A DNA stretch of 52,514 bases from a virus (taxonomy: Duplodnaviria > Caudoviricetes), in IMG/VR virus record IMGVR_UViG_3300028592_000015, positions 1 to 52,514 of that record; one strand, given 5' to 3'. Under the pieces are notes generated by a model that saw only the letters and a program-made list of their open reading frames with translations, did not search any database and was not told the origin of the DNA. The position numbers and the translations under genes were made by a program. Every line of letters begins with the position of its first letter. Within the stretch, counting starts at the first letter, position 1. This document shows, piece by piece, positions 1 through 52,514 of the stretch.

Positions 1-5
1 CGAGA

Positions 6-131
6 AAAATGAGGAGCGAACGATGCGAGCAGCCCTAGCCCTGACACTGGCATCGTTGATGTGCGGGCCGGTACTGGCTCAGAACTACATCAACGGTAAC
101 CAGCTCACCGAGTGGTGCCGCAATTCGTCAA
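6..131. repeat. Terminal direct repeat, left copy (circular overlap)
   Basis: 6-131 identical to 52389-52514 (126 bp); the preceding bases differ by one A (cgagaaaaat vs cgagaaaat). Confidence 0.95.
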
Positions 132-358
132 ATCTTGCGGGCGCCTATTCCCTGGCTATCCACGATGCATTCTCTGTTGCCGCCCGTCTGCAGGGAACGC
201 AGCAGAACGCCTTTCGGACGTGTGTCCCTGACGAAGTCACGCGCAGTCAGATCCGAGATGTGGTCTGTGCCTATTTGGAGGCGAACCCAGCCAACCGACA
301 TTGGGAGGCCCCTGTATTGGTTTTTAACGCGCTGGTCGACGGGTTTCCTTGCACCTAA
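23..358 (+). CDS. Secreted Rap1a/Tai-family T6SS amidase-immunity-like protein (moron)
   Basis: Signal peptide; GNQLxxxC...CVPxxVTxxQxxDVVxxYLxxNP...LVxxALxxxFPC pattern; GAGGAG RBS. Confidence 0.75.
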   Translation: MRAALALTLASLMCGPVLAQNYINGNQLTEWCRNSSNLAGAYSLAIHDAFSVAARLQGTQQNAFRTCVPDEVTRSQIRDVVCAYLEANPANRHWEAPVLVFNALVDGFPCT

Positions 359-780
359 CTCCCAAGGTCTAGATCATAAAGCACAGCGACACCCGCCGGA
401 GCCAATGTCCTCACGGCCATAATCTCTTCCCACGCATGGGTAGCATCATCGGCTTCATCCACGAACGTCAGGGCCTCGCCCAGAAGGATCGTGTCATCAT
501 CGGTCGGGGCGATATCCGCGGCGCCAGAGATCGTCACCGTGCGCTTGGTCATGCCGATCAGCGTGCCATTGATGTCCCGCAGATCCTTGTCGGACTGCAG
601 GGCAATGACGAGGGTGTAGGTGATGACAGGCGTCGCGGGTATCCATGGTGTATCTGGGTCGGGCGTACCAGGAACGACGCGCCGTATCGTGGCCGGATAG
701 CCGTTGGGCTGGGATACGTCGCCCACCTTGGCGATGGCCTTCTGCACCTTACCGGCGATCTTGTTCCAGTCTTTGCTCAT
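355..780 (-). CDS. Head-closure / head-tail joining protein
   Basis: Follows the adaptor; size and C-terminal 'LAPAGVAVLYDL' typical; start moved to MSKDW. Confidence 0.6.
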   Translation of the reverse strand: MSKDWNKIAGKVQKAIAKVGDVSQPNGYPATIRRVVPGTPDPDTPWIPATPVITYTLVIALQSDKDLRDINGTLIGMTKRTVTISGAADIAPTDDDTILLGEALTFVDEADDATHAWEEIMAVRTLAPAGVAVLYDLDLGS

Positions 781-1148
781 GACCCAAAATCCACCGCTAC
801 GACCTTGCCGTCCACCCATCCGAAACTATCGCGCTTCTGCTCGACTGGCAGAGTGCAGTCTTTGCGGTACACGAATGCATCAAAGTCGAAGTCGGCCCAT
901 TGATCTTCGGTCATTGGTGCAGCTCGCTTCATTACCAGAATGAAGCCGCCGGGCAGGCTAAACAACACCGGACAAAGGCCCCGCTCGGCCATCCACGAGC
1001 GTGAAAACTCGGCTTCCTGACAATTGGCGAGGAGGCCATTCAAGATGCTTACCCACAAGCGCGACTTGCCCCACGCGCCTGGTATTTTGATCGCCACGCC
1101 GCCAATCAACAGCACTGTTCTTGTGGCGCCTCGATTGTTTAGGCGCAT
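777..1148 (-). CDS. Small protein-kinase-like protein
   Basis: GATRTVL, VAIKIP, NCQE, LVMKRA, EQKRDSFG, VAVDFG in kinase subdomain order; coupled to both neighbours. Confidence 0.55.
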   Translation of the reverse strand: MRLNNRGATRTVLLIGGVAIKIPGAWGKSRLWVSILNGLLANCQEAEFSRSWMAERGLCPVLFSLPGGFILVMKRAAPMTEDQWADFDFDAFVYRKDCTLPVEQKRDSFGWVDGKVVAVDFGS

Positions 1149-1690
1149 CAGGCGCGCTCCGCCCTGCCGAACAGGGCCGGGCCGCGCGTGATCATCAGCA
1201 GCGAGCCTAGAACATCGTCCACCATCGATACGACGGGCCGCTGGTCGGCAACGCCGCCGGCACCGAAGTATTCTTCCTCGTACTGGCCAACCTTCAGGCG
1301 CTTGGTAATCTCGCCCGGCGTGATGTCCGGAGAGAGCGCACCAGGAGATGCCTTTTCCCGCACCGCGGCGATTACCGTGGCGCGCTTGATCTCGATCGGC
1401 ACTTCATCCTCGGAGATATACTGCGGGATGACGTTGGTGTCGTAGGCGCCCTGCCGAGGCCACTGAAGGGCCTGGGCGCGATACCGGCGCTTCCACCCCG
1501 GAAAGCGCGCGCCGTATGCCGCATCGATCCACAGCGTTGCACGTCGCAGCGCCGCTTCTGCCAAAGCCTCATCGTCCCCGCTGATGGCAAAGGTCTGGCC
1601 GAAAGAGGTGGCGATGGCCAAGGCGTCGTCCAGCGACACATAGCTGTCGGCATTTGCGAGGCCGGAGCCATCTTCCACCACGAGAGCCAT
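1148..1690 (-). CDS. Head-tail adaptor (DnaT-like family)
   Basis: MALVVEDGSGLANADSYVS...QALQWPR...VPxEIKxA motifs; downstream of capsid. Confidence 0.8.
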   Translation of the reverse strand: MALVVEDGSGLANADSYVSLDDALAIATSFGQTFAISGDDEALAEAALRRATLWIDAAYGARFPGWKRRYRAQALQWPRQGAYDTNVIPQYISEDEVPIEIKRATVIAAVREKASPGALSPDITPGEITKRLKVGQYEEEYFGAGGVADQRPVVSMVDDVLGSLLMITRGPALFGRAERA

Positions 1691-1692
1691 GA

Positions 1693-1947
1693 TCAATCCT
1701 CATCCGGGTTGTATCGCCGGTAATGCAAGTCAAATTCCGCAGCACTTAGCCCCGCGAGCAAAGTGGCATAGGCGGCCTGGCCGTAGTAGCCGTGCCAGAA
1801 CTGCGGACCATTTTCGTCCTTGATGGCCGCGACAATCAGAACATCGTTCATTTCGCCAGCCCGCGCCTTTTCAAGCGCCGTTTCTAGCAGCTCGATGACA
1901 GCTTCCTTATCGTCGTCTCGCGCTGCGAACTTGACGATCTCTGCCAT
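1693..1947 (-). CDS. Hypothetical protein
   Basis: 84 aa ORF packed in the late operon. Confidence 0.6.
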   Translation of the reverse strand: MAEIVKFAARDDDKEAVIELLETALEKARAGEMNDVLIVAAIKDENGPQFWHGYYGQAAYATLLAGLSAAEFDLHYRRYNPDED

Positions 1948-1949
1948 GA

Positions 1950-2300
1950 TCAGCCCTTAGCCGGCGGGTTGGCGCGATCGGCTTCCGCCGCTTCAATGAT
2001 CGACCGGGCTCGTTCCGTCATGGTCTTGTCGGCAGTGGCATCGAAGTCGCCATGCAGTTCCTTGGCAAGGGCGATGATCTTGGTGTGATGCATGTCCCGC
2101 CAGTCGGTAGGGATGGGCGTAGGCACGCCATCGGCACCTTCCGTGGTGTTGCCACCAGAATTGCCGTTATCGCCGCCAGCGGGCTCGGCTGCTGGTTTGT
2201 GCAGGGTGTGAACATCGGGGTCGAAGTCGGCTTCGTTGATACGCGTGAAGCCAGACTTGGCCTTGTCATTCACAATCTCGACGGTGGGCAGTTCCATCAT
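1950..2300 (-). CDS. Hypothetical capsid-associated protein
   Basis: Immediately after capsid; RINEADFDPxxH motif; AAAGGA RBS before MMELP. Confidence 0.6.
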   Translation of the reverse strand: MMELPTVEIVNDKAKSGFTRINEADFDPDVHTLHKPAAEPAGGDNGNSGGNTTEGADGVPTPIPTDWRDMHHTKIIALAKELHGDFDATADKTMTERARSIIEAAEADRANPPAKG

Positions 2301-2359
2301 GGTTCCTTTCTCGACTTGGTGACGGGGCCGCCGGAGCGGTCCCGCTGCTAAATCGAGGG

Positions 2360-3484
2360 TTAGCCGAGCAGAGTGGCGATGAACTCGCTGTTGACGGCCT
2401 TGAAGCCCCAAGCCAGGTGCAGTTCCCAGGTCCGCTGGCCGTACTGGCTGATGTCGAGCATCAGGTAGGTCATGCCGAACTGGTCGGAGATAAGCATCTG
2501 CTGGATGGTGGGGTTCTCAGGCATCAGCGGCGGGCGCATGACGCCGACAACGGCATTGCGCTCGAAGCACAGGTTCGGCGTGTAGTCGTTGCCGATGGTG
2601 ATGGCGTCGTTGTCGGCCTCAACGGCAAGCAGGCCGGGCCGGCCGATGGTGAACGAGCCGCCCGAAAGCGCGCTGTTCGCCACATACTTGTGCGACGTGC
2701 CGGCCACGGTCACGACGTCACCGCCGAGCAGCGTGCCGGAACCAGTGTCAACGTTGATCGTGGTGTCACCAATCGCGCCAGCAGCCGAAAGCTGGTAGCT
2801 CGTGCCGGTGCCCTTGGTGTGCACGCCGATTTGGCCGGAAGTGCGCATCTGGAAGCCGTACTGGCGACGCAGAACGCCGTCGCGGCGTTCCTGGTCGGAA
2901 CCAGCAATGGACGCATCGAGCACGACGCCGAGCTTGAGCAGGTTGGCTTCCGAGGTGGAGTCGCCAACAAACTGCAGGTCGGACATCGGTGCGCCGTTGT
3001 CGCGCAGAATCTTGCGGGCATCCGCAAGCGGCGTCAGAGCAGTGGCAAAGGGATTGGTGCCAGCCGTACCCGCCGCACGAGACGCGCCGGTCTTGATGGC
3101 AGTGATACAGTCCGCTTCGGCTTCGTTACGCAGCGTGCGCATGCCCTGCTTCAGGAGCTGGCTGATCCATTCCGCCGAGGTCGCGCCATTGTCGAGCGAA
3201 CGGATCTGCTCGCCGGTCAGATGCCAGTCAACCTTGCGGCTCTTGGTGATCTGGACCTGGATGGCCTGGGCCGTGGCATCGGTGCCGGTCGAAGTGGTAG
3301 CGGCCGGGGTGAAGTCGGACGCCGAACGGGTCGGAGCGACCGTGACAGTCACGTTGTCGCCCTTGGCAACGCCCTTGTCGTCAAAGTTGGCATTGATGGC
3401 GTCGATGGCGCCAAACGGTTCAGCCGCGACTTCCTTGGCCGCGGAGAACAGGGTCGGCGCGAGCGCCGTCAGAGTGTTGGCCAA
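2360..3484 (-). CDS. Major capsid protein (P22 coat-like)
   Basis: 374 aa, MANTLT start (TTG with AGGAGG RBS), follows scaffold, C-terminal 'ELHLAWGFKAV'. Confidence 0.9.
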   Translation of the reverse strand: MANTLTALAPTLFSAAKEVAAEPFGAIDAINANFDDKGVAKGDNVTVTVAPTRSASDFTPAATTSTGTDATAQAIQVQITKSRKVDWHLTGEQIRSLDNGATSAEWISQLLKQGMRTLRNEAEADCITAIKTGASRAAGTAGTNPFATALTPLADARKILRDNGAPMSDLQFVGDSTSEANLLKLGVVLDASIAGSDQERRDGVLRRQYGFQMRTSGQIGVHTKGTGTSYQLSAAGAIGDTTINVDTGSGTLLGGDVVTVAGTSHKYVANSALSGGSFTIGRPGLLAVEADNDAITIGNDYTPNLCFERNAVVGVMRPPLMPENPTIQQMLISDQFGMTYLMLDISQYGQRTWELHLAWGFKAVNSEFIATLLG

Positions 3485-3486
3485 AG

Positions 3487-3554
3487 TGGCCTCCTATGAT
3501 GGTGTGGAGTTTGGGAAGGAGGCCATTCGGCCCGGTGCCGCCGCCCCTTCGGGC
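3487..3554 (-). promoter_or_regulatory. Capsid leader with GAAK-loop hairpins and SD/anti-SD helix
   Basis: mRNA GCCC-GAAG-GGGC (3543-3554), GGCC-GAAU-GGCC (3521-3532); UGGCCUCCU (3517-3525) complementary to AGGAGGCCA (3487-3495). Confidence 0.6.
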
Positions 3555-3571
3555 TGACACAGCGAGCAGTC

Positions 3572-4339
3572 TTAGGCGTCAGCGAGCTTGCCGCCGCCAT
3601 TCATGAATGCAGCCCGGTCTTTGGCCGGCATTGCATTGAATTCGTCCTGGGTCTTAACCTTGGCGCTACCGCCTCCGCCCCCGCCGCCCGGCTGGGCGCC
3701 AGAGCCGCCGCCGACACCCTTCAGGATGTGGTCTTTGTGCGGGTAGGAGTCGACAAACGTCTCAACCACTTCGTCAAAGCTCGCCAGTTCGCCTGGACGG
3801 GCCTTGGAGTAAATTTTCTGGCCGTTCTGGTCGTAGCCCACCACGGCACCATCTTCGACCTTCATGCGGTCGGCAAACATGGTGCGCAGCAGGTCGACGC
3901 CGGCCGGGGTCAGCTTTTCGGTCGCAAACTTGGACTGGCTGAAGCCATTGCCGATCAGCGACTTATTCAGCGCGCCGCCGAGGTCGGAATTGGTCTTTTC
4001 GAGCGACTGTACCTTTTCCGCATAAGGCTTGATGGCGGCCGCAATGGCTGCATCCATATCGCCGGCCTCGACCAGCTTCCTGGCGTCGATCTGGGACAGC
4101 TTTTCGATGGCAGTACGGGCTTCGGTAGCGTCGAGCCCTTCAAAGGCTTTGGCGGCTTCCTCTGCCTTCTGCGCGCGGGCTTTATAGCTCTTGGATTCAT
4201 CGGTCAGGCGGGAAATGGTCGAGGCTGTGCCGGGGGCATCAAAAGCCACCGTCTTGCCGTCGTCGGTTTCGTAGACTGGCTTGTCGCCATCCACCTCAGC
4301 GTAAGTTTTGCCTTCGATCGTCACCGTCTTGAGCTTCAT
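3572..4339 (-). CDS. Capsid scaffolding protein (DUF6651-like)
   Basis: MKLK...DGDKPVY start, coiled coil, 'IYSKARPGELASFDE', Gly-rich C-terminus; between portal and capsid. Confidence 0.85.
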   Translation of the reverse strand: MKLKTVTIEGKTYAEVDGDKPVYETDDGKTVAFDAPGTASTISRLTDESKSYKARAQKAEEAAKAFEGLDATEARTAIEKLSQIDARKLVEAGDMDAAIAAAIKPYAEKVQSLEKTNSDLGGALNKSLIGNGFSQSKFATEKLTPAGVDLLRTMFADRMKVEDGAVVGYDQNGQKIYSKARPGELASFDEVVETFVDSYPHKDHILKGVGGGSGAQPGGGGGGGSAKVKTQDEFNAMPAKDRAAFMNGGGKLADA

Positions 4340-4352
4340 CTGTCGTCTTTCT

Positions 4353-4403
4353 GGGCCTTCGCCCTGTGGTGAGGCATTCGCCTCTGTCGCCCATGGCATT
4401 CGC
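4353..4403 (-). promoter_or_regulatory. Scaffold leader with three C-GAAK-G hairpins
   Basis: mRNA GC-GAAU-GC (4396-4403), GAGGC-GAAU-GCCUC (4371-4384), GGGC-GAAG-GCCC (4353-4364). Confidence 0.55.
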
Positions 4404-4414
4404 TTCAGGGCATG

Positions 4415-4439
4415 AAAAAGCCCGGCACAATGGCCGGGC
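4415..4439 (-). terminator. Intrinsic terminator after portal gene
   Basis: GCCCGGC-cattgt-GCCGGGC followed by TTTTT on the minus strand. Confidence 0.75.
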
Positions 4440-4465
4440 CTGAAATCATCATCAGTGTCTGTCGC

Positions 4466-6025
4466 CTACGCGACCGGCGGGGGCGGCGCCCCAAGGGCGG
4501 CCATTTCATCTTGGGTCACATCACCCGCCGGTATTTCGGCAAGTATCTTCTCAAGGTCTGCCGCCGCGTCGTATTCGGGGCCGAGAAGGTCGCGGCGCTT
4601 GGCCTCTGCTATCAACGCATCGCGGCTGATCTCTTCCATCTCTCGCAGCTTCAGCAGGAAGTCAGGCGCCTTGTCCGACTCCATGTCGATGGCGAAGTCG
4701 GTGTGAATGGCGATGGTTGGCTCTTCCGTCCGACCCATCCAGACCGCGGTATACTTCCACGCCAGCTCCAGAGCGTCCTTGAGTCCCAGAGCCCATGCCT
4801 GAACGGCAGAAATGCCCTTGGAGGCAGCAAAGGCCGTGGTGACCACCGTCAGGTTGCCCATCTGCGCTGTCAGGGGCTGGCGACCAAGCTCGCGCATCTG
4901 CTTTTCGCTGCGACCGATCTCGTCGGCCAGGAATGTCAGCGACGAGCCGTTGATCTCGATGAACGACCATTTGCCGGGCGTACCGTTCTGATCGGGCGGG
5001 CCATAGAGCACAGTCTTAGGACCGACCGGCACCTTCACCGGCTCTTCCACGGACTGCATGACGCCATCGATCGACACATTGCGCGTCGTCATCGGTGGAT
5101 TGACGCCCTCGGCCGTCAGCATCGGCGCCGCGGTCAGGTTCTTGGTGTATTCGAGGTTCGTCTCGTTCTGGTAGTGCTTCTTCTGCAGATGCACGACATC
5201 CCGCATCGGCGGCAGGATTTCCCACGATGTTCCGGTTCGCTTGCCAGTCAGGACGGGCACGAGAGGAATGAAGGGGATCGGCAGAACGCCGCTCTCTTCA
5301 GGAATAAGAACCCACTCCTCTTCCTGCTGGCCTTCCTTCTTGCGCTCTTCCCAGACCTCATAGGTCGGTGCTGCCCATGTCACGGAACCATCGGCGCCGG
5401 CAACGCGCTCGCGATTGAACACGCGAACCCGATCGATTTCCTTCTCACCGAACTGCCCGTCGCGCTCGTAGCGCTCTTCCTCGAACCGGACGTGCACGAA
5501 CTGCTCACGCCCGTCGATCATGGCGGTATAGGCCGCGATCATGCAGGAGGCCGGGATGCGCAACCAGTAGGGCCTTGCCCCGGCTGCACGCTCTTCCGCC
5601 AGTGTCGCCCCTGCCCGCACCCGCGTCTTATCGACCAGGATAAAGTCGAGGCCATTCGGGATAGACCAGAACAGGACGTCGGCGGCAAAGACGTGCATGT
5701 GATTGCCGCGCCCGTCGATGTCCTCTGCCAGCTTAACCATCTCCTCCGGCACCTTTTTGGCGTCGGCAAAGTTCAGTTCCTTGGCGAAGGGCTTGGCGGC
5801 CAGATCCTCGCAGATGTCGCGCAGAATATTGGTGAACTTGGCGTTGTTCAGCCGATCCTTGTAGTCGTCGTCGCCCTCGTTGGCGAACTTGGGCAGGTAC
5901 TTCCTGCCTTTGGAGATGACGGTATCGGCGCCATGGAGGAAGTCGTCGACCATCTCCCAATAGTCGTGCATGGCCTCGAAATCGTGGGCGCGATCATCGG
6001 GGCTTGGCTGCTTTTCGGTCATCAT
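4466..6025 (-). CDS. Portal protein (DUF4055-like)
   Basis: 519 aa directly after terL; 'KYLPKF..E...Y..RL..A' N-terminal motif. Confidence 0.85.
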   Translation of the reverse strand: MMTEKQPSPDDRAHDFEAMHDYWEMVDDFLHGADTVISKGRKYLPKFANEGDDDYKDRLNNAKFTNILRDICEDLAAKPFAKELNFADAKKVPEEMVKLAEDIDGRGNHMHVFAADVLFWSIPNGLDFILVDKTRVRAGATLAEERAAGARPYWLRIPASCMIAAYTAMIDGREQFVHVRFEEERYERDGQFGEKEIDRVRVFNRERVAGADGSVTWAAPTYEVWEERKKEGQQEEEWVLIPEESGVLPIPFIPLVPVLTGKRTGTSWEILPPMRDVVHLQKKHYQNETNLEYTKNLTAAPMLTAEGVNPPMTTRNVSIDGVMQSVEEPVKVPVGPKTVLYGPPDQNGTPGKWSFIEINGSSLTFLADEIGRSEKQMRELGRQPLTAQMGNLTVVTTAFAASKGISAVQAWALGLKDALELAWKYTAVWMGRTEEPTIAIHTDFAIDMESDKAPDFLLKLREMEEISRDALIAEAKRRDLLGPEYDAAADLEKILAEIPAGDVTQDEMAALGAPPPPVA

Positions 6026-7560
6026 CCAGTTCCATATGTGCCGAAGATGGCAGTCGAACCCTTGGCGCCGGTCACCAGTCGCCCAAAGGCGCCTGACGTG
6101 GCGTCAACCTGATCCTTGAACGAACCGCCCGGAAACAGGCATAGTTCGTCAAGGTAAGATTCATTCCATTCGCCCTCGACCAGGTAGACGTTGCCCGCCT
6201 CGCACTGGACCGAGAATGGTTCGGCGCGTGTTACCTTATCGCCGGTCTCAGGCTCCGCTCGGGCAATGAATCCCGCGAGCATGGCGACCATATCCTTGGC
6301 CTGCACCTTTCCGGCCTGGCCCGGGTCTTGCGGCAAACTGATCTGGACCGACTTGCCATCGAGCTCTGCAGTGGCCTTGATTAGCTTGCGGACCTCGTTA
6401 CCCTCTTCTTGGGCAATGACAGAGGATGCGACCCAGTATGAGCCATCAGGAGCCCTGCCGAGCTTCACGCCTGCCGTTCTGGCGGCTGTTGTGCTCTTGG
6501 TCGATGCCAAGTCCCAATGGCGCACCCAAACCGTTCCTGGAGGCGCTACGCGGCGAATCTTGCCTTCGAACCAGTGGCGCTTGAATAAGCCGCCTTCGCG
6601 AGGTGTTGGACGCTGCTGGTACTGGCCGGCATAACCGTATTCGCCCTTGACCTTCTTCAGCGCCTCGACCGCCTCTCGGCTGAAGCGCTCCGGCAAGAGC
6701 AATTCGCCCTGATGCGAACGGGGATCGCTGAAGCCGATGATGGTCTTTTTGTTCGTCGGCCCCTCGAACTCCATCGGGAGGCACAGATGCGCATATGGCA
6801 GGCCCAGCTTCAGGATCGTGCCGGCGACATCATCGCTGTGTAGGCGCTGCATGATGACCACGATGGCCGATCGGTCGAGATCGTTCAGGCGGTCAGATAT
6901 CGATTCCCGGAAGATGCGCACCGCGTTGCGGCGCTCCACCTCGCTCTCTGCCGTTTCCGTTGAGTGCGGATCGTCGATGATCACCCGATCACCACGGCCA
7001 CCGGTCATGGATGCGAAGGGCCTGCCCTCACGTCCACCCGATGCCGTGTTTTCGAACTTGCCCTTGGCGTTCTGGTCCGCAGACATGCGCACCGTAGGCC
7101 AGAGCGATTGATACCACTCGCTCTCGACCAGGCGGCGCATCTTCGTGTTGTCGCGCATCACGTTGTCCTGCGAATAGGACGATGTGAGATAGCGCATATG
7201 CGGCAGATCGGCCGGGCCCCATTCATAGGCTGGCCAGAATACCGAGTGCAGCAGGGACTTCATCAGACCCGGCGGGCAGTTGGTCAGCAGGCGGGTGATT
7301 TCCCCGCGCGTAACCGCCTCCAGATGGTCAGCCATGGCCTGTAGCGGCCATCCCCATACCAGCTTGGCCTTGGGCTCCAGAATGGGCCAGGCATGGCGCA
7401 CGAACCCGGCAAGGGTCTGGCACTCCGCCCTGATGCGTTCGGCGTTCTTTGCTACGTCGGCGCGTTCCCGCTCAGTGCGTCGTCTCGCCTTCTCCGCCCT
7501 GATCTCCGCCAATGTCGGCAAGCGGACCGAGGATCGATTCAAGGTGATCGAGCTGTTCAT
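6022..7560 (-). CDS. terL: Terminase large subunit
   Basis: PPGLMKS Walker A-like, IIDDPH Walker B, VIMQRLH, WDLA and DQVDA nuclease motifs. Confidence 0.95.
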   Translation of the reverse strand: MNSSITLNRSSVRLPTLAEIRAEKARRRTERERADVAKNAERIRAECQTLAGFVRHAWPILEPKAKLVWGWPLQAMADHLEAVTRGEITRLLTNCPPGLMKSLLHSVFWPAYEWGPADLPHMRYLTSSYSQDNVMRDNTKMRRLVESEWYQSLWPTVRMSADQNAKGKFENTASGGREGRPFASMTGGRGDRVIIDDPHSTETAESEVERRNAVRIFRESISDRLNDLDRSAIVVIMQRLHSDDVAGTILKLGLPYAHLCLPMEFEGPTNKKTIIGFSDPRSHQGELLLPERFSREAVEALKKVKGEYGYAGQYQQRPTPREGGLFKRHWFEGKIRRVAPPGTVWVRHWDLASTKSTTAARTAGVKLGRAPDGSYWVASSVIAQEEGNEVRKLIKATAELDGKSVQISLPQDPGQAGKVQAKDMVAMLAGFIARAEPETGDKVTRAEPFSVQCEAGNVYLVEGEWNESYLDELCLFPGGSFKDQVDATSGAFGRLVTGAKGSTAIFGTYGTG

Positions 7561-7936
7561 CCGTTACCTTGGAAAGGTCATAGGTTCCGATGGAGCCGGA
7601 GTGCTTGTGCTTGTCCACGACCAGCCCATTAAGCTTGGCCGCGTCCATGAGTGACGCCCTGGCTACCGAAAGCATCGGGGCATCGTTCGATTCTTCCGCC
7701 TTGGTGGCGATGTTCAGAAGGCGTTCAGTGATCGACGCCGCCGTGATAACCGTGCGCTCTGCGACTTTCGCCTGCAGTTCAGCGACACGCTTCAGCACGC
7801 TTTCATTTGCTTTCAATCGCGTAGCATTGCCCCGGTTCGGCTTGAAGCCGGCCAGTGCATAGGCATCATCGGCTGTCTTGCCCTTGGCGAGCGCCTGGGC
7901 GAAGCTCTCGTGTCTTGGATTAGGGAGAACGGGCAT
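7472..7936 (-). CDS. terS: Terminase small subunit
   Basis: MPVLPNPRHESFAQ...AYALAGF HTH-type start; upstream of and overlapping terL. Confidence 0.88.
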   Translation of the reverse strand: MPVLPNPRHESFAQALAKGKTADDAYALAGFKPNRGNATRLKANESVLKRVAELQAKVAERTVITAASITERLLNIATKAEESNDAPMLSVARASLMDAAKLNGLVVDKHKHSGSIGTYDLSKVTDEQLDHLESILGPLADIGGDQGGEGETTH

Positions 7937-8168
7937 GGCTGAATACTACGTTACCTTTGGAGACGGGGATGTCTCTTCTGCCCCTGATCAGGTGGCTGTG
8001 CCTGTTGGCAGAACCATAGACGCCGCAGGCGATGCGGGGGCTGTGACTATCGCCAGGCAGCTGGTCGAAGATGGCAAACACGGCTCCAATACTTGGGTTG
8101 CGCTATACGACGCCGAGGGGCGCAGGTATTGGGCCCTACCCACATCGCAAATAGCCACAAAGGCTTAA
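7935..8168 (+). CDS. Hypothetical protein (antisense moron)
   Basis: GGGAG RBS; ATG overlaps the terS start codon in a CATG; 77 aa. Confidence 0.5.
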   Translation: MAEYYVTFGDGDVSSAPDQVAVPVGRTIDAAGDAGAVTIARQLVEDGKHGSNTWVALYDAEGRRYWALPTSQIATKA

Positions 8169-8184
8169 AACCGGTTGCAGCGCC

Positions 8185-8424
8185 TCACGCCGCCTTCATC
8201 TCGCGCAGGATGCGCCGCACATCGCACAGCTTCATCTTGACCGCGTTGCCTTCGTCCCGAGGACTGACAGAGACCGGCGTCTTGCGCACATGGCCCCAGC
8301 CCTCGATGACCAGTTTCGGATGGCCGCCCGTTCCCGTCTCCATACGACAGTGGGCGCCGGCTTCTTCCACGATGACCTTGGCCTGACGGAACACGGTTTT
8401 GCCGTAGCCGCTGACTGCGCCCAT
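8185..8424 (-). CDS. HicA-like small protein
   Basis: GGHPKLVI...SPRD..AV...DVRR resembles the HicA fold; 79 aa, basic. Confidence 0.45.
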   Translation of the reverse strand: MGAVSGYGKTVFRQAKVIVEEAGAHCRMETGTGGHPKLVIEGWGHVRKTPVSVSPRDEGNAVKMKLCDVRRILREMKAA

Positions 8425-8581
8425 GGGTCATGCTCTCCGATGAAAGGGCACGAGCGGGCGAAGCATGTTCTAATGCTCTTGGCTTTGAATGGGTGTCATT
8501 CGCCGCGCTCGATGATGTCGCCCAGCACCCCTATATGAATACCCCGCGAGGCTCGCAGGCCTTCGGCAATGCCAGGCAATT

Positions 8582-8659
8582 TGGTTGCGGAGGAGGGATT
8601 TGAACCCTCGACCTCTGGCTTATGAGACCAGCGAGCTACCGGACTGCTCCACCCACGCA
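8582..8659 (-). tRNA. tRNA-Met(CAT), initiator-like scaffold, atypical
   Basis: TGCGTGGGTGGAGCAGTCCGGTAGCTCGCTGGTCTCATAAGCCAGAGGTCGAGGGTTCAAATCCCTCCTCCGCAACCA: D arm, CTCATAA loop, GGTTCAAATC, encoded CCA. Confidence 0.9.
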
Positions 8660-8956
8660 AAATGCTTATCGGTAACTATTTTCGCACCGATCGCAAAAAC
8701 CGTATTGACGCGAACCGCGAACTGATATTGTTTGCGGATCAGGCAATTGCGCCGACCGACAGGAGACTACCCCATGGCCTCAGAGCCATCCGCCCAAGAT
8801 GGGCATTCCCCCAAATCTCGCGAACCACCATGTCGCTCCGATGACCGCGCCTGCAACGGCTGCATTTCATCTCAGGAGCCACCATGTTAATTCGACATTC
8901 GACCGGGCCACCATGCCGTCTGGTTCATTACAGCCAGACGGAAAGAGGAGGCACCG

Positions 8957-9214
8957 ATGCCAGGCCATGGCAAACGCTACAAGTTCACCCCGCTCACGGG
9001 CGCGCAAATCTCGGAAGAGCTGCGCGCTCTTGGTCTATCCGTGACCGAGGTGTCTCGGCTGGCTGGCGTGAACCCTGACCGATTGGTGAAGTGGATCAGC
9101 GGCGAGGAACCGAACCCGCCGCAACTGTTTGCCTCGTGGCTTGCCGCGATGGCTGTGCCGGGGGCACTTGAGGCCGCGCGGCATCGCGCCGATCATCTCC
9201 GCATCAATGAATGA
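8957..9214 (+). CDS. XRE-family HTH protein
   Basis: LGLSVTEVSRLAGVNPDRLVKWISGE HTH; GAGGAGG RBS. Confidence 0.75.
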   Translation: MPGHGKRYKFTPLTGAQISEELRALGLSVTEVSRLAGVNPDRLVKWISGEEPNPPQLFASWLAAMAVPGALEAARHRADHLRINE

Positions 9215-9337
9215 GCCGGTCGCTCTAGGAGCGCCGGCTGCAATTCATCTATCGTATCGCTGTTGAGGCCATTTATCGTGGTTTTGCGCAGGCTTGTCGA
9301 ACGACGTTTATGTCACCGATGAACACCGGCATTTGTG

Positions 9338-9835
9338 TCACCATACAGGCAGGCCAGACCTGTTGAGTTGCTTCGCAATCACATCAGCTGCGAAGTCCCT
9401 ACGCAGGCGGAACGTCGCTTCTGGCATACCAAGCCACTTCGCCACGTCTCTTCCGCTGTAGCGCTTCGCTTGTCCCTTTACGGCTGCAATCAGCACGGCT
9501 TGATGCTCTGGGTAGGCCGACACCATGCGCAGCCATGGCCTATGCTGCCCCATGCCGAACAATACCATGTCCGAGCGGCTGATGTCCCATGATGACGGCT
9601 TGATCTTGGCCACCAGCCGCTTGCGCATGGTCGTCTCGCCCTTCCGTTGGGCCTCTACTTCCATCAAGCGCTGTTCGGCTATGTCCGACTGGTCATATTC
9701 GTATTCCGGCATGGCTGCCTTCAGGCGCTTGTGCCCTACCCGGCCGGTGGTGGCGTCGAGCACGCGGAATGCATCAGCCAGCGCGCAGCGGACGAGCTTT
9801 GCGTCCCATTGTTTCGTCGTTGCCTTGTCCAGCAT
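9338..9835 (-). CDS. Putative late-gene regulator (Q-like position)
   Basis: Last early gene before packaging genes; C-terminal HTH (GRDVAKWLGMPEATF). Confidence 0.5.
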   Translation of the reverse strand: MLDKATTKQWDAKLVRCALADAFRVLDATTGRVGHKRLKAAMPEYEYDQSDIAEQRLMEVEAQRKGETTMRKRLVAKIKPSSWDISRSDMVLFGMGQHRPWLRMVSAYPEHQAVLIAAVKGQAKRYSGRDVAKWLGMPEATFRLRRDFAADVIAKQLNRSGLPVW

Positions 9836-10213
9836 TCAGCCCTCCAGTACCGCGGCATAGAGCCGGTCTTGTGCGATTTGCGTCAGGATGCGCGAACAAA
9901 GCTCTGGCATCTCCATGTCGCGGCCCATGGCCTCTTCAGCCAGCATTGTTCGGTGCTTGGCCGCCATAGGAACCGGGATCTTCGAATAGGTATGCATCGT
10001 CCCGTTCGCGTAGATGCCCCACTCGTTGAGCATGTGGGCAATGGTGTTCGCCGTGTGCGTCTCGCGCAGCGCAACCTCGATCGATGGGGCGGTGTAACCC
10101 ATCCCCGAATAGTGACCGATCCACGCGCACTTGCGGTTGCTCCATCTCTCGGCAAAGAGCGGCGCCCCAAGCCTGGGTAGTTCTTCCCCGAATAGGTTGC
10201 GGTCGCCGGTCAT
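9836..10213 (-). CDS. Hypothetical DNA-binding protein
   Basis: Coupled ORF with an RHH-like C-terminus. Confidence 0.55.
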   Translation of the reverse strand: MTGDRNLFGEELPRLGAPLFAERWSNRKCAWIGHYSGMGYTAPSIEVALRETHTANTIAHMLNEWGIYANGTMHTYSKIPVPMAAKHRTMLAEEAMGRDMEMPELCSRILTQIAQDRLYAAVLEG

Positions 10214-10557
10214 AGCCCGATGCACTCCTCGAACCACTTCCTGCCGGCTGGGCTGACCGCATAGACCCGGTGGCCAAGCCCGCCCTGATAGTAGCGGCGC
10301 AGATCGTCATTGCTGCCGCTGGCGCGCGGCTCCGCTGATATGGTCGGGGCGATGCTCTCGATTATCAGCCCCTTGCGCTCCAGCCACTTCACCGCGCCGA
10401 GGAAAGCCCCGCTGCCGGTCTGGGGCGGGAGGAGAAACCAGACGGCATCGGGGAAGGTGCCGCATTCTGACCGGCGTTGCCGGATCACGCGGTCATCCTT
10501 TTCGACCAGGCGCCACATGATGAAGAGCTTCTTTTCGTGCGGTGTCATCGCAGCCAT
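10210..10557 (-). CDS. Hypothetical protein (possible winged helix)
   Basis: Coupled ORF; 'LERKGLI...YAVSPAGR'. Confidence 0.55.
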   Translation of the reverse strand: MAAMTPHEKKLFIMWRLVEKDDRVIRQRRSECGTFPDAVWFLLPPQTGSGAFLGAVKWLERKGLIIESIAPTISAEPRASGSNDDLRRYYQGGLGHRVYAVSPAGRKWFEECIGL

Positions 10558-12947
10558 CAGAATGGTGGCTCCCCTGATGCCAGTTCTCTCTTCACGTCGT
10601 CAGGAATGCCCGCGCCGGGCTGCGCCTGTGGTCGCTCCTGCTCCTGCTGACGTGGCGGTCGTGGTCGATCGCTCTTGCCGGTCCACCACACGATGCGCTT
10701 ATCGTTATCCCGGCCCATGTAGCCGGCATTGATCAGCGCCATGGTGGTGCGGCTCAGGAAGTCGGCCAGTTCCTTTTGACGGGCCTCCTGCTCCTCTTCC
10801 GGGGCCTTGAAGCTCATGCGCTTGCGGACCTGTGCCACAAGGGCGCTCTGGGCCACGCATTTACTCACTGAGCCCGCTTCGACACCTTGAGGCATGTCCT
10901 GCCCATGATCGGCCTGCGCAGCCACCAGCGCGTCAAATACGAGCTTATTGCCGCCCTGCAGTCTGGTGACGTCCTCCTGCTGCTCGTGCTGGCTATGCTT
11001 CGCCGGCCGCGCGCAGATCATGGTGGTGAATGGCTCGCCATCCTCGTCCAGTTCGTTCAACGTCACCGGCTCGAGCACAAAGGCCCATGACTTGTTGCCG
11101 ACGCCGTTCTTGTTCTTGGCGAGGCGAGCGCGACGTATCGGCTGCCCATTGCCGTCGAGAGCTGGCTTTGGCTCTTCGCGCTTGTTCGGGGCCGGGATCA
11201 TCTGCTGGCGGAGCTCGATCACATTCGGCACATTGGCCACCAGGGCCGTGGAGCCGCGCACCTTCGTGCCGCCTGCATTCATGTGGTGGACCACGGCCAC
11301 GGTCGCGCCCGTGCGCTCCCGGATGCGATTGATGCGACCCAGAACCTTGCTGGCCTCGCCGCTGCTGTTCTCGTCCATGCCCTCGGTCGCCATTGAGAGC
11401 GTGTCGATGATGATAAACTCAAGGCTGCCGTAATAAGCTTTCCACTCGAGGCACTCGGCAATGAACCGATCGACCACGGCGTCATCCATGAGCGTGAAGC
11501 CGGTCCCGCCATTGGCAAATGGGTCCATGACGACATATGGGATATCTGCATCTGGGCTGATGCCCTGAGCCTTCAGACAGCCCTTGAAGCGAAGTTCGGT
11601 GCCCTTGCCATCTTCGACCGCCATATGGATCACAGCGCCCTGCCTGACCTTGTGGCCGGCATAGTCGAGGCCGCGGGCGATCTTCATGCCCATATCCATC
11701 ACGAGGAACGTCTTGCCTGCCATGCTCTCGCCGGCGAGGATCATGATGCCGTTGCGCTCGATCAGGTGCTTGACCAGCCAGTCATAGACGACTGGCTTCT
11801 TTGCGATGGCGCCGCTGGTCTGGGCTCCGAATGTGGAGCGGGGAGGCTTCTGTCGATAGGTCGGCAACTCGTCGAGGATGGCCTGCAACTGCTCGCCATT
11901 GCCGCCGAACTTCTCCACCCAGTCGGTGATGTCGCCCTTGTGGTCGAAGCCGGGAACGTGGTCGGCAAAGTTCAACACCCGAATGCGACGGGCAATTCCC
12001 TTCATGGACTGGGCAAGTTTGTCCGCACGATCGCCGGCTGCGTCATTGTCGAGGCAGATCACGACATCGGCGTCACGGAAGCAGGCGGCATGGGCATCCG
12101 TCCAGTGCTTCGAGCCGCTTGAATTGGTGGTGCCGCAGAAGCCAAGCTTGTCAGCGGTTTGGGCATCTTTCTCGCCCTCGGCCAAGATGATGGTTCGGCT
12201 CTCGGCAATGGCGATCTCCACCTGGGGGTGGTTGTATATGGTGTGCTCGACGCCTTCGGGGAATCGACGCGTCTCTCCGTTGGGCCATGTCTGGAATTTG
12301 TCATGGTCATATGCCGACCAGTCCTTGCCTGGGCCGGGACGCATGAAGTCGCCGGCCGACAAACCCCACACCCAAGACCCATCACCAAGTCCGGATGGTC
12401 GCCGCTGCAAGAACGTCTTCCATGTGCTGGTGCCGTCCTTCGTCAGGGCGAACGATCGGTCTGGCATCCTGATTTGAAACCGACAGACCTGATAGAGCAG
12501 GTTTCCGTCGCGATCTGGATAGTCGTAGGTCGCGACCATCTCGCGCCTGCCCTCGGCAGCGAGAGGCTGTGGGGGCGTTTTGCTTTGCCGTGGCTGTTCC
12601 GGTGGTCGCGCTGGCTTCCCGCCGCTGGCGCTGTTCTCTGGCAGCGCAATGCCGCCCATACCGGCCACCTCGGCAACAGCCGTTGGGAAGTCGACACCAT
12701 TCAGGGCCATGAGGAATTGGAAGTGGTCGCCTGAGGCGCCGCAGCCGAAACAATGGTATCGCCCCTCTTGCCCATCGGCATGGAAGCTGGGGCTGTTCTC
12801 ATTGTGAAAGGGGCAGCAGGACCAAAGGTCATTGCGGCCGGGATTGGACTTACCCTTGTCCCAAACCACATGCTGGCCGACCACATCGGTGATCGGAACC
12901 GCGGCGCGCAGCTCATCGAGGAAGGCTTCGGGGAAACGGTCGATCAT
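10557..12947 (-). CDS. Primase-helicase (CHC2 Zn finger, TOPRIM, RepA/AAA_25)
   Basis: CPFHNENSPSF..CFGC, EGEKD, DND, GESMAGKT, IIIDT, VHH. Confidence 0.93.
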   Translation of the reverse strand: MIDRFPEAFLDELRAAVPITDVVGQHVVWDKGKSNPGRNDLWSCCPFHNENSPSFHADGQEGRYHCFGCGASGDHFQFLMALNGVDFPTAVAEVAGMGGIALPENSASGGKPARPPEQPRQSKTPPQPLAAEGRREMVATYDYPDRDGNLLYQVCRFQIRMPDRSFALTKDGTSTWKTFLQRRPSGLGDGSWVWGLSAGDFMRPGPGKDWSAYDHDKFQTWPNGETRRFPEGVEHTIYNHPQVEIAIAESRTIILAEGEKDAQTADKLGFCGTTNSSGSKHWTDAHAACFRDADVVICLDNDAAGDRADKLAQSMKGIARRIRVLNFADHVPGFDHKGDITDWVEKFGGNGEQLQAILDELPTYRQKPPRSTFGAQTSGAIAKKPVVYDWLVKHLIERNGIMILAGESMAGKTFLVMDMGMKIARGLDYAGHKVRQGAVIHMAVEDGKGTELRFKGCLKAQGISPDADIPYVVMDPFANGGTGFTLMDDAVVDRFIAECLEWKAYYGSLEFIIIDTLSMATEGMDENSSGEASKVLGRINRIRERTGATVAVVHHMNAGGTKVRGSTALVANVPNVIELRQQMIPAPNKREEPKPALDGNGQPIRRARLAKNKNGVGNKSWAFVLEPVTLNELDEDGEPFTTMICARPAKHSQHEQQEDVTRLQGGNKLVFDALVAAQADHGQDMPQGVEAGSVSKCVAQSALVAQVRKRMSFKAPEEEQEARQKELADFLSRTTMALINAGYMGRDNDKRIVWWTGKSDRPRPPRQQEQERPQAQPGAGIPDDVKRELASGEPPF

Positions 12948-13270
12948 CTACCCACCGTCTCAATGCGCTGCTTTCGTGCCCGGAGAGCATCGATGCGCTC
13001 GATCATGGCGGTGTCGCCGCGCTGCTGGGCCACGAAATAGGAACAGCCGTAGCGGTCAGTCAGGATGGCGCCCTTGGCCAGAGCCAGTTCCTTCTTGCCC
13101 AGGCTGATGTCGTAATGCTCCCAGCTCGCCTTCGGCGGCTGCTGAAACCACTTCCGCTGGATGCCGATGGCATCAGCCATGGCATGCAGTTCATCGAGGG
13201 TGTCAGCAAACATATGGCACATGACCATGCGTCCGTATGGGAGGCGGATATCATCGACATAAACCGTCAT
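12944..13270 (-). CDS. DUF4031-family protein
   Basis: MTVYVDD...MCHMFADTLDELHAMA..IG...WFQ...HYDI. Confidence 0.85.
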   Translation of the reverse strand: MTVYVDDIRLPYGRMVMCHMFADTLDELHAMADAIGIQRKWFQQPPKASWEHYDISLGKKELALAKGAILTDRYGCSYFVAQQRGDTAMIERIDALRARKQRIETVGR

Positions 13271-13581
13271 GCTGCTTGATCCTCGACAGCCGGCTCTTCC
13301 TTCCGCTCGAGCTCCAACCTGATGTGAACCATGTGGGCCTCGAATGCCTTGGGGCTGCGCTTATGCAGGCTCAACAGCGTCTCGATATCGACCGGCGCTG
13401 CCCCGATCTCTTCAAGGATGCGCCACGCATCTCTCAAACCATCCATGTGGAGATTGTGCGCCCGCCTGATGTCGCCATCGGTATCGAGGCTCATATGACG
13501 CTCGAAGTCGCGATCGATGCGGCTGGCAGCGAGCTTCAGTTCTTCTTGGGCGGCTATGATGCGCTGGCGGAGGGACTTCAT
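13267..13581 (-). CDS. Hypothetical protein
   Basis: ATGA-coupled 104 aa ORF. Confidence 0.6.
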   Translation of the reverse strand: MKSLRQRIIAAQEELKLAASRIDRDFERHMSLDTDGDIRRAHNLHMDGLRDAWRILEEIGAAPVDIETLLSLHKRSPKAFEAHMVHIRLELERKEEPAVEDQAA

Positions 13582-14066
13582 CGATGCGTCCCCAGATACG
13601 CCTTGTCATGGTGGGCGGCGCAATATGGCGAACCCTCGATCGAGTGACGGCCGCAGAACCCGAAGCCTGGCTTCAGAGGGTCGCCAATAGGCCATTTGCA
13701 GGTGTGCTCGTTCAAATCGAGAATGCTGCCGATCAATGCGGTGACGTCATTGCCCAGATCAAGCAGGCCATCTGGATCGTCATTGAACTGTGGCCCCTTG
13801 GCGCGTGCCGCCGATACCTGGCGCACATCGATGCGAGCCTCGACCTTGGGCGGCTTAGGCTTCTTCGGCGGCGCTGGTGGCTTTGGCGTGCGTCCCTTGA
13901 GCTGTATCTTGCGGCGCGAGCAGTAACCGATGATGGTGTTCCGCGTGCAGTTCCGGAAGCTCCGGGCAATGAGCGAAGCAGGCTTGCCTTCGGTAGCCAA
14001 TGCCCTGACCTTCGCTGCGCGCTCGGCCTCTGGCGTTTCCGTCCAATCTGGAAGCAGGTCATGCAT
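13578..14066 (-). CDS. gcrA: GcrA-family cell-cycle regulator homologue
   Basis: N-terminal 'ASLIA...TRNTIIG' HTH and C-terminal 'LDLNEHTCKWPIGDP...FCG...PYCxxH...AY'. Confidence 0.88.
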   Translation of the reverse strand: MHDLLPDWTETPEAERAAKVRALATEGKPASLIARSFRNCTRNTIIGYCSRRKIQLKGRTPKPPAPPKKPKPPKVEARIDVRQVSAARAKGPQFNDDPDGLLDLGNDVTALIGSILDLNEHTCKWPIGDPLKPGFGFCGRHSIEGSPYCAAHHDKAYLGTHR

Positions 14067-15048
14067 GGGCGGGCTCCGCGAAAAGGTTATCGGTCTTGGC
14101 TCTTTCAAGTTCCGATAGGTTGCGAATAGCCTGTTTGAAGTAGGACGCCTTGAGCTCGAACCCGATGCCCTTGCGGCCCATTTCGACGGCGCTATAGACC
14201 TCGCTGCCGATGCCAAGGAACGGTGTAAGGACGGTCTCGCCTGGCATGCTCCACAGGTCGATGCATCGCTCGATAACGTCGAGTTGCAGGGGCGAGATAT
14301 GAACCTCGTCCTTTTCGTCGCGGCCGCCACGATACTGCAGGGTGCGGGTCTGGTTGATGTCCATCCATACCGGCGACGCGTACCGCTGCCAGACAAGGAT
14401 CGACTTCCACTTGTCATATGGCCATGGCTCGCGCCCATCGGCCCGGAACTGTGCGGCTTCGCGATCGTAGGCCTCACGGCTCACGTCAAGGCCGGTGCCA
14501 ATGTAGCGATCAAAGGGTCCATCCACCGGGTCGGCGTTGTCACCTGGCTTGCGGAACGTGACGATATAGTCGGCAAGCCCCTGCCCGCTGATCGTGCTGT
14601 CCTTCATGATCTGCGCATGAAGCAGGCGGATCGACTTGGTGCGCTGCTGCGCAACCACAGGGTCTTTCCAAATGCAAACCTCGGAGTGGAATATCCAGCC
14701 GGCGTCGGTGTAAGCTTGCACTACCTCGCCACGGAAATCCCGCATGCCGGTAAAACCATCGCGCGTCTTGCTGGTCGGCAACTGCATGCAATGAACGCTA
14801 TGCAGGCGCCCCGGCTTGGTAACCCGCAAAAGCTCCTGGATCAGGAAAGCGTAGTGGGTCCAGAACCCCTGCTTGTCGTTGTTGGAAATGTCCCGGTCGC
14901 TGTTGCTGAACCGGTAAAGACCCTCGAATGGTGGGGAGTGGACGCCGAAGTCGATGCTATCGCCGGGGATGGCGCGGATAAGCTCGCAACTGTCACCCTG
15001 GTAGATGGCATAGCGGTCGGTCACGACCTGATCGATCGCGTTGATCAT
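14059..15048 (-). CDS. DNA N4-cytosine/N6-adenine methyltransferase (beta class)
   Basis: SPPF motif IV near the N-terminus; VLTPFLGIGS motif I near the C-terminus. Confidence 0.9.
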   Translation of the reverse strand: MINAIDQVVTDRYAIYQGDSCELIRAIPGDSIDFGVHSPPFEGLYRFSNSDRDISNNDKQGFWTHYAFLIQELLRVTKPGRLHSVHCMQLPTSKTRDGFTGMRDFRGEVVQAYTDAGWIFHSEVCIWKDPVVAQQRTKSIRLLHAQIMKDSTISGQGLADYIVTFRKPGDNADPVDGPFDRYIGTGLDVSREAYDREAAQFRADGREPWPYDKWKSILVWQRYASPVWMDINQTRTLQYRGGRDEKDEVHISPLQLDVIERCIDLWSMPGETVLTPFLGIGSEVYSAVEMGRKGIGFELKASYFKQAIRNLSELERAKTDNLFAEPAHA

Positions 15049-16427
15049 GCTGCGGCTCCAATCCAGATTGGCAGGGTCATTGGTTCGGTGGGGAAATAAT
15101 CAGACCGGGTGCGGGACATGCCGCGGACGTTCTCGGCCGATAGGTCGGCCATGTGCTCTACCATCGCCGCTGCCATCCGCTCGGCGTCAGCTTCCTTGCG
15201 GCGAAGGTTCGCCACCACAGCGCCCTCGGTTTCGGCGCTGATGAAATGAACCGTGACGGGCTTCTTTTGCCCGAACCGCCAGAACCGGCGCTCGGCCTGG
15301 TAGATTTGCTCGAAGCTGTCATTCAGCCCGACAAAGCCGGTATCGGCACAGTGCTGCCAATTCATCCCGAAACCAGCTATCGACGGCTTGGTGATCAGGA
15401 CACGGATTTCGCCGGCAGTGAACGCCTTAAGCTTGGCTTCTTTGGCGTCGTCGGTATCGGAGCCTGAAACCTGCACAGCGCCTTCTATGGCGGCGCCAAG
15501 GCCCTCGCTCTCGCTGTTGAGATTGCACCACCAGACGAAGGGGCGGTCGGACGGCGTGATGGATGCGGCAAGCTCGACGCGCTGCTCTACGGTGTCCCGA
15601 CGCGCTGCAATGCGCTCTTGCATGGTGCGGGCCTCCATTGGGAACAGGAGGCCGGTGTCCATGCTCGGGGCGTATTCGGCCGACACGACATGCTGATGCC
15701 GCTTCATTGCCGGTAGGTCGTAGCCTTCGTCGGAATAGCCAAGGTCGGACGGCTTGCGGAGCATCACAGCCCATGAGGCCATCCACTTCCAAAACTCGTT
15801 TTCCGCATGGCCCTTCAGTCGCCACTTCTGCGTGTCGCCTCCGTCATGGGTGAAGAACGTCGCCAGCATGTCGGTGTAAGACATGGCGCCGATGAACTCG
15901 GCATGATTGCCAAGCTCCATGAAATCGTTGGGGGCGGGCGTGGCGGTCGCAGCAAGGCGGAAAGGCACGTCGCGGCAGTCATTGATCAGCTTGGTGCGAT
16001 ACACGCCGCCAGTGCTCTTGAGGATGGAGCTTTCGTCCAGCGCCACGCCGCCAAGTTCGCCCAAGGCAAACCGATCGATCTTCTGATAGTTGGTGACCTC
16101 GATCACACCATCAGATTGAGCGTTGACCACACGGGCGGGGATATCGAACGCGGACGCCTCGCGGCCATGCTGGTGCGACACAGCCAGCGGCGCGAGCAAC
16201 AGCACCGGCCTGCGGGTGTAACGCGACACCTCATGCGCCCAGACCAACTCCATCAGCGTCTTGCCGAGACCTGTGCCGGCAAAGATAGCGGCACGGCCTC
16301 GACGCAGCGCCCATTGGGTGATGTCGGATTGGTGCGGGAACAGATAGCTCGGAAGCTCGATGCGCTCGGTGATACCAGTGTCAGGATCAACCATGCGCTT
16401 GGCGGCGAGAAAGTCGTCGTAGTTCAT
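15045..16427 (-). CDS. SF2 (SNF2-like) helicase
   Basis: GTGLGKT, LDESS, TATP, GFGMNWQ, QAERRFWRFGQ. Confidence 0.9.
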   Translation of the reverse strand: MNYDDFLAAKRMVDPDTGITERIELPSYLFPHQSDITQWALRRGRAAIFAGTGLGKTLMELVWAHEVSRYTRRPVLLLAPLAVSHQHGREASAFDIPARVVNAQSDGVIEVTNYQKIDRFALGELGGVALDESSILKSTGGVYRTKLINDCRDVPFRLAATATPAPNDFMELGNHAEFIGAMSYTDMLATFFTHDGGDTQKWRLKGHAENEFWKWMASWAVMLRKPSDLGYSDEGYDLPAMKRHQHVVSAEYAPSMDTGLLFPMEARTMQERIAARRDTVEQRVELAASITPSDRPFVWWCNLNSESEGLGAAIEGAVQVSGSDTDDAKEAKLKAFTAGEIRVLITKPSIAGFGMNWQHCADTGFVGLNDSFEQIYQAERRFWRFGQKKPVTVHFISAETEGAVVANLRRKEADAERMAAAMVEHMADLSAENVRGMSRTRSDYFPTEPMTLPIWIGAAA

Positions 16428-17491
16428 GACGATACCGCCTCCTTGATCATCGACGTGATTTGCGGCCACTGCTTCAGCGCCCCGCGATACCGATCCATCG
16501 TGTCGAACCAGGCCCATTTGCGATCCAGCGTCATCAGAGGGCCGGGACCGGTTGGGCATGGAGAAAGGCTCTGATGGACATACCGAACAGGCTTCCCGAT
16601 CACGGCCTTCTCCCGCAGATAGAACCGACCCGTTGGCGTGGTGCGCGCTGGCCTGACTATCGGCGGCGGAAGTGGCAGCCGGTCGCTTGGCTTACTCAGT
16701 GGCGGGAGTTCTGGCTTTGCTGGCACCGAAGCACGGCGCCCGGTAATTCCCTTGCTGGTGGCCTCCGAAAGCTCCGCAGAGATCATCCTGCGAAGCGTGA
16801 TCCCGGCGCTCTTTGCCGCCCAATTGACGCTGGTGATCTTGGCGTCGATGGCGTCAGCAACTTCGCGGGCCGTGGCGTTTGGATGATCCGCGACATAGGC
16901 CGCGATCTTGTCCGCCATGGTGATGCGCTTTGCTGGCGCTGGCGTGTCCGCTGGCGGGGTTTCCGGCTTTGGCGCAGCCTGTGGCTCGACTGGCGGCTCT
17001 TCTGCCTCTGGCGGCTTCGCTACGGACGCGGCGAGGGCTTGCCGTGTCTGCGCCTTCAATGAGCGCTCGTAATCCCACCAGGACACCAGCTTGAGGCCCT
17101 TGCGGCTCGCTGTGGCGCGTACCGCGTCCTCGCTTATGCCGAGATGCTGGGCAATGAGCTTGGATGGCCAGTCTGGATGCTCGGCATGGGTAGCGAGAAC
17201 CTGAGCACGCTTGTTGCCGCGCTTGGATGGCTTGACGGACGGCGAAGTCAGGGAGGAGGTCGAAACTCCGCCATCCGTCGTGACGCCCGCCGCTTGGGTA
17301 GCGGGCGTATCGGCAGCCGGTGCATGAGGCTTGGAGGGACCCTCCGGCTGCGATGGGGTGATGCATGGGCGCAGCGCCGCGATGATGGCGGTCTGCGATA
17401 CGCGGTGAGTGCGTGCCTGCTCGGCGATGAACACGCCGAAGTCGAGGGCGATGGTGGTGGCGTCGTGGGCCGGGAGGATGGGGCTGATCAT
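16424..17491 (-). CDS. Pro/Ala-rich protein with two HTH-like segments
   Basis: HPDWPSKLIAQHLGIS and HPNATAREVADAI; coupled ORF. Confidence 0.6.
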   Translation of the reverse strand: MISPILPAHDATTIALDFGVFIAEQARTHRVSQTAIIAALRPCITPSQPEGPSKPHAPAADTPATQAAGVTTDGGVSTSSLTSPSVKPSKRGNKRAQVLATHAEHPDWPSKLIAQHLGISEDAVRATASRKGLKLVSWWDYERSLKAQTRQALAASVAKPPEAEEPPVEPQAAPKPETPPADTPAPAKRITMADKIAAYVADHPNATAREVADAIDAKITSVNWAAKSAGITLRRMISAELSEATSKGITGRRASVPAKPELPPLSKPSDRLPLPPPIVRPARTTPTGRFYLREKAVIGKPVRYVHQSLSPCPTGPGPLMTLDRKWAWFDTMDRYRGALKQWPQITSMIKEAVSS

Positions 17492-19317
17492 GCCACTGCC
17501 CTCTCAACCCGGCGCTCGGCGACAGGCTTCGCCGCGTCGGCCATGATGGCGCGCACCTCTGCCTTCATCATCGAGACCGACACGGCGTTGCCAATCTGCT
17601 TGATCTTGTCGGTCTTGGTGCCAGCGAACTCGTACTGTTGGTCCTCGTCGTTGAAGCCCATGGCCGATGCCAGCTCGTGGGGCTCGAACATGCGGAACAG
17701 GATGTCGAAGGCGGGACCGGCTTGGGCTAAGTCCACATGTCCAGTCGCGGCAATGGTCGGCACCGGCTGTTCTATATCGTGGGTGCGTGGTGGGTGGCCG
17801 GGCCGTTCGCCGTGCTGGGCGGTGATGAAGGCCAGTTCGCCGCGGTTGGCGCCTGTGATGGTTGGTAGTGGTTCGAGAGCATCGGCAGCCCGGTCCAGGC
17901 CGCCTTCGTGCGTCACCGGCAGCACGACCGCATATTCCCCGCCTTTCGCTGTGGTGATCACCGGCAAAGGCTCGGCGATATCCCGCGCGCCGTTCCCGCC
18001 CTGTGTGTGGGTGACCGGCACCACCATGCCGAACCGACCTTTGGAGGTGATGGTGGGCAGCGGCTGCTCGGAGGACGTGAGCGTCTCGCCAGAGCCGGTC
18101 CCGTAGTAGGGAGAGACGAGCGCATGGGCTCCGTCGGTCGGCGCAGTCGGAATGGGCTCGGAGACTTGGCGCGGAACACCGCCGGCACCCTGAGAGAGAA
18201 CGAACGGCTCAACCAACGCGAAGTGCTGGCCACCGGCCGTTATGGCGGGGATCGGCTCTTGCAAGCTTCGCGGGCGAGCCCCTGTGATTTCTTCCCCCTG
18301 TTTCCTCAGGGTCAGCACGACAGGCTCCACCAAGATCGGTCTGGCACAGCCGGGATGATCTTCGGCAGCCGCTCCGCCAGTCGTGATGGTTGGGAGCGGG
18401 TCGGCGACGCTCCGTGCGGCGCCGCTGTTGTGCTGAGACAGCACCAACGGCTCTCCCCTTACTGCCCGATAGCTGGTGGTGATGGTCGGCACGTCAATGC
18501 CCAGGCCGGTCATGTAGGCGGCCAGCGTATCGATGTAGCCCTGCGGCCAGCCGTATTTGACGATGCCGGCATAGATCCGGATGAGCGTCTTGGCGGCCAG
18601 CGGCTTCTTGCGGGTGTAGATCGACCGGCCCTTGATCTTCCAATCGATAATCTCCGCCGCGGCGCGCCAGGGGCGAACGTCGGCGAACTGCAGGACATTG
18701 CCCTCGCTGCGCTTGGCATGCGTCAGCGGCGCCCAGCCGAGGAGCTTCTTGTCGGAGCGGGCCTTGAGGATGAAGCGCGACCTGGTCGTGGCGTCCCCGT
18801 AGTTGGCCGCGTTGAGCTTTCGCCACTCAGGCTCGAAGCCCAGGCGCCGGATCGTGTCGATCCACGCCATGAAGTATTCGCCCTTGCGGGACTTCACCGG
18901 CTTTCCGGTACGGACGTCCACCGGACCCCAGCCGACGAATTCCCAGACGTTCTCGATGATCAGGCGTTTCACCCGCAGCTCGGTCAGCCAGGTGATGATA
19001 TGCCAAGGGTCGGACCGCTGCTGGTCCGATGTCGGCTTGCCGCCGCGGGCCACGGAATGGTGAGTGCAGGTTGGCGATGCCATCAGGAGGTCGAGATAGC
19101 CTTCTGGCACCAACAGATGCGGGCGCACCGTGGCGATGTCCTGGACGAAGTGCCGGGCCTCGGGATGGTTCATCGTGTGGGTTTCGATGGCCGTGGGCCA
19201 GTGGTTGACGCACACCAGGTCCATTTCCAGACCCAGGTCGCGCAGCGCGCGCATCGCTCCGGTGGACGAACCGCCGGCTCCGCAGAGCAAATCGGCAACA
19301 AGCATCTTCTTGGCCAT
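17488..19317 (-). CDS. DNA cytosine-5 methyltransferase with internal repeats
   Basis: DLLCGAGG, SPTC, ENV, RxR, QIGNAV; start at MAKKML. Confidence 0.93.
   Translation of the reverse strand: MAKKMLVADLLCGAGGSSTGAMRALRDLGLEMDLVCVNHWPTAIETHTMNHPEARHFVQDIATVRPHLLVPEGYLDLLMASPTCTHHSVARGGKPTSDQQRSDPWHIITWLTELRVKRLIIENVWEFVGWGPVDVRTGKPVKSRKGEYFMAWIDTIRRLGFEPEWRKLNAANYGDATTRSRFILKARSDKKLLGWAPLTHAKRSEGNVLQFADVRPWRAAAEIIDWKIKGRSIYTRKKPLAAKTLIRIYAGIVKYGWPQGYIDTLAAYMTGLGIDVPTITTSYRAVRGEPLVLSQHNSGAARSVADPLPTITTGGAAAEDHPGCARPILVEPVVLTLRKQGEEITGARPRSLQEPIPAITAGGQHFALVEPFVLSQGAGGVPRQVSEPIPTAPTDGAHALVSPYYGTGSGETLTSSEQPLPTITSKGRFGMVVPVTHTQGGNGARDIAEPLPVITTAKGGEYAVVLPVTHEGGLDRAADALEPLPTITGANRGELAFITAQHGERPGHPPRTHDIEQPVPTIAATGHVDLAQAGPAFDILFRMFEPHELASAMGFNDEDQQYEFAGTKTDKIKQIGNAVSVSMMKAEVRAIMADAAKPVAERRVERAVA
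17725..18453 (-). repeat. About seven 30-39 aa tandem peptide repeats in the MTase variable region
   Basis: Recurring cores DPLPTITT, EPIPAITA, EPIPTAPT, QPLPTITS, EPLPVITT, EPLPTITG, QPVPTIAA. Confidence 0.8.
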
Positions 19318-19319
19318 GG

Positions 19320-19853
19320 CTATGCCCTTGCCTTCTTGGGTTGATGGAATGCGAGTTCGGGAAGCTGCTGGGAGGCCATATGCGTCCAGAGGCAAATCGC
19401 GTCGCACCGGTCGGCCTGAAGCTCTTCCATGGTCAGGAAGCTGCGGTTCAGCACTTCGGCCATGACCGCATCCTTGGCCTCGCCGCTGGGAAACGTGCCC
19501 CGCCCGGTGAAGGACTTGCGCGCAGTACTCGACGCGATGAGGTGCGCCCTTCCCGGCAGTCTTGCCTTCACCACGGCTCTCAGGACGGCCTGTAAGCCAA
19601 CCAGCATGGTTTGGGATGCGGGGTTGGTGTAACCGCCGCCGCTGGCCTTTATCGGGGCCTCGATGGCCACGATGGCGGGGTTGAGGACGCGCATCTGGTC
19701 GTTGAGCCAGGTCATGCCGCGCATGAAGACTTCGTCCTCTGGCGCGTCGTCCTTGCGCCACTCGACGAAGCCGCTGATGGGCGTGTCGCCTGGAATGCCG
19801 AAACACCAGCCCGTGCACTTGCCGCTGACATCGAGGGCGAGGATCGAGCGCAT
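19320..19853 (-). CDS. RuvC-like Holliday junction resolvase
   Basis: ILALD..TGW, VAIEAP, D..DA acidic motifs. Confidence 0.8.
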   Translation of the reverse strand: MRSILALDVSGKCTGWCFGIPGDTPISGFVEWRKDDAPEDEVFMRGMTWLNDQMRVLNPAIVAIEAPIKASGGGYTNPASQTMLVGLQAVLRAVVKARLPGRAHLIASSTARKSFTGRGTFPSGEAKDAVMAEVLNRSFLTMEELQADRCDAICLWTHMASQQLPELAFHQPKKARA

Positions 19854-19855
19854 GG

Positions 19856-20335
19856 TCAGTTGACCGTCCCGCCGGTGAGTTCGTCGAGAGCCTTGCCGCC
19901 CTCTTCCTGCTCTTCGTCGGTGACCTTCTGGATTGCTTCGATGCGCTCACGGTTGGCGCGCTCGGCAAACGTCTCTTCGACGCCTTCCGGCACCTCGCCC
20001 GGCGGCAGCCAATTGTACTGGCCCGAAACATCGGCCCAGAGCTCGATCTTGGTATCGGGCATCGACGCGGCGCGCTTCTGCTTCTGCTCGAAATACTTCC
20101 GGTCCTCGGCGCGTTCGGCGAGCTTGGCCTTGAACACTTCGAGGTCCATGCCGAGTTCCTGGCACAGCATCTTGATCTTGCGCTTGGCCTTCTCACGGAT
20201 TTCGGCGGCGGCTTGGCGGTGCTTGTCGCGTTCCGCTCCAGCCTCATCGACCGTGATTTCCTCGACTTCTTCGAGGGCCTGGATCCAGTCGGAGTCGTCC
20301 GCGCTGTTCTGCAATTGTGGGGCTGCCTTGCTCAT
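19856..20335 (-). CDS. Acidic coiled-coil protein, weakly GapR/DUF2312-like
   Basis: 'KMLCQELGMDLEVFKAKLAER' weakly resembles GapR-type helices. Confidence 0.45.
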   Translation of the reverse strand: MSKAAPQLQNSADDSDWIQALEEVEEITVDEAGAERDKHRQAAAEIREKAKRKIKMLCQELGMDLEVFKAKLAERAEDRKYFEQKQKRAASMPDTKIELWADVSGQYNWLPPGEVPEGVEETFAERANRERIEAIQKVTDEEQEEGGKALDELTGGTVN

Positions 20336-20511
20336 GGCTTCACCCCGAGAAGAACAAGGGCGACGACGAACAGGGCGAATAGGGTCACTGCCAGCCATGA
20401 GGCCACGCGACGGTCTGCGGCTTCACGGATGCCGAAGTCGTCGGGCAATGAGATTGGAATGCGCTTGCGGATCGGCGCGTCTGGTGGGGCGTAGGATGGT
20501 GGTGGACGCAT
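20332..20511 (-). CDS. Small membrane protein (59 aa; not in ORF track)
   Basis: MRPPPSY...WLAVTLFALFVVALVLLGVKP; GGAG RBS; ATGA overlap with the next gene. Confidence 0.55.
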   Translation of the reverse strand: MRPPPSYAPPDAPIRKRIPISLPDDFGIREAADRRVASWLAVTLFALFVVALVLLGVKP

Positions 20512-20514
20512 GGT

Positions 20515-21648
20515 TCAAGCTCCGGTTGGGGTGAGTGTTGGGCGATCTGCGGTGAGCTGTTTGGCGGCCTTGAATGCAAAGGCGCGGCATGCGTCGGTGA
20601 CCGGCGCATTGCAGGCGGCATAGACTTGATCGACTGACCAGCCGTCGGGCGAGTGCCACATACCGACCGTTGCCCGTTCCTTGCCATCGACCTTGAGGAC
20701 GGCGTAGGAACCTCGGCTGGCGTCTCGCCAGTAGCTGCCGACGCAATGGTGTTGGGTGTCGCCCTCGACATTGATGGCAAGCGGCGAGGTCAGGAGGTTG
20801 GCCTGCAGCCCGTCGGCGTCGAAAACCCACGGCTGGGTGAAGTCCTCGGCGCTGAAAACCTTGAGGCGGCTTTCCAGCATCGCGGCGTCATGTTCGCGCT
20901 TGATGCGCGCCAGCCCCCACGACGGGTTGATTTGGCCGATCATGCGGCGGGCATCACGAATGATGTGAGTGGTTTCCAGCAGGCTTCTGGCATTGCTGCG
21001 CGGGGCCAAACGGGCGGCATCGAGAGCGTTTTCGTCCAGCCACATGAAGCCGCCCAGAAGGCCGGACCTCACCTCAAGCAGTTTGACGAAATTGTCCTTC
21101 CACTCGACGCCATTCGCGACGGAAACTTTCTCCACGGTCTGCATGATCCGCATGTTGCGGGTGCGGCTGTTGTGGGCGATGCGCCGCCAAGCGGCTGGAC
21201 CAATCTCGCGACGGATGGCAGAAGGGGATGCCTGGAAAACGACGATGGCCGGGATCAGGTGGTAGAGGCCATCAACCTCGGCTTCCTTGATGTAGGGCAG
21301 CACCTGATTTGCGCGATACACCAGTTCCGGCGAATACAGGCGCCAACCTACCGCTCCGCTTTTGCGAAGCAGGTTCCCGGTGATCCGAGACATGCGGTTG
21401 CCGATCCACATGTAGAAGTTCGCGGCCTGAAACCGACGATTGAACTTTGGACCGAGCTGCGCACAGTAAAAGGCGTTGAGCGCCTTCACGTCGCCCGTCA
21501 TCGGCCGATCAACGATCTGCTCTTTGATGCGAGTTTCCCACTCGGGGATATGCGCCAGGAATGGGCGATCAAATACCTTCGCGCCTACGGTGATCGTCAT
21601 CGTGGCCGGGTCTTCGATGATCTCGTGTATGGCGGTTGGCTTGCTCAT
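20515..21648 (-). CDS. PcfJ-like domain protein
   Basis: C-terminal EGxxQHHCVGSY...RATV...Q...CN. Confidence 0.75.
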   Translation of the reverse strand: MSKPTAIHEIIEDPATMTITVGAKVFDRPFLAHIPEWETRIKEQIVDRPMTGDVKALNAFYCAQLGPKFNRRFQAANFYMWIGNRMSRITGNLLRKSGAVGWRLYSPELVYRANQVLPYIKEAEVDGLYHLIPAIVVFQASPSAIRREIGPAAWRRIAHNSRTRNMRIMQTVEKVSVANGVEWKDNFVKLLEVRSGLLGGFMWLDENALDAARLAPRSNARSLLETTHIIRDARRMIGQINPSWGLARIKREHDAAMLESRLKVFSAEDFTQPWVFDADGLQANLLTSPLAINVEGDTQHHCVGSYWRDASRGSYAVLKVDGKERATVGMWHSPDGWSVDQVYAACNAPVTDACRAFAFKAAKQLTADRPTLTPTGA

Positions 21649-21974
21649 GCCGCCCACCGATCTACGGCTTCGGCGCTACCTGGAGAGCAGTCTCGTGGGT
21701 CGCCAGAGCGGGTGCCGGACATGATGCGGTTGTCGTTGGCGCTCATGGTGCGGCTGCGAGCCCGAGCCCAGTCCATGTGGCGGCTGTCGACGGTGCGGTC
21801 GTCGTCGTCCAGTGCGTACCACCAGTCCTTGACGGTCCCTGCCCCGACTTCCTTGCCGCTCTCGCGGGTGATGCGGCTGGCGATGTAGCCAACCTGACCG
21901 GCCAGTTTGAGATGCGGGACGGCTGCCTTGGCGATGCGCTTGATGATGTCGCGGAGTTCGGCGCGCGGGGTCAT
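21645..21974 (-). CDS. Hypothetical, CII-like position
   Basis: 'TVKDWWY' HTH-like segment, downstream of cro. Confidence 0.5.
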   Translation of the reverse strand: MTPRAELRDIIKRIAKAAVPHLKLAGQVGYIASRITRESGKEVGAGTVKDWWYALDDDDRTVDSRHMDWARARSRTMSANDNRIMSGTRSGDPRDCSPGSAEAVDRWAA

Positions 21975-22600
21975 GACTGACCACCTACGCGGTCGAGACG
22001 GTCAATCTCGGCGACTATCAGCGCGCCTGCCTTCACGAGGTTCCGACGTCGGTCGGTGGGCTTCCACCACTTTGCATCCCACGGCCATTGCATTGCTGCA
22101 TGGCCGGGATATCCGCTGTCGTGCAGCGCGTAGGAGGCGGCAGCTCTAGCTATCTCGCCTTCGCTGTGTTGGTCGTCGTGTTCGACGGTCCAGCCTTCCT
22201 CGTCGATCTGCCGGCGCCGCTCTTCGAGCACATCAACCATGCCTTGAGAGTCATCGCGGCCGCCATTCCGATTGATGCGGTCCTGCAGCAGTTCGAGAGC
22301 GTCATCCACGCGACCCTTTTCGAGCAGAACTTCGACTAGGCGATAGTCGCGAATTAGCTCTGGCACCGTGAAGGCGCGACTGTTCCATTTGGAAACGAGC
22401 TCGTCGCGATACTCGTCTTCGAGCTCGATACCGCAACCGTCGCAGCGGAGGTGATACCAAGTCTCACACTCGCCTGCGGGGTATTGATCGTCCGCCGGAT
22501 ACTCCTCGACGGTCTTTCGCATGGTGGGAGTACCGCCGCAGAACGGGCAATCATCGAAGTCGTCGTTCCGTTCTGCGCTCTCAGCGATGTTTTCCGACAT
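21971..22600 (-). CDS. Lar-like Zn-ribbon fused to a conserved phage ERRRQ..HDD domain
   Basis: CPFCGG...CDGCG...WNSR, then ERRRQIDEEGWTVEHDDQH...WPW..WWKP..RRNLVKAGALIVAEIDRLDR. Confidence 0.7.
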   Translation of the reverse strand: MSENIAESAERNDDFDDCPFCGGTPTMRKTVEEYPADDQYPAGECETWYHLRCDGCGIELEDEYRDELVSKWNSRAFTVPELIRDYRLVEVLLEKGRVDDALELLQDRINRNGGRDDSQGMVDVLEERRRQIDEEGWTVEHDDQHSEGEIARAAASYALHDSGYPGHAAMQWPWDAKWWKPTDRRRNLVKAGALIVAEIDRLDRVGGQS

Positions 22601-22681
22601 GTCAGATCATCCTTCAGGCAATAGCTTCGCCATCGGCGCTCAAGGCGCGGGAGATGGCTGTGATGGGAAAATCGGTAGGCG

Positions 22682-22933
22682 TTATGCTGCTGCGGGCTCT
22701 ACCGAGGCCGGACGCGGTACATGCGAAGGCCACTCAAGCGTTTCCGGCCAATTCGCCGAAAACCAACCCATAGCCTTCTCGAAGTTCCGGGTGTTCAGGT
22801 CGCCGCCGTCGATGATGGCGGCAAGACGACCGCCCCCGTTGAACAGCTTCGTGCTGACAGTGGCCAACGCTGTGCCTGTTGCCTTGGCATATGCCTGGGC
22901 TACGACGGACAGTTGCTCGGTCAGTGGAAGCAT
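22682..22933 (-). CDS. Cro-like regulator
   Basis: Divergent from cI; 'TVSTKLFNGGGRL...WFSANWP..LEWP'. Confidence 0.75.
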   Translation of the reverse strand: MLPLTEQLSVVAQAYAKATGTALATVSTKLFNGGGRLAAIIDGGDLNTRNFEKAMGWFSANWPETLEWPSHVPRPASVEPAAA

Positions 22934-22974
22934 TCTGGTATCACCGTAACTGCAAAGCAGGATCGTTACGACAC

Positions 22975-23018
22975 ACAATGCGGATTGTATTCCGCATTGT
23001 CAACGGCTTTCTATCCGA
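22975..23018. promoter_or_regulatory. OR operators and PR promoter
   Basis: ACAATGCGGA-ttgtat-TCCGCATTGT (22975-23000); degenerate ACGGC-tttcta-TCCGA (23003-23018); minus-strand TTGACA-N17-CATTGT. Confidence 0.8.
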
Positions 23019-23052
23019 TTTTGCGGAATGTACGGACAGGCTACGTTAAAGC

Positions 23053-23829
23053 ATGTCGGAATTTGATCCCCATACCCTTGCCGGCCGCATCGAGCGGCGC
23101 CTTGAAGTCGTTGGGCTTTCACCCTCAGCCGCGTCCGAAAAGGCGATGGGCGATGGCAAGCGCGATGCGATCCGAAAAATCTATGACAAGGCCAAAAAGA
23201 ACGAGCCGTTTAGCCCGCGCATGGACACGATACGCGCGCTGGCGAAGGTACTGCGCACGACCGCATCATGGCTGACCGACGAGGTCGGTCCCGAGGAACT
23301 GCCGGATGGCAATGGTCATCTGGAGGGCCCGGGCGTGCCCCATGACGGCCCCAAGCCGACATATGCCGGCAACGTGCAGGCGGGCATGTTCCGGGCCGTT
23401 GATGAGTATTTCAACCAAGACCCCGAGGACGTGCCCGATTACGTGCTCATGGTCCCGAAATACAACCGGGTCCGCCAATACGTCTGGCGGTCTCTTGGGG
23501 ATTCAATGGACGAGGCCGGCATCCTCGACGGCATGTGGGTGGTGGGCGCGGATGCTGCCGACTACATCGACACCTATGGCGATATCGTCACAGGGGATCT
23601 CGTCGTGGTCGAGCGCGTTCGCTACCAGGGCTCCGAGCGAGAATTGACCGTCAAGGAAGTGCACTTCTTCCGGGACCGGTATGAGCTGCGCCCCGTCAGC
23701 AGCAATAAGGATCACACCCCCATTGTCGTCCAGCATGACCACTCGGTGAACGGTGACGACGAAGAAGTAAAAATCATCGGCGTCGTGCTCACTGCTTACG
23801 CCAATCTCCGGAGAACGCCTGGACGATGA
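23053..23829 (+). CDS. CI-like repressor (HTH + S24 peptidase)
   Basis: N-terminal HTH, VQAG cleavage-like site, GDSMD Ser, TVK Lys. Confidence 0.9.
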   Translation: MSEFDPHTLAGRIERRLEVVGLSPSAASEKAMGDGKRDAIRKIYDKAKKNEPFSPRMDTIRALAKVLRTTASWLTDEVGPEELPDGNGHLEGPGVPHDGPKPTYAGNVQAGMFRAVDEYFNQDPEDVPDYVLMVPKYNRVRQYVWRSLGDSMDEAGILDGMWVVGADAADYIDTYGDIVTGDLVVVERVRYQGSERELTVKEVHFFRDRYELRPVSSNKDHTPIVVQHDHSVNGDDEEVKIIGVVLTAYANLRRTPGR

Positions 23830-24170
23830 AGCGTTTGATTTTCTTGACGCTATGCGCGCTTTCCGGACCGGCAATGGCTCTGGAGCCGAACGACGTGCAG
23901 AAATGCTGGAACATCATGCCGACGCAAATTGGCATCGGCGCAGAGGTTGAAATCGACATCGTTCTGGCCGCTGATGGCAGTGTCTCGAAGGCAGAGATCA
24001 CCAGGTATTCGCCGGACAACGATCTGGGCTACGACTTGGCGCGCGGAGCCTATCGGGCCGTGATCGCTTGCTCCCCTTATGTAGACTCTGAAGCCGGGCC
24101 CGTTTCCCTCCGTCTCGTGGTTGATGAGCAAGAGGCGCCGGCGAGCATTCCGCTTCCCGGCTCTCAATGA
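23826..24170 (+). CDS. Secreted TolA/TonB C-terminal-like domain protein
   Basis: Signal peptide (AMA), then VQKCWN...VEIDIVLAADGSV...ARGAYRAVIACSPY. Confidence 0.65.
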   Translation: MKRLIFLTLCALSGPAMALEPNDVQKCWNIMPTQIGIGAEVEIDIVLAADGSVSKAEITRYSPDNDLGYDLARGAYRAVIACSPYVDSEAGPVSLRLVVDEQEAPASIPLPGSQ

Positions 24171-24619
24171 CACCCGGCGACCGCCTTCGGCAGGCAAGAT
24201 TGCTGGCTGGCTTCAAGTCAGCCACGAAGGCTGCTGCTGCGGCTGGTATGTCCGAATCGTCTTATCGGGCGCACGAGAATGGGCAGAACGCATTCACCCC
24301 AGAGCAGGCCCAGCACTATGCCTCAGTATTCGGCTGCGATCCGGTATGGTTGCTAATCGGCCCGTATGCCGAGGTGGACGATGATGGGCCGGCGGAAACG
24401 ATCGCGGCCGTCACGCTGTCCAGTTCGGCCATTCTCGCCGCCTTGGTGCAGTCCTTGCACGACAAGGGTGTCCTGAGTGGGGAGGAGACGGTTGAGTTAT
24501 ACGAAACTGCCCTCCTGCTGCTGGAACAGCAACAAGCGATGGCCGATGCGACGCCCGGCCTTGGCCGGATAATGGATATGGCGCGAGAGCTGATCGAAAA
24601 ACACCTGAGGCCCGAATGA
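24167..24619 (+). CDS. XRE-family HTH protein
   Basis: RLRQAR...SSYRAHENG...WLLIG. Confidence 0.85.
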   Translation: MTPGDRLRQARLLAGFKSATKAAAAAGMSESSYRAHENGQNAFTPEQAQHYASVFGCDPVWLLIGPYAEVDDDGPAETIAAVTLSSSAILAALVQSLHDKGVLSGEETVELYETALLLLEQQQAMADATPGLGRIMDMARELIEKHLRPE

Positions 24620-24870
24620 GCCAGCAACCACCCACTAAGCTCATCGTATATTTGGCGTTCGTGCGCAACGACGAAGGCGAGCTGCAGCCAGCCTTCGAGG
24701 CGCGCGAAGCTCAGTCCGAAGCCGCCGCGAAACAGCAGGCGCGCGTCCTGTGGTCATCCGGGAAGTATGTCGGCGCGATCGCTTGGTGGCGATCCGCAGA
24801 CCTAGTGAATGGTGAGTTTGGAGATCCGGTGGTGCTGTTCTCCGAGGGCGAAGTTCCCGAGATGGAGTGA
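24616..24870 (+). CDS. Hypothetical protein
   Basis: ATGA-coupled 84 aa ORF. Confidence 0.65.
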   Translation: MSQQPPTKLIVYLAFVRNDEGELQPAFEAREAQSEAAAKQQARVLWSSGKYVGAIAWWRSADLVNGEFGDPVVLFSEGEVPEME

Positions 24871-24876
24871 TCAGTT

Positions 24877-25956
24877 CTAGGTTTGAAGAAGATTCACGAA
24901 GTCCACAGGGTCATTGAAATAGTTCCTGTAGGCACTACGAAGCTGCTTCGGCTCGCCGGTCACATACACCGCATTGATACTCCGACCGCTAGCTTCCAAC
25001 TGGCTCGCTCGCGCGATTGCCTCCTCTGAGTTCCGAAACACTTCAACGTCCAGCGAATATCCGCCTGCATCGTTCGCCACGATGTTGAGAACGTTGTGCT
25101 TGCGCAACTTGTCGAACTCGTCGAACTCCCGCATTGCGCCGAGACGCTGCAGAATTCCAAGTTCGTCTTCCAATCGCGCGAACCGCGCCTCCAGATCGTC
25201 GGTCGTCACATCCGCATAAGCGCGGGTTATCCCCTCGTGCCGGCGCGCAATGATTTCGCTGGCCATTGCGAAGAAAACACCACGAGCATCATCCCCGTGG
25301 CCAAATTTGGTGCGCTGCCGATCCATGATGTCGGAGATTTCAAGAGCGGTCGCCCAAGCGTGCTGCGCACGAGTTCGGTATTGAACCTCGACCATAAGAC
25401 CGTGCCAAGGTTCGGAAGTTTTGTCCCCAGATCGATGTGGTCGAGGATGGTGCAGAAAGACGTCGTGAACGCCCCGATAGCCAGTAGCCTTGGGATGTTC
25501 GATGTAGTTGTACTTATCGAGATCTTCGTGCTTGAGCTTGTGGTTCACGTTGCTCAACGACCTGCTAGAGAGCAGCTCACTACGGAACGAGTTGAGATCG
25601 TTGATGTCCTCGAAGATAAGCCTGCAGCCTGCAAAGTCCTGCATGGTGGTCACGTCTCTAATGAGAGGAGTGCCATCAGGCTTCGTTCTCTGAAGCTTGT
25701 CTATAACCGTGTTGCGGCGTTTCAGCCGCTGGGCGAATTCTGCGCGGATAGGTGAATTGTCGATTCGGCGCCGAAACCAGACCTTGAAAGTGTTCAAGAC
25801 ATAGCTGTGAGCAGCCCTCCATTGATCGACCAGGTCGTAGTCTTCTTGGGTTGCTCGCCCCTCTGCTACAGCTCGGCCAGCATTCCGGACCTGTGTCTTT
25901 GAAGAGGGTGGTTCGCTGAAGGACAATGGAGTGTTCTCCGATATTTTCGGCAACAC
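24877..25956 (-). CDS. RelA/SpoT-domain small alarmone synthetase, CapRel-like fused toxin-antitoxin
   Basis: RLKR..TVIDKL, QDFAGCR, GYRGVH, EVQYRT..QHAWA; C-terminal AYRNYF (YxxY); probable GTG start with GAGG RBS. Confidence 0.85.
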   Translation of the reverse strand: MLPKISENTPLSFSEPPSSKTQVRNAGRAVAEGRATQEDYDLVDQWRAAHSYVLNTFKVWFRRRIDNSPIRAEFAQRLKRRNTVIDKLQRTKPDGTPLIRDVTTMQDFAGCRLIFEDINDLNSFRSELLSSRSLSNVNHKLKHEDLDKYNYIEHPKATGYRGVHDVFLHHPRPHRSGDKTSEPWHGLMVEVQYRTRAQHAWATALEISDIMDRQRTKFGHGDDARGVFFAMASEIIARRHEGITRAYADVTTDDLEARFARLEDELGILQRLGAMREFDEFDKLRKHNVLNIVANDAGGYSLDVEVFRNSEEAIARASQLEASGRSINAVYVTGEPKQLRSAYRNYFNDPVDFVNLLQT

Positions 25957-26030
25957 TTCTAACCTCGCTTGAGTGCACGCGCCAGCGGAGTCATTCCATC
26001 TCAATCTCGCGCGTATTGCCCTATTGATAC

Positions 26031-26136
26031 ATCCAGCGCCTGGATAGTTCAGTGTGATTGAACCACTGAACCTGAGGCAGCGCCGCTAGGCGCGGCTGCC
26101 TCTCTGTCCAGGCCGATAGAACCGAAGCATCGGTTC
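26031..26136. other. Nested inverted-repeat (three-way junction) element, possible ncRNA or leader
   Basis: GCCTGGA/TCCAGGC enclosing TTCAGTG/CACTGAA and GAGGCAGC/GCTGCCTC; then GAACCGA/TCGGTTC. Confidence 0.45.
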
Positions 26137-26220
26137 GTGCCGTGATATCCCCTCAACCACGACATCTTACTCCATAACCGCGTGTATGCGCGCGCAGGAA
26201 AGGTTCGTCAAGAACTTTAT

Positions 26221-26272
26221 GCGGATTTCATTCCGCTTTTGTGTTGACGCGGATTTTGATCCGCATTACGTT
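26221..26272 (+). promoter_or_regulatory. OL operators and PL promoter
   Basis: GCGGA-N6-TCCGC at 26221-26236 and 26249-26264; TTGACG-N17-TACGTT (26244-26272). Confidence 0.82.
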
Positions 26273-26337
26273 CACTCCATCAGCCGAGGACGAAGAAGCG
26301 CAAGCCGATCTCCTCGATACCCCGATGGAGACCGATC

Positions 26338-26514
26338 ATGAACGTCACTGCCCAGAAGCTGCGCAAAGCCCTCAACCTCCTCAAGACCGACGCCATTGCG
26401 CACAGCCGCAAGACCGAGGAGCGCGCCTGTGCTGAAATCCTCTCCCTGCCCGAAGATAGCTTCGAGCGCCTTGCAGCGGCCTTCAGCAAGGTCATTTCCG
26501 AATCTGCCGACTGA
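26338..26514 (+). CDS. Hypothetical protein (58 aa; not in ORF track)
   Basis: GGAG RBS; MNVTAQKLRKALNLLKTD...; first gene after PL. Confidence 0.65.
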   Translation: MNVTAQKLRKALNLLKTDAIAHSRKTEERACAEILSLPEDSFERLAAAFSKVISESAD

Positions 26515-26576
26515 CCATTCACCAGCCAGCCCCTCACAGGGCTGGTCAGCGAACGGTTGCGTCCATGGAGATCGCT

Positions 26577-26984
26577 ATGACCAACACCATCAATGCCCAG
26601 AACATTCTGAAGGTCGCAGACGCGATTGAAGGGAAGTCCATTCCCGGTCTCGGCTTCTTCATGGATTACCTGACTTACTCCGGCAGTTCGGCAGCCCACC
26701 TGGATATGATCGGGACACCCAACTGCGGCACAGTTGCCTGCATCGCTGGCTGGGCAAGCCATATCATGGGCCAGGCCGACCGCCCGTCTTTCAGCGGCGC
26801 TCAGGAATTTTTCGGCATCACCGAAGTTCAGCGGGAAGAGCTCTTCTACGCCCGTAACCACCCGCTTACCGAAGACGACGGCGAGGGTTGGGTCCACGCC
26901 CCTCTCGACCAGATTTCTGGCGAGCAAGCCGTCCGCACTCTCCGCCACCTCGCCGCTACCGGCGTCGTCGATTGGACGGTCTGA
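26577..26984 (+). CDS. Hypothetical phage protein
   Basis: GGAG RBS; CGTVACIAGWA motif. Confidence 0.7.
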   Translation: MTNTINAQNILKVADAIEGKSIPGLGFFMDYLTYSGSSAAHLDMIGTPNCGTVACIAGWASHIMGQADRPSFSGAQEFFGITEVQREELFYARNHPLTEDDGEGWVHAPLDQISGEQAVRTLRHLAATGVVDWTV

Positions 26985-26986
26985 TC

Positions 26987-27469
26987 ATGGCAACGTTCAT
27001 TCCAATTGAGCGACTGGCCAGCGGCGTTTGTGTTCACGGAAAGGGCGGCGACTTCGGACCCTTCGGCAATGCTGCCGAGGTCGTGTCGTGCGACTTCGAG
27101 GGCGACAGCTACACCGTCAAAGCCCTCCTCATCGAAACCGATGGCGCCGATGAGTGGTCCGGCGACGACGAGGTGATCTTCAGGGTCGGTGCTGGGGAGA
27201 AGATCGAGTTTGCCGGTCAGGGTATTCCCCCGTTCATGCGCCCCGAAGTGGACGTGACGATCGAGGAATGGGCCGCGAAGGCTGAGGCTCATGAGATGGC
27301 CGCAGACCGGGCCATGGCCGAGGCAGATCGTGTCCGTGGCTATGTGGGTCGGAAGATCGACGAAACGGCGCTGGTGGCTTCCGTAGCCGATGCGCTGGGC
27401 CTCGCTGGTGGAGAGCGCCGTGCCGAGTTCTTCGGTGCGTGTGATCGCGCTCTTCAGGCGGCCGAGTGA
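26987..27469 (+). CDS. Hypothetical protein
   Basis: Packed in the PL operon. Confidence 0.6.
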   Translation: MATFIPIERLASGVCVHGKGGDFGPFGNAAEVVSCDFEGDSYTVKALLIETDGADEWSGDDEVIFRVGAGEKIEFAGQGIPPFMRPEVDVTIEEWAAKAEAHEMAADRAMAEADRVRGYVGRKIDETALVASVADALGLAGGERRAEFFGACDRALQAAE

Positions 27470-27648
27470 TGGCCATGAGCAAGCTTCTCGGCACCATCAA
27501 GATTTGCTCCTGCCTGTTCATGGCTCGGACCTTTGGTGAATACCTGCACTCCGGCTGGGACGGCACAATCGAGTACCAGCGGTACGCTTGGCGCGGTGAG
27601 GAATGGATCATTCCCAATGGCCCGGTTGATACGGAAGGGCTGTTCTGA
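27466..27648 (+). CDS. Hypothetical protein
   Basis: GTGA-coupled ORF. Confidence 0.5.
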   Translation: MMAMSKLLGTIKICSCLFMARTFGEYLHSGWDGTIEYQRYAWRGEEWIIPNGPVDTEGLF

Positions 27649-27773
27649 TGCCCGCTCACCCCATCCTCGAAGCCGCTCTGGCGACCATCACCGGACTGAT
27701 GTTCTTCGCCGCGTTGATAGTGCCGGGATTCTGGCTCCGCTTCGGCTGCATGCCTTGGGAGGCGCTGCAGTGA
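27648..27773 (+). CDS. Small hydrophobic protein (41 aa)
   Basis: TGATG coupling; one TM-like stretch. Confidence 0.45.
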   Translation: MPAHPILEAALATITGLMFFAALIVPGFWLRFGCMPWEALQ

Positions 27774-28132
27774 CCCGCATCACCCAAGCCATCGGCCAAT
27801 CCCCATTCCACCCAATCACCAGCTTCGCCGCCGTCGCAGACGGCTCGGAGCGCGTCACTCCAAAGGAGCCAGGCATGTTCGACCTAATAGGCGCCATCAG
27901 CTCGGCGCGGAAGACCTACGAGGCCGGTGTTTCCATCCGTGGGGCCATTGCCGCGGGCGGCGAGACAGAGCCGCTCCTGGCCGATCTCCATGCCCGGTTT
28001 AAAGAGCAGGCGACGGCCATGGGATATCTGGTCGAGCGCATTGATGACGATGCGGCCCAGGCAACCAAAGCCGACGATATCGACGCCATGACGGCTGTTG
28101 AGGGCGTCGAAGTGATGAGGGCTGCGGAATGA
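27770..28132 (+). CDS. Hypothetical protein
   Basis: GTGA-coupled start with GGAGG RBS. Confidence 0.55.
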   Translation: MTRITQAIGQSPFHPITSFAAVADGSERVTPKEPGMFDLIGAISSARKTYEAGVSIRGAIAAGGETEPLLADLHARFKEQATAMGYLVERIDDDAAQATKADDIDAMTAVEGVEVMRAAE

Positions 28133-29106
28133 AAGCCATCACCATCGAACCCGGCGAAATCATTACCGAGCCCGGCGTCTATGACATGCCGATCGAGTGG
28201 TACCATTCTCAGTGCTGCGACGGCCCGTCGATCAGCTCGAGCGGTATCCGCGCGCTGCTGCGGAGCCCGGCTGAATACTGGCGCACGTCGTCGCTCAACC
28301 CGCACCGCGTCGAAGAAGACGACAAGGAAGCCTTCATCCTGGGCCGCGCTGCGCACCACTTGCTATTGGGCGAGCGTGACTTCGGCAAGCACTTCATCGT
28401 TCGCCCCGAGGAAGCGCCGGACGGACGTGCGTGGAACGGCAACAACAACTCCTGCAAGGCGTGGCTTGAAGATCAGGCTGAAGCTGGACGCACAGTCCTC
28501 ACCCCTGCCCAGATCGAGAAGATCAAGGGCATGGCCGGACTGTTGCCGTGGCAGAAGGGCATGACCAACTGCGGCCTCGCCAATACCCCTCTCGTCGCCC
28601 AAGGCGGCGTGCTGTCTGGCGAGATTGAGCGCTCATTGATTTTCAAGGTTGGCGAGGTCTGGGTGAAGGCCCGTCCCGACGCCATTCCCGGCGACAGCAA
28701 CGACTTTGCCGACCTCAAGACGGTTTCTCCTCGCGGCGTGTCTGGCGTCACCGACCACAGCCTCGCAAACACCGTGCTCGACCATGGCTACCATGTGCAG
28801 GGCGCTGTCATCGGCATGGGCGCGAAGCGCGTCCTCGACCGGAACATGGAAGGCTTTCACCTGGTCTTTGTCGACACCACGACCGTCCATTCGGTCGCGA
28901 TCAAGACGCTGGACGATGCCGACATCGTTCTGGGCGAGCGCTCAACCTTTGCCGCCCTTTCGATCTTCGAGCGCTGCCTTGCCACTGGCGTCTGGCCCGG
29001 CCCGACCGCCCGTCAGGCGGATGCGCAGCGCCTCTCCCTGCCCTCCTACGGTCGCGAAGCGATCGACCGACACCTCGACACCCTTGAAGCGGAGCTTGCC
29101 CAGTGA
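28129..29106 (+). CDS. recE: RecE/ExoVIII-like PD-(D/E)xK exonuclease
   Basis: YH...ISSS, GRAAH, KARPD, DLKT, YHVQ; adjacent to RecT. Confidence 0.88.
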   Translation: MKAITIEPGEIITEPGVYDMPIEWYHSQCCDGPSISSSGIRALLRSPAEYWRTSSLNPHRVEEDDKEAFILGRAAHHLLLGERDFGKHFIVRPEEAPDGRAWNGNNNSCKAWLEDQAEAGRTVLTPAQIEKIKGMAGLLPWQKGMTNCGLANTPLVAQGGVLSGEIERSLIFKVGEVWVKARPDAIPGDSNDFADLKTVSPRGVSGVTDHSLANTVLDHGYHVQGAVIGMGAKRVLDRNMEGFHLVFVDTTTVHSVAIKTLDDADIVLGERSTFAALSIFERCLATGVWPGPTARQADAQRLSLPSYGREAIDRHLDTLEAELAQ

Positions 29107-30119
29107 ACCAGTTGGCACCCAACAATCAGCAGAGCACGTCGCTGGCTTCGGTCGGCATGGCGCGCGAAGGCAGCGGATCTCGGATCGCGCCGCAGAACCT
29201 TGGCGAGGTCGTGAAGTTCGCTGACCTCATGAGCCGCGCCGATATCGCTTTGCCCAAGCACTTGCGCGGCAACCCCGGCGCCTGCATGGCCGTGGCGCTC
29301 CAGGCACTGGACTGGCAGATGAACCCGTTCGCCGTGGCGTCGAAGTCTTATTCGGTCAGCGGAATGATCGCCTACGAAGCTCAGTTGATCGCCGCTGTAG
29401 TGAACACGCGGTCTGGCATCAAGGGGCGGCTGCGCTACGAGTATGAAGGCGAAGGCGCCAATCTTTTCTGCCGCGTCATTGGTAATCTCGACGATACCGA
29501 ATGCATCTATGAAACGCCGACAATCGGCAGCATCACCGTCAAGAACTCCCCGCTGTGGAAGTCTGACCCTAAGCAGCAGCTCGGCTATTTCGCCGCCCGC
29601 TCCTGGGCTCGCCGTCACTGCCCGGAAGTCATTCTCGGGGTCTATGATCGTGATGAGGCGGAGCAGATCAAAGACGTCACGCCGCCGGCCGGTACCGGTC
29701 TTGCTGCTCGCTTGCAGAACAACGGCGGCGGGTTCAGTGCGCAATCGGTAGAGGGCGCCCTTGGCGAGGCTCAGGAGGTCCAAGACCAGCCATTGGCCGC
29801 AGATGGTGACGAACTGGCGGAAATCCCGTCAGAAAGCACGGTAGAGCAGCCGCTAGACCCTTCTTTTGTGGACTGGAACAGCGCCGAGGAAACGGCGTCC
29901 GCTCTCAAGATGGGCGTGCTGCCGGAAGGCTTCTCTACCAATCTCTCCGGCGCTCTCGTCATCCCGGACGAACTGCATGGGAAGAAGGGCCAGCCGCGCG
30001 GCCACAGCATCATTGCTGCGAGCTACGACGAGATCGTCACTGCCTCTGGCGTGGTCGTGAAGTCCAAGGCACCGGACGATGACTTCCCCGGCGATATACC
30101 GAGCGATGGAGACGCATGA
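29103..30119 (+). CDS. recT: RecT-family single-strand annealing protein
   Basis: LPKHLRGNPGAC...MNPFAVA...YEAQL...WARRHCPEVILGVY. Confidence 0.88.
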   Translation: MNQLAPNNQQSTSLASVGMAREGSGSRIAPQNLGEVVKFADLMSRADIALPKHLRGNPGACMAVALQALDWQMNPFAVASKSYSVSGMIAYEAQLIAAVVNTRSGIKGRLRYEYEGEGANLFCRVIGNLDDTECIYETPTIGSITVKNSPLWKSDPKQQLGYFAARSWARRHCPEVILGVYDRDEAEQIKDVTPPAGTGLAARLQNNGGGFSAQSVEGALGEAQEVQDQPLAADGDELAEIPSESTVEQPLDPSFVDWNSAEETASALKMGVLPEGFSTNLSGALVIPDELHGKKGQPRGHSIIAASYDEIVTASGVVVKSKAPDDDFPGDIPSDGDA

Positions 30120-30844
30120 TGGCCCTGATCGCTCGTGTACTGGACTTCGAAACGACGGGTTTCCCCGAAAACGAAGCCGCCGAAATCATCGAATATGGTT
30201 TTGTCGATGTCGACCTGGCTGGACGCTTCATAATCGATGGCAGCGCCCGGCAGGGCCTTCGCAAGCCCATGGGCGAGATTCCGCCTGAGACATCGGCCGT
30301 CCATCATTTCGTGGCTGCTGATTTCGTGGAGGCGCCGGGCCACGTCGAGATGACGAAGACCTTGGCCGGCGGTCTGGCGGAAGACGACATCTATGTCGCC
30401 CACAACGCTGCATTCGAGCAGCACTTCTATTCGAAGCGCCCGCAGTCGTGGATTTGCACGCTAAAGTGCGCCTATCGGGCATGGCCTGAAGCGCCGGGGC
30501 ACAATAACCAGACCCTGCGCTACTGGTTGGGTCTCGATCTCGACCCGGCGCTGGCGATGCCGCCACATCGCGCCCTGCCCGACGCCTATGTGACGGCGCA
30601 CATATTCCAGAAGCTTCTCGATCTTCGTCCCGTCGAGCGCCTGATCGAGATCAGCAAGGAGCCCGGTTTCCTGCCGAGGATGAACTTCGGCAAATACCGC
30701 GGCAAGAGCTTCAAGGAGGTCGCCCAGACCGACCGTGGCTACCTGACTTGGATCGTGGACAAGTCCGATATGGATGCCGACGTGAAGTTCACCGCCAACT
30801 GGTGGCTTCGCCGTGGTCCTGAAGCTGCGGGTGACGCCCAATGA
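30116..30844 (+). CDS. Exonuclease X-like DEDDh 3'-5' exonuclease
   Basis: [26 protein letters not shown]. Confidence 0.9.
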
Positions 30845-31323
30845 ACAGCGTCAACAAGGTAATTCTGGTCGGGAATTTGGGGCAAGACCCTGAAGTCCGG
30901 AACCTCCCCAGTGGCGGCAAGGTCGTGAACCTATCCATCGCCACCAGCGAAAAGTGGAAGGATCGCAACTCGGGCGAGCAGCGCGAAAAGACCGAGTGGC
31001 ACCGTGTCGTTATCTTCTCGGAAGGACTGGGCAAGGTTGCCGAGCAGCACCTGCGCAAGGGGTCTAAGGTTTACATCGAAGGCCAATTGCAAACCCGCAA
31101 ATGGCAGGACCAGTCCGGCGCCGACAAGTTCAGCACCGAGATCGTCTTGCAGGGCTTTAACGCTTCGATGGTGCTGCTCGACGGCCCACAGGGGGCCGGA
31201 GATCGCACGCCATCCGAGGAGCGGGGGAGCGCCGGCAATGGCGGAAGCGAATCCCGCTCCGGTGGCTTTAGTGGTGCAGGCGGCCTCGACAGTGACATTC
31301 CATTTCGTCAGCAGACCGACTGA
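30841..31323 (+). CDS. ssb: Single-stranded DNA-binding protein
   Basis: [15 protein letters not shown]...TEWHRV...DIPF. Confidence 0.97.
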
Positions 31324-31337
31324 GCGGGAGAGTCGCC

Positions 31338-31490
31338 ATGCTCATCGCCTCCACACCCCATCCCCGCGCCCCCGAGCCGCTGAACGTGGCCGATCTGGGC
31401 AAGCCGGTATCGATGCGCAAGGCGCTCGCGATCCTGCGGCAGCGTCGTCCGCATGCCGTCTCGCTGCCGAAGCGGAAGATCCGGCCATGA
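31338..31490 (+). CDS. Hypothetical basic protein (50 aa)
   Basis: GGGAG RBS; ATGA coupling to the next gene. Confidence 0.45.
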   Translation: MLIASTPHPRAPEPLNVADLGKPVSMRKALAILRQRRPHAVSLPKRKIRP

Positions 31491-31717
31491 ACCCGTTCCG
31501 CTTCCTGAACCCGTTCTACGCCCTCCGCCTTGAACGCAAGCTGGCAGAGGTAACGGCGCGAGCCGAAGGCCTCGTCGCCCTTGTCGAGGCCGAACAGAAG
31601 CGCCGGCGCGGCTACCTGATGACCGTTGCCGATGCCTTGACCACCGGGCGCACCTCAGAAGCCAAGACGATGGTGGACGCCCTCGTGCTGGTTCTCGGCG
31701 GGAAGGATGCGGCATGA
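31487..31717 (+). CDS. Hypothetical protein
   Basis: MNPFRFLNP start, coupled at both ends. Confidence 0.55.
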   Translation: MNPFRFLNPFYALRLERKLAEVTARAEGLVALVEAEQKRRRGYLMTVADALTTGRTSEAKTMVDALVLVLGGKDAA

Positions 31718-32178
31718 CCATGATCCGCAGCCAGAAGGTTCTGCGCAGCGCCAAGGGCCAGCTCTGCTCTGCCCGCTTCCCCGGCATTTGCTGCGGAGAC
31801 CCGGCCACGACCGTGTGGGCCCATTTGAACGGACATTCGTTCGGCAAGGGCGCGGGCATCAAGGCCCATGACATTCATGGATTCCACGCCTGCTTCGCCT
31901 GTCATTCCTACTACGACACCGGGCACGGCACGAAGCCGCTGATGAGCGATGCCGAATTGCTCTGGGCGGTGCTGGGCGCCGTGACCGAGACATGGGTTCG
32001 CCTGATCGCCGCCGGCATCGTTCTGGTGCCAATGGATGCTGAGAAGCCTGCCGCCGAGCGGCCAATTCCGGCCCGCAAGCCGAAGGCAGAGCGCGCCAAG
32101 ATCCAATCGAGAAATGAATGGCCGAAAGGCCAGAAGCTGCAATCGCGCAATGACCTGCGCCGGAAGGAACGCACATGA
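31714..32178 (+). CDS. DUF1364/YbcO-like putative nuclease
   Basis: SAKGQxC..R.PG.C...TTVWAH...KxHD...ACxxCH..YD. Confidence 0.85.
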   Translation: MTMIRSQKVLRSAKGQLCSARFPGICCGDPATTVWAHLNGHSFGKGAGIKAHDIHGFHACFACHSYYDTGHGTKPLMSDAELLWAVLGAVTETWVRLIAAGIVLVPMDAEKPAAERPIPARKPKAERAKIQSRNEWPKGQKLQSRNDLRRKERT

Positions 32179-32777
32179 CCGTCGAAGCCTATCCGCTGGC
32201 GTGGCCGGCGGGCAAACCCCGGACGCCTTGGCACAAGATCGAGCGCAGCCGCTTCGAGCCCGGCAATCGTCCCCAGGAGGTGGCCAACGTCATCGCCGAG
32301 CTTGGACGGCTAGGCGCGCGCAATGTCGTCGTCTCGACGAACCTGCGGCTGCGAAACGATGGCCTGCCTTATGCCCGCGACCGCGCGCCGGACGACCAGG
32401 GCGTGGCGGTCTACTTCGATTACGCTGGCGGGCAGAAGTGCTTCGCCTGTGATCGCTGGCGCACGATCGAGGAGAACCTGCGCGCCATTTACAAATCGAT
32501 CGAGGCCATTCGTGGCCTTGAGCGCTGGGGCAGCAAGAGCTTCGTCGACGCAGCCTTCACCGGCTTCTCAGCGCTACCGGCGCCGAGCCAACATGCCAAG
32601 CGCTCCTGGCGCCAGGTGTTGGGCATCCTGCATGACGGCCCGATCGATCGGGCAGGTATAGACGCGCTTTACCGCAACAGGGCGCGCGAACGGCATCCCG
32701 ACATGGGCGGCAGCGACGACGCCATGGCCGAACTCAATGCAGCACGTGCCGCGGCATACGAGGAGATTGCGCCATGA
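32175..32777 (+). CDS. Phage protein with C-terminal J-domain
   Basis: YPLxWP start, ACDRW, HPDxGGS...ELNxA. Confidence 0.85.
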   Translation: MTVEAYPLAWPAGKPRTPWHKIERSRFEPGNRPQEVANVIAELGRLGARNVVVSTNLRLRNDGLPYARDRAPDDQGVAVYFDYAGGQKCFACDRWRTIEENLRAIYKSIEAIRGLERWGSKSFVDAAFTGFSALPAPSQHAKRSWRQVLGILHDGPIDRAGIDALYRNRARERHPDMGGSDDAMAELNAARAAAYEEIAP

Positions 32778-33100
32778 GCGACCCACTCCCACCATTCGTC
32801 TACGCAATCTTGTTCGAAGGGGCGCCGATCACATGCCGGGCCACGGTAGCGGAAGTCCGCGAATATCTGGCCGATGTCGTGTTCGATGCCGCTGAACTCT
32901 ATCAGGTCTGGGCCATCGACAGCGTAGGCGAGATCAGCAGCGACCGCACCGAAGCCTTTGCCGAGGCATGGGCAGAGCTATTCGAGCCGGGCGACGGCGA
33001 CGAGCCGGAGGCGATCTTGCGCCCCTACCCTGATTTCATCCGGGCCTTCATTGGCGACAAGCTGGTCGAGAAATACCGGAAAGCGCAGGAGGCGGCATGA
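32774..33100 (+). CDS. Hypothetical protein
   Basis: Coupled ORF. Confidence 0.6.
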   Translation: MSDPLPPFVYAILFEGAPITCRATVAEVREYLADVVFDAAELYQVWAIDSVGEISSDRTEAFAEAWAELFEPGDGDEPEAILRPYPDFIRAFIGDKLVEKYRKAQEAA

Positions 33101-33438
33101 AAGGCACCCAGCCCCTGACGCCAGCAGTCCTGGTCGTCATCGATCGAAACAGCCGCCTGTCGATCCTTCAAGATGAGGGCGTTCAGGTCGTCCTCGTCGA
33201 TGAGCGCGCCGACCCTGAGATGGCAGTCCTCTTGCCGAGGAAGAACCAGGCGCAGGAAATGCTCGAGCGGATCGTCCACAAATACCCGGTGTCGCGCGAT
33301 CACGACCTGAGTGGCGCCGCGGTCAACACGATTTCCCAGCTTTTCTATCATCGCATCGTGGTCGGAGAGCTTGTCCAGAAGGAGGGCTCGACGCCCTTCC
33401 CTCGTCGCCCCATCGTTCCATTTGAGCCCCATGAGTGA
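33097..33438 (+). CDS. Hypothetical protein
   Basis: Coupled ORF, GGAGG RBS. Confidence 0.6.
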   Translation: MKGTQPLTPAVLVVIDRNSRLSILQDEGVQVVLVDERADPEMAVLLPRKNQAQEMLERIVHKYPVSRDHDLSGAAVNTISQLFYHRIVVGELVQKEGSTPFPRRPIVPFEPHE

Positions 33439-33634
33439 GCACATGAAGATCACCACCAAGGAAGACTGGCAGTTTAGCATTGACGTGTTCCAGACCGCAG
33501 ATGGACCCGTAGCGCGGGTCACTGACGGGCGTATGACGCTTGTGGGCGGGGAAGATGCCAAGAAGGGCATGGCGGCCGTTGCTGGCCTCCTGAGCGAGGC
33601 GGCGGCGAAGCTGAAAGCGGAGGCCGGCAACTGA
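33431..33634 (+). CDS. Hypothetical protein
   Basis: Fills the gap before xis; start uncertain. Confidence 0.5.
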   Translation: MSEHMKITTKEDWQFSIDVFQTADGPVARVTDGRMTLVGGEDAKKGMAAVAGLLSEAAAKLKAEAGN

Positions 33635-33638
33635 CGCC

Positions 33639-33878
33639 ATGGCTCGACCATCCCGCATCCCCATGGGCAGTTGGCCTCGGCGCATGAACGCCGAGTTCGC
33701 CGCAGGCTATTGTGGAGAACCCAGCGTTGAGGCATTCCTTGATCGAATCGGGACGGAATACCCTGCCCCCGATGTGAACGAGGGGCGCCGACGGCTGTGG
33801 CTGAGGGACAATCTGGATCGGGCGATGGGAGTGGGCGACCAGGAGGTCGGCCTGTTGGACGCGGCCGAGGTTCTATAG
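33639..33878 (+). CDS. Excisionase-like protein
   Basis: WPRRM..AAGYCG...YP.P...RLW...LD; directly upstream of integrase. Confidence 0.7.
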   Translation: MARPSRIPMGSWPRRMNAEFAAGYCGEPSVEAFLDRIGTEYPAPDVNEGRRRLWLRDNLDRAMGVGDQEVGLLDAAEVL

Positions 33879-33880
33879 CC

Positions 33881-35122
33881 GTGACGATCACCCTGCCCCG
33901 GTTCGTCATTGCCAAGTCCGGTAAGGCTGGCATGGCCTACTATTGGAACCCGCCCGTCTACTGGCGGAAGCAGGCTGAAGCGCAGGGCCGCAAATATCCA
34001 TTCGAGAGCCAGAAGCTCGGTGCCGACTTGCGGCAGGCCGAACTGGACGCCGCCGCCATCCCACACAATGCCCGGTTCGATGAATGGCGCCTCGGCGCCG
34101 TATCTACCCCGTCGCGGCTGTACGCTGCCCATGGAACGGTGGAATGGCTTTTCGAGCAATATCAGGCCAGCGACATCTTCAAGCGACGTGTCGCCGAGCG
34201 CTCACGGCAGGATTACGCCCTGATATTTGCCGCCATCTCGGCAATCCCGACCAAGGACGGCCGGCGTGTTGGGCAGCTCGCCGTTATGAGCATGACGCCG
34301 GCTGCCTCCGAAAAGGTCTACAGCGCCATCATCCAGGAAGAGGTCGACGCGGATGCGACCGCGGCGGCTTTGGCGTCGAGCCCCAAGGCGAAGCCGGTGA
34401 TGACCGGGAAATATCGCCAAGGCGAAAAGGCCATCATGTACGCCAAGACCGCTTGGCGCCTCATGCAGCCGCATCACCCACAGTTGTTCCGACCGGACGT
34501 TCCGAACCCATGGATCGGCGTCCAGCTCGTCAAGCGCACCAAGTTGGTCAAGGCGGCAGTGGACCGCGAGGCGGTCTATAGCTTTGCCTGGGCAGCGATA
34601 GAGGCTAACAGGCCGGAGGCCGCTGCGGCGGCCGTGATCTGCTTCGAGTGGTTGCAGCGTCCTGAGAACGTCATCGGCGGCTATGTGAGGTGGGGAGATT
34701 ACCGGCCCGGCGAATCCATTCGCATCGAGCACCACAAGACCGGGCAGATGGTGGTGCACCCGCTGACGGACGGCGCTGTCGCGTTCTATCCTGAGGCGGA
34801 AGAAATTCTCGCTCAGGTACCCAAGCGCGGGCTGGCGATTGTACTGGGGCCGGATCACACTGAGCCCTACAAGCCCACCAGGTTTGCTCAGATCGTCAGG
34901 AAGATTGCAGACGGCGCCGGGCTACCGAAGACCTTCACGCTCGACGCCTGCCGTCACGGCGGCATGACAGAACTTGAGGAAGCTGGTCTCACCGAAGGCC
35001 AGGGCCGCGCCCTCTCGGCGCATCGCAGCCGGGCCTACGAGCGGTATGCGAAGCGCACCAGCAAGCGCCTGTTGAGTGCAACCAAGGCTCGCCACCAGCA
35101 CCGCGCCGGCGGCCAGGAATAG
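33881..35122 (+). CDS. int: Tyrosine integrase
   Basis: QRPEN (R), HKTG (K), ACRHGG, SAH, RYAKR; next to tRNA-derived attP. Confidence 0.9.
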   Translation: MTITLPRFVIAKSGKAGMAYYWNPPVYWRKQAEAQGRKYPFESQKLGADLRQAELDAAAIPHNARFDEWRLGAVSTPSRLYAAHGTVEWLFEQYQASDIFKRRVAERSRQDYALIFAAISAIPTKDGRRVGQLAVMSMTPAASEKVYSAIIQEEVDADATAAALASSPKAKPVMTGKYRQGEKAIMYAKTAWRLMQPHHPQLFRPDVPNPWIGVQLVKRTKLVKAAVDREAVYSFAWAAIEANRPEAAAAAVICFEWLQRPENVIGGYVRWGDYRPGESIRIEHHKTGQMVVHPLTDGAVAFYPEAEEILAQVPKRGLAIVLGPDHTEPYKPTRFAQIVRKIADGAGLPKTFTLDACRHGGMTELEEAGLTEGQGRALSAHRSRAYERYAKRTSKRLLSATKARHQHRAGGQE

Positions 35123-35223
35123 GCCCAAAATCTTTCTGAAATCCCCGGACAAAAGCCTATTCCAGCCCTTGGACAGAGCGAGAACGTTCAGAAAATGCCT
35201 TGGGATTGTTGAGGCCTTTGCGA

Positions 35224-35261
35224 ATTTGCAATCCGCTGCGTAACCACTCCGCCACGCGGCC
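35224..35261 (-). other. attP core: 5' half of tRNA-Cys(GCA)
   Basis: GGCCGCGTGGCGGAGTGGTTACGCAGCGGATTGCAAAT: acceptor 5' strand, D arm and GCA anticodon loop; no T arm. Confidence 0.85.
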
Positions 35262-35273
35262 TCTGGGCGGCAC

Positions 35274-35302
35274 TAACTAAGCGACGCCAAAGGGTTATGC
35301 AA
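35274..35302 (-). promoter_or_regulatory. Putative replacement promoter for tRNA-Cys
   Basis: TTGCAT-N17-TAGTTA, then GC-rich GTGCCGCCC, 12 nt before tRNA G1. Confidence 0.5.
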
Positions 35303-35402
35303 GAGGCACGTTACCAGCCTGTGAATTTTCTGAAGATCAATCCGCCGCGCAGTCAGAATTTTCTGAAATGCGTTCGGGACTTGTTCGGCGGATGGGCACT
35401 TG

Positions 35403-35636
35403 TCACCACGGCGCAGACGGTGCCGGCGGCTTCCCGCCATTCTCCGCCCTGCCCTTCCCGACGCACACTGGATAGCCATTCTCCCAACCGCAAAAGTTTA
35501 GCCGTCGATCAGCCCTGACAATGCCAAAGGCGGCATTGGGCGCATCGCACCCGTCGCAGAAATAGATGGGGAACTTGGCTTCAGTGCTGGGAACCAGGGA
35601 GATGGCGCCAGTTTCGGATTGATATTTTGTCGGCAT
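35403..35636 (-). CDS. Small Cys-rich hypothetical protein
   Basis: CxxC...AAFG...FC. Confidence 0.5.
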   Translation of the reverse strand: MPTKYQSETGAISLVPSTEAKFPIYFCDGCDAPNAAFGIVRADRRLNFCGWENGYPVCVGKGRAENGGKPPAPSAPW

Positions 35637-35679
35637 GGTCTCTTGCGGAATCGGTTTGGACTTGTGCCATCATCCCTAC

Positions 35680-36015
35680 ATGACCAGGATCTATCAGTGG
35701 ACCACCCTTGACGACGAGATCGCCCTTGATGCGATCATTGTTGGCATCGGCGGCACCAGCATGGAGATGCTTATGGCTGGGCTCTCCTATGTGGAGCCCA
35801 CGGGAAGCATCTACTGGTCGGCATGGATGGGCCCGGAGGGGCAGATCGTCGATGCGGGCGGGGAAATGGGGCCATGGCTGGTGACGGACGCCCTGAAGCG
35901 CGCCGAAGAGCTAAGGACTCAATTCGGCTTCCCGCGCGTTGTGGTGACCATGGAAGAGCGCGGCGTATGGCGTGACGAGTGGGGCACGCTGGCGGATCGG
36001 GAGGGCTATGACTGA
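35680..36015 (+). CDS. Hypothetical protein
   Basis: TGATG-coupled to the SRAP gene. Confidence 0.6.
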   Translation: MTRIYQWTTLDDEIALDAIIVGIGGTSMEMLMAGLSYVEPTGSIYWSAWMGPEGQIVDAGGEMGPWLVTDALKRAEELRTQFGFPRVVVTMEERGVWRDEWGTLADREGYD

Positions 36016-36695
36016 TGTGCGGACGCTTCACGAATGAACTGACCTGGCCGGAGCTATACGCCCTCTACAACATCCACAATGAGGGTCCGAAGACCAACGC
36101 GCAGCCGCGCTACAACATCGCCCCGACCCAGGACGTTGATTTCGTCCACCTCGACAAAGCCGGAAACATGGAGCTCGATCGCGGCCGATGGTGGTTGGTC
36201 CCCTTCTTCGCAAAGGAACTGCCGAAGGCGGCAATGTTCAATGCCCGCATTGAAACGGTCGATACTTCCGGTGCTTTCCGGGACGGCTTCAAGTCTCGGC
36301 GCTGCCTCATCCCGGCCGATGGCTATTTCGAATGGACAAAGAATGAGGATGACGGCGGCAAAGACCCTTGGCTTCTTCAGTTACCAAGCGGTGCGCCATT
36401 CTCGTTCGCCGGCCTATGGGCGCGGAACGATAATCTCGGCGTGACGAGCTGCACCATCATCACGGCACCGGCCGTGCCCGAAATTGCGCATATTCACACT
36501 CGAATGCCCGTCATTCTGGCCCCGGAAGCATATGGCACCTGGCTGAACACGAACATCCAAGGAGACGACGCAAAGGCCCTGCTTCTCGATGCCCAAATCG
36601 ACAGCCAGTTGGTGTTTCACCGGGTCGGCCGAGAGGTCAATTCCAGCCGATACGAAGGCACCGACACCAAGAAGCCGCTGATCAACTCGCTTTAG
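36015..36695 (+). CDS. SRAP (YedK/HMCES) abasic-site processing protein
   Basis: MCGRF, YNIAPTQ, NARxET, RRCLIPADGYFEW, HxRMPVIL. Confidence 0.95.
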   Translation: MCGRFTNELTWPELYALYNIHNEGPKTNAQPRYNIAPTQDVDFVHLDKAGNMELDRGRWWLVPFFAKELPKAAMFNARIETVDTSGAFRDGFKSRRCLIPADGYFEWTKNEDDGGKDPWLLQLPSGAPFSFAGLWARNDNLGVTSCTIITAPAVPEIAHIHTRMPVILAPEAYGTWLNTNIQGDDAKALLLDAQIDSQLVFHRVGREVNSSRYEGTDTKKPLINSL

Positions 36696-37239
36696 TCTGC
36701 GGCGCTATTCCGGCCATTTGGGCTTCAGCCTGCCGCATTTCAACGTATCGCTCGGCCGTCATGACCTCGATGGGCTTTCCGTCTTTGCTGTCGGCGATCA
36801 CGAACGCGCCCTGCTTCAAGGAAATGCGCCGGTCTCCATAAAATAATGCGGCGGCAGCGAAGGCCCCCTTCCCCACCATGAGATTGTCGGCAGTGGCAAT
36901 AACCTCGTGCCCAGCGTAGGGAGCGCGGCCATGATCCACAATGGTGAAGTTTGGCAGTTTGGGCGGAGCGAGAGGGGGAGCTTGTTTCGCTCGAGGAGCG
37001 GCGGGCTTCAGCCAAAGGTTTACGCCCCGCCGTTTGCAGGACGGGCAGCGCATCTTGTCGGAAAAATGCAGTTCGCCACGATCCGGCAGGAGATAGTGAT
37101 GCGGCCCAATGCTCTGGATAAGCCTCGGAACGTCGATCTCCTTGCTGTAGCGACAGTTTGCATGGCGGCACACGGCAAAGAGTGAATGGCCGGCAGACTG
37201 GACGTCGCCGAGGGTGTTCGAAGGTTGCGCTCTTTCCAT
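36682..37239 (-). CDS. Putative Zn-binding SOS-regulated protein
   Basis: CxxxxC and CPSC; LexA box upstream. Confidence 0.65.
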   Translation of the reverse strand: MERAQPSNTLGDVQSAGHSLFAVCRHANCRYSKEIDVPRLIQSIGPHHYLLPDRGELHFSDKMRCPSCKRRGVNLWLKPAAPRAKQAPPLAPPKLPNFTIVDHGRAPYAGHEVIATADNLMVGKGAFAAAALFYGDRRISLKQGAFVIADSKDGKPIEVMTAERYVEMRQAEAQMAGIAPQTKAS

Positions 37240-37263
37240 GGCCGTTGACTCTCGGGTCTGTTT

Positions 37264-37278
37264 GTTCTCATTATGTTC
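37264..37278. promoter_or_regulatory. Alphaproteobacterial LexA box
   Basis: GTTC-tcattat-GTTC between divergent genes, with a TTGACT hexamer on each strand nearby. Confidence 0.8.
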
Positions 37279-37320
37279 TCATTCCGAGTAGGGCGAAGAG
37301 TCAAGACAGGAGTGATCACG

Positions 37321-37725
37321 ATGGGTGAAATGTGGAAAGCCGATCCGCGCCCCCTCCCCGCCGAAGGGCCAGCTTGGCCAGGAGATGATGAGCGGGTGAC
37401 ATACAAGGGGCTGACTGTGCAGCCGCATGCCGATTTGGAGCTGTGGGAGACTTGGGACGATCGATGGGAAATCGGGCTGGCCAGTACCGGTGAAACAATA
37501 CTGGTCCTGCGAGCCGATCGCGATAAGGCAATGTCCATTGCGGAACGCCTCGCGGATGCGAGGGACTGGCCGGCCATGCATGAGGCACCGTCCTGGGCCG
37601 ATATCGCCTTTGACCCGCTGGTGCTCCAATTGATCGCCGATTACCCCGGCATGGTGAGCCTGACGATCCCCGAGGATGACGACAGCATCATTCCTTATGG
37701 CGAGGACGAAGGCCCGGAGACTTGA
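37321..37725 (+). CDS. Hypothetical acidic protein
   Basis: AGGAG RBS. Confidence 0.6.
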   Translation: MGEMWKADPRPLPAEGPAWPGDDERVTYKGLTVQPHADLELWETWDDRWEIGLASTGETILVLRADRDKAMSIAERLADARDWPAMHEAPSWADIAFDPLVLQLIADYPGMVSLTIPEDDDSIIPYGEDEGPET

Positions 37726-37738
37726 TCTCGATGCCCGG

Positions 37739-38023
37739 CTATTTACTGTTCTGCTGGCGATTCAACAGAAGCTCGTCAAGTCGCAGAGACAGCCTCTCAA
37801 TTGCCGCCTCCACCTTGCCCAGGGCCATTGCCAGTTCGCCCGTTGTTGCAAAATGCTCGGCAGCATAGAGCTTATGCGCCTCAAGCGACCGGCGTAGTTC
37901 CTCGGTCGCTCGGTCACGCTTGCCGAGCTCTGCCAGCACCCACTTGATGATGCCAAAGGCAGAGCCGCCAACGGCAAGAAGCGCCGTCATGAGGGACAGC
38001 GCCAGTTCGATAGTCAGTGTCAT
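37739..38023 (-). CDS. Membrane-anchored coiled-coil lysis protein (holin candidate)
   Basis: N-terminal TM; coupled to the spanin gene. Confidence 0.5.
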   Translation of the reverse strand: MTLTIELALSLMTALLAVGGSAFGIIKWVLAELGKRDRATEELRRSLEAHKLYAAEHFATTGELAMALGKVEAAIERLSLRLDELLLNRQQNSK

Positions 38024-38256
38024 CGGGCTTTCGTCCCTCGGCAGGCGTCGAGTTTGCGGTAGTGGCGATCGAGGTCAACGGCCCAGGCATCGACGGCGCT
38101 GTCGCCGGCGGCTTGCAGCGCGTCTATGGCGGCCGCTGGCGGCGGGGGAAGCGGCGGGCAGCTACCGGCCACCCGAGCGCTTGCGCAGCCGGTCATAAGC
38201 CCCGCCAGGATCAACAGGCCCAGCATCGATCCGATCATATTCGTCTTGGAGCGCAT
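38020..38256 (-). CDS. o-spanin (Rz1-like lipoprotein)
   Basis: Lipobox LMTG-C, Pro-rich; overlaps the i-spanin. Confidence 0.75.
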   Translation of the reverse strand: MRSKTNMIGSMLGLLILAGLMTGCASARVAGSCPPLPPPPAAAIDALQAAGDSAVDAWAVDLDRHYRKLDACRGTKAR

Positions 38257-38404
38257 CTCGTTTCCTCTGCTGCTCTGCTTGGATGTGTTCGACGCCAGCC
38301 TTCCTGCCCTTGAGAAAGGCGATGCCGATGGCGACGATGACCGCGCCGGCAATGGCGAGCGCGGTCTGAAGTTTGGCCCACGGCCCGGCGAGCCACTTAA
38401 ACAT
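38162..38404 (-). CDS. i-spanin (Rz-like)
   Basis: N-terminal TM then charged helix; follows endolysin. Confidence 0.7.
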   Translation of the reverse strand: MFKWLAGPWAKLQTALAIAGAVIVAIGIAFLKGRKAGVEHIQAEQQRKRDALQDEYDRIDAGPVDPGGAYDRLRKRSGGR

Positions 38405-39047
38405 CGCGCGGCCGGGTCAATGCCTTCGCGACCAGAAAGGCGATGAAGGCGCAGACCACCAGAACCAGGGCAATGCCAAGAGCGAGTTGAACCGGCCCAC
38501 TGCCCTGACTGATCGCCCCTGCCCCGGTCAGCACGCCGCCGGCGCCGGTCAGCACCTCCGGCTTGGTGATGATGTCCACAACGGTTTCCCGCTTGGGCTC
38601 CGGCCGGAATTCTGGCGTCGGTGCTTCCTTGGTTCGGGTCGCGGTCGGGAACCACGAACCGTCATTCCACCGGCGCGCCGGTCCGGTATCGATGTGCATG
38701 AAGTTCGACCTGGGATAATGGCCGAAGCCAGTGAAGCCGACCGCACGAGCCTCGCGCTCGAACTGAGCCGGATCGTGGTTCTCCATTCGAACGTCGAAGG
38801 CTTTGGCCAGCAGATGTTGCGAACCAGGAGCCCCGCCAACGGCCTTGTTATGCTCCGGAGAGCGATACGCGGAATTGACGATCAGCGGCTTACCGAGGCG
38901 CGTTCGCAGCGCTTGCAGCTTGTCCATGCTTGGCGGATCGATCATGAGCTTACCGGTGCCGCGGCAAGCCATTTCCTGCGGGCTGAAATTCGGCCAGCGC
39001 CAATCGTCCGGCGGGAAATCCCGCCAGGTCCTGTAGACCTTGCCCAT
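38397..39047 (-). CDS. Endolysin, peptidase M15A, with C-terminal TM
   Basis: SAYRSPEHN..VGGA..SQH...AFD, HIDTG; GGAGG RBS. Confidence 0.88.
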   Translation of the reverse strand: MGKVYRTWRDFPPDDWRWPNFSPQEMACRGTGKLMIDPPSMDKLQALRTRLGKPLIVNSAYRSPEHNKAVGGAPGSQHLLAKAFDVRMENHDPAQFEREARAVGFTGFGHYPRSNFMHIDTGPARRWNDGSWFPTATRTKEAPTPEFRPEPKRETVVDIITKPEVLTGAGGVLTGAGAISQGSGPVQLALGIALVLVVCAFIAFLVAKALTRPRDV

Positions 39048-39070
39048 GTTGGGCCTCCTATCGATGTTGG

Positions 39071-39099
39071 AAAAGAAAAGGCCCCGCAGAAGCGAGGCC
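39071..39099 (-). terminator. Intrinsic terminator before the lysis cassette
   Basis: GGCCTCGC-ttct-GCGGGGCC-TTTTCTTTT. Confidence 0.7.
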
Positions 39100-39296
39100 G
39101 GAACGAATTGGGTATTTATCAGTTCATAACTCGAGCATCTGGCCCGGTTGTTGACGCTCAATCGTGTGGCTGGATGCTCACCCTAAATGCCGCCGCCTGC
39201 CTAACAGAGGTCAGGATGGGCGGCTTTTCCGCTTCGGGAGTGGATTTAGCGCTCGTGTCGCGCTATTTTGCCGGCCTCGTAGGAAACTCAGGACGC

Positions 39297-39641
39297 ATGA
39301 CGCTATCGACAGACGCAGAAGCAGAACTCGCCCGCATCTTCACGCTGCCCAACATTGTAATGGGTGTCGGCATCATCGGGATGTTGATGTTTGCCTTGAT
39401 AACAAACCTAGCAGCGTCCAAGTGCGAATGGGATCAGCCGCTGGTGTTTTTGCCTTTCGGCACCGCCGTCTTGGCGGGAATTAGCACAGTCTTCGGGGTT
39501 CTGTCCTCGAGGTGGGATGGGCGCATTAGGCTGGTGCTCGCGGTTGCGGTTCTCGCTATTGGGGTCGGTTTGGTCTGGTTTGCAGCGCCCAACCCCATCA
39601 CATGCATCTACTTTCCTGGCTTTGGAGAGCCCCGGCCGTGA
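39297..39641 (+). CDS. Three-TM membrane protein (moron)
   Basis: Three hydrophobic segments; AGGA RBS; antisense to late genes. Confidence 0.6.
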   Translation: MTLSTDAEAELARIFTLPNIVMGVGIIGMLMFALITNLAASKCEWDQPLVFLPFGTAVLAGISTVFGVLSSRWDGRIRLVLAVAVLAIGVGLVWFAAPNPITCIYFPGFGEPRP

Positions 39642-39803
39642 CATCCAGAGAGAGCATGATCGCCATGGCAGCGATGGCCGCCGTTTTTGCAGTAGCATGC
39701 CTGACCGTGTTCGCGGCGGCATCGGCCTGCTCACAAATGAATTGTCTAGCTGCGCTTCCGGGCCCCTCTACGGACATAATGGTTGACTTGCAGACACGTC
39801 ACC

Positions 39804-41939
39804 CTACATCTCAGCCGTAGCCGTCACTGTGCAATCTGCTGCGGCAGTGTGGGTAAGCTCGAACCCGTCGCGGGTAACGTTGCCCGACGATCCGACTGAA
39901 ACCGAGACCGTCGGCGTCCCGCGCTTCCTGACCAACTGGATATGACGAGAGCCGTTCTCTGTCCGCACCGCCTTTATCTCGCAGAACGGTAGGCATAGCC
40001 GCTCTTCTGCCTCCCAACTTCGGAATGGAAACGGGTCGTCCACTTGCGACCAGTCGCCAGGCATCACGCTGACATGGGCGATGTCGAAAGTGCCGCTCTG
40101 CTGCCCAAGGCTAGACGTACGAGCGTTGAAGTTTGACCCTGCATCGAACCAGAAATAGAGCCCAAGGAAGTCGTTGCCGGCGGTCCCGAGCGTCTTTCCA
40201 ACTATTGACGGCACGTCGATAACGGCCTGGAACTTCTGCCAGGCCGTAGTCAAAGAGACTTTGGCAGCGCCGATCCCGTTCACCTGAGCAGACGGAGAGC
40301 CGCCAGTGCCGAAGAACTGGGTTAGCTCATAGGCCAGTTGGCGCGCCGCATCAGCTTTTGCCCAGAAGGTCACAGTGACTTTGCGGCCGCTTCGCATCTC
40401 CACGCCGGCCATTGGCTGAGACATTGCCGCGAAGTTTCCTGCAGCTGCAACCGAAGTCACCGCGGTACGCAAGAAATACCGGGGACCACCTGGTACGTCT
40501 GTTTGTCCTGGAATAAACGCGCTCTGCGAGGCGTTCTTAGTGGACCCACTATTGATGCAATTCCACCGATCGGCAGAGCCATAGCCGCTGCTCGTTTGCG
40601 ATGTTGCCCTCTGCCAAATGTCGAAATTGCCGTTGATGATTTCGTTTTCATTAAATTCCGGCACGATGACCGCGCCAGCCCGTCCGTTTACACTGGTGAC
40701 GGGTGCATTGAAGCGGGCGAAGGCCAAGGCCGTCGTGCCAATCGTCCCGCCAACATTGGACGTGCTGTACCAAAGGGTGCCCTTGTTGACCGTGCCGTCA
40801 CGGACCGAGAACAGAGGGCCGATATTGCTGTCATACGTGGCAAAGTCAGGATGCCGCGTTGCCGCCCCTGACGCCTGAACGACATAGATTCCGTTCTCGG
40901 CCGACGCGGTCTGCGCTGCCAGAAGAACGCGATCACCAGTCGCCAACAAAACCCCGTTGACGGTATCGCCGTTTTCCAGGCCCGTGGCGATATCAATGTT
41001 GCTGATCGCCATCGTCCGCACAATCGTGAGCGCGGAGGCACCAGTCATCCCTTCCGCGCCAGGATCGCCTTTCGCGGCCTTGACCTGCTCGACCTGGAAG
41101 CGACGACGGCCGTGCAGCGAGACCACGGTATCGGTAGTGGAACCGGCAATGTGCACCCGGATCGTGTGAACGCCTGCGCTCGGGATCACGTGCCGGATTT
41201 TCGGCGAGTTCACCATCGTATCGACGGGGACGAGGTAGTCTTTCACCCACTGGCCGGCATTGGCAATGGCGAGGCCGTTCCACTGCTTGGCGCCCGACGG
41301 GAAGAAGTTATAGGCGTCACCATCGAGGTAGCACCGGCAAGCGCCATTCTTGTTCACGCCGCTCATGCTGGTGGTGAACACGACGAGCGGAATGGCGATG
41401 GAGATATAGACCTCCACGTTGTCTTCATAGGTCGTGAATGTGTAGCTCTCGACCAGCTCTTCGTGCAGGTCGGCATTCGAGGTGACGTCGACATTGTCGT
41501 CGCGATAGGCGTCCACCAAAAGCAGGGGCGTACCACTCTCCGCGTCCTCACCGACATTGGACCCCGACACCACCATGGCCGTGCCATTGTAGACCAGCGT
41601 GTAGAGCCTGCCGGCGCGTAGGTCCGCATTGGCCAGCGCGTTGCCGGCCGCCGTGACGATAGCCACGGCTCCGCACGCGTCGATATTGATGGTCATCGCG
41701 CCGGTATTGTTGTTGATCGGCTCGAAGTAGAAGCTCATCCCCTTCCGATATTCGGGAATGGTGATCGATGCCTGGGCGGTGATGACATTGGTTCCGGCGA
41801 CATTGTTCAGCCAGACCGGGGCACGGTCGTGGAGATTCACGACCTCAGCATTGGCGCGGTTCTGCCAATTCTTGGAATTGACCGGCAATACGGAACCAGC
41901 GTCCTCCGAGGGGAGGCCGCGTGAAACGGCTGTTGGCAT
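39804..41939 (-). CDS. Tail fibre / receptor-binding protein
   Basis: NTGAMTINID, GDRVLLxxQTxxxENGIY, VTSVNGxxG, IINGNFDIWQR modules. Confidence 0.85.
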   Translation of the reverse strand: MPTAVSRGLPSEDAGSVLPVNSKNWQNRANAEVVNLHDRAPVWLNNVAGTNVITAQASITIPEYRKGMSFYFEPINNNTGAMTINIDACGAVAIVTAAGNALANADLRAGRLYTLVYNGTAMVVSGSNVGEDAESGTPLLLVDAYRDDNVDVTSNADLHEELVESYTFTTYEDNVEVYISIAIPLVVFTTSMSGVNKNGACRCYLDGDAYNFFPSGAKQWNGLAIANAGQWVKDYLVPVDTMVNSPKIRHVIPSAGVHTIRVHIAGSTTDTVVSLHGRRRFQVEQVKAAKGDPGAEGMTGASALTIVRTMAISNIDIATGLENGDTVNGVLLATGDRVLLAAQTASAENGIYVVQASGAATRHPDFATYDSNIGPLFSVRDGTVNKGTLWYSTSNVGGTIGTTALAFARFNAPVTSVNGRAGAVIVPEFNENEIINGNFDIWQRATSQTSSGYGSADRWNCINSGSTKNASQSAFIPGQTDVPGGPRYFLRTAVTSVAAAGNFAAMSQPMAGVEMRSGRKVTVTFWAKADAARQLAYELTQFFGTGGSPSAQVNGIGAAKVSLTTAWQKFQAVIDVPSIVGKTLGTAGNDFLGLYFWFDAGSNFNARTSSLGQQSGTFDIAHVSVMPGDWSQVDDPFPFRSWEAEERLCLPFCEIKAVRTENGSRHIQLVRKRGTPTVSVSVGSSGNVTRDGFELTHTAAADCTVTATAEM

Positions 41940-41950
41940 GTTGGTTTTCC

Positions 41951-44668
41951 TTAAGCCCAGAGGTCGGGCGCTTCATCCACGAAGGTGATGCGGCAGAGGT
42001 CGGCGGACTTCGGCGTGATGTCGAAGACGATCAGGCGGCGATATTCCTGGCCAAGCGGCCCGGTGACGACGAGGCTGTCATAGCCAAAGAGACTTTCCGG
42101 GTCTTCGAACGGCTCGGCAAAGGTCAGGGTCTTGGTCTCGCCATCGACCCCAGAGACTTCCTTGATCAGCACGGTCCCATTCTTTTGCCGAATGGCGATG
42201 CCAAGGCGAGAGCCAGCATAGCCATCGCCGTAATCGTCCCAGGCGGGGTCCTTGTCGGCAAAGGCGTCATCGGCGGGCGATGCGACGCTTCCGTCGAGTT
42301 GCAGCCCAACAATGAGGTCCGGGTCGGTCCCATCCATGATCTTCGAAACGACCCGGGAGAACCCGACCTGTCGTGCCAGAACGTCATGCTGGACGCCGAC
42401 GAGATCGCCGCGGCGACAGACGAGCAACGCCTCCGGGTCGGCATCGGCCGTATAGAACTTGAAGCGCCGGCGCATCTGCGCCATGTCGAAAAGCGCCCTG
42501 TTTCGCGCCTCCACCTCGGTCACCAGGCCATCGTAGCGAATGTCCTCGTAGTCTCCCCTATCAGCCTTGGCCTCAGGATCGGCGACCAGAATTTCCCGCT
42601 CGCGATAGCCGTCGTCCCTGTCGCTGAATCGCACACGGAGCCCGCTCGGACGATGCGCGAATGCCGTCTCAAAGGAAAAATTGGCGAGGTTCCGGGGCGA
42701 GAAGATTTGGATTGGCGCATCGGCCGACCTGTCCCGGTCGATCATCACGCCCCACTTCTCGCTTTGCCGGGGCCGGGCATACCCTGCCCCAGCGATCAGG
42801 TTGGCCGCATCCCAGACCGATAGCCCATCAATGACGGCGTTGACCTCATAGCCCATGGCCTCGCAATGCGTCCGCCAGTCGAGCAGATCGTCATCATCCA
42901 TGAGGTCGGTAGGCAGTGGCGCAGCGCCGAGGTCACCCGACAGAACGTCACGGAGGTGCGGCGCCGGATTGCTTGTCGTGGTCCAGTGCTCCCACCCGTT
43001 TTCTCCGTGGTCGCGCACATAGCCGCTGGCGATGCAACTGAGTTGGTCGAATTGCCGGCCATAGCCACGAATGGCGATGAGCGCGAAATCACGGGTCGCA
43101 ATCGGGTGCTCGAACCAGACCGACGTGACGCGCACCAGGTTCACCGCGTTGGTGATCTTCGCCAGGATGACTGGGATGCCATAGTAGTTTTCAGCATCGC
43201 GGCGATAGCCGAAGAAGTCATAGATGTTCGTGCCTTCCGAGCCGCCAGAGGCGAGTTCGTAGTTGGCGATGTCGAACGCGCTGAGGTTATACGGGAAGCC
43301 TCGCATGACCTCGATTTCCCAGGTTCCCTTGGTGAAATCCGCGGCGTTGAAGAAGAAGAATTCGACCCGGTCCTTATAGAGCGCAACGTTCTGCACGCCC
43401 GTCGTCAGGTAGTTGGTCGGCGACATGTAGGTGTCGCTGGCCCCGGCATAGAAATACTCATGAGCCTCCCAGCCTCCCAAGCCAACGGGATCAATGTCTT
43501 GAGTGGGCACTGACACATAGGCGGCAAAGGGCTGATCGCCGAAAGCTGGAGCGACTGGCGTGGTCGGCTCCTGCACGCCGAACCGGAATTTTACGGCCTT
43601 CCGGAACGGCTTCACGCCGGCGTTTCGAAAATGGATTTCGGGCAGATAGAGCCAGGTCGTTGAGCCGCGCTTCCGCATCCGGAAGCGCATCGGCAAGGCA
43701 ATGGCGGCCGTCGCATCGGTCTGGGAGACGAGACCCTGCGGAAACACGCAATCGAGCGTGATTTCGTCAGGGTCGACCCGACCGACCACGGGATACCATT
43801 TCGGAGCCGAGTTGCCCGGGTTGAGCTGATCGACAAGCCGCGTCGTGAAAACGGAATCAACCTGCTGCGCCGGCAGATCGACTTGCGGGCTGTCCGAGCG
43901 CCCCTGCCGCTTGATCAGGCTGAGGTCGGCATCGCCCGGCCATCCTTCGCGAACCTCCCACTGAACTCCCGGGATCTGGTTGATAGGAACATCGCCGAGG
44001 CGGATATCCTCGATCTCGTGCGGGCCGGCCAGTCCATAGATTGCTTCCGCAACTTCCTGATCGCCGATGATCTCGACCAATGGCATGGACAGTAGCGGCG
44101 GATAAACCTTCATCGTCCCGACGACACGTGGCACAGAACCGCCGGGCTGCAACACATTGCCCGACAGCGACGTGTTGACGAGCTGCGTGGCATCCTGGCC
44201 GGCGGCCCCGGTGATCGCGCCGGCAGAGGGCGGCGCAGAAAGCGCAGCGATGGCCAGCGAACCGCCGAGCGTCACCGCACCAGCGGCAATTTGCGCACCC
44301 CAAGCCCCTGCGGCAAAGGCAGGCCCAAGCGCCGCGAGCGCGCCACCACTGATGAGCGAGGCACCGACCAACACGGCGATGCTTGCCAAGGTGGCCAGCA
44401 CGTTCTTGCCGCCCTCGCCGCCACCATGAAGCTGCATATGCAGGGTGATGATGGGCTGCCGCTCGGGAACGATCTTGGGATAGACCCGGCACCAGTGCTC
44501 GCGCGGGATGATCTCGCCATTGATGCGGGCCTCGCCGGTCTCAGCAAAGCCCTCCGGCAAGCTGGGCACAGCCGCAACAATCTCGGCAATGGTCAGGCCT
44601 GCGGGCGCGGAAAAGCACTGCGGCGTCCCGACAAAGGGCACGTCGCGCCAGCGAACGGGGATTGTCAT
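41951..44668 (-). CDS. Central tail tip / host-specificity (TipJ-like) protein
   Basis: 905 aa after NlpC; N-terminal gpI-like GGGK+TM region; TSNPA motif. Confidence 0.85.
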   Translation of the reverse strand: MTIPVRWRDVPFVGTPQCFSAPAGLTIAEIVAAVPSLPEGFAETGEARINGEIIPREHWCRVYPKIVPERQPIITLHMQLHGGGEGGKNVLATLASIAVLVGASLISGGALAALGPAFAAGAWGAQIAAGAVTLGGSLAIAALSAPPSAGAITGAAGQDATQLVNTSLSGNVLQPGGSVPRVVGTMKVYPPLLSMPLVEIIGDQEVAEAIYGLAGPHEIEDIRLGDVPINQIPGVQWEVREGWPGDADLSLIKRQGRSDSPQVDLPAQQVDSVFTTRLVDQLNPGNSAPKWYPVVGRVDPDEITLDCVFPQGLVSQTDATAAIALPMRFRMRKRGSTTWLYLPEIHFRNAGVKPFRKAVKFRFGVQEPTTPVAPAFGDQPFAAYVSVPTQDIDPVGLGGWEAHEYFYAGASDTYMSPTNYLTTGVQNVALYKDRVEFFFFNAADFTKGTWEIEVMRGFPYNLSAFDIANYELASGGSEGTNIYDFFGYRRDAENYYGIPVILAKITNAVNLVRVTSVWFEHPIATRDFALIAIRGYGRQFDQLSCIASGYVRDHGENGWEHWTTTSNPAPHLRDVLSGDLGAAPLPTDLMDDDDLLDWRTHCEAMGYEVNAVIDGLSVWDAANLIAGAGYARPRQSEKWGVMIDRDRSADAPIQIFSPRNLANFSFETAFAHRPSGLRVRFSDRDDGYREREILVADPEAKADRGDYEDIRYDGLVTEVEARNRALFDMAQMRRRFKFYTADADPEALLVCRRGDLVGVQHDVLARQVGFSRVVSKIMDGTDPDLIVGLQLDGSVASPADDAFADKDPAWDDYGDGYAGSRLGIAIRQKNGTVLIKEVSGVDGETKTLTFAEPFEDPESLFGYDSLVVTGPLGQEYRRLIVFDITPKSADLCRITFVDEAPDLWA

Positions 44669-44677
44669 GAGGCAGCC

Positions 44678-45010
44678 TTAGAGCTTGATGGAATTCAGAG
44701 TGTGCGCCATCTGGCTCATTGACTGGGTGCTCCAATCGACAACGGGCAGCTTCCCGGCTTTCGGCTGGGCAAGAAGCTGATCATAGAGCGGCTGAAGTTC
44801 CGCCTCGAACTGATCTCGCCACTTGTTGCGCGTCTGCCGTTCGAGCTCGATGTAGGCATCCTGAAGCGCAGCATTGCGGTCGTCGCTGCCTCCGACCGGC
44901 GAAATGTTGGCCGTGTCAGCGCTGATTGGCTGCATCTGGAAGTCGATCACCGACTTATGCATACGGGCCCCAAGAGCGCGGCATCGAGCGACAAGTTCTG
45001 CATTGGTCAT
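44678..45010 (-). CDS. Hypothetical protein
   Basis: ATGA-coupled insertion between NlpC and tip genes. Confidence 0.55.
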   Translation of the reverse strand: MTNAELVARCRALGARMHKSVIDFQMQPISADTANISPVGGSDDRNAALQDAYIELERQTRNKWRDQFEAELQPLYDQLLAQPKAGKLPVVDWSTQSMSQMAHTLNSIKL

Positions 45011-45402
45011 GCAAAGGCCTCATGGCGATAGACGCCGGCGATGCGGTGTCTAATTGTGGGATGATCCCGGCGCACCAGAACGGCGCCGGTTGCTTTCTCG
45101 GTGTGCAGAATGTGGCGAGCATCGGCGACGATGCCGCAATGGATGATTGCGCGGCGAGACTTGGCCTCGGGGCGTCCAAACATCAGCACGACGTCGTAAG
45201 GCTGCCACGTCCCTGTCACAGGCGCCCATGGGCCGCGCTGGGCTTCTGGCGCAATGGTGCGCGCTACGGCATGGAGATTGTCGCCAATATCGTCGAATGC
45301 TGGGAGATCGATGCCACGGTTGCGGTAGGCGAGACGGACGAGGCTCCAGCAATTGGCGCCGGCGTATGGCAGGCCCGCAAGGCTGACAATGGCGGAGTTC
45401 AC
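45007..45402 (-). CDS. NlpC/P60 tail-tip protein
   Basis: GLPY..NCWSLVR, HCGI, ILH. Confidence 0.85.
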   Translation of the reverse strand: MNSAIVSLAGLPYAGANCWSLVRLAYRNRGIDLPAFDDIGDNLHAVARTIAPEAQRGPWAPVTGTWQPYDVVLMFGRPEAKSRRAIIHCGIVADARHILHTEKATGAVLVRRDHPTIRHRIAGVYRHEAFA

Positions 45403-45896
45403 TTCACCCCCCGCTCCTTACATTGAGCCCAAACGCTGACCTCGATGTCAATCAACCGACTGGTCAGGGACTTATCTACGGAAGCTAAGTTCAACTGATG
45501 GCTGGCCAACATGAGCATTTCATGGGCCTGGGCGAGGTGATCGACTTTCCCTATCCCCGTATGCCGGAGCATGCCCAAATAGTGATGGCGCGCCCAGAAC
45601 TGATGCCAAGCATGGGTCGCGCCTCGAATCATGCGCGACTTCCCACGTTTGCGCGGAAACTCTGGGCCGACGCTCTTCCACGCGGGTAGCGCGATAGCCA
45701 TTATCCACCAAAAGGAGAACCAACCTCCGATGATGGCAACAAGGGCCACAATGGGCAGAACGAAGTCGGTTCCAGGCTGACGGTCTATCTGCACCAGAAG
45801 CGCGAACCCGGCCGCCGGTATCAGCGGGATCATGAGAAAACAAAGAGCACAGATGATGATCTGTGCTCGAAAGACCATTTTGCGAAACCTATCCAT
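45399..45896 (-). CDS. Hypothetical membrane protein
   Basis: Two TM helices in the N-terminal half. Confidence 0.5.
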   Translation of the reverse strand: MDRFRKMVFRAQIIICALCFLMIPLIPAAGFALLVQIDRQPGTDFVLPIVALVAIIGGWFSFWWIMAIALPAWKSVGPEFPRKRGKSRMIRGATHAWHQFWARHHYLGMLRHTGIGKVDHLAQAHEMLMLASHQLNLASVDKSLTSRLIDIEVSVWAQCKERGVK

Positions 45897-45910
45897 TTAG
45901 TCGCTGGCTC

Positions 45911-46480
45911 CTAGCGGTAGAGACCGGGCAACCGGTTCTGCGTAGTCCTTATCCCCGGCCAGGGCTCGCGCTGCACGTCATATACAGCGATGTCGGCTGA
46001 GACGGTGATGGCATTGCCGCTGATATTCCTCAGCGATAGGTGGGCAGCTGAATATTCGATCACAGGCGTGCCGATGGGGCGCCGCGAGCGCCGATCCTCG
46101 TTCATCTCGGCGTCAAAGATCAGCTCGACATCGCCGAAGTCACTCAAAGCAAGAAGCTCAAGCCTCAACCTCGGGCTGTCGCTCATGTCCTCGATGGCCG
46201 CGCCGACAGCCTGGTCAACGTTCTGGATCGTGATGCGTCCGCGCGGCGGGCTTTCCCCGTCGCTCAGAAGTTCCACCATGAACGGTATGCCGATGTAGCG
46301 GACCTCGACCGGCTCGCCGCCAAGGCCAGTTTCCTCGCGCATATAGTCCACCACGTCGGACACCACGCGGATCGGATCGACCACGTTCGGGTGAGTGATC
46401 GTGGCGAAGACCAGGGTCATGTCGCCATCGCGGCTCGCTTCCAACGAGTTGCGATAGCCAGTGCTGAGATTCCGGGGCAT
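45911..46480 (-). CDS. DUF1833-like tail hub protein
   Basis: TITHP...PIRVV...PF...ITIQNVD...EPWP...PGL. Confidence 0.8.
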   Translation of the reverse strand: MPRNLSTGYRNSLEASRDGDMTLVFATITHPNVVDPIRVVSDVVDYMREETGLGGEPVEVRYIGIPFMVELLSDGESPPRGRITIQNVDQAVGAAIEDMSDSPRLRLELLALSDFGDVELIFDAEMNEDRRSRRPIGTPVIEYSAAHLSLRNISGNAITVSADIAVYDVQREPWPGIRTTQNRLPGLYR

Positions 46481-46830
46481 TAGTAAAGCTTCATCAGTTG
46501 CATTGAGACCCGGTAGTTGTCGCCGCCCAAAGCTGAGATGCTGGGCGGCGACGACATGATGCAGACCATCGTCACACCGGTGCGCGGGTGCGGCTTCTGA
46601 AACTCAAGAACACCGTCGGCGAGATCGTCCCGGTAGAAGCCCATCAGCGCATCCACTCCGGTGCTATTTGTGAGGAATCCTGCGCTGAAGTTGACCATAT
46701 CAATGGAGGTTCGCCGGCGGCGCTTGGGTGGGCCAACCTCGGGCTGAAACTCAGCGATGTTGCCCGCCGGAGCCTCTCCATATCCTTCGGCCATGATCCA
46801 GTTGGGAAGTTCGGCGGGCCATACCTTCAT
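46480..46830 (-). CDS. Distal tail protein
   Basis: WPAELP...GPPKRRRR...FY...LxDG..F; after tape measure. Confidence 0.8.
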   Translation of the reverse strand: MKVWPAELPNWIMAEGYGEAPAGNIAEFQPEVGPPKRRRRTSIDMVNFSAGFLTNSTGVDALMGFYRDDLADGVLEFQKPHPRTGVTMVCIMSSPPSISALGGDNYRVSMQLMKLY

Positions 46831-48503
46831 CAGACCCTCCGCATGCGCGGCTTGTTGCCGTAACCGGCCTTCATCGCGCCATCTAGCGCTCCGTCAGTCA
46901 GGCCCCCTTTAACTGTGCCGATGATGATGTCGGTCACGTCCATGCCGTCCTGTTGGTACTGGCGGCGATCCACCTGGGCGCCTGAGTTGTTGATGACGTT
47001 GATCACTGTGCGAGGCGTGTTCGAGTTCGCCGCCATAGCCATGGAGGGGCCATTGGGGATCACCTGAGCACCGGCCGGCAGCCTGAGAAGTTCTGGCCCT
47101 TGTTCGCCAACCCATGACAGACCGGCCCGACCGACAGTGCCACCTTCGGCCATTCCTGGAATCCCAAAGATGCCGCGGCCACCGAACCCGCCGGCTACTC
47201 CCCATCCCAAGCCGGCGCTGTTGCCGAACATACCAAGAAATGAGCTGATGCCGTTGTTTACGATGTTGTCGAGCCAGGACATGGCGAACTGCTCGACTTT
47301 GCCGAGCAGGTAGTCGAATGCATCTCCGCCCTTTTTCAGCGTCTGGTACAAGCCTGATCCGATCCCCTCGAAAGCCTTGCCCAGCTCTGCCAAAACGTTG
47401 AAGGATTTGTCGGCAATGGATTGCAGGCCATCGTTGGCAAGCTGTTTCACATTGTCGTTCGCCGCCTTAGTGGAGCCGCCGAGCGCGTCCATTTCCTTCC
47501 GAGCGGCCGCGATCTCCTGTGCACGACCGGAAAGAGCACCAAACATGTTGCCCATGTAGTCGGTGGTATAGGCGTCGGAATTGTTCTGGTTGAGGTCGCT
47601 GCCCAACTGGCCCAGAGCGCCAGCATATGGATTTGCAGCACCGCCAAAGTTCACGCGCCCAAGAGTTGGGATCGCTACCCCAAACTGACCAAGGCCTTCG
47701 TTCGCCTTCGAGATCAGCCCATCAAGGAGTTCCGCAGCCTTGTTGATTGACCACTCAACGCCCTTCACGACGATATTTGCCGTCGTGATTGTTGCGTCGC
47801 CAATGGCTGCCGGCAGGCGGCTCCAGAGGGTGCCGATAGCGGAAACACCAAATGCAAATGGCGCGATGATTCCGTTGCCGATGTTCTTGAGGATCGGGGC
47901 CATCTGGTCCCAAACCCACTGCAGACCGCCAACAATCGCATCCCAGAGGGGCGAGAGGACGCTGCCGATCTTTTCTGCCATGAGTGACCAGCCAGCCTGA
48001 ACGACATCGAAAAAGCTCACCTGAACTTCGGCGCTTTTGTTGATCTCGTGGGTCAGACCGGCGACGGCCACGCCAACCGCGCCAACGACAGCGGCGAGAG
48101 GCCAAAAGCGTGTGACCAGATTCTTGGCAAGATCGCCTATGGTGCGCAGCGCCGGTCCAAGGCCGCCCTGCAGTATCTGCGAGCCCTGCTGCATGGCGAC
48201 CATTGCCGGGTTCATGCCAGAGGCCAGCGACACCGCCACGTCGTTGAGCTGGTAGATCATCATCGTGCGCTGCTGCATGCTCGAGCGCATGACAGTGTTC
48301 TGGGCCATAAGGGCGGCGTTGTGAGCCTGCACGGCTACCGTCGCGGCCTTCTGCCCTACCGTCTCCACCTGAGAGGCGCCGGCAAGCTGCCGTGCTGCCG
48401 CCGATGCTTGTCCTGCTGCACCGGTCAACTGATGAAGGGAAACGGTACCCTTCTCGACCTGAGTAGAATCCACGGCCAAGCCGAGGCGAGCAACATCGAC
48501 CAT
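46830..48503 (-). CDS. Tape measure protein
   Basis: QLNDVAVSLASG.NP..VAMQQGSQI and AEGG..GEQGPEL motifs. Confidence 0.9.
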   Translation of the reverse strand: MVDVARLGLAVDSTQVEKGTVSLHQLTGAAGQASAAARQLAGASQVETVGQKAATVAVQAHNAALMAQNTVMRSSMQQRTMMIYQLNDVAVSLASGMNPAMVAMQQGSQILQGGLGPALRTIGDLAKNLVTRFWPLAAVVGAVGVAVAGLTHEINKSAEVQVSFFDVVQAGWSLMAEKIGSVLSPLWDAIVGGLQWVWDQMAPILKNIGNGIIAPFAFGVSAIGTLWSRLPAAIGDATITTANIVVKGVEWSINKAAELLDGLISKANEGLGQFGVAIPTLGRVNFGGAANPYAGALGQLGSDLNQNNSDAYTTDYMGNMFGALSGRAQEIAAARKEMDALGGSTKAANDNVKQLANDGLQSIADKSFNVLAELGKAFEGIGSGLYQTLKKGGDAFDYLLGKVEQFAMSWLDNIVNNGISSFLGMFGNSAGLGWGVAGGFGGRGIFGIPGMAEGGTVGRAGLSWVGEQGPELLRLPAGAQVIPNGPSMAMAANSNTPRTVINVINNSGAQVDRRQYQQDGMDVTDIIIGTVKGGLTDGALDGAMKAGYGNKPRMRRV

Positions 48504-48516
48504 GGGTTCACCTCAT

Positions 48517-48831
48517 TCAAAATATGGCGTCGAACAGTTCGGCCGTCATGGGCCGCTCGGAGACGATGTGCGGGGATTGGCTGGCGTATTGCTCTCGCTT
48601 CGCCGCTTCACGGCAGGCATCGAGATAGGCAACGTCCATGGACCGAAGGATGCGCCACTCCTGCGAGCGGACGCGCGTGGCGGTAATTTGAGCCCAGTGG
48701 GCCATGTCGGCCCATCCAAGTGGCAGATAACCGCCCATGCCTTCCTGACGGCCTTGGTGAAGCTCGCAGAACCAGTGCCAGAGGTGTTCCGCCGCTGGGG
48801 ACAGCGACAGATCGAATGTCGGGGTGTTCAC
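48517..48831 (-). CDS. Tail assembly chaperone, T part (via -1 frameshift)
   Basis: HLWHWFCEL..R...PL.W.D; open -1 frame from the slip site. Confidence 0.8.
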   Translation of the reverse strand: MNTPTFDLSLSPAAEHLWHWFCELHQGRQEGMGGYLPLGWADMAHWAQITATRVRSQEWRILRSMDVAYLDACREAAKREQYASQSPHIVSERPMTAELFDAIF

Positions 48832-48863
48832 CGCGGATCGGGCGGCCTGCGCCAGTTCCTCGG

Positions 48864-49265
48864 CTAGGCCTTCGTAAAATTTGCGATGTCGCGAGCAGCC
48901 CCCACCACCTGGGCATAGATCCAGCCCTCTTTCTTAAAGATGGCTTTGATGGTTTTCGGGTCGTTGCCGGGCACCTTATTTTCGTAGGTATTGGGCTTGC
49001 CGTTGGCGTCGAGTCCCCAGTCCCACGACGCGACATACGAGACGGCCATATCGAGCTCGTTATCCTCGACCATATCGGCGCCGATCATCTTGCGCCGCTG
49101 CTGCCGGGACAGAAGATCGTCGGTCTGCTCGCGCACCACGGCCATAGCAGCATCAGATCCGGCCGACCGCACCATGATGGTGATGCCCACCGGCTTGCCC
49201 GTCTTGGGATTCTCGACATTGAGCGTGAATAGTTCCTCGTTCTGAACGAGACCAGAGATTTCCAT
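48864..49265 (-). CDS. Tail assembly chaperone G
   Basis: Between MTP and TMP; ends QV...NF with slip site. Confidence 0.85.
   Translation of the reverse strand: MEISGLVQNEELFTLNVENPKTGKPVGITIMVRSAGSDAAMAVVREQTDDLLSRQQRRKMIGADMVEDNELDMAVSYVASWDWGLDANGKPNTYENKVPGNDPKTIKAIFKKEGWIYAQVVGAARDIANFTKA
48876..48882 (-). other. -1 programmed frameshift site A AAT TTT
   Basis: X XXY YYZ three codons before the G stop; -1 frame reads NFYEGLAEELAQAARSAVNTP into the T ORF. Confidence 0.8.
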
Positions 49266-49271
49266 ATCTGA

Positions 49272-50000
49272 TTACCCCAGCGGCGCTACGCGCACGGTGT
49301 TGGTGTTGACTTCGATGGTGGCCTGAAGCTGGCGAACATTGTTTGGGCCGCCGAAGGCTTCAGTCGCAGCCGTGACGAGGCCAATGAAATAGCGCTCGGA
49401 TGGCGTGGGCTGCGTCGTGCCTGTGTGGACGCCACTCTGGGTGGACGACGTGTTAATGACCGTGCCGCCCTTGGTTGCCGACACCGTAAAGGTGCCGGAG
49501 GAGAGCACTTCCTTGACATAGTAGGTCGTGCCGGCAGTTAGGCCGGTCGGCAGCGCGCCGGTCGTGGTGAAGACCACAGCCACATCAACAGCCAGGCCAT
49601 GCGCAGCCCAGGAGATAACACCGGGCGATGCTACCGAAATGGTGAGGGTGGCGCTTTTAGGAGCCGGCGCGTCGTTCAGTAGCACCTTGAACGGGTAGTT
49701 CTGGTTCGTGGCTTCGGCGGCGATAAGAGCGAGCTGTCCGGCATCACTTGCGACGACGGCGAAGTTATCCTGACGAGAAGGCGCATTGCGCGTTCCCTTC
49801 TGCTTCACGTCACGGCCGCGATCGATCAGCGGAGTGGTGATGAGCGCAGCGGCGTCACCAAGTGCGCCTGCCTCCATCCACGATTTCACTTCGGTCCACG
49901 ACACGGCGGCGAAGTCGGAAACGTCAACGTCGTTGTCGGGCAACTCAATGGCGGCGCCGATGAAATACTTGCATCCCGAAACGGGGTAAAGCGTGGCCAT
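49272..50000 (-). CDS. Major tail protein with inserted accessory domain
   Basis: KQKGTRNA...DAGQ...YF.GLV; AGGAGG RBS. Confidence 0.85.
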   Translation of the reverse strand: MATLYPVSGCKYFIGAAIELPDNDVDVSDFAAVSWTEVKSWMEAGALGDAAALITTPLIDRGRDVKQKGTRNAPSRQDNFAVVASDAGQLALIAAEATNQNYPFKVLLNDAPAPKSATLTISVASPGVISWAAHGLAVDVAVVFTTTGALPTGLTAGTTYYVKEVLSSGTFTVSATKGGTVINTSSTQSGVHTGTTQPTPSERYFIGLVTAATEAFGGPNNVRQLQATIEVNTNTVRVAPLG

Positions 50001-50023
50001 GAGGCCCTCCTATGGTTGAAAGA

Positions 50024-50449
50024 TCAGGCCCAGGTTTCCCAAGGCACAAGGACCGCAACGAGCACGCCCGGCGGAGTGGTTTCGATCAGCGCTGGCGCTG
50101 GCTCGGGAGCGGCGGTAATGCGGACAGAAAGGCCAAATGCGTGATGCAGCCGTAGGTCTGCCGGGAAATGCTTGGCCACGGCCCCGGCAATGTCATCGAT
50201 GCGGGTGCCCTGGTTGAGCCCGTCGCGGACGTTGACCTGCAGGAACCCGAGGCGCTGGTGAGGGCCGTCGGTGTCGATCAGCATTCTGTTGACCGTATTC
50301 GGCACATACCGGGCTTCAAGATAACGATTTCCGGCCGGCGCAGTGAAATTCAGGTTGGGCCACGACACAGGATGGATGGGGGCCAGCACCAGCGTGGCCA
50401 GGCGGGCGAACAGGGCTTCCTTGATCGCCCCTTCCACGGTTGTGGCCAT
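50024..50449 (-). CDS. Tail terminator (DUF4128-like)
   Basis: WPNxxF.P....YL...G.LQV.V...HFP. Confidence 0.8.
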   Translation of the reverse strand: MATTVEGAIKEALFARLATLVLAPIHPVSWPNLNFTAPAGNRYLEARYVPNTVNRMLIDTDGPHQRLGFLQVNVRDGLNQGTRIDDIAGAVAKHFPADLRLHHAFGLSVRITAAPEPAPALIETTPPGVLVAVLVPWETWA

Positions 50450-50468
50450 GCTGATACCTTCCCGGCCC

Positions 50469-50684
50469 ATGGCCGATGACAAACCGCTCAACGACAACCA
50501 GGTCCACGACCGCCTTCACGCGGCCATGGAAGCTCTTGGCAATGCCGAAGGCGAAACCGTTCATGGCGACACGGCCCTGAAGACCGCGCGTCGCTCGCTA
50601 ATGCTGCTGCAATTGGCCGTGGTGACCGGCCAGGCCAAAGGCGAGGCCGGAAACGACAACGTCAAAGGCCCAGTCGAGCCCTGA
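50469..50684 (+). CDS. Hypothetical protein (antisense moron)
   Basis: 71 aa ORF filling the gap between two tail genes. Confidence 0.5.
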   Translation: MADDKPLNDNQVHDRLHAAMEALGNAEGETVHGDTALKTARRSLMLLQLAVVTGQAKGEAGNDNVKGPVEP

Positions 50685-51075
50685 CCTCTGCCGCTTTGGT
50701 AGCGACGATCTGCTCCCAGCGCTGCGCCACCATTGAGACCCATGGCCTGCCTGGGCGACCATTGGCACCGTAGTGGACGTGGGCGGCGTAATTGGCAGTA
50801 TAGCCAAGATAGATCACGTCACCGGCCTCAGCCCCGGCGATCACCAGCACGATCTCTGCAGAGGGGTCTATTCCGGCCGTGCCATCTCCCTCCCGGGAAA
50901 GCAATGGCATCTCAGTCTGGGACGCGCGAAGGCTGTTCTTTAGGAAGCCAATATCGATTGGCACCAGAGAATTAAGTTCAGAAACAAGCTCTTGAGCGGC
51001 TTCCCTGAACAGCAGATCGAACGCGCCTTCGACCTTGCGCGCCCACTCGCCGACCTGCGCTTCGAACGTCGCCAC
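50662..51075 (-). CDS. Tail completion (HK97 gp10-like)
   Basis: PIDxGFLxNS...YTANYA..VHYG...W. Confidence 0.8.
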   Translation of the reverse strand: MATFEAQVGEWARKVEGAFDLLFREAAQELVSELNSLVPIDIGFLKNSLRASQTEMPLLSREGDGTAGIDPSAEIVLVIAGAEAGDVIYLGYTANYAAHVHYGANGRPGRPWVSMVAQRWEQIVATKAAEVRARLGL

Positions 51076-51080
51076 TGAGG

Positions 51081-51275
51081 CTAAAAGACCAGTTCGCCAG
51101 CGCGAATCTTGTCGCGAATGTCTGACTTGCGCCATGACTGCAGTTCGTTCAACGAAATGCCGAGTTGGCGCGCGCAGGACTCTTGGATGTCCTTGGGGAT
51201 CACGTGCCCGCCAGATGAAGGAACGCCATCTTCGCGATAGTCGCGGAACTGCTTCAGAGCCTCATCAACCGTCAT
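51081..51275 (-). CDS. Hypothetical protein (moron)
   Basis: GGGAG RBS, AT-rich upstream. Confidence 0.5.
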   Translation of the reverse strand: MTVDEALKQFRDYREDGVPSSGGHVIPKDIQESCARQLGISLNELQSWRKSDIRDKIRAGELVF

Positions 51276-51327
51276 TTTTTACTCCCAATAGTTCCTACAT
51301 ATTAGTGATGCACACCATGGAACAGCC

Positions 51328-52368
51328 CTATGCTGCGCGCAGGGCCAAGAACTGAGCGGTGTAATCGATGCGATATTCCAACGTGCATCGGCAGCCAGAC
51401 GTTTCACTGATCGGCGCCTCTGGGTCGCCGGGAAAGCGTAGCGTCGCGCCTGAAGGGCTCTGAAACGACTGGTAGAACCCCACCTCGTCATTGTTCAGCG
51501 CCCGGTGGGTGTGCCGCACCCTATTGTCTCCGGCGGATCGCCAGCGCTTCGTGATGAATGCAGCGTCCACCTTGCCCGACAGGATGGCTTGCCTCACTGC
51601 ATCGTCCCGTGACTTGCTGAGTGCGGTCATCGTCTCGGTTCGCGACAGCATCTCGCCGCGCAGCGCCAGCAGCCGGTCCGCATAGCGCCCGACGATGCGA
51701 TTGACCATTTCCTTGTCGAGCGCCCTGCCCTCAGCGATCGCCTTTCGCACCGCGGCGTCGAAGCGTTTATCTCGGCGCTCCCGACCCAGGTAGTTCCGGA
51801 GTGCCGCAGGATCGCCGGAAAGAAGCTCCTGGCGGGCGGAAGCGACAAATCGCTCCTGCGGGACCGTCAGACCGATGATGCCGCCTGTGCGGCTATTTGT
51901 GGCGCGCGAGGTGCGGCCGATAATGTCGAGCGCAGTCGTGCGCGGGTTGTTGCCTTGGGCAAGGCTATCGGCCAACGCCACGCGAATGGCTTCGCGCTGG
52001 TCGTCCACGATGCGCGTCACAAGCTGGGCGCTGTGGTCCCGAAGCCATGCCTCGGCCTCCGGATTGCGAACGCCGAACCGGAAAGCGATGCGGCTGCCAT
52101 TGGGATCGCGCAGAACAAGGCCAGAGGCCATGTCGATCCCGCCGGCATTGTAGGCGTTGGCAATCTCGATTTCGAGCCGCCCAAAGGCTTCGGCATCGAT
52201 CTGCAGCACTTCGATAGCCCCAGCGATATCACCACGCTCCAGGCGCTCGACAAGGCGTTTAAGCACCACTTGGCTCTTGATCTCGGAGGTGGCTCCGAGG
52301 AAGGCATCTCGGATGCGCGGCTCCCATGTGTCCAGCAACTGTTCAAACCGGTTGCGGTTCGACGCCAT
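51328..52368 (-). CDS. Head morphogenesis protein (SPP1 gp7/MuF-like)
   Basis: RTE, W....D.RVR.TH, PGDP......CRC. Confidence 0.9.
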   Translation of the reverse strand: MASNRNRFEQLLDTWEPRIRDAFLGATSEIKSQVVLKRLVERLERGDIAGAIEVLQIDAEAFGRLEIEIANAYNAGGIDMASGLVLRDPNGSRIAFRFGVRNPEAEAWLRDHSAQLVTRIVDDQREAIRVALADSLAQGNNPRTTALDIIGRTSRATNSRTGGIIGLTVPQERFVASARQELLSGDPAALRNYLGRERRDKRFDAAVRKAIAEGRALDKEMVNRIVGRYADRLLALRGEMLSRTETMTALSKSRDDAVRQAILSGKVDAAFITKRWRSAGDNRVRHTHRALNNDEVGFYQSFQSPSGATLRFPGDPEAPISETSGCRCTLEYRIDYTAQFLALRAA

Positions 52369-52388
52369 TTGCGTTTCCTTCGCACGAG

Positions 52389-52514
52389 AAAATGAGGAGC
52401 GAACGATGCGAGCAGCCCTAGCCCTGACACTGGCATCGTTGATGTGCGGGCCGGTACTGGCTCAGAACTACATCAACGGTAACCAGCTCACCGAGTGGTG
52501 CCGCAATTCGTCAA
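52389..52514. repeat. Terminal direct repeat, right copy
   Basis: Identical to 6-131. Confidence 0.95.

Follow-up and report, generated by a model that had tools for sequence, protein, structure and literature searches.

The sequence analyzed here, referred to as the window, is a complete IMG/VR virus record of 52.5 kb (52,514 nucleotides) with a G+C content of 61%. Its head module lies on the minus strand, as do all of the features described below, and runs in the order small terminase (a weak match, under the family cut-off), large terminase (6022-7560), portal (4466-6025), a scaffold-like gene of the DUF6651 type (3572-4339), a P22-type coat gene (2360-3484) and then further head and tail genes. 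The scaffold-like gene matches Pfam DUF6651 (E=2.2e-29) and the head scaffolding protein family phrog_206 (E=1.2e-25), and alignment with relatives indicates that it likely starts at the ATG at 4339-4337 (MKLKTV...) rather than at the first in-frame ATG, at 4399. The major coat (capsid) gene encodes 374 aa and matches the major head protein family phrog_283 (E=5.8e-66) and Pfam P22_CoatProtein (E=1.2e-7). An intergenic spacer of 87 nt (3571-3485) separates the two genes, and it is this spacer, the leader of the coat gene, that is the main subject of this analysis.

The first-pass annotation of this DNA had proposed that the coat leader is a translational switch, in which a hairpin with a GAAU loop and a helix that sequesters the Shine-Dalgarno (SD) sequence exclude one another and a factor that binds the hairpin frees the SD. 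All of the leader elements that it named were found by sequence check at the positions given, on the minus (mRNA) strand. In the direction of transcription these begin with the upstream GAAG hairpin that it had claimed, here termed hairpin 1 (GCCC-GAAG-GGGC, 3554-3543, -8.2 kcal/mol), which is apparent in the sequence, the fold and the motif alignment described below. Next are a linker, GGCGGCACC (3542-3534), and hairpin 2 (GGGCC-GAAU-GGCCU, 3533-3520, -8.1 kcal/mol), and these are followed by the SD, AGGAGG (3495-3490), and the UUG start (3484-3482). The designation of UUG as the start codon was upheld by its alignment with the AUG or GUG of relatives, and UUG is a rare start in this family.

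The annotation had also reported a perfect 9-bp pairing between UGGCCUCCU (3525-3517) and AGGAGGCCA (3495-3487). That pairing was confirmed and had been understated: in the minimum free energy (MFE) fold, GGCCGAAUGGCCUCCU (3532-3517) pairs with AGGAGGCCA-c-UUUGGCC (3495-3479) to form a helix of 16 bp with one bulged C that encloses both the SD and the UUG start. The 5' arm of this long helix (3517-3532) contains the anti-SD, the 3' arm (3479-3495) comprises the SD, the spacer, the UUG and the GGCC of codon 2 and is paired in both the MFE and centroid folds, and the loop between the arms (3496-3516) is 21 nt long with no G (A7 C10 U4). Consistent with this fold, the unpaired probability of the SD and start in the ensemble was at most 0.03 throughout, that is, close to zero. 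The long helix is predicted to contribute -27.9 kcal/mol, and the helix state, which includes hairpin 1, has an energy of -36.1 kcal/mol versus -16.3 kcal/mol for the state with two hairpins, so that the helix state is favoured by approximately 20 kcal/mol. On the best refolding path, 4.9 kcal/mol are needed to leave the hairpin state and 24.7 kcal/mol to return to it, and in a fold series representing the growing transcript hairpin 2 formed first and was displaced by the helix once position 3487 had been transcribed. Given that the helix is better by about 20 kcal/mol and the exit barrier is only about 5 kcal/mol, the RNA is not expected to be bistable on its own, and since the helix buries the SD together with the UUG start, the naked coat-leader RNA is translationally OFF in the folding model. 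The mutual exclusivity of the two folds thus held for hairpin 2 versus the helix, but the extent of the overlap did not, as 12 nt are common to both and not 5, because the helix is longer than had been seen.

The burial of the start site was compared with expectation in several ways. The fold of the 106-nt leader had a z-score of -3.0, with 1 of 200 shuffles equally stable. When the 72 nt upstream were shuffled 1000 times with the ribosome site kept fixed, a Watson-Crick run of at least 9 arose in four of the shuffles, and the cost of opening positions -14 to +4, which is 19.5 kcal/mol in the window against 10.8 +/- 1.4 kcal/mol in the shuffles, was attained in none. It is therefore unlikely that the complementarity that buries the SD arose by chance. 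We also surveyed 182 coat leaders, of which 15 were dropped for lack of a flank or of a clear start and the remainder reduced to 133 distinct leaders. Opening energy was used for this survey, as the mean unpaired probability over -16 to +3 is a poor measure because it includes loop bases. The two highest opening costs were those of a mosaic relative, L087 (21.4 kcal/mol), and of the window (18.3 kcal/mol), relative to a median of 6.5 kcal/mol, and the start codons of the 133 leaders were ATG in 118, GTG in 13 and TTG in two. A short open transcript that begins at a promoter inside the leader was considered and rejected, as a scan of 3300-4600 for sigma-70 promoters returned no promoter-like sites.

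By sequence comparison, the GAAG and GAAU hairpins of the window represent a variant form of a conserved RNA motif, a tandem of hairpins whose loops are usually GGAU. The motif consists of two tandem hairpins with G-R-A-N tetraloops and a CGGYG linker, and many phages and prophages have it ahead of their scaffold and coat genes; in the leaders of relatives, tandem hairpins with GGAU loops stand immediately upstream of each of these two genes. In a census of 78 distinct viral loci, hairpins with GGAU loops numbered 119 on the sense strand versus 24 on the antisense strand, where the mean of all tetraloops on both strands was 27. The score of the mirror loop, ATCC, on the antisense strand was only 68, which indicates that many of the stems depend on G-U pairs and, as such, that the element acts as a sense-strand RNA. 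Forty-one instances were aligned (alignment A1), starting from 117 distinct sense-strand tandem pairs of which a linker and loop filter left 42; one duplicate register and one instance inside coding sequence were then removed and L087 was added. RNAalifold recovered both hairpins, with compensatory changes in 7 of 7 predicted pairs. A structure of nine pairs had 92.1% of the cells of the alignment paired versus 66.8% in shuffles, none of 500 of which attained it, and slid registers were all below 49%, although the instances had been chosen by three closing pairs, so that the inner pairs are paired by construction, a bias from which the model search is free.

That search, with model R1, gave 42 matches in 80 viral loci, every one of them on the sense strand (16 before coat and 26 before scaffold genes), and 37 in 100 further loci, again without exception on the sense strand (13 before coat and 24 before scaffold). 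In total, all 79 family matches were on the sense strand and just upstream of a coat or scaffold gene. The coat-leader copy of the window (3517-3557) scored 33.8 bits, this copy having been in the training alignment, and the model also recovered the scaffold-leader copy (4368-4408; 20.7 bits, E=0.0026), which was absent from the training set. The window has the two G-R-A-N hairpins on the sense strand upstream of the scaffold and coat genes, and its linker, GGCGGCACC, is the conserved CGGYG linker of the family, in which G19, G20 and G22 are at least 90% conserved in the alignment. Its loops are GAAG and GAAU and not GGAU, a variant that it shares with L087 and L005. The spacer from hairpin 2 to the coat SD was poor in G and rich in C in all 24 motif-bearing coat leaders (median G of 9.5% versus 29% in coding sequence). 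Known carriers of the motif include cultured temperate phages of Acinetobacter baumannii and the Synechococcus phage Yong-M4-211.

The scaffold leader has a characteristic order that the window shares with many relatives, among them the A. baumannii phages: a terminator-like hairpin, a run of U, an AUGCC junction and then the motif. In the window, the terminator-like hairpin (GCCCGGC / GCCGGGC with a U5 run, 4415-4440), recognized by reading the sequence and by folding, follows the portal gene and runs into the conserved UUUUU-n-AUGCC junction, a layout found also in the relatives. A terminator consensus scan of 3300-4600 gave no terminator-like sites, at odds with the clear hairpin and U5 that fold at 4440-4415; the terminator-like reading is retained here. 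The motif copy that follows comprises a weak hairpin, GC-GAAU-GC (4403-4396), and the hairpin GAGGC-GAAU-GCCUC (4384-4371), and a third hairpin, GGGC-GAAG-GCCC (4353-4364), is succeeded by AGAAAGAC and the scaffold start. The last scaffold-leader hairpin adjoins the SD, and in the A. baumannii phages it adjoins the AUG itself. In some relatives (L013, L015, L040, L093-L096 and others) a terminator-like hairpin was observed directly before the coat SD.

The motif did not correspond to an entry in the databases that were searched. In Rfam 15 there was no match at the gathering score in the leader, with two matches at chance level (E 2.6 and 4.6) in 3400-3650, and in the loci of ten relatives no match with E up to 1 fell on the motif. 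A weak rsmX match (E=0.63) was noted in L053. Our literature search returned no description of the tandem-hairpin motif, which the supplementary lists of PMC10690425 may contain, and nothing on DUF6651, Yong-M4-211 or Ssp-JY42.

Conservation of the anti-SD design is a separate matter from conservation of the motif. The whole design is repeated in L087, with the same 16-mer and SD arm and a GUG start. Between the window and L087 both helix arms are identical, as are the scaffold-leader hairpins and all 29 of the 29 clearly paired positions outside the start region, whereas substitutions are present at 6 of the 21 positions of the loop and at 4 of 10 in the linker. In view of the identity of the arms and the much lower identity of the flanking proteins (50% aa for the scaffold and 38% aa for the coat, with the portal at 72% nt), the non-coding leader has been better kept than the genes that adjoin it. 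No compensatory change was found in the long helix over its two examples, the window and L087, because the arms are identical in both. The overlap of hairpin and anti-SD is missing from the closest coat relatives, which are 78-85% identical and have either short spacers (L161, L001, L003, L088 and L089) or GGAU hairpins without an anti-SD (L002). Among the 24 distinct motif-bearing coat leaders, the SD is buried in the window and L087 and the other 22 are without the overlap, a distribution that argues against a conserved switch.

Some tendency of hairpin 2 to pair downstream was apparent beyond these two leaders, as its partner was stronger than 95% of 500 shuffles in 7 of the 24 (binomial P = 1.3e-4). 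In the other five of these seven the helix stops 11-24 nt before the start codon, and over all 24 leaders the median z of the alternative pairing was -0.55. In L105 and L147, a leader design unrelated to that of the window likewise buries the SD of the coat gene, by means of a long-range ACUCC:GGAGU helix. Searches for further examples of the window's own design were negative: a pattern search with the 16-mer returned six stretches, one of them relevant (L087), a search with a 17-mer from the scaffold leader returned ten with only L087 relevant, a scaffold-protein scan yielded 80 loci, mostly near-identical Acinetobacter prophages, with no further phage of the GAAN type, and scans of metagenomes and genomes added more relatives but none with the anti-SD design. 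Contigs from four soil runs aligned to 3300-4500 matched only in short and mostly spurious pieces that gave no real cover of the leader, and a search for RNA runs that contain this DNA returned none.

The pattern of conservation in the motif, with a constant hairpin loop, stems that vary freely through compensatory changes, a fixed spacing and an occurrence limited to the sense strand and to head-gene leaders, bears the marks of a factor-binding element, and the motif is probably read by a factor. In five host genomes, seven of eight model R1 matches were inside prophage, with scaffold and coat leader pairs in three of the five, and matches were found in 2 of 121 genomes of one order. Judging from the sequences, the two leaders of a given phage are coordinated in their loop type: the scaffold and coat leaders carry, respectively, GAAU, GAAG and GAAG, GAAU in the window, GGAU, GAAU, GAAG and GAAC, GAAU in L087, and GAAU and GAAG, GAAU in L005, and elsewhere the loops are mostly GGAU in both leaders, with L119, L158 and L199 mixing in GGAA or GGAC. 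From the location of the host matches in prophages and this coordination within a phage, we infer that the putative factor is encoded by the phage and is possibly a head-assembly protein.

Candidates for the factor were sought in several ways. Six-frame searches of the phage genome gave no CsrA, Com, RegA, Hfq or ProQ domain, the negatives for Com and RegA being weak in that the controls for these two were also blank, and for the Com zinc-ribbon (PF10122) neither the 52.5-kb genome nor the control genomes gave a match. Pfam searches with 35 proteins of the approximately 74 called ORFs identified no RNA-binding family and none of the Com-like zinc-ribbon type. CsrA was rejected as a general reader because PF02599 was present in none of the five genomes that host motif-bearing prophages and was not found in the one phage genome searched, and because the loops of the window are without GGA; the control for this search was positive in E. 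coli, B. subtilis and T. maritima. A scaffold protein that co-evolves with loop type was not supported by the scaffold tree, in which the sister of the window is L174 (72% aa identity, support 100/95), a phage with GGAU loops, and at least two changes are required to account for the GAAN type. This sequence evidence weakens the case for the scaffold protein as a binder that co-evolves with the loops.

Our best guess, to which we give a probability of roughly 0.35, is that the coat leader is an ON switch gated by a factor. We speculate that a trans-acting factor would recognize the tandem hairpins by their loops, most likely while the hairpins emerge from the polymerase, and that its binding would clamp hairpin 2 such that only the UCCU tail remains for pairing with the SD. 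With hairpin 2 clamped, the long helix would be blocked and the strong AGGAGG site exposed, and translation of the coat would in this way be licensed by the factor, as in the Com/mom system of phage Mu. In the scaffold leader, where the last hairpin adjoins the SD, the same factor would more likely repress. The switch that the first-pass annotation had inferred is favored by the exclusivity of the folds, the factor-binding marks of the hairpins and the recurrence of the design in L087, and is disfavored by the imbalance of the folds, the lack of conservation of the overlap and the absence of a binder among the candidates. In view of the advantage of about 20 kcal/mol for the helix and the exit barrier of 4.9 kcal/mol for the hairpin, any binder would need either to hold the hairpin very tightly or to act while the RNA is still being transcribed. 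A broader version of this proposal, which we regard as quite improbable taken as a whole, is that one head-assembly protein of the phage (scaffold, portal or an unrecognized small protein) reads both leaders, repressing scaffold and licensing coat, that this RNA feedback sets the ratio of scaffold to coat, and that the arrangement is widespread in phages with DUF6651 scaffolds, with GGAU and GAAN loops as the dialects of different lineages.

Four other explanations of the leader have to be weighed against the factor-gated switch. The helix may be constitutive, with the 30S subunit loading on the G-free loop or spacer and catching rare openings, the strong AGGAGG offsetting both the structure and the weak UUG, and the hairpins doing some other job. 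This standby model for structured start sites derives from the coat cistron of MS2 (PMC5934652). The absence of G from the loop at 3516-3496, the G-poor and C-rich spacer between hairpin and SD in 24 of 24 motif-bearing coat leaders and the dominance of the helix in the fold ensemble are all in keeping with such loading. However, the structures reported as rescued by standby are far weaker than this helix with its -27.9 kcal/mol, the coat is the protein needed in the largest amount and yet the opening costs of the window and L087 are the highest of the 133 distinct leaders, and standby does not account for the exact coincidence of the 5' arm with a conserved hairpin. We consider standby rather unlikely. 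Less likely still, in our judgment, is a role in RNA processing or stability, in which the hairpins would be 5' stabilizers of messages cut past the operon-internal terminator, raising scaffold and coat over portal and terminase, and the helix a site of the RNase III type whose cutting frees or destroys the start. The placement of the scaffold-leader motif directly after the terminator-like hairpin, U-run and AUGCC junction, here and in many relatives including the A. baumannii phages, would suit this role, as would the fact that the motif precedes exactly the two bulk head proteins, but a simple stabilizer has no need of a conserved loop, a fixed linker or a fixed spacing. Substrates of RNase III usually have about two helical turns of double-stranded RNA, and 16 bp with a bulge is shorter than is usual for them.

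A further possibility is that the design is a coincidence, or a by-product of recombination, without function. The GGCC arm of hairpin 2 and the adjacent CCU would simply happen to complement AGGAGG-CC and the GGCC that spans the start and Ala codon 2 (UUG-GCC), and the leader would be kept as a joint for module exchange. In its favor, burial of the SD is limited to 2 of the 24 motif-bearing coat leaders, the closest coat relatives do not have the design, the helix shows no compensatory change, and it is exactly around the leader that the window and L087 are mosaic (72% nt identity in the portal, 50% aa in the scaffold and 38% aa in the coat). The shuffling results count against coincidence (a 9-bp run in 4 of 1000 and the opening cost in 0 of 1000), as is the identity with L087 at 29 of 29 paired positions while the loop differs at six and the linker at 4 of 10, and a second, unrelated design (L105 and L147) also buries a coat SD. 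We hold this explanation to be quite improbable. The explanation to which we attach the least weight, and which we consider very improbable, is an element that acts on transcription, of the nut/put type or modulating Rho, in which the hairpins alter the polymerase for read-through of terminators in the head operon, the C-rich, G-poor spacer loads Rho and the pairing with the SD is secondary. The apparent likeness of G-R-A-N loops on short GC stems to boxB, the terminator-like hairpins within the operon (in some relatives directly before the coat SD) and the C-rich, G-poor spacer in 24 of 24 leaders all accord with it. Against it, the scaffold-leader hairpins come after the terminator and not before, no conserved boxA-like sequence was seen upstream when the leaders were read by eye, no N-like or Q-like protein was noted, and it offers no reason for the precision with which the SD and start are covered by the helix.

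How large differences in output among the neighboring head genes of one operon (portal, scaffold and coat) are set in tailed phages is poorly understood beyond a few models. The motif is a conserved RNA element, outside Rfam, that many phages and prophages have in front of their two bulk head proteins, and in the window a physical overlap links it to the helix by which the coat start is closed. Should the hairpins be read by a factor, they would constitute a new translational operator system for the morphogenesis of dsDNA phages, with a natural ON-switch variant. If no such factor exists, the leader is still an extreme natural example of how deeply the start site of a highly expressed gene can be buried.

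Several known systems resemble parts of what was found. The boxB of phage lambda has a five-base, GNRA-like loop and forms, together with boxA, a nut site that lies downstream of an early promoter and is recognized by an N-type protein. The short GC stems and purine-rich, G-N-R-A-like loops of the window are similar to it, and GCCC-GAAG-GGGC resembles boxB, but the loops have four bases, no boxA was seen on reading the leaders, and the hairpins are located in a late head operon downstream of a terminator. CsrA/RsmA sites have GGA in hairpin loops and are often in tandem. Most of the relatives share these properties, with GGAU(G) loops on short stems in tandem copies spaced by approximately 20-24 nt, the last hairpin of some scaffold leaders being at the position of the SD. 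The differences are that the loops of the window are GAAG and GAAU without GGA, that CsrA is found in 0 of 5 prophage hosts and not in the phage, and that in those hosts the motif is largely confined to prophage (seven of eight matches).

With P22 the window shares a P22-type coat and a scaffold gene, although the scaffold of the window is of another family, DUF6651. Work attributed to Casjens and Adams and to Wyckoff and Casjens, both of 1985, is said to have established that the P22 scaffolding gene is autoregulated post-transcriptionally by unassembled protein. P22 itself does not carry the motif: only 13 nt separate its gene 1 from gene 8 and its gene 8 runs into gene 5, which leaves no room for it, and model R1 found nothing at E up to 0.1 in the first 12 kb of P22. 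As P22 is without the motif, the finding in the window does not bear on the old question of scaffold autoregulation there. In the RNA phages MS2, Q-beta and PP7, a protein reads an operator on the message of a structural gene, and this operator is a small hairpin whose loop is conserved while its stem is free to vary. Theirs is a single hairpin that holds the start codon and on which binding represses, whereas the window belongs to a dsDNA phage and has its hairpins in tandem upstream of the start, where binding is proposed to activate. The structured coat start site of MS2 is still translated (PMC5934652).

A catalogue of candidate structured RNAs in viruses and phages (PMC10690425) describes, in the passage that concerns phages, candidates consistently upstream of phage genes, five of them before a major capsid protein family, and names PHA00201; this passage gives no sequences, so the motif may or may not be among them. 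For the Com/mom system of phage Mu, a passage of PMC6483171 describes a stem (TIS) that occludes the start signals and an adjoining or overlapping short hairpin that is the proposed target of the activator, whose binding is proposed to open the stem. The window differs from it in that there are two tandem G-R-A-N hairpins and the regulated gene is the major coat gene, in that the helix is much stronger than the competing hairpin and activator binding is here only proposed, and in that no Com-type zinc-ribbon gene was found in the genome (a weak difference, the control being also blank). The likeness to Mu lies in the arrangement itself, as in the window the SD and start are held in a stem and hairpin 2 (3533-3520) overlaps the 5' arm of that stem (3532-3517) by 12 nt, such that the two exclude one another.

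The earliest in-frame ATG of the scaffold-like gene on the minus strand of the window is at 4399, which falls within the structured leader. Based on alignment with relatives, however, the true start is likely the ATG at 4339 (MKLKTV...; window 4337-4399, minus strand), and as such automatic calls of this gene may carry 20 false extra residues. Upstream, at 4440-4415, the fold contains a GC hairpin of 8 bp followed by UUUUU, and despite this a consensus terminator scan of window 3300-4600 returned no sites.

The scaffold leaders of the Acinetobacter baumannii loci (L201-L275), which comprise prophages as well as Ab1656-2, Acba_1 and other phages, have retained GC-rich hairpins amid AT-rich surroundings. 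The third of these hairpins, GGUU-GGAU-GACC, ends 1 nt 5' of the AUG, and since these leaders contain no other ribosome-binding site (SD), its loop lies at the SD position.

Elsewhere in the window, a tRNA gene (53.7 bits) and, directly 3' of it, a DUF3800-VIII RNA (44.1 bits; gathering score 40.2) were identified within 8516-8658 on the minus strand, upstream of the terminase genes. Other encoded proteins include a RelA/SpoT-domain protein (24877-26004, minus strand; E=6.2e-12), an S24-peptidase repressor-like protein (23053-23829, plus strand), an SRAP protein (36015-36695, plus strand) and two DNA methylases (14059-15048 and 17488-20247).

The region preceding the coat gene was found to take several forms among the relatives. 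In the loci L016, L017, L026, L062, L063, L074, L146 and others, the coat frame is open upstream with no stop, which suggests an N-terminal extension or fusion of the coat protein. In L013, L015, L040, L093-L096, L020, L022, L032, L053 and others, a terminator-like GC hairpin with a U-run is located directly 5' of the coat SD, standing in the scaffold-coat gap in place of the conserved tandem hairpins, and read-through would be needed to produce the coat message. L105 and L147/L148 have a coat-leader design unlike that of the window, located ~110 nt 5' of the coat start, in which the SD is buried by a long-range helix, ACUCC(GG):(CC)GGAGU, that encloses a structured insert of ~60 nt. The opening cost of these leaders, that is, the energy to unfold the coat start site, is 15-16 kcal/mol. 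The ACUCC:GGAGU design is common to phages with coat proteins 63% and 38% identical to that of the window.
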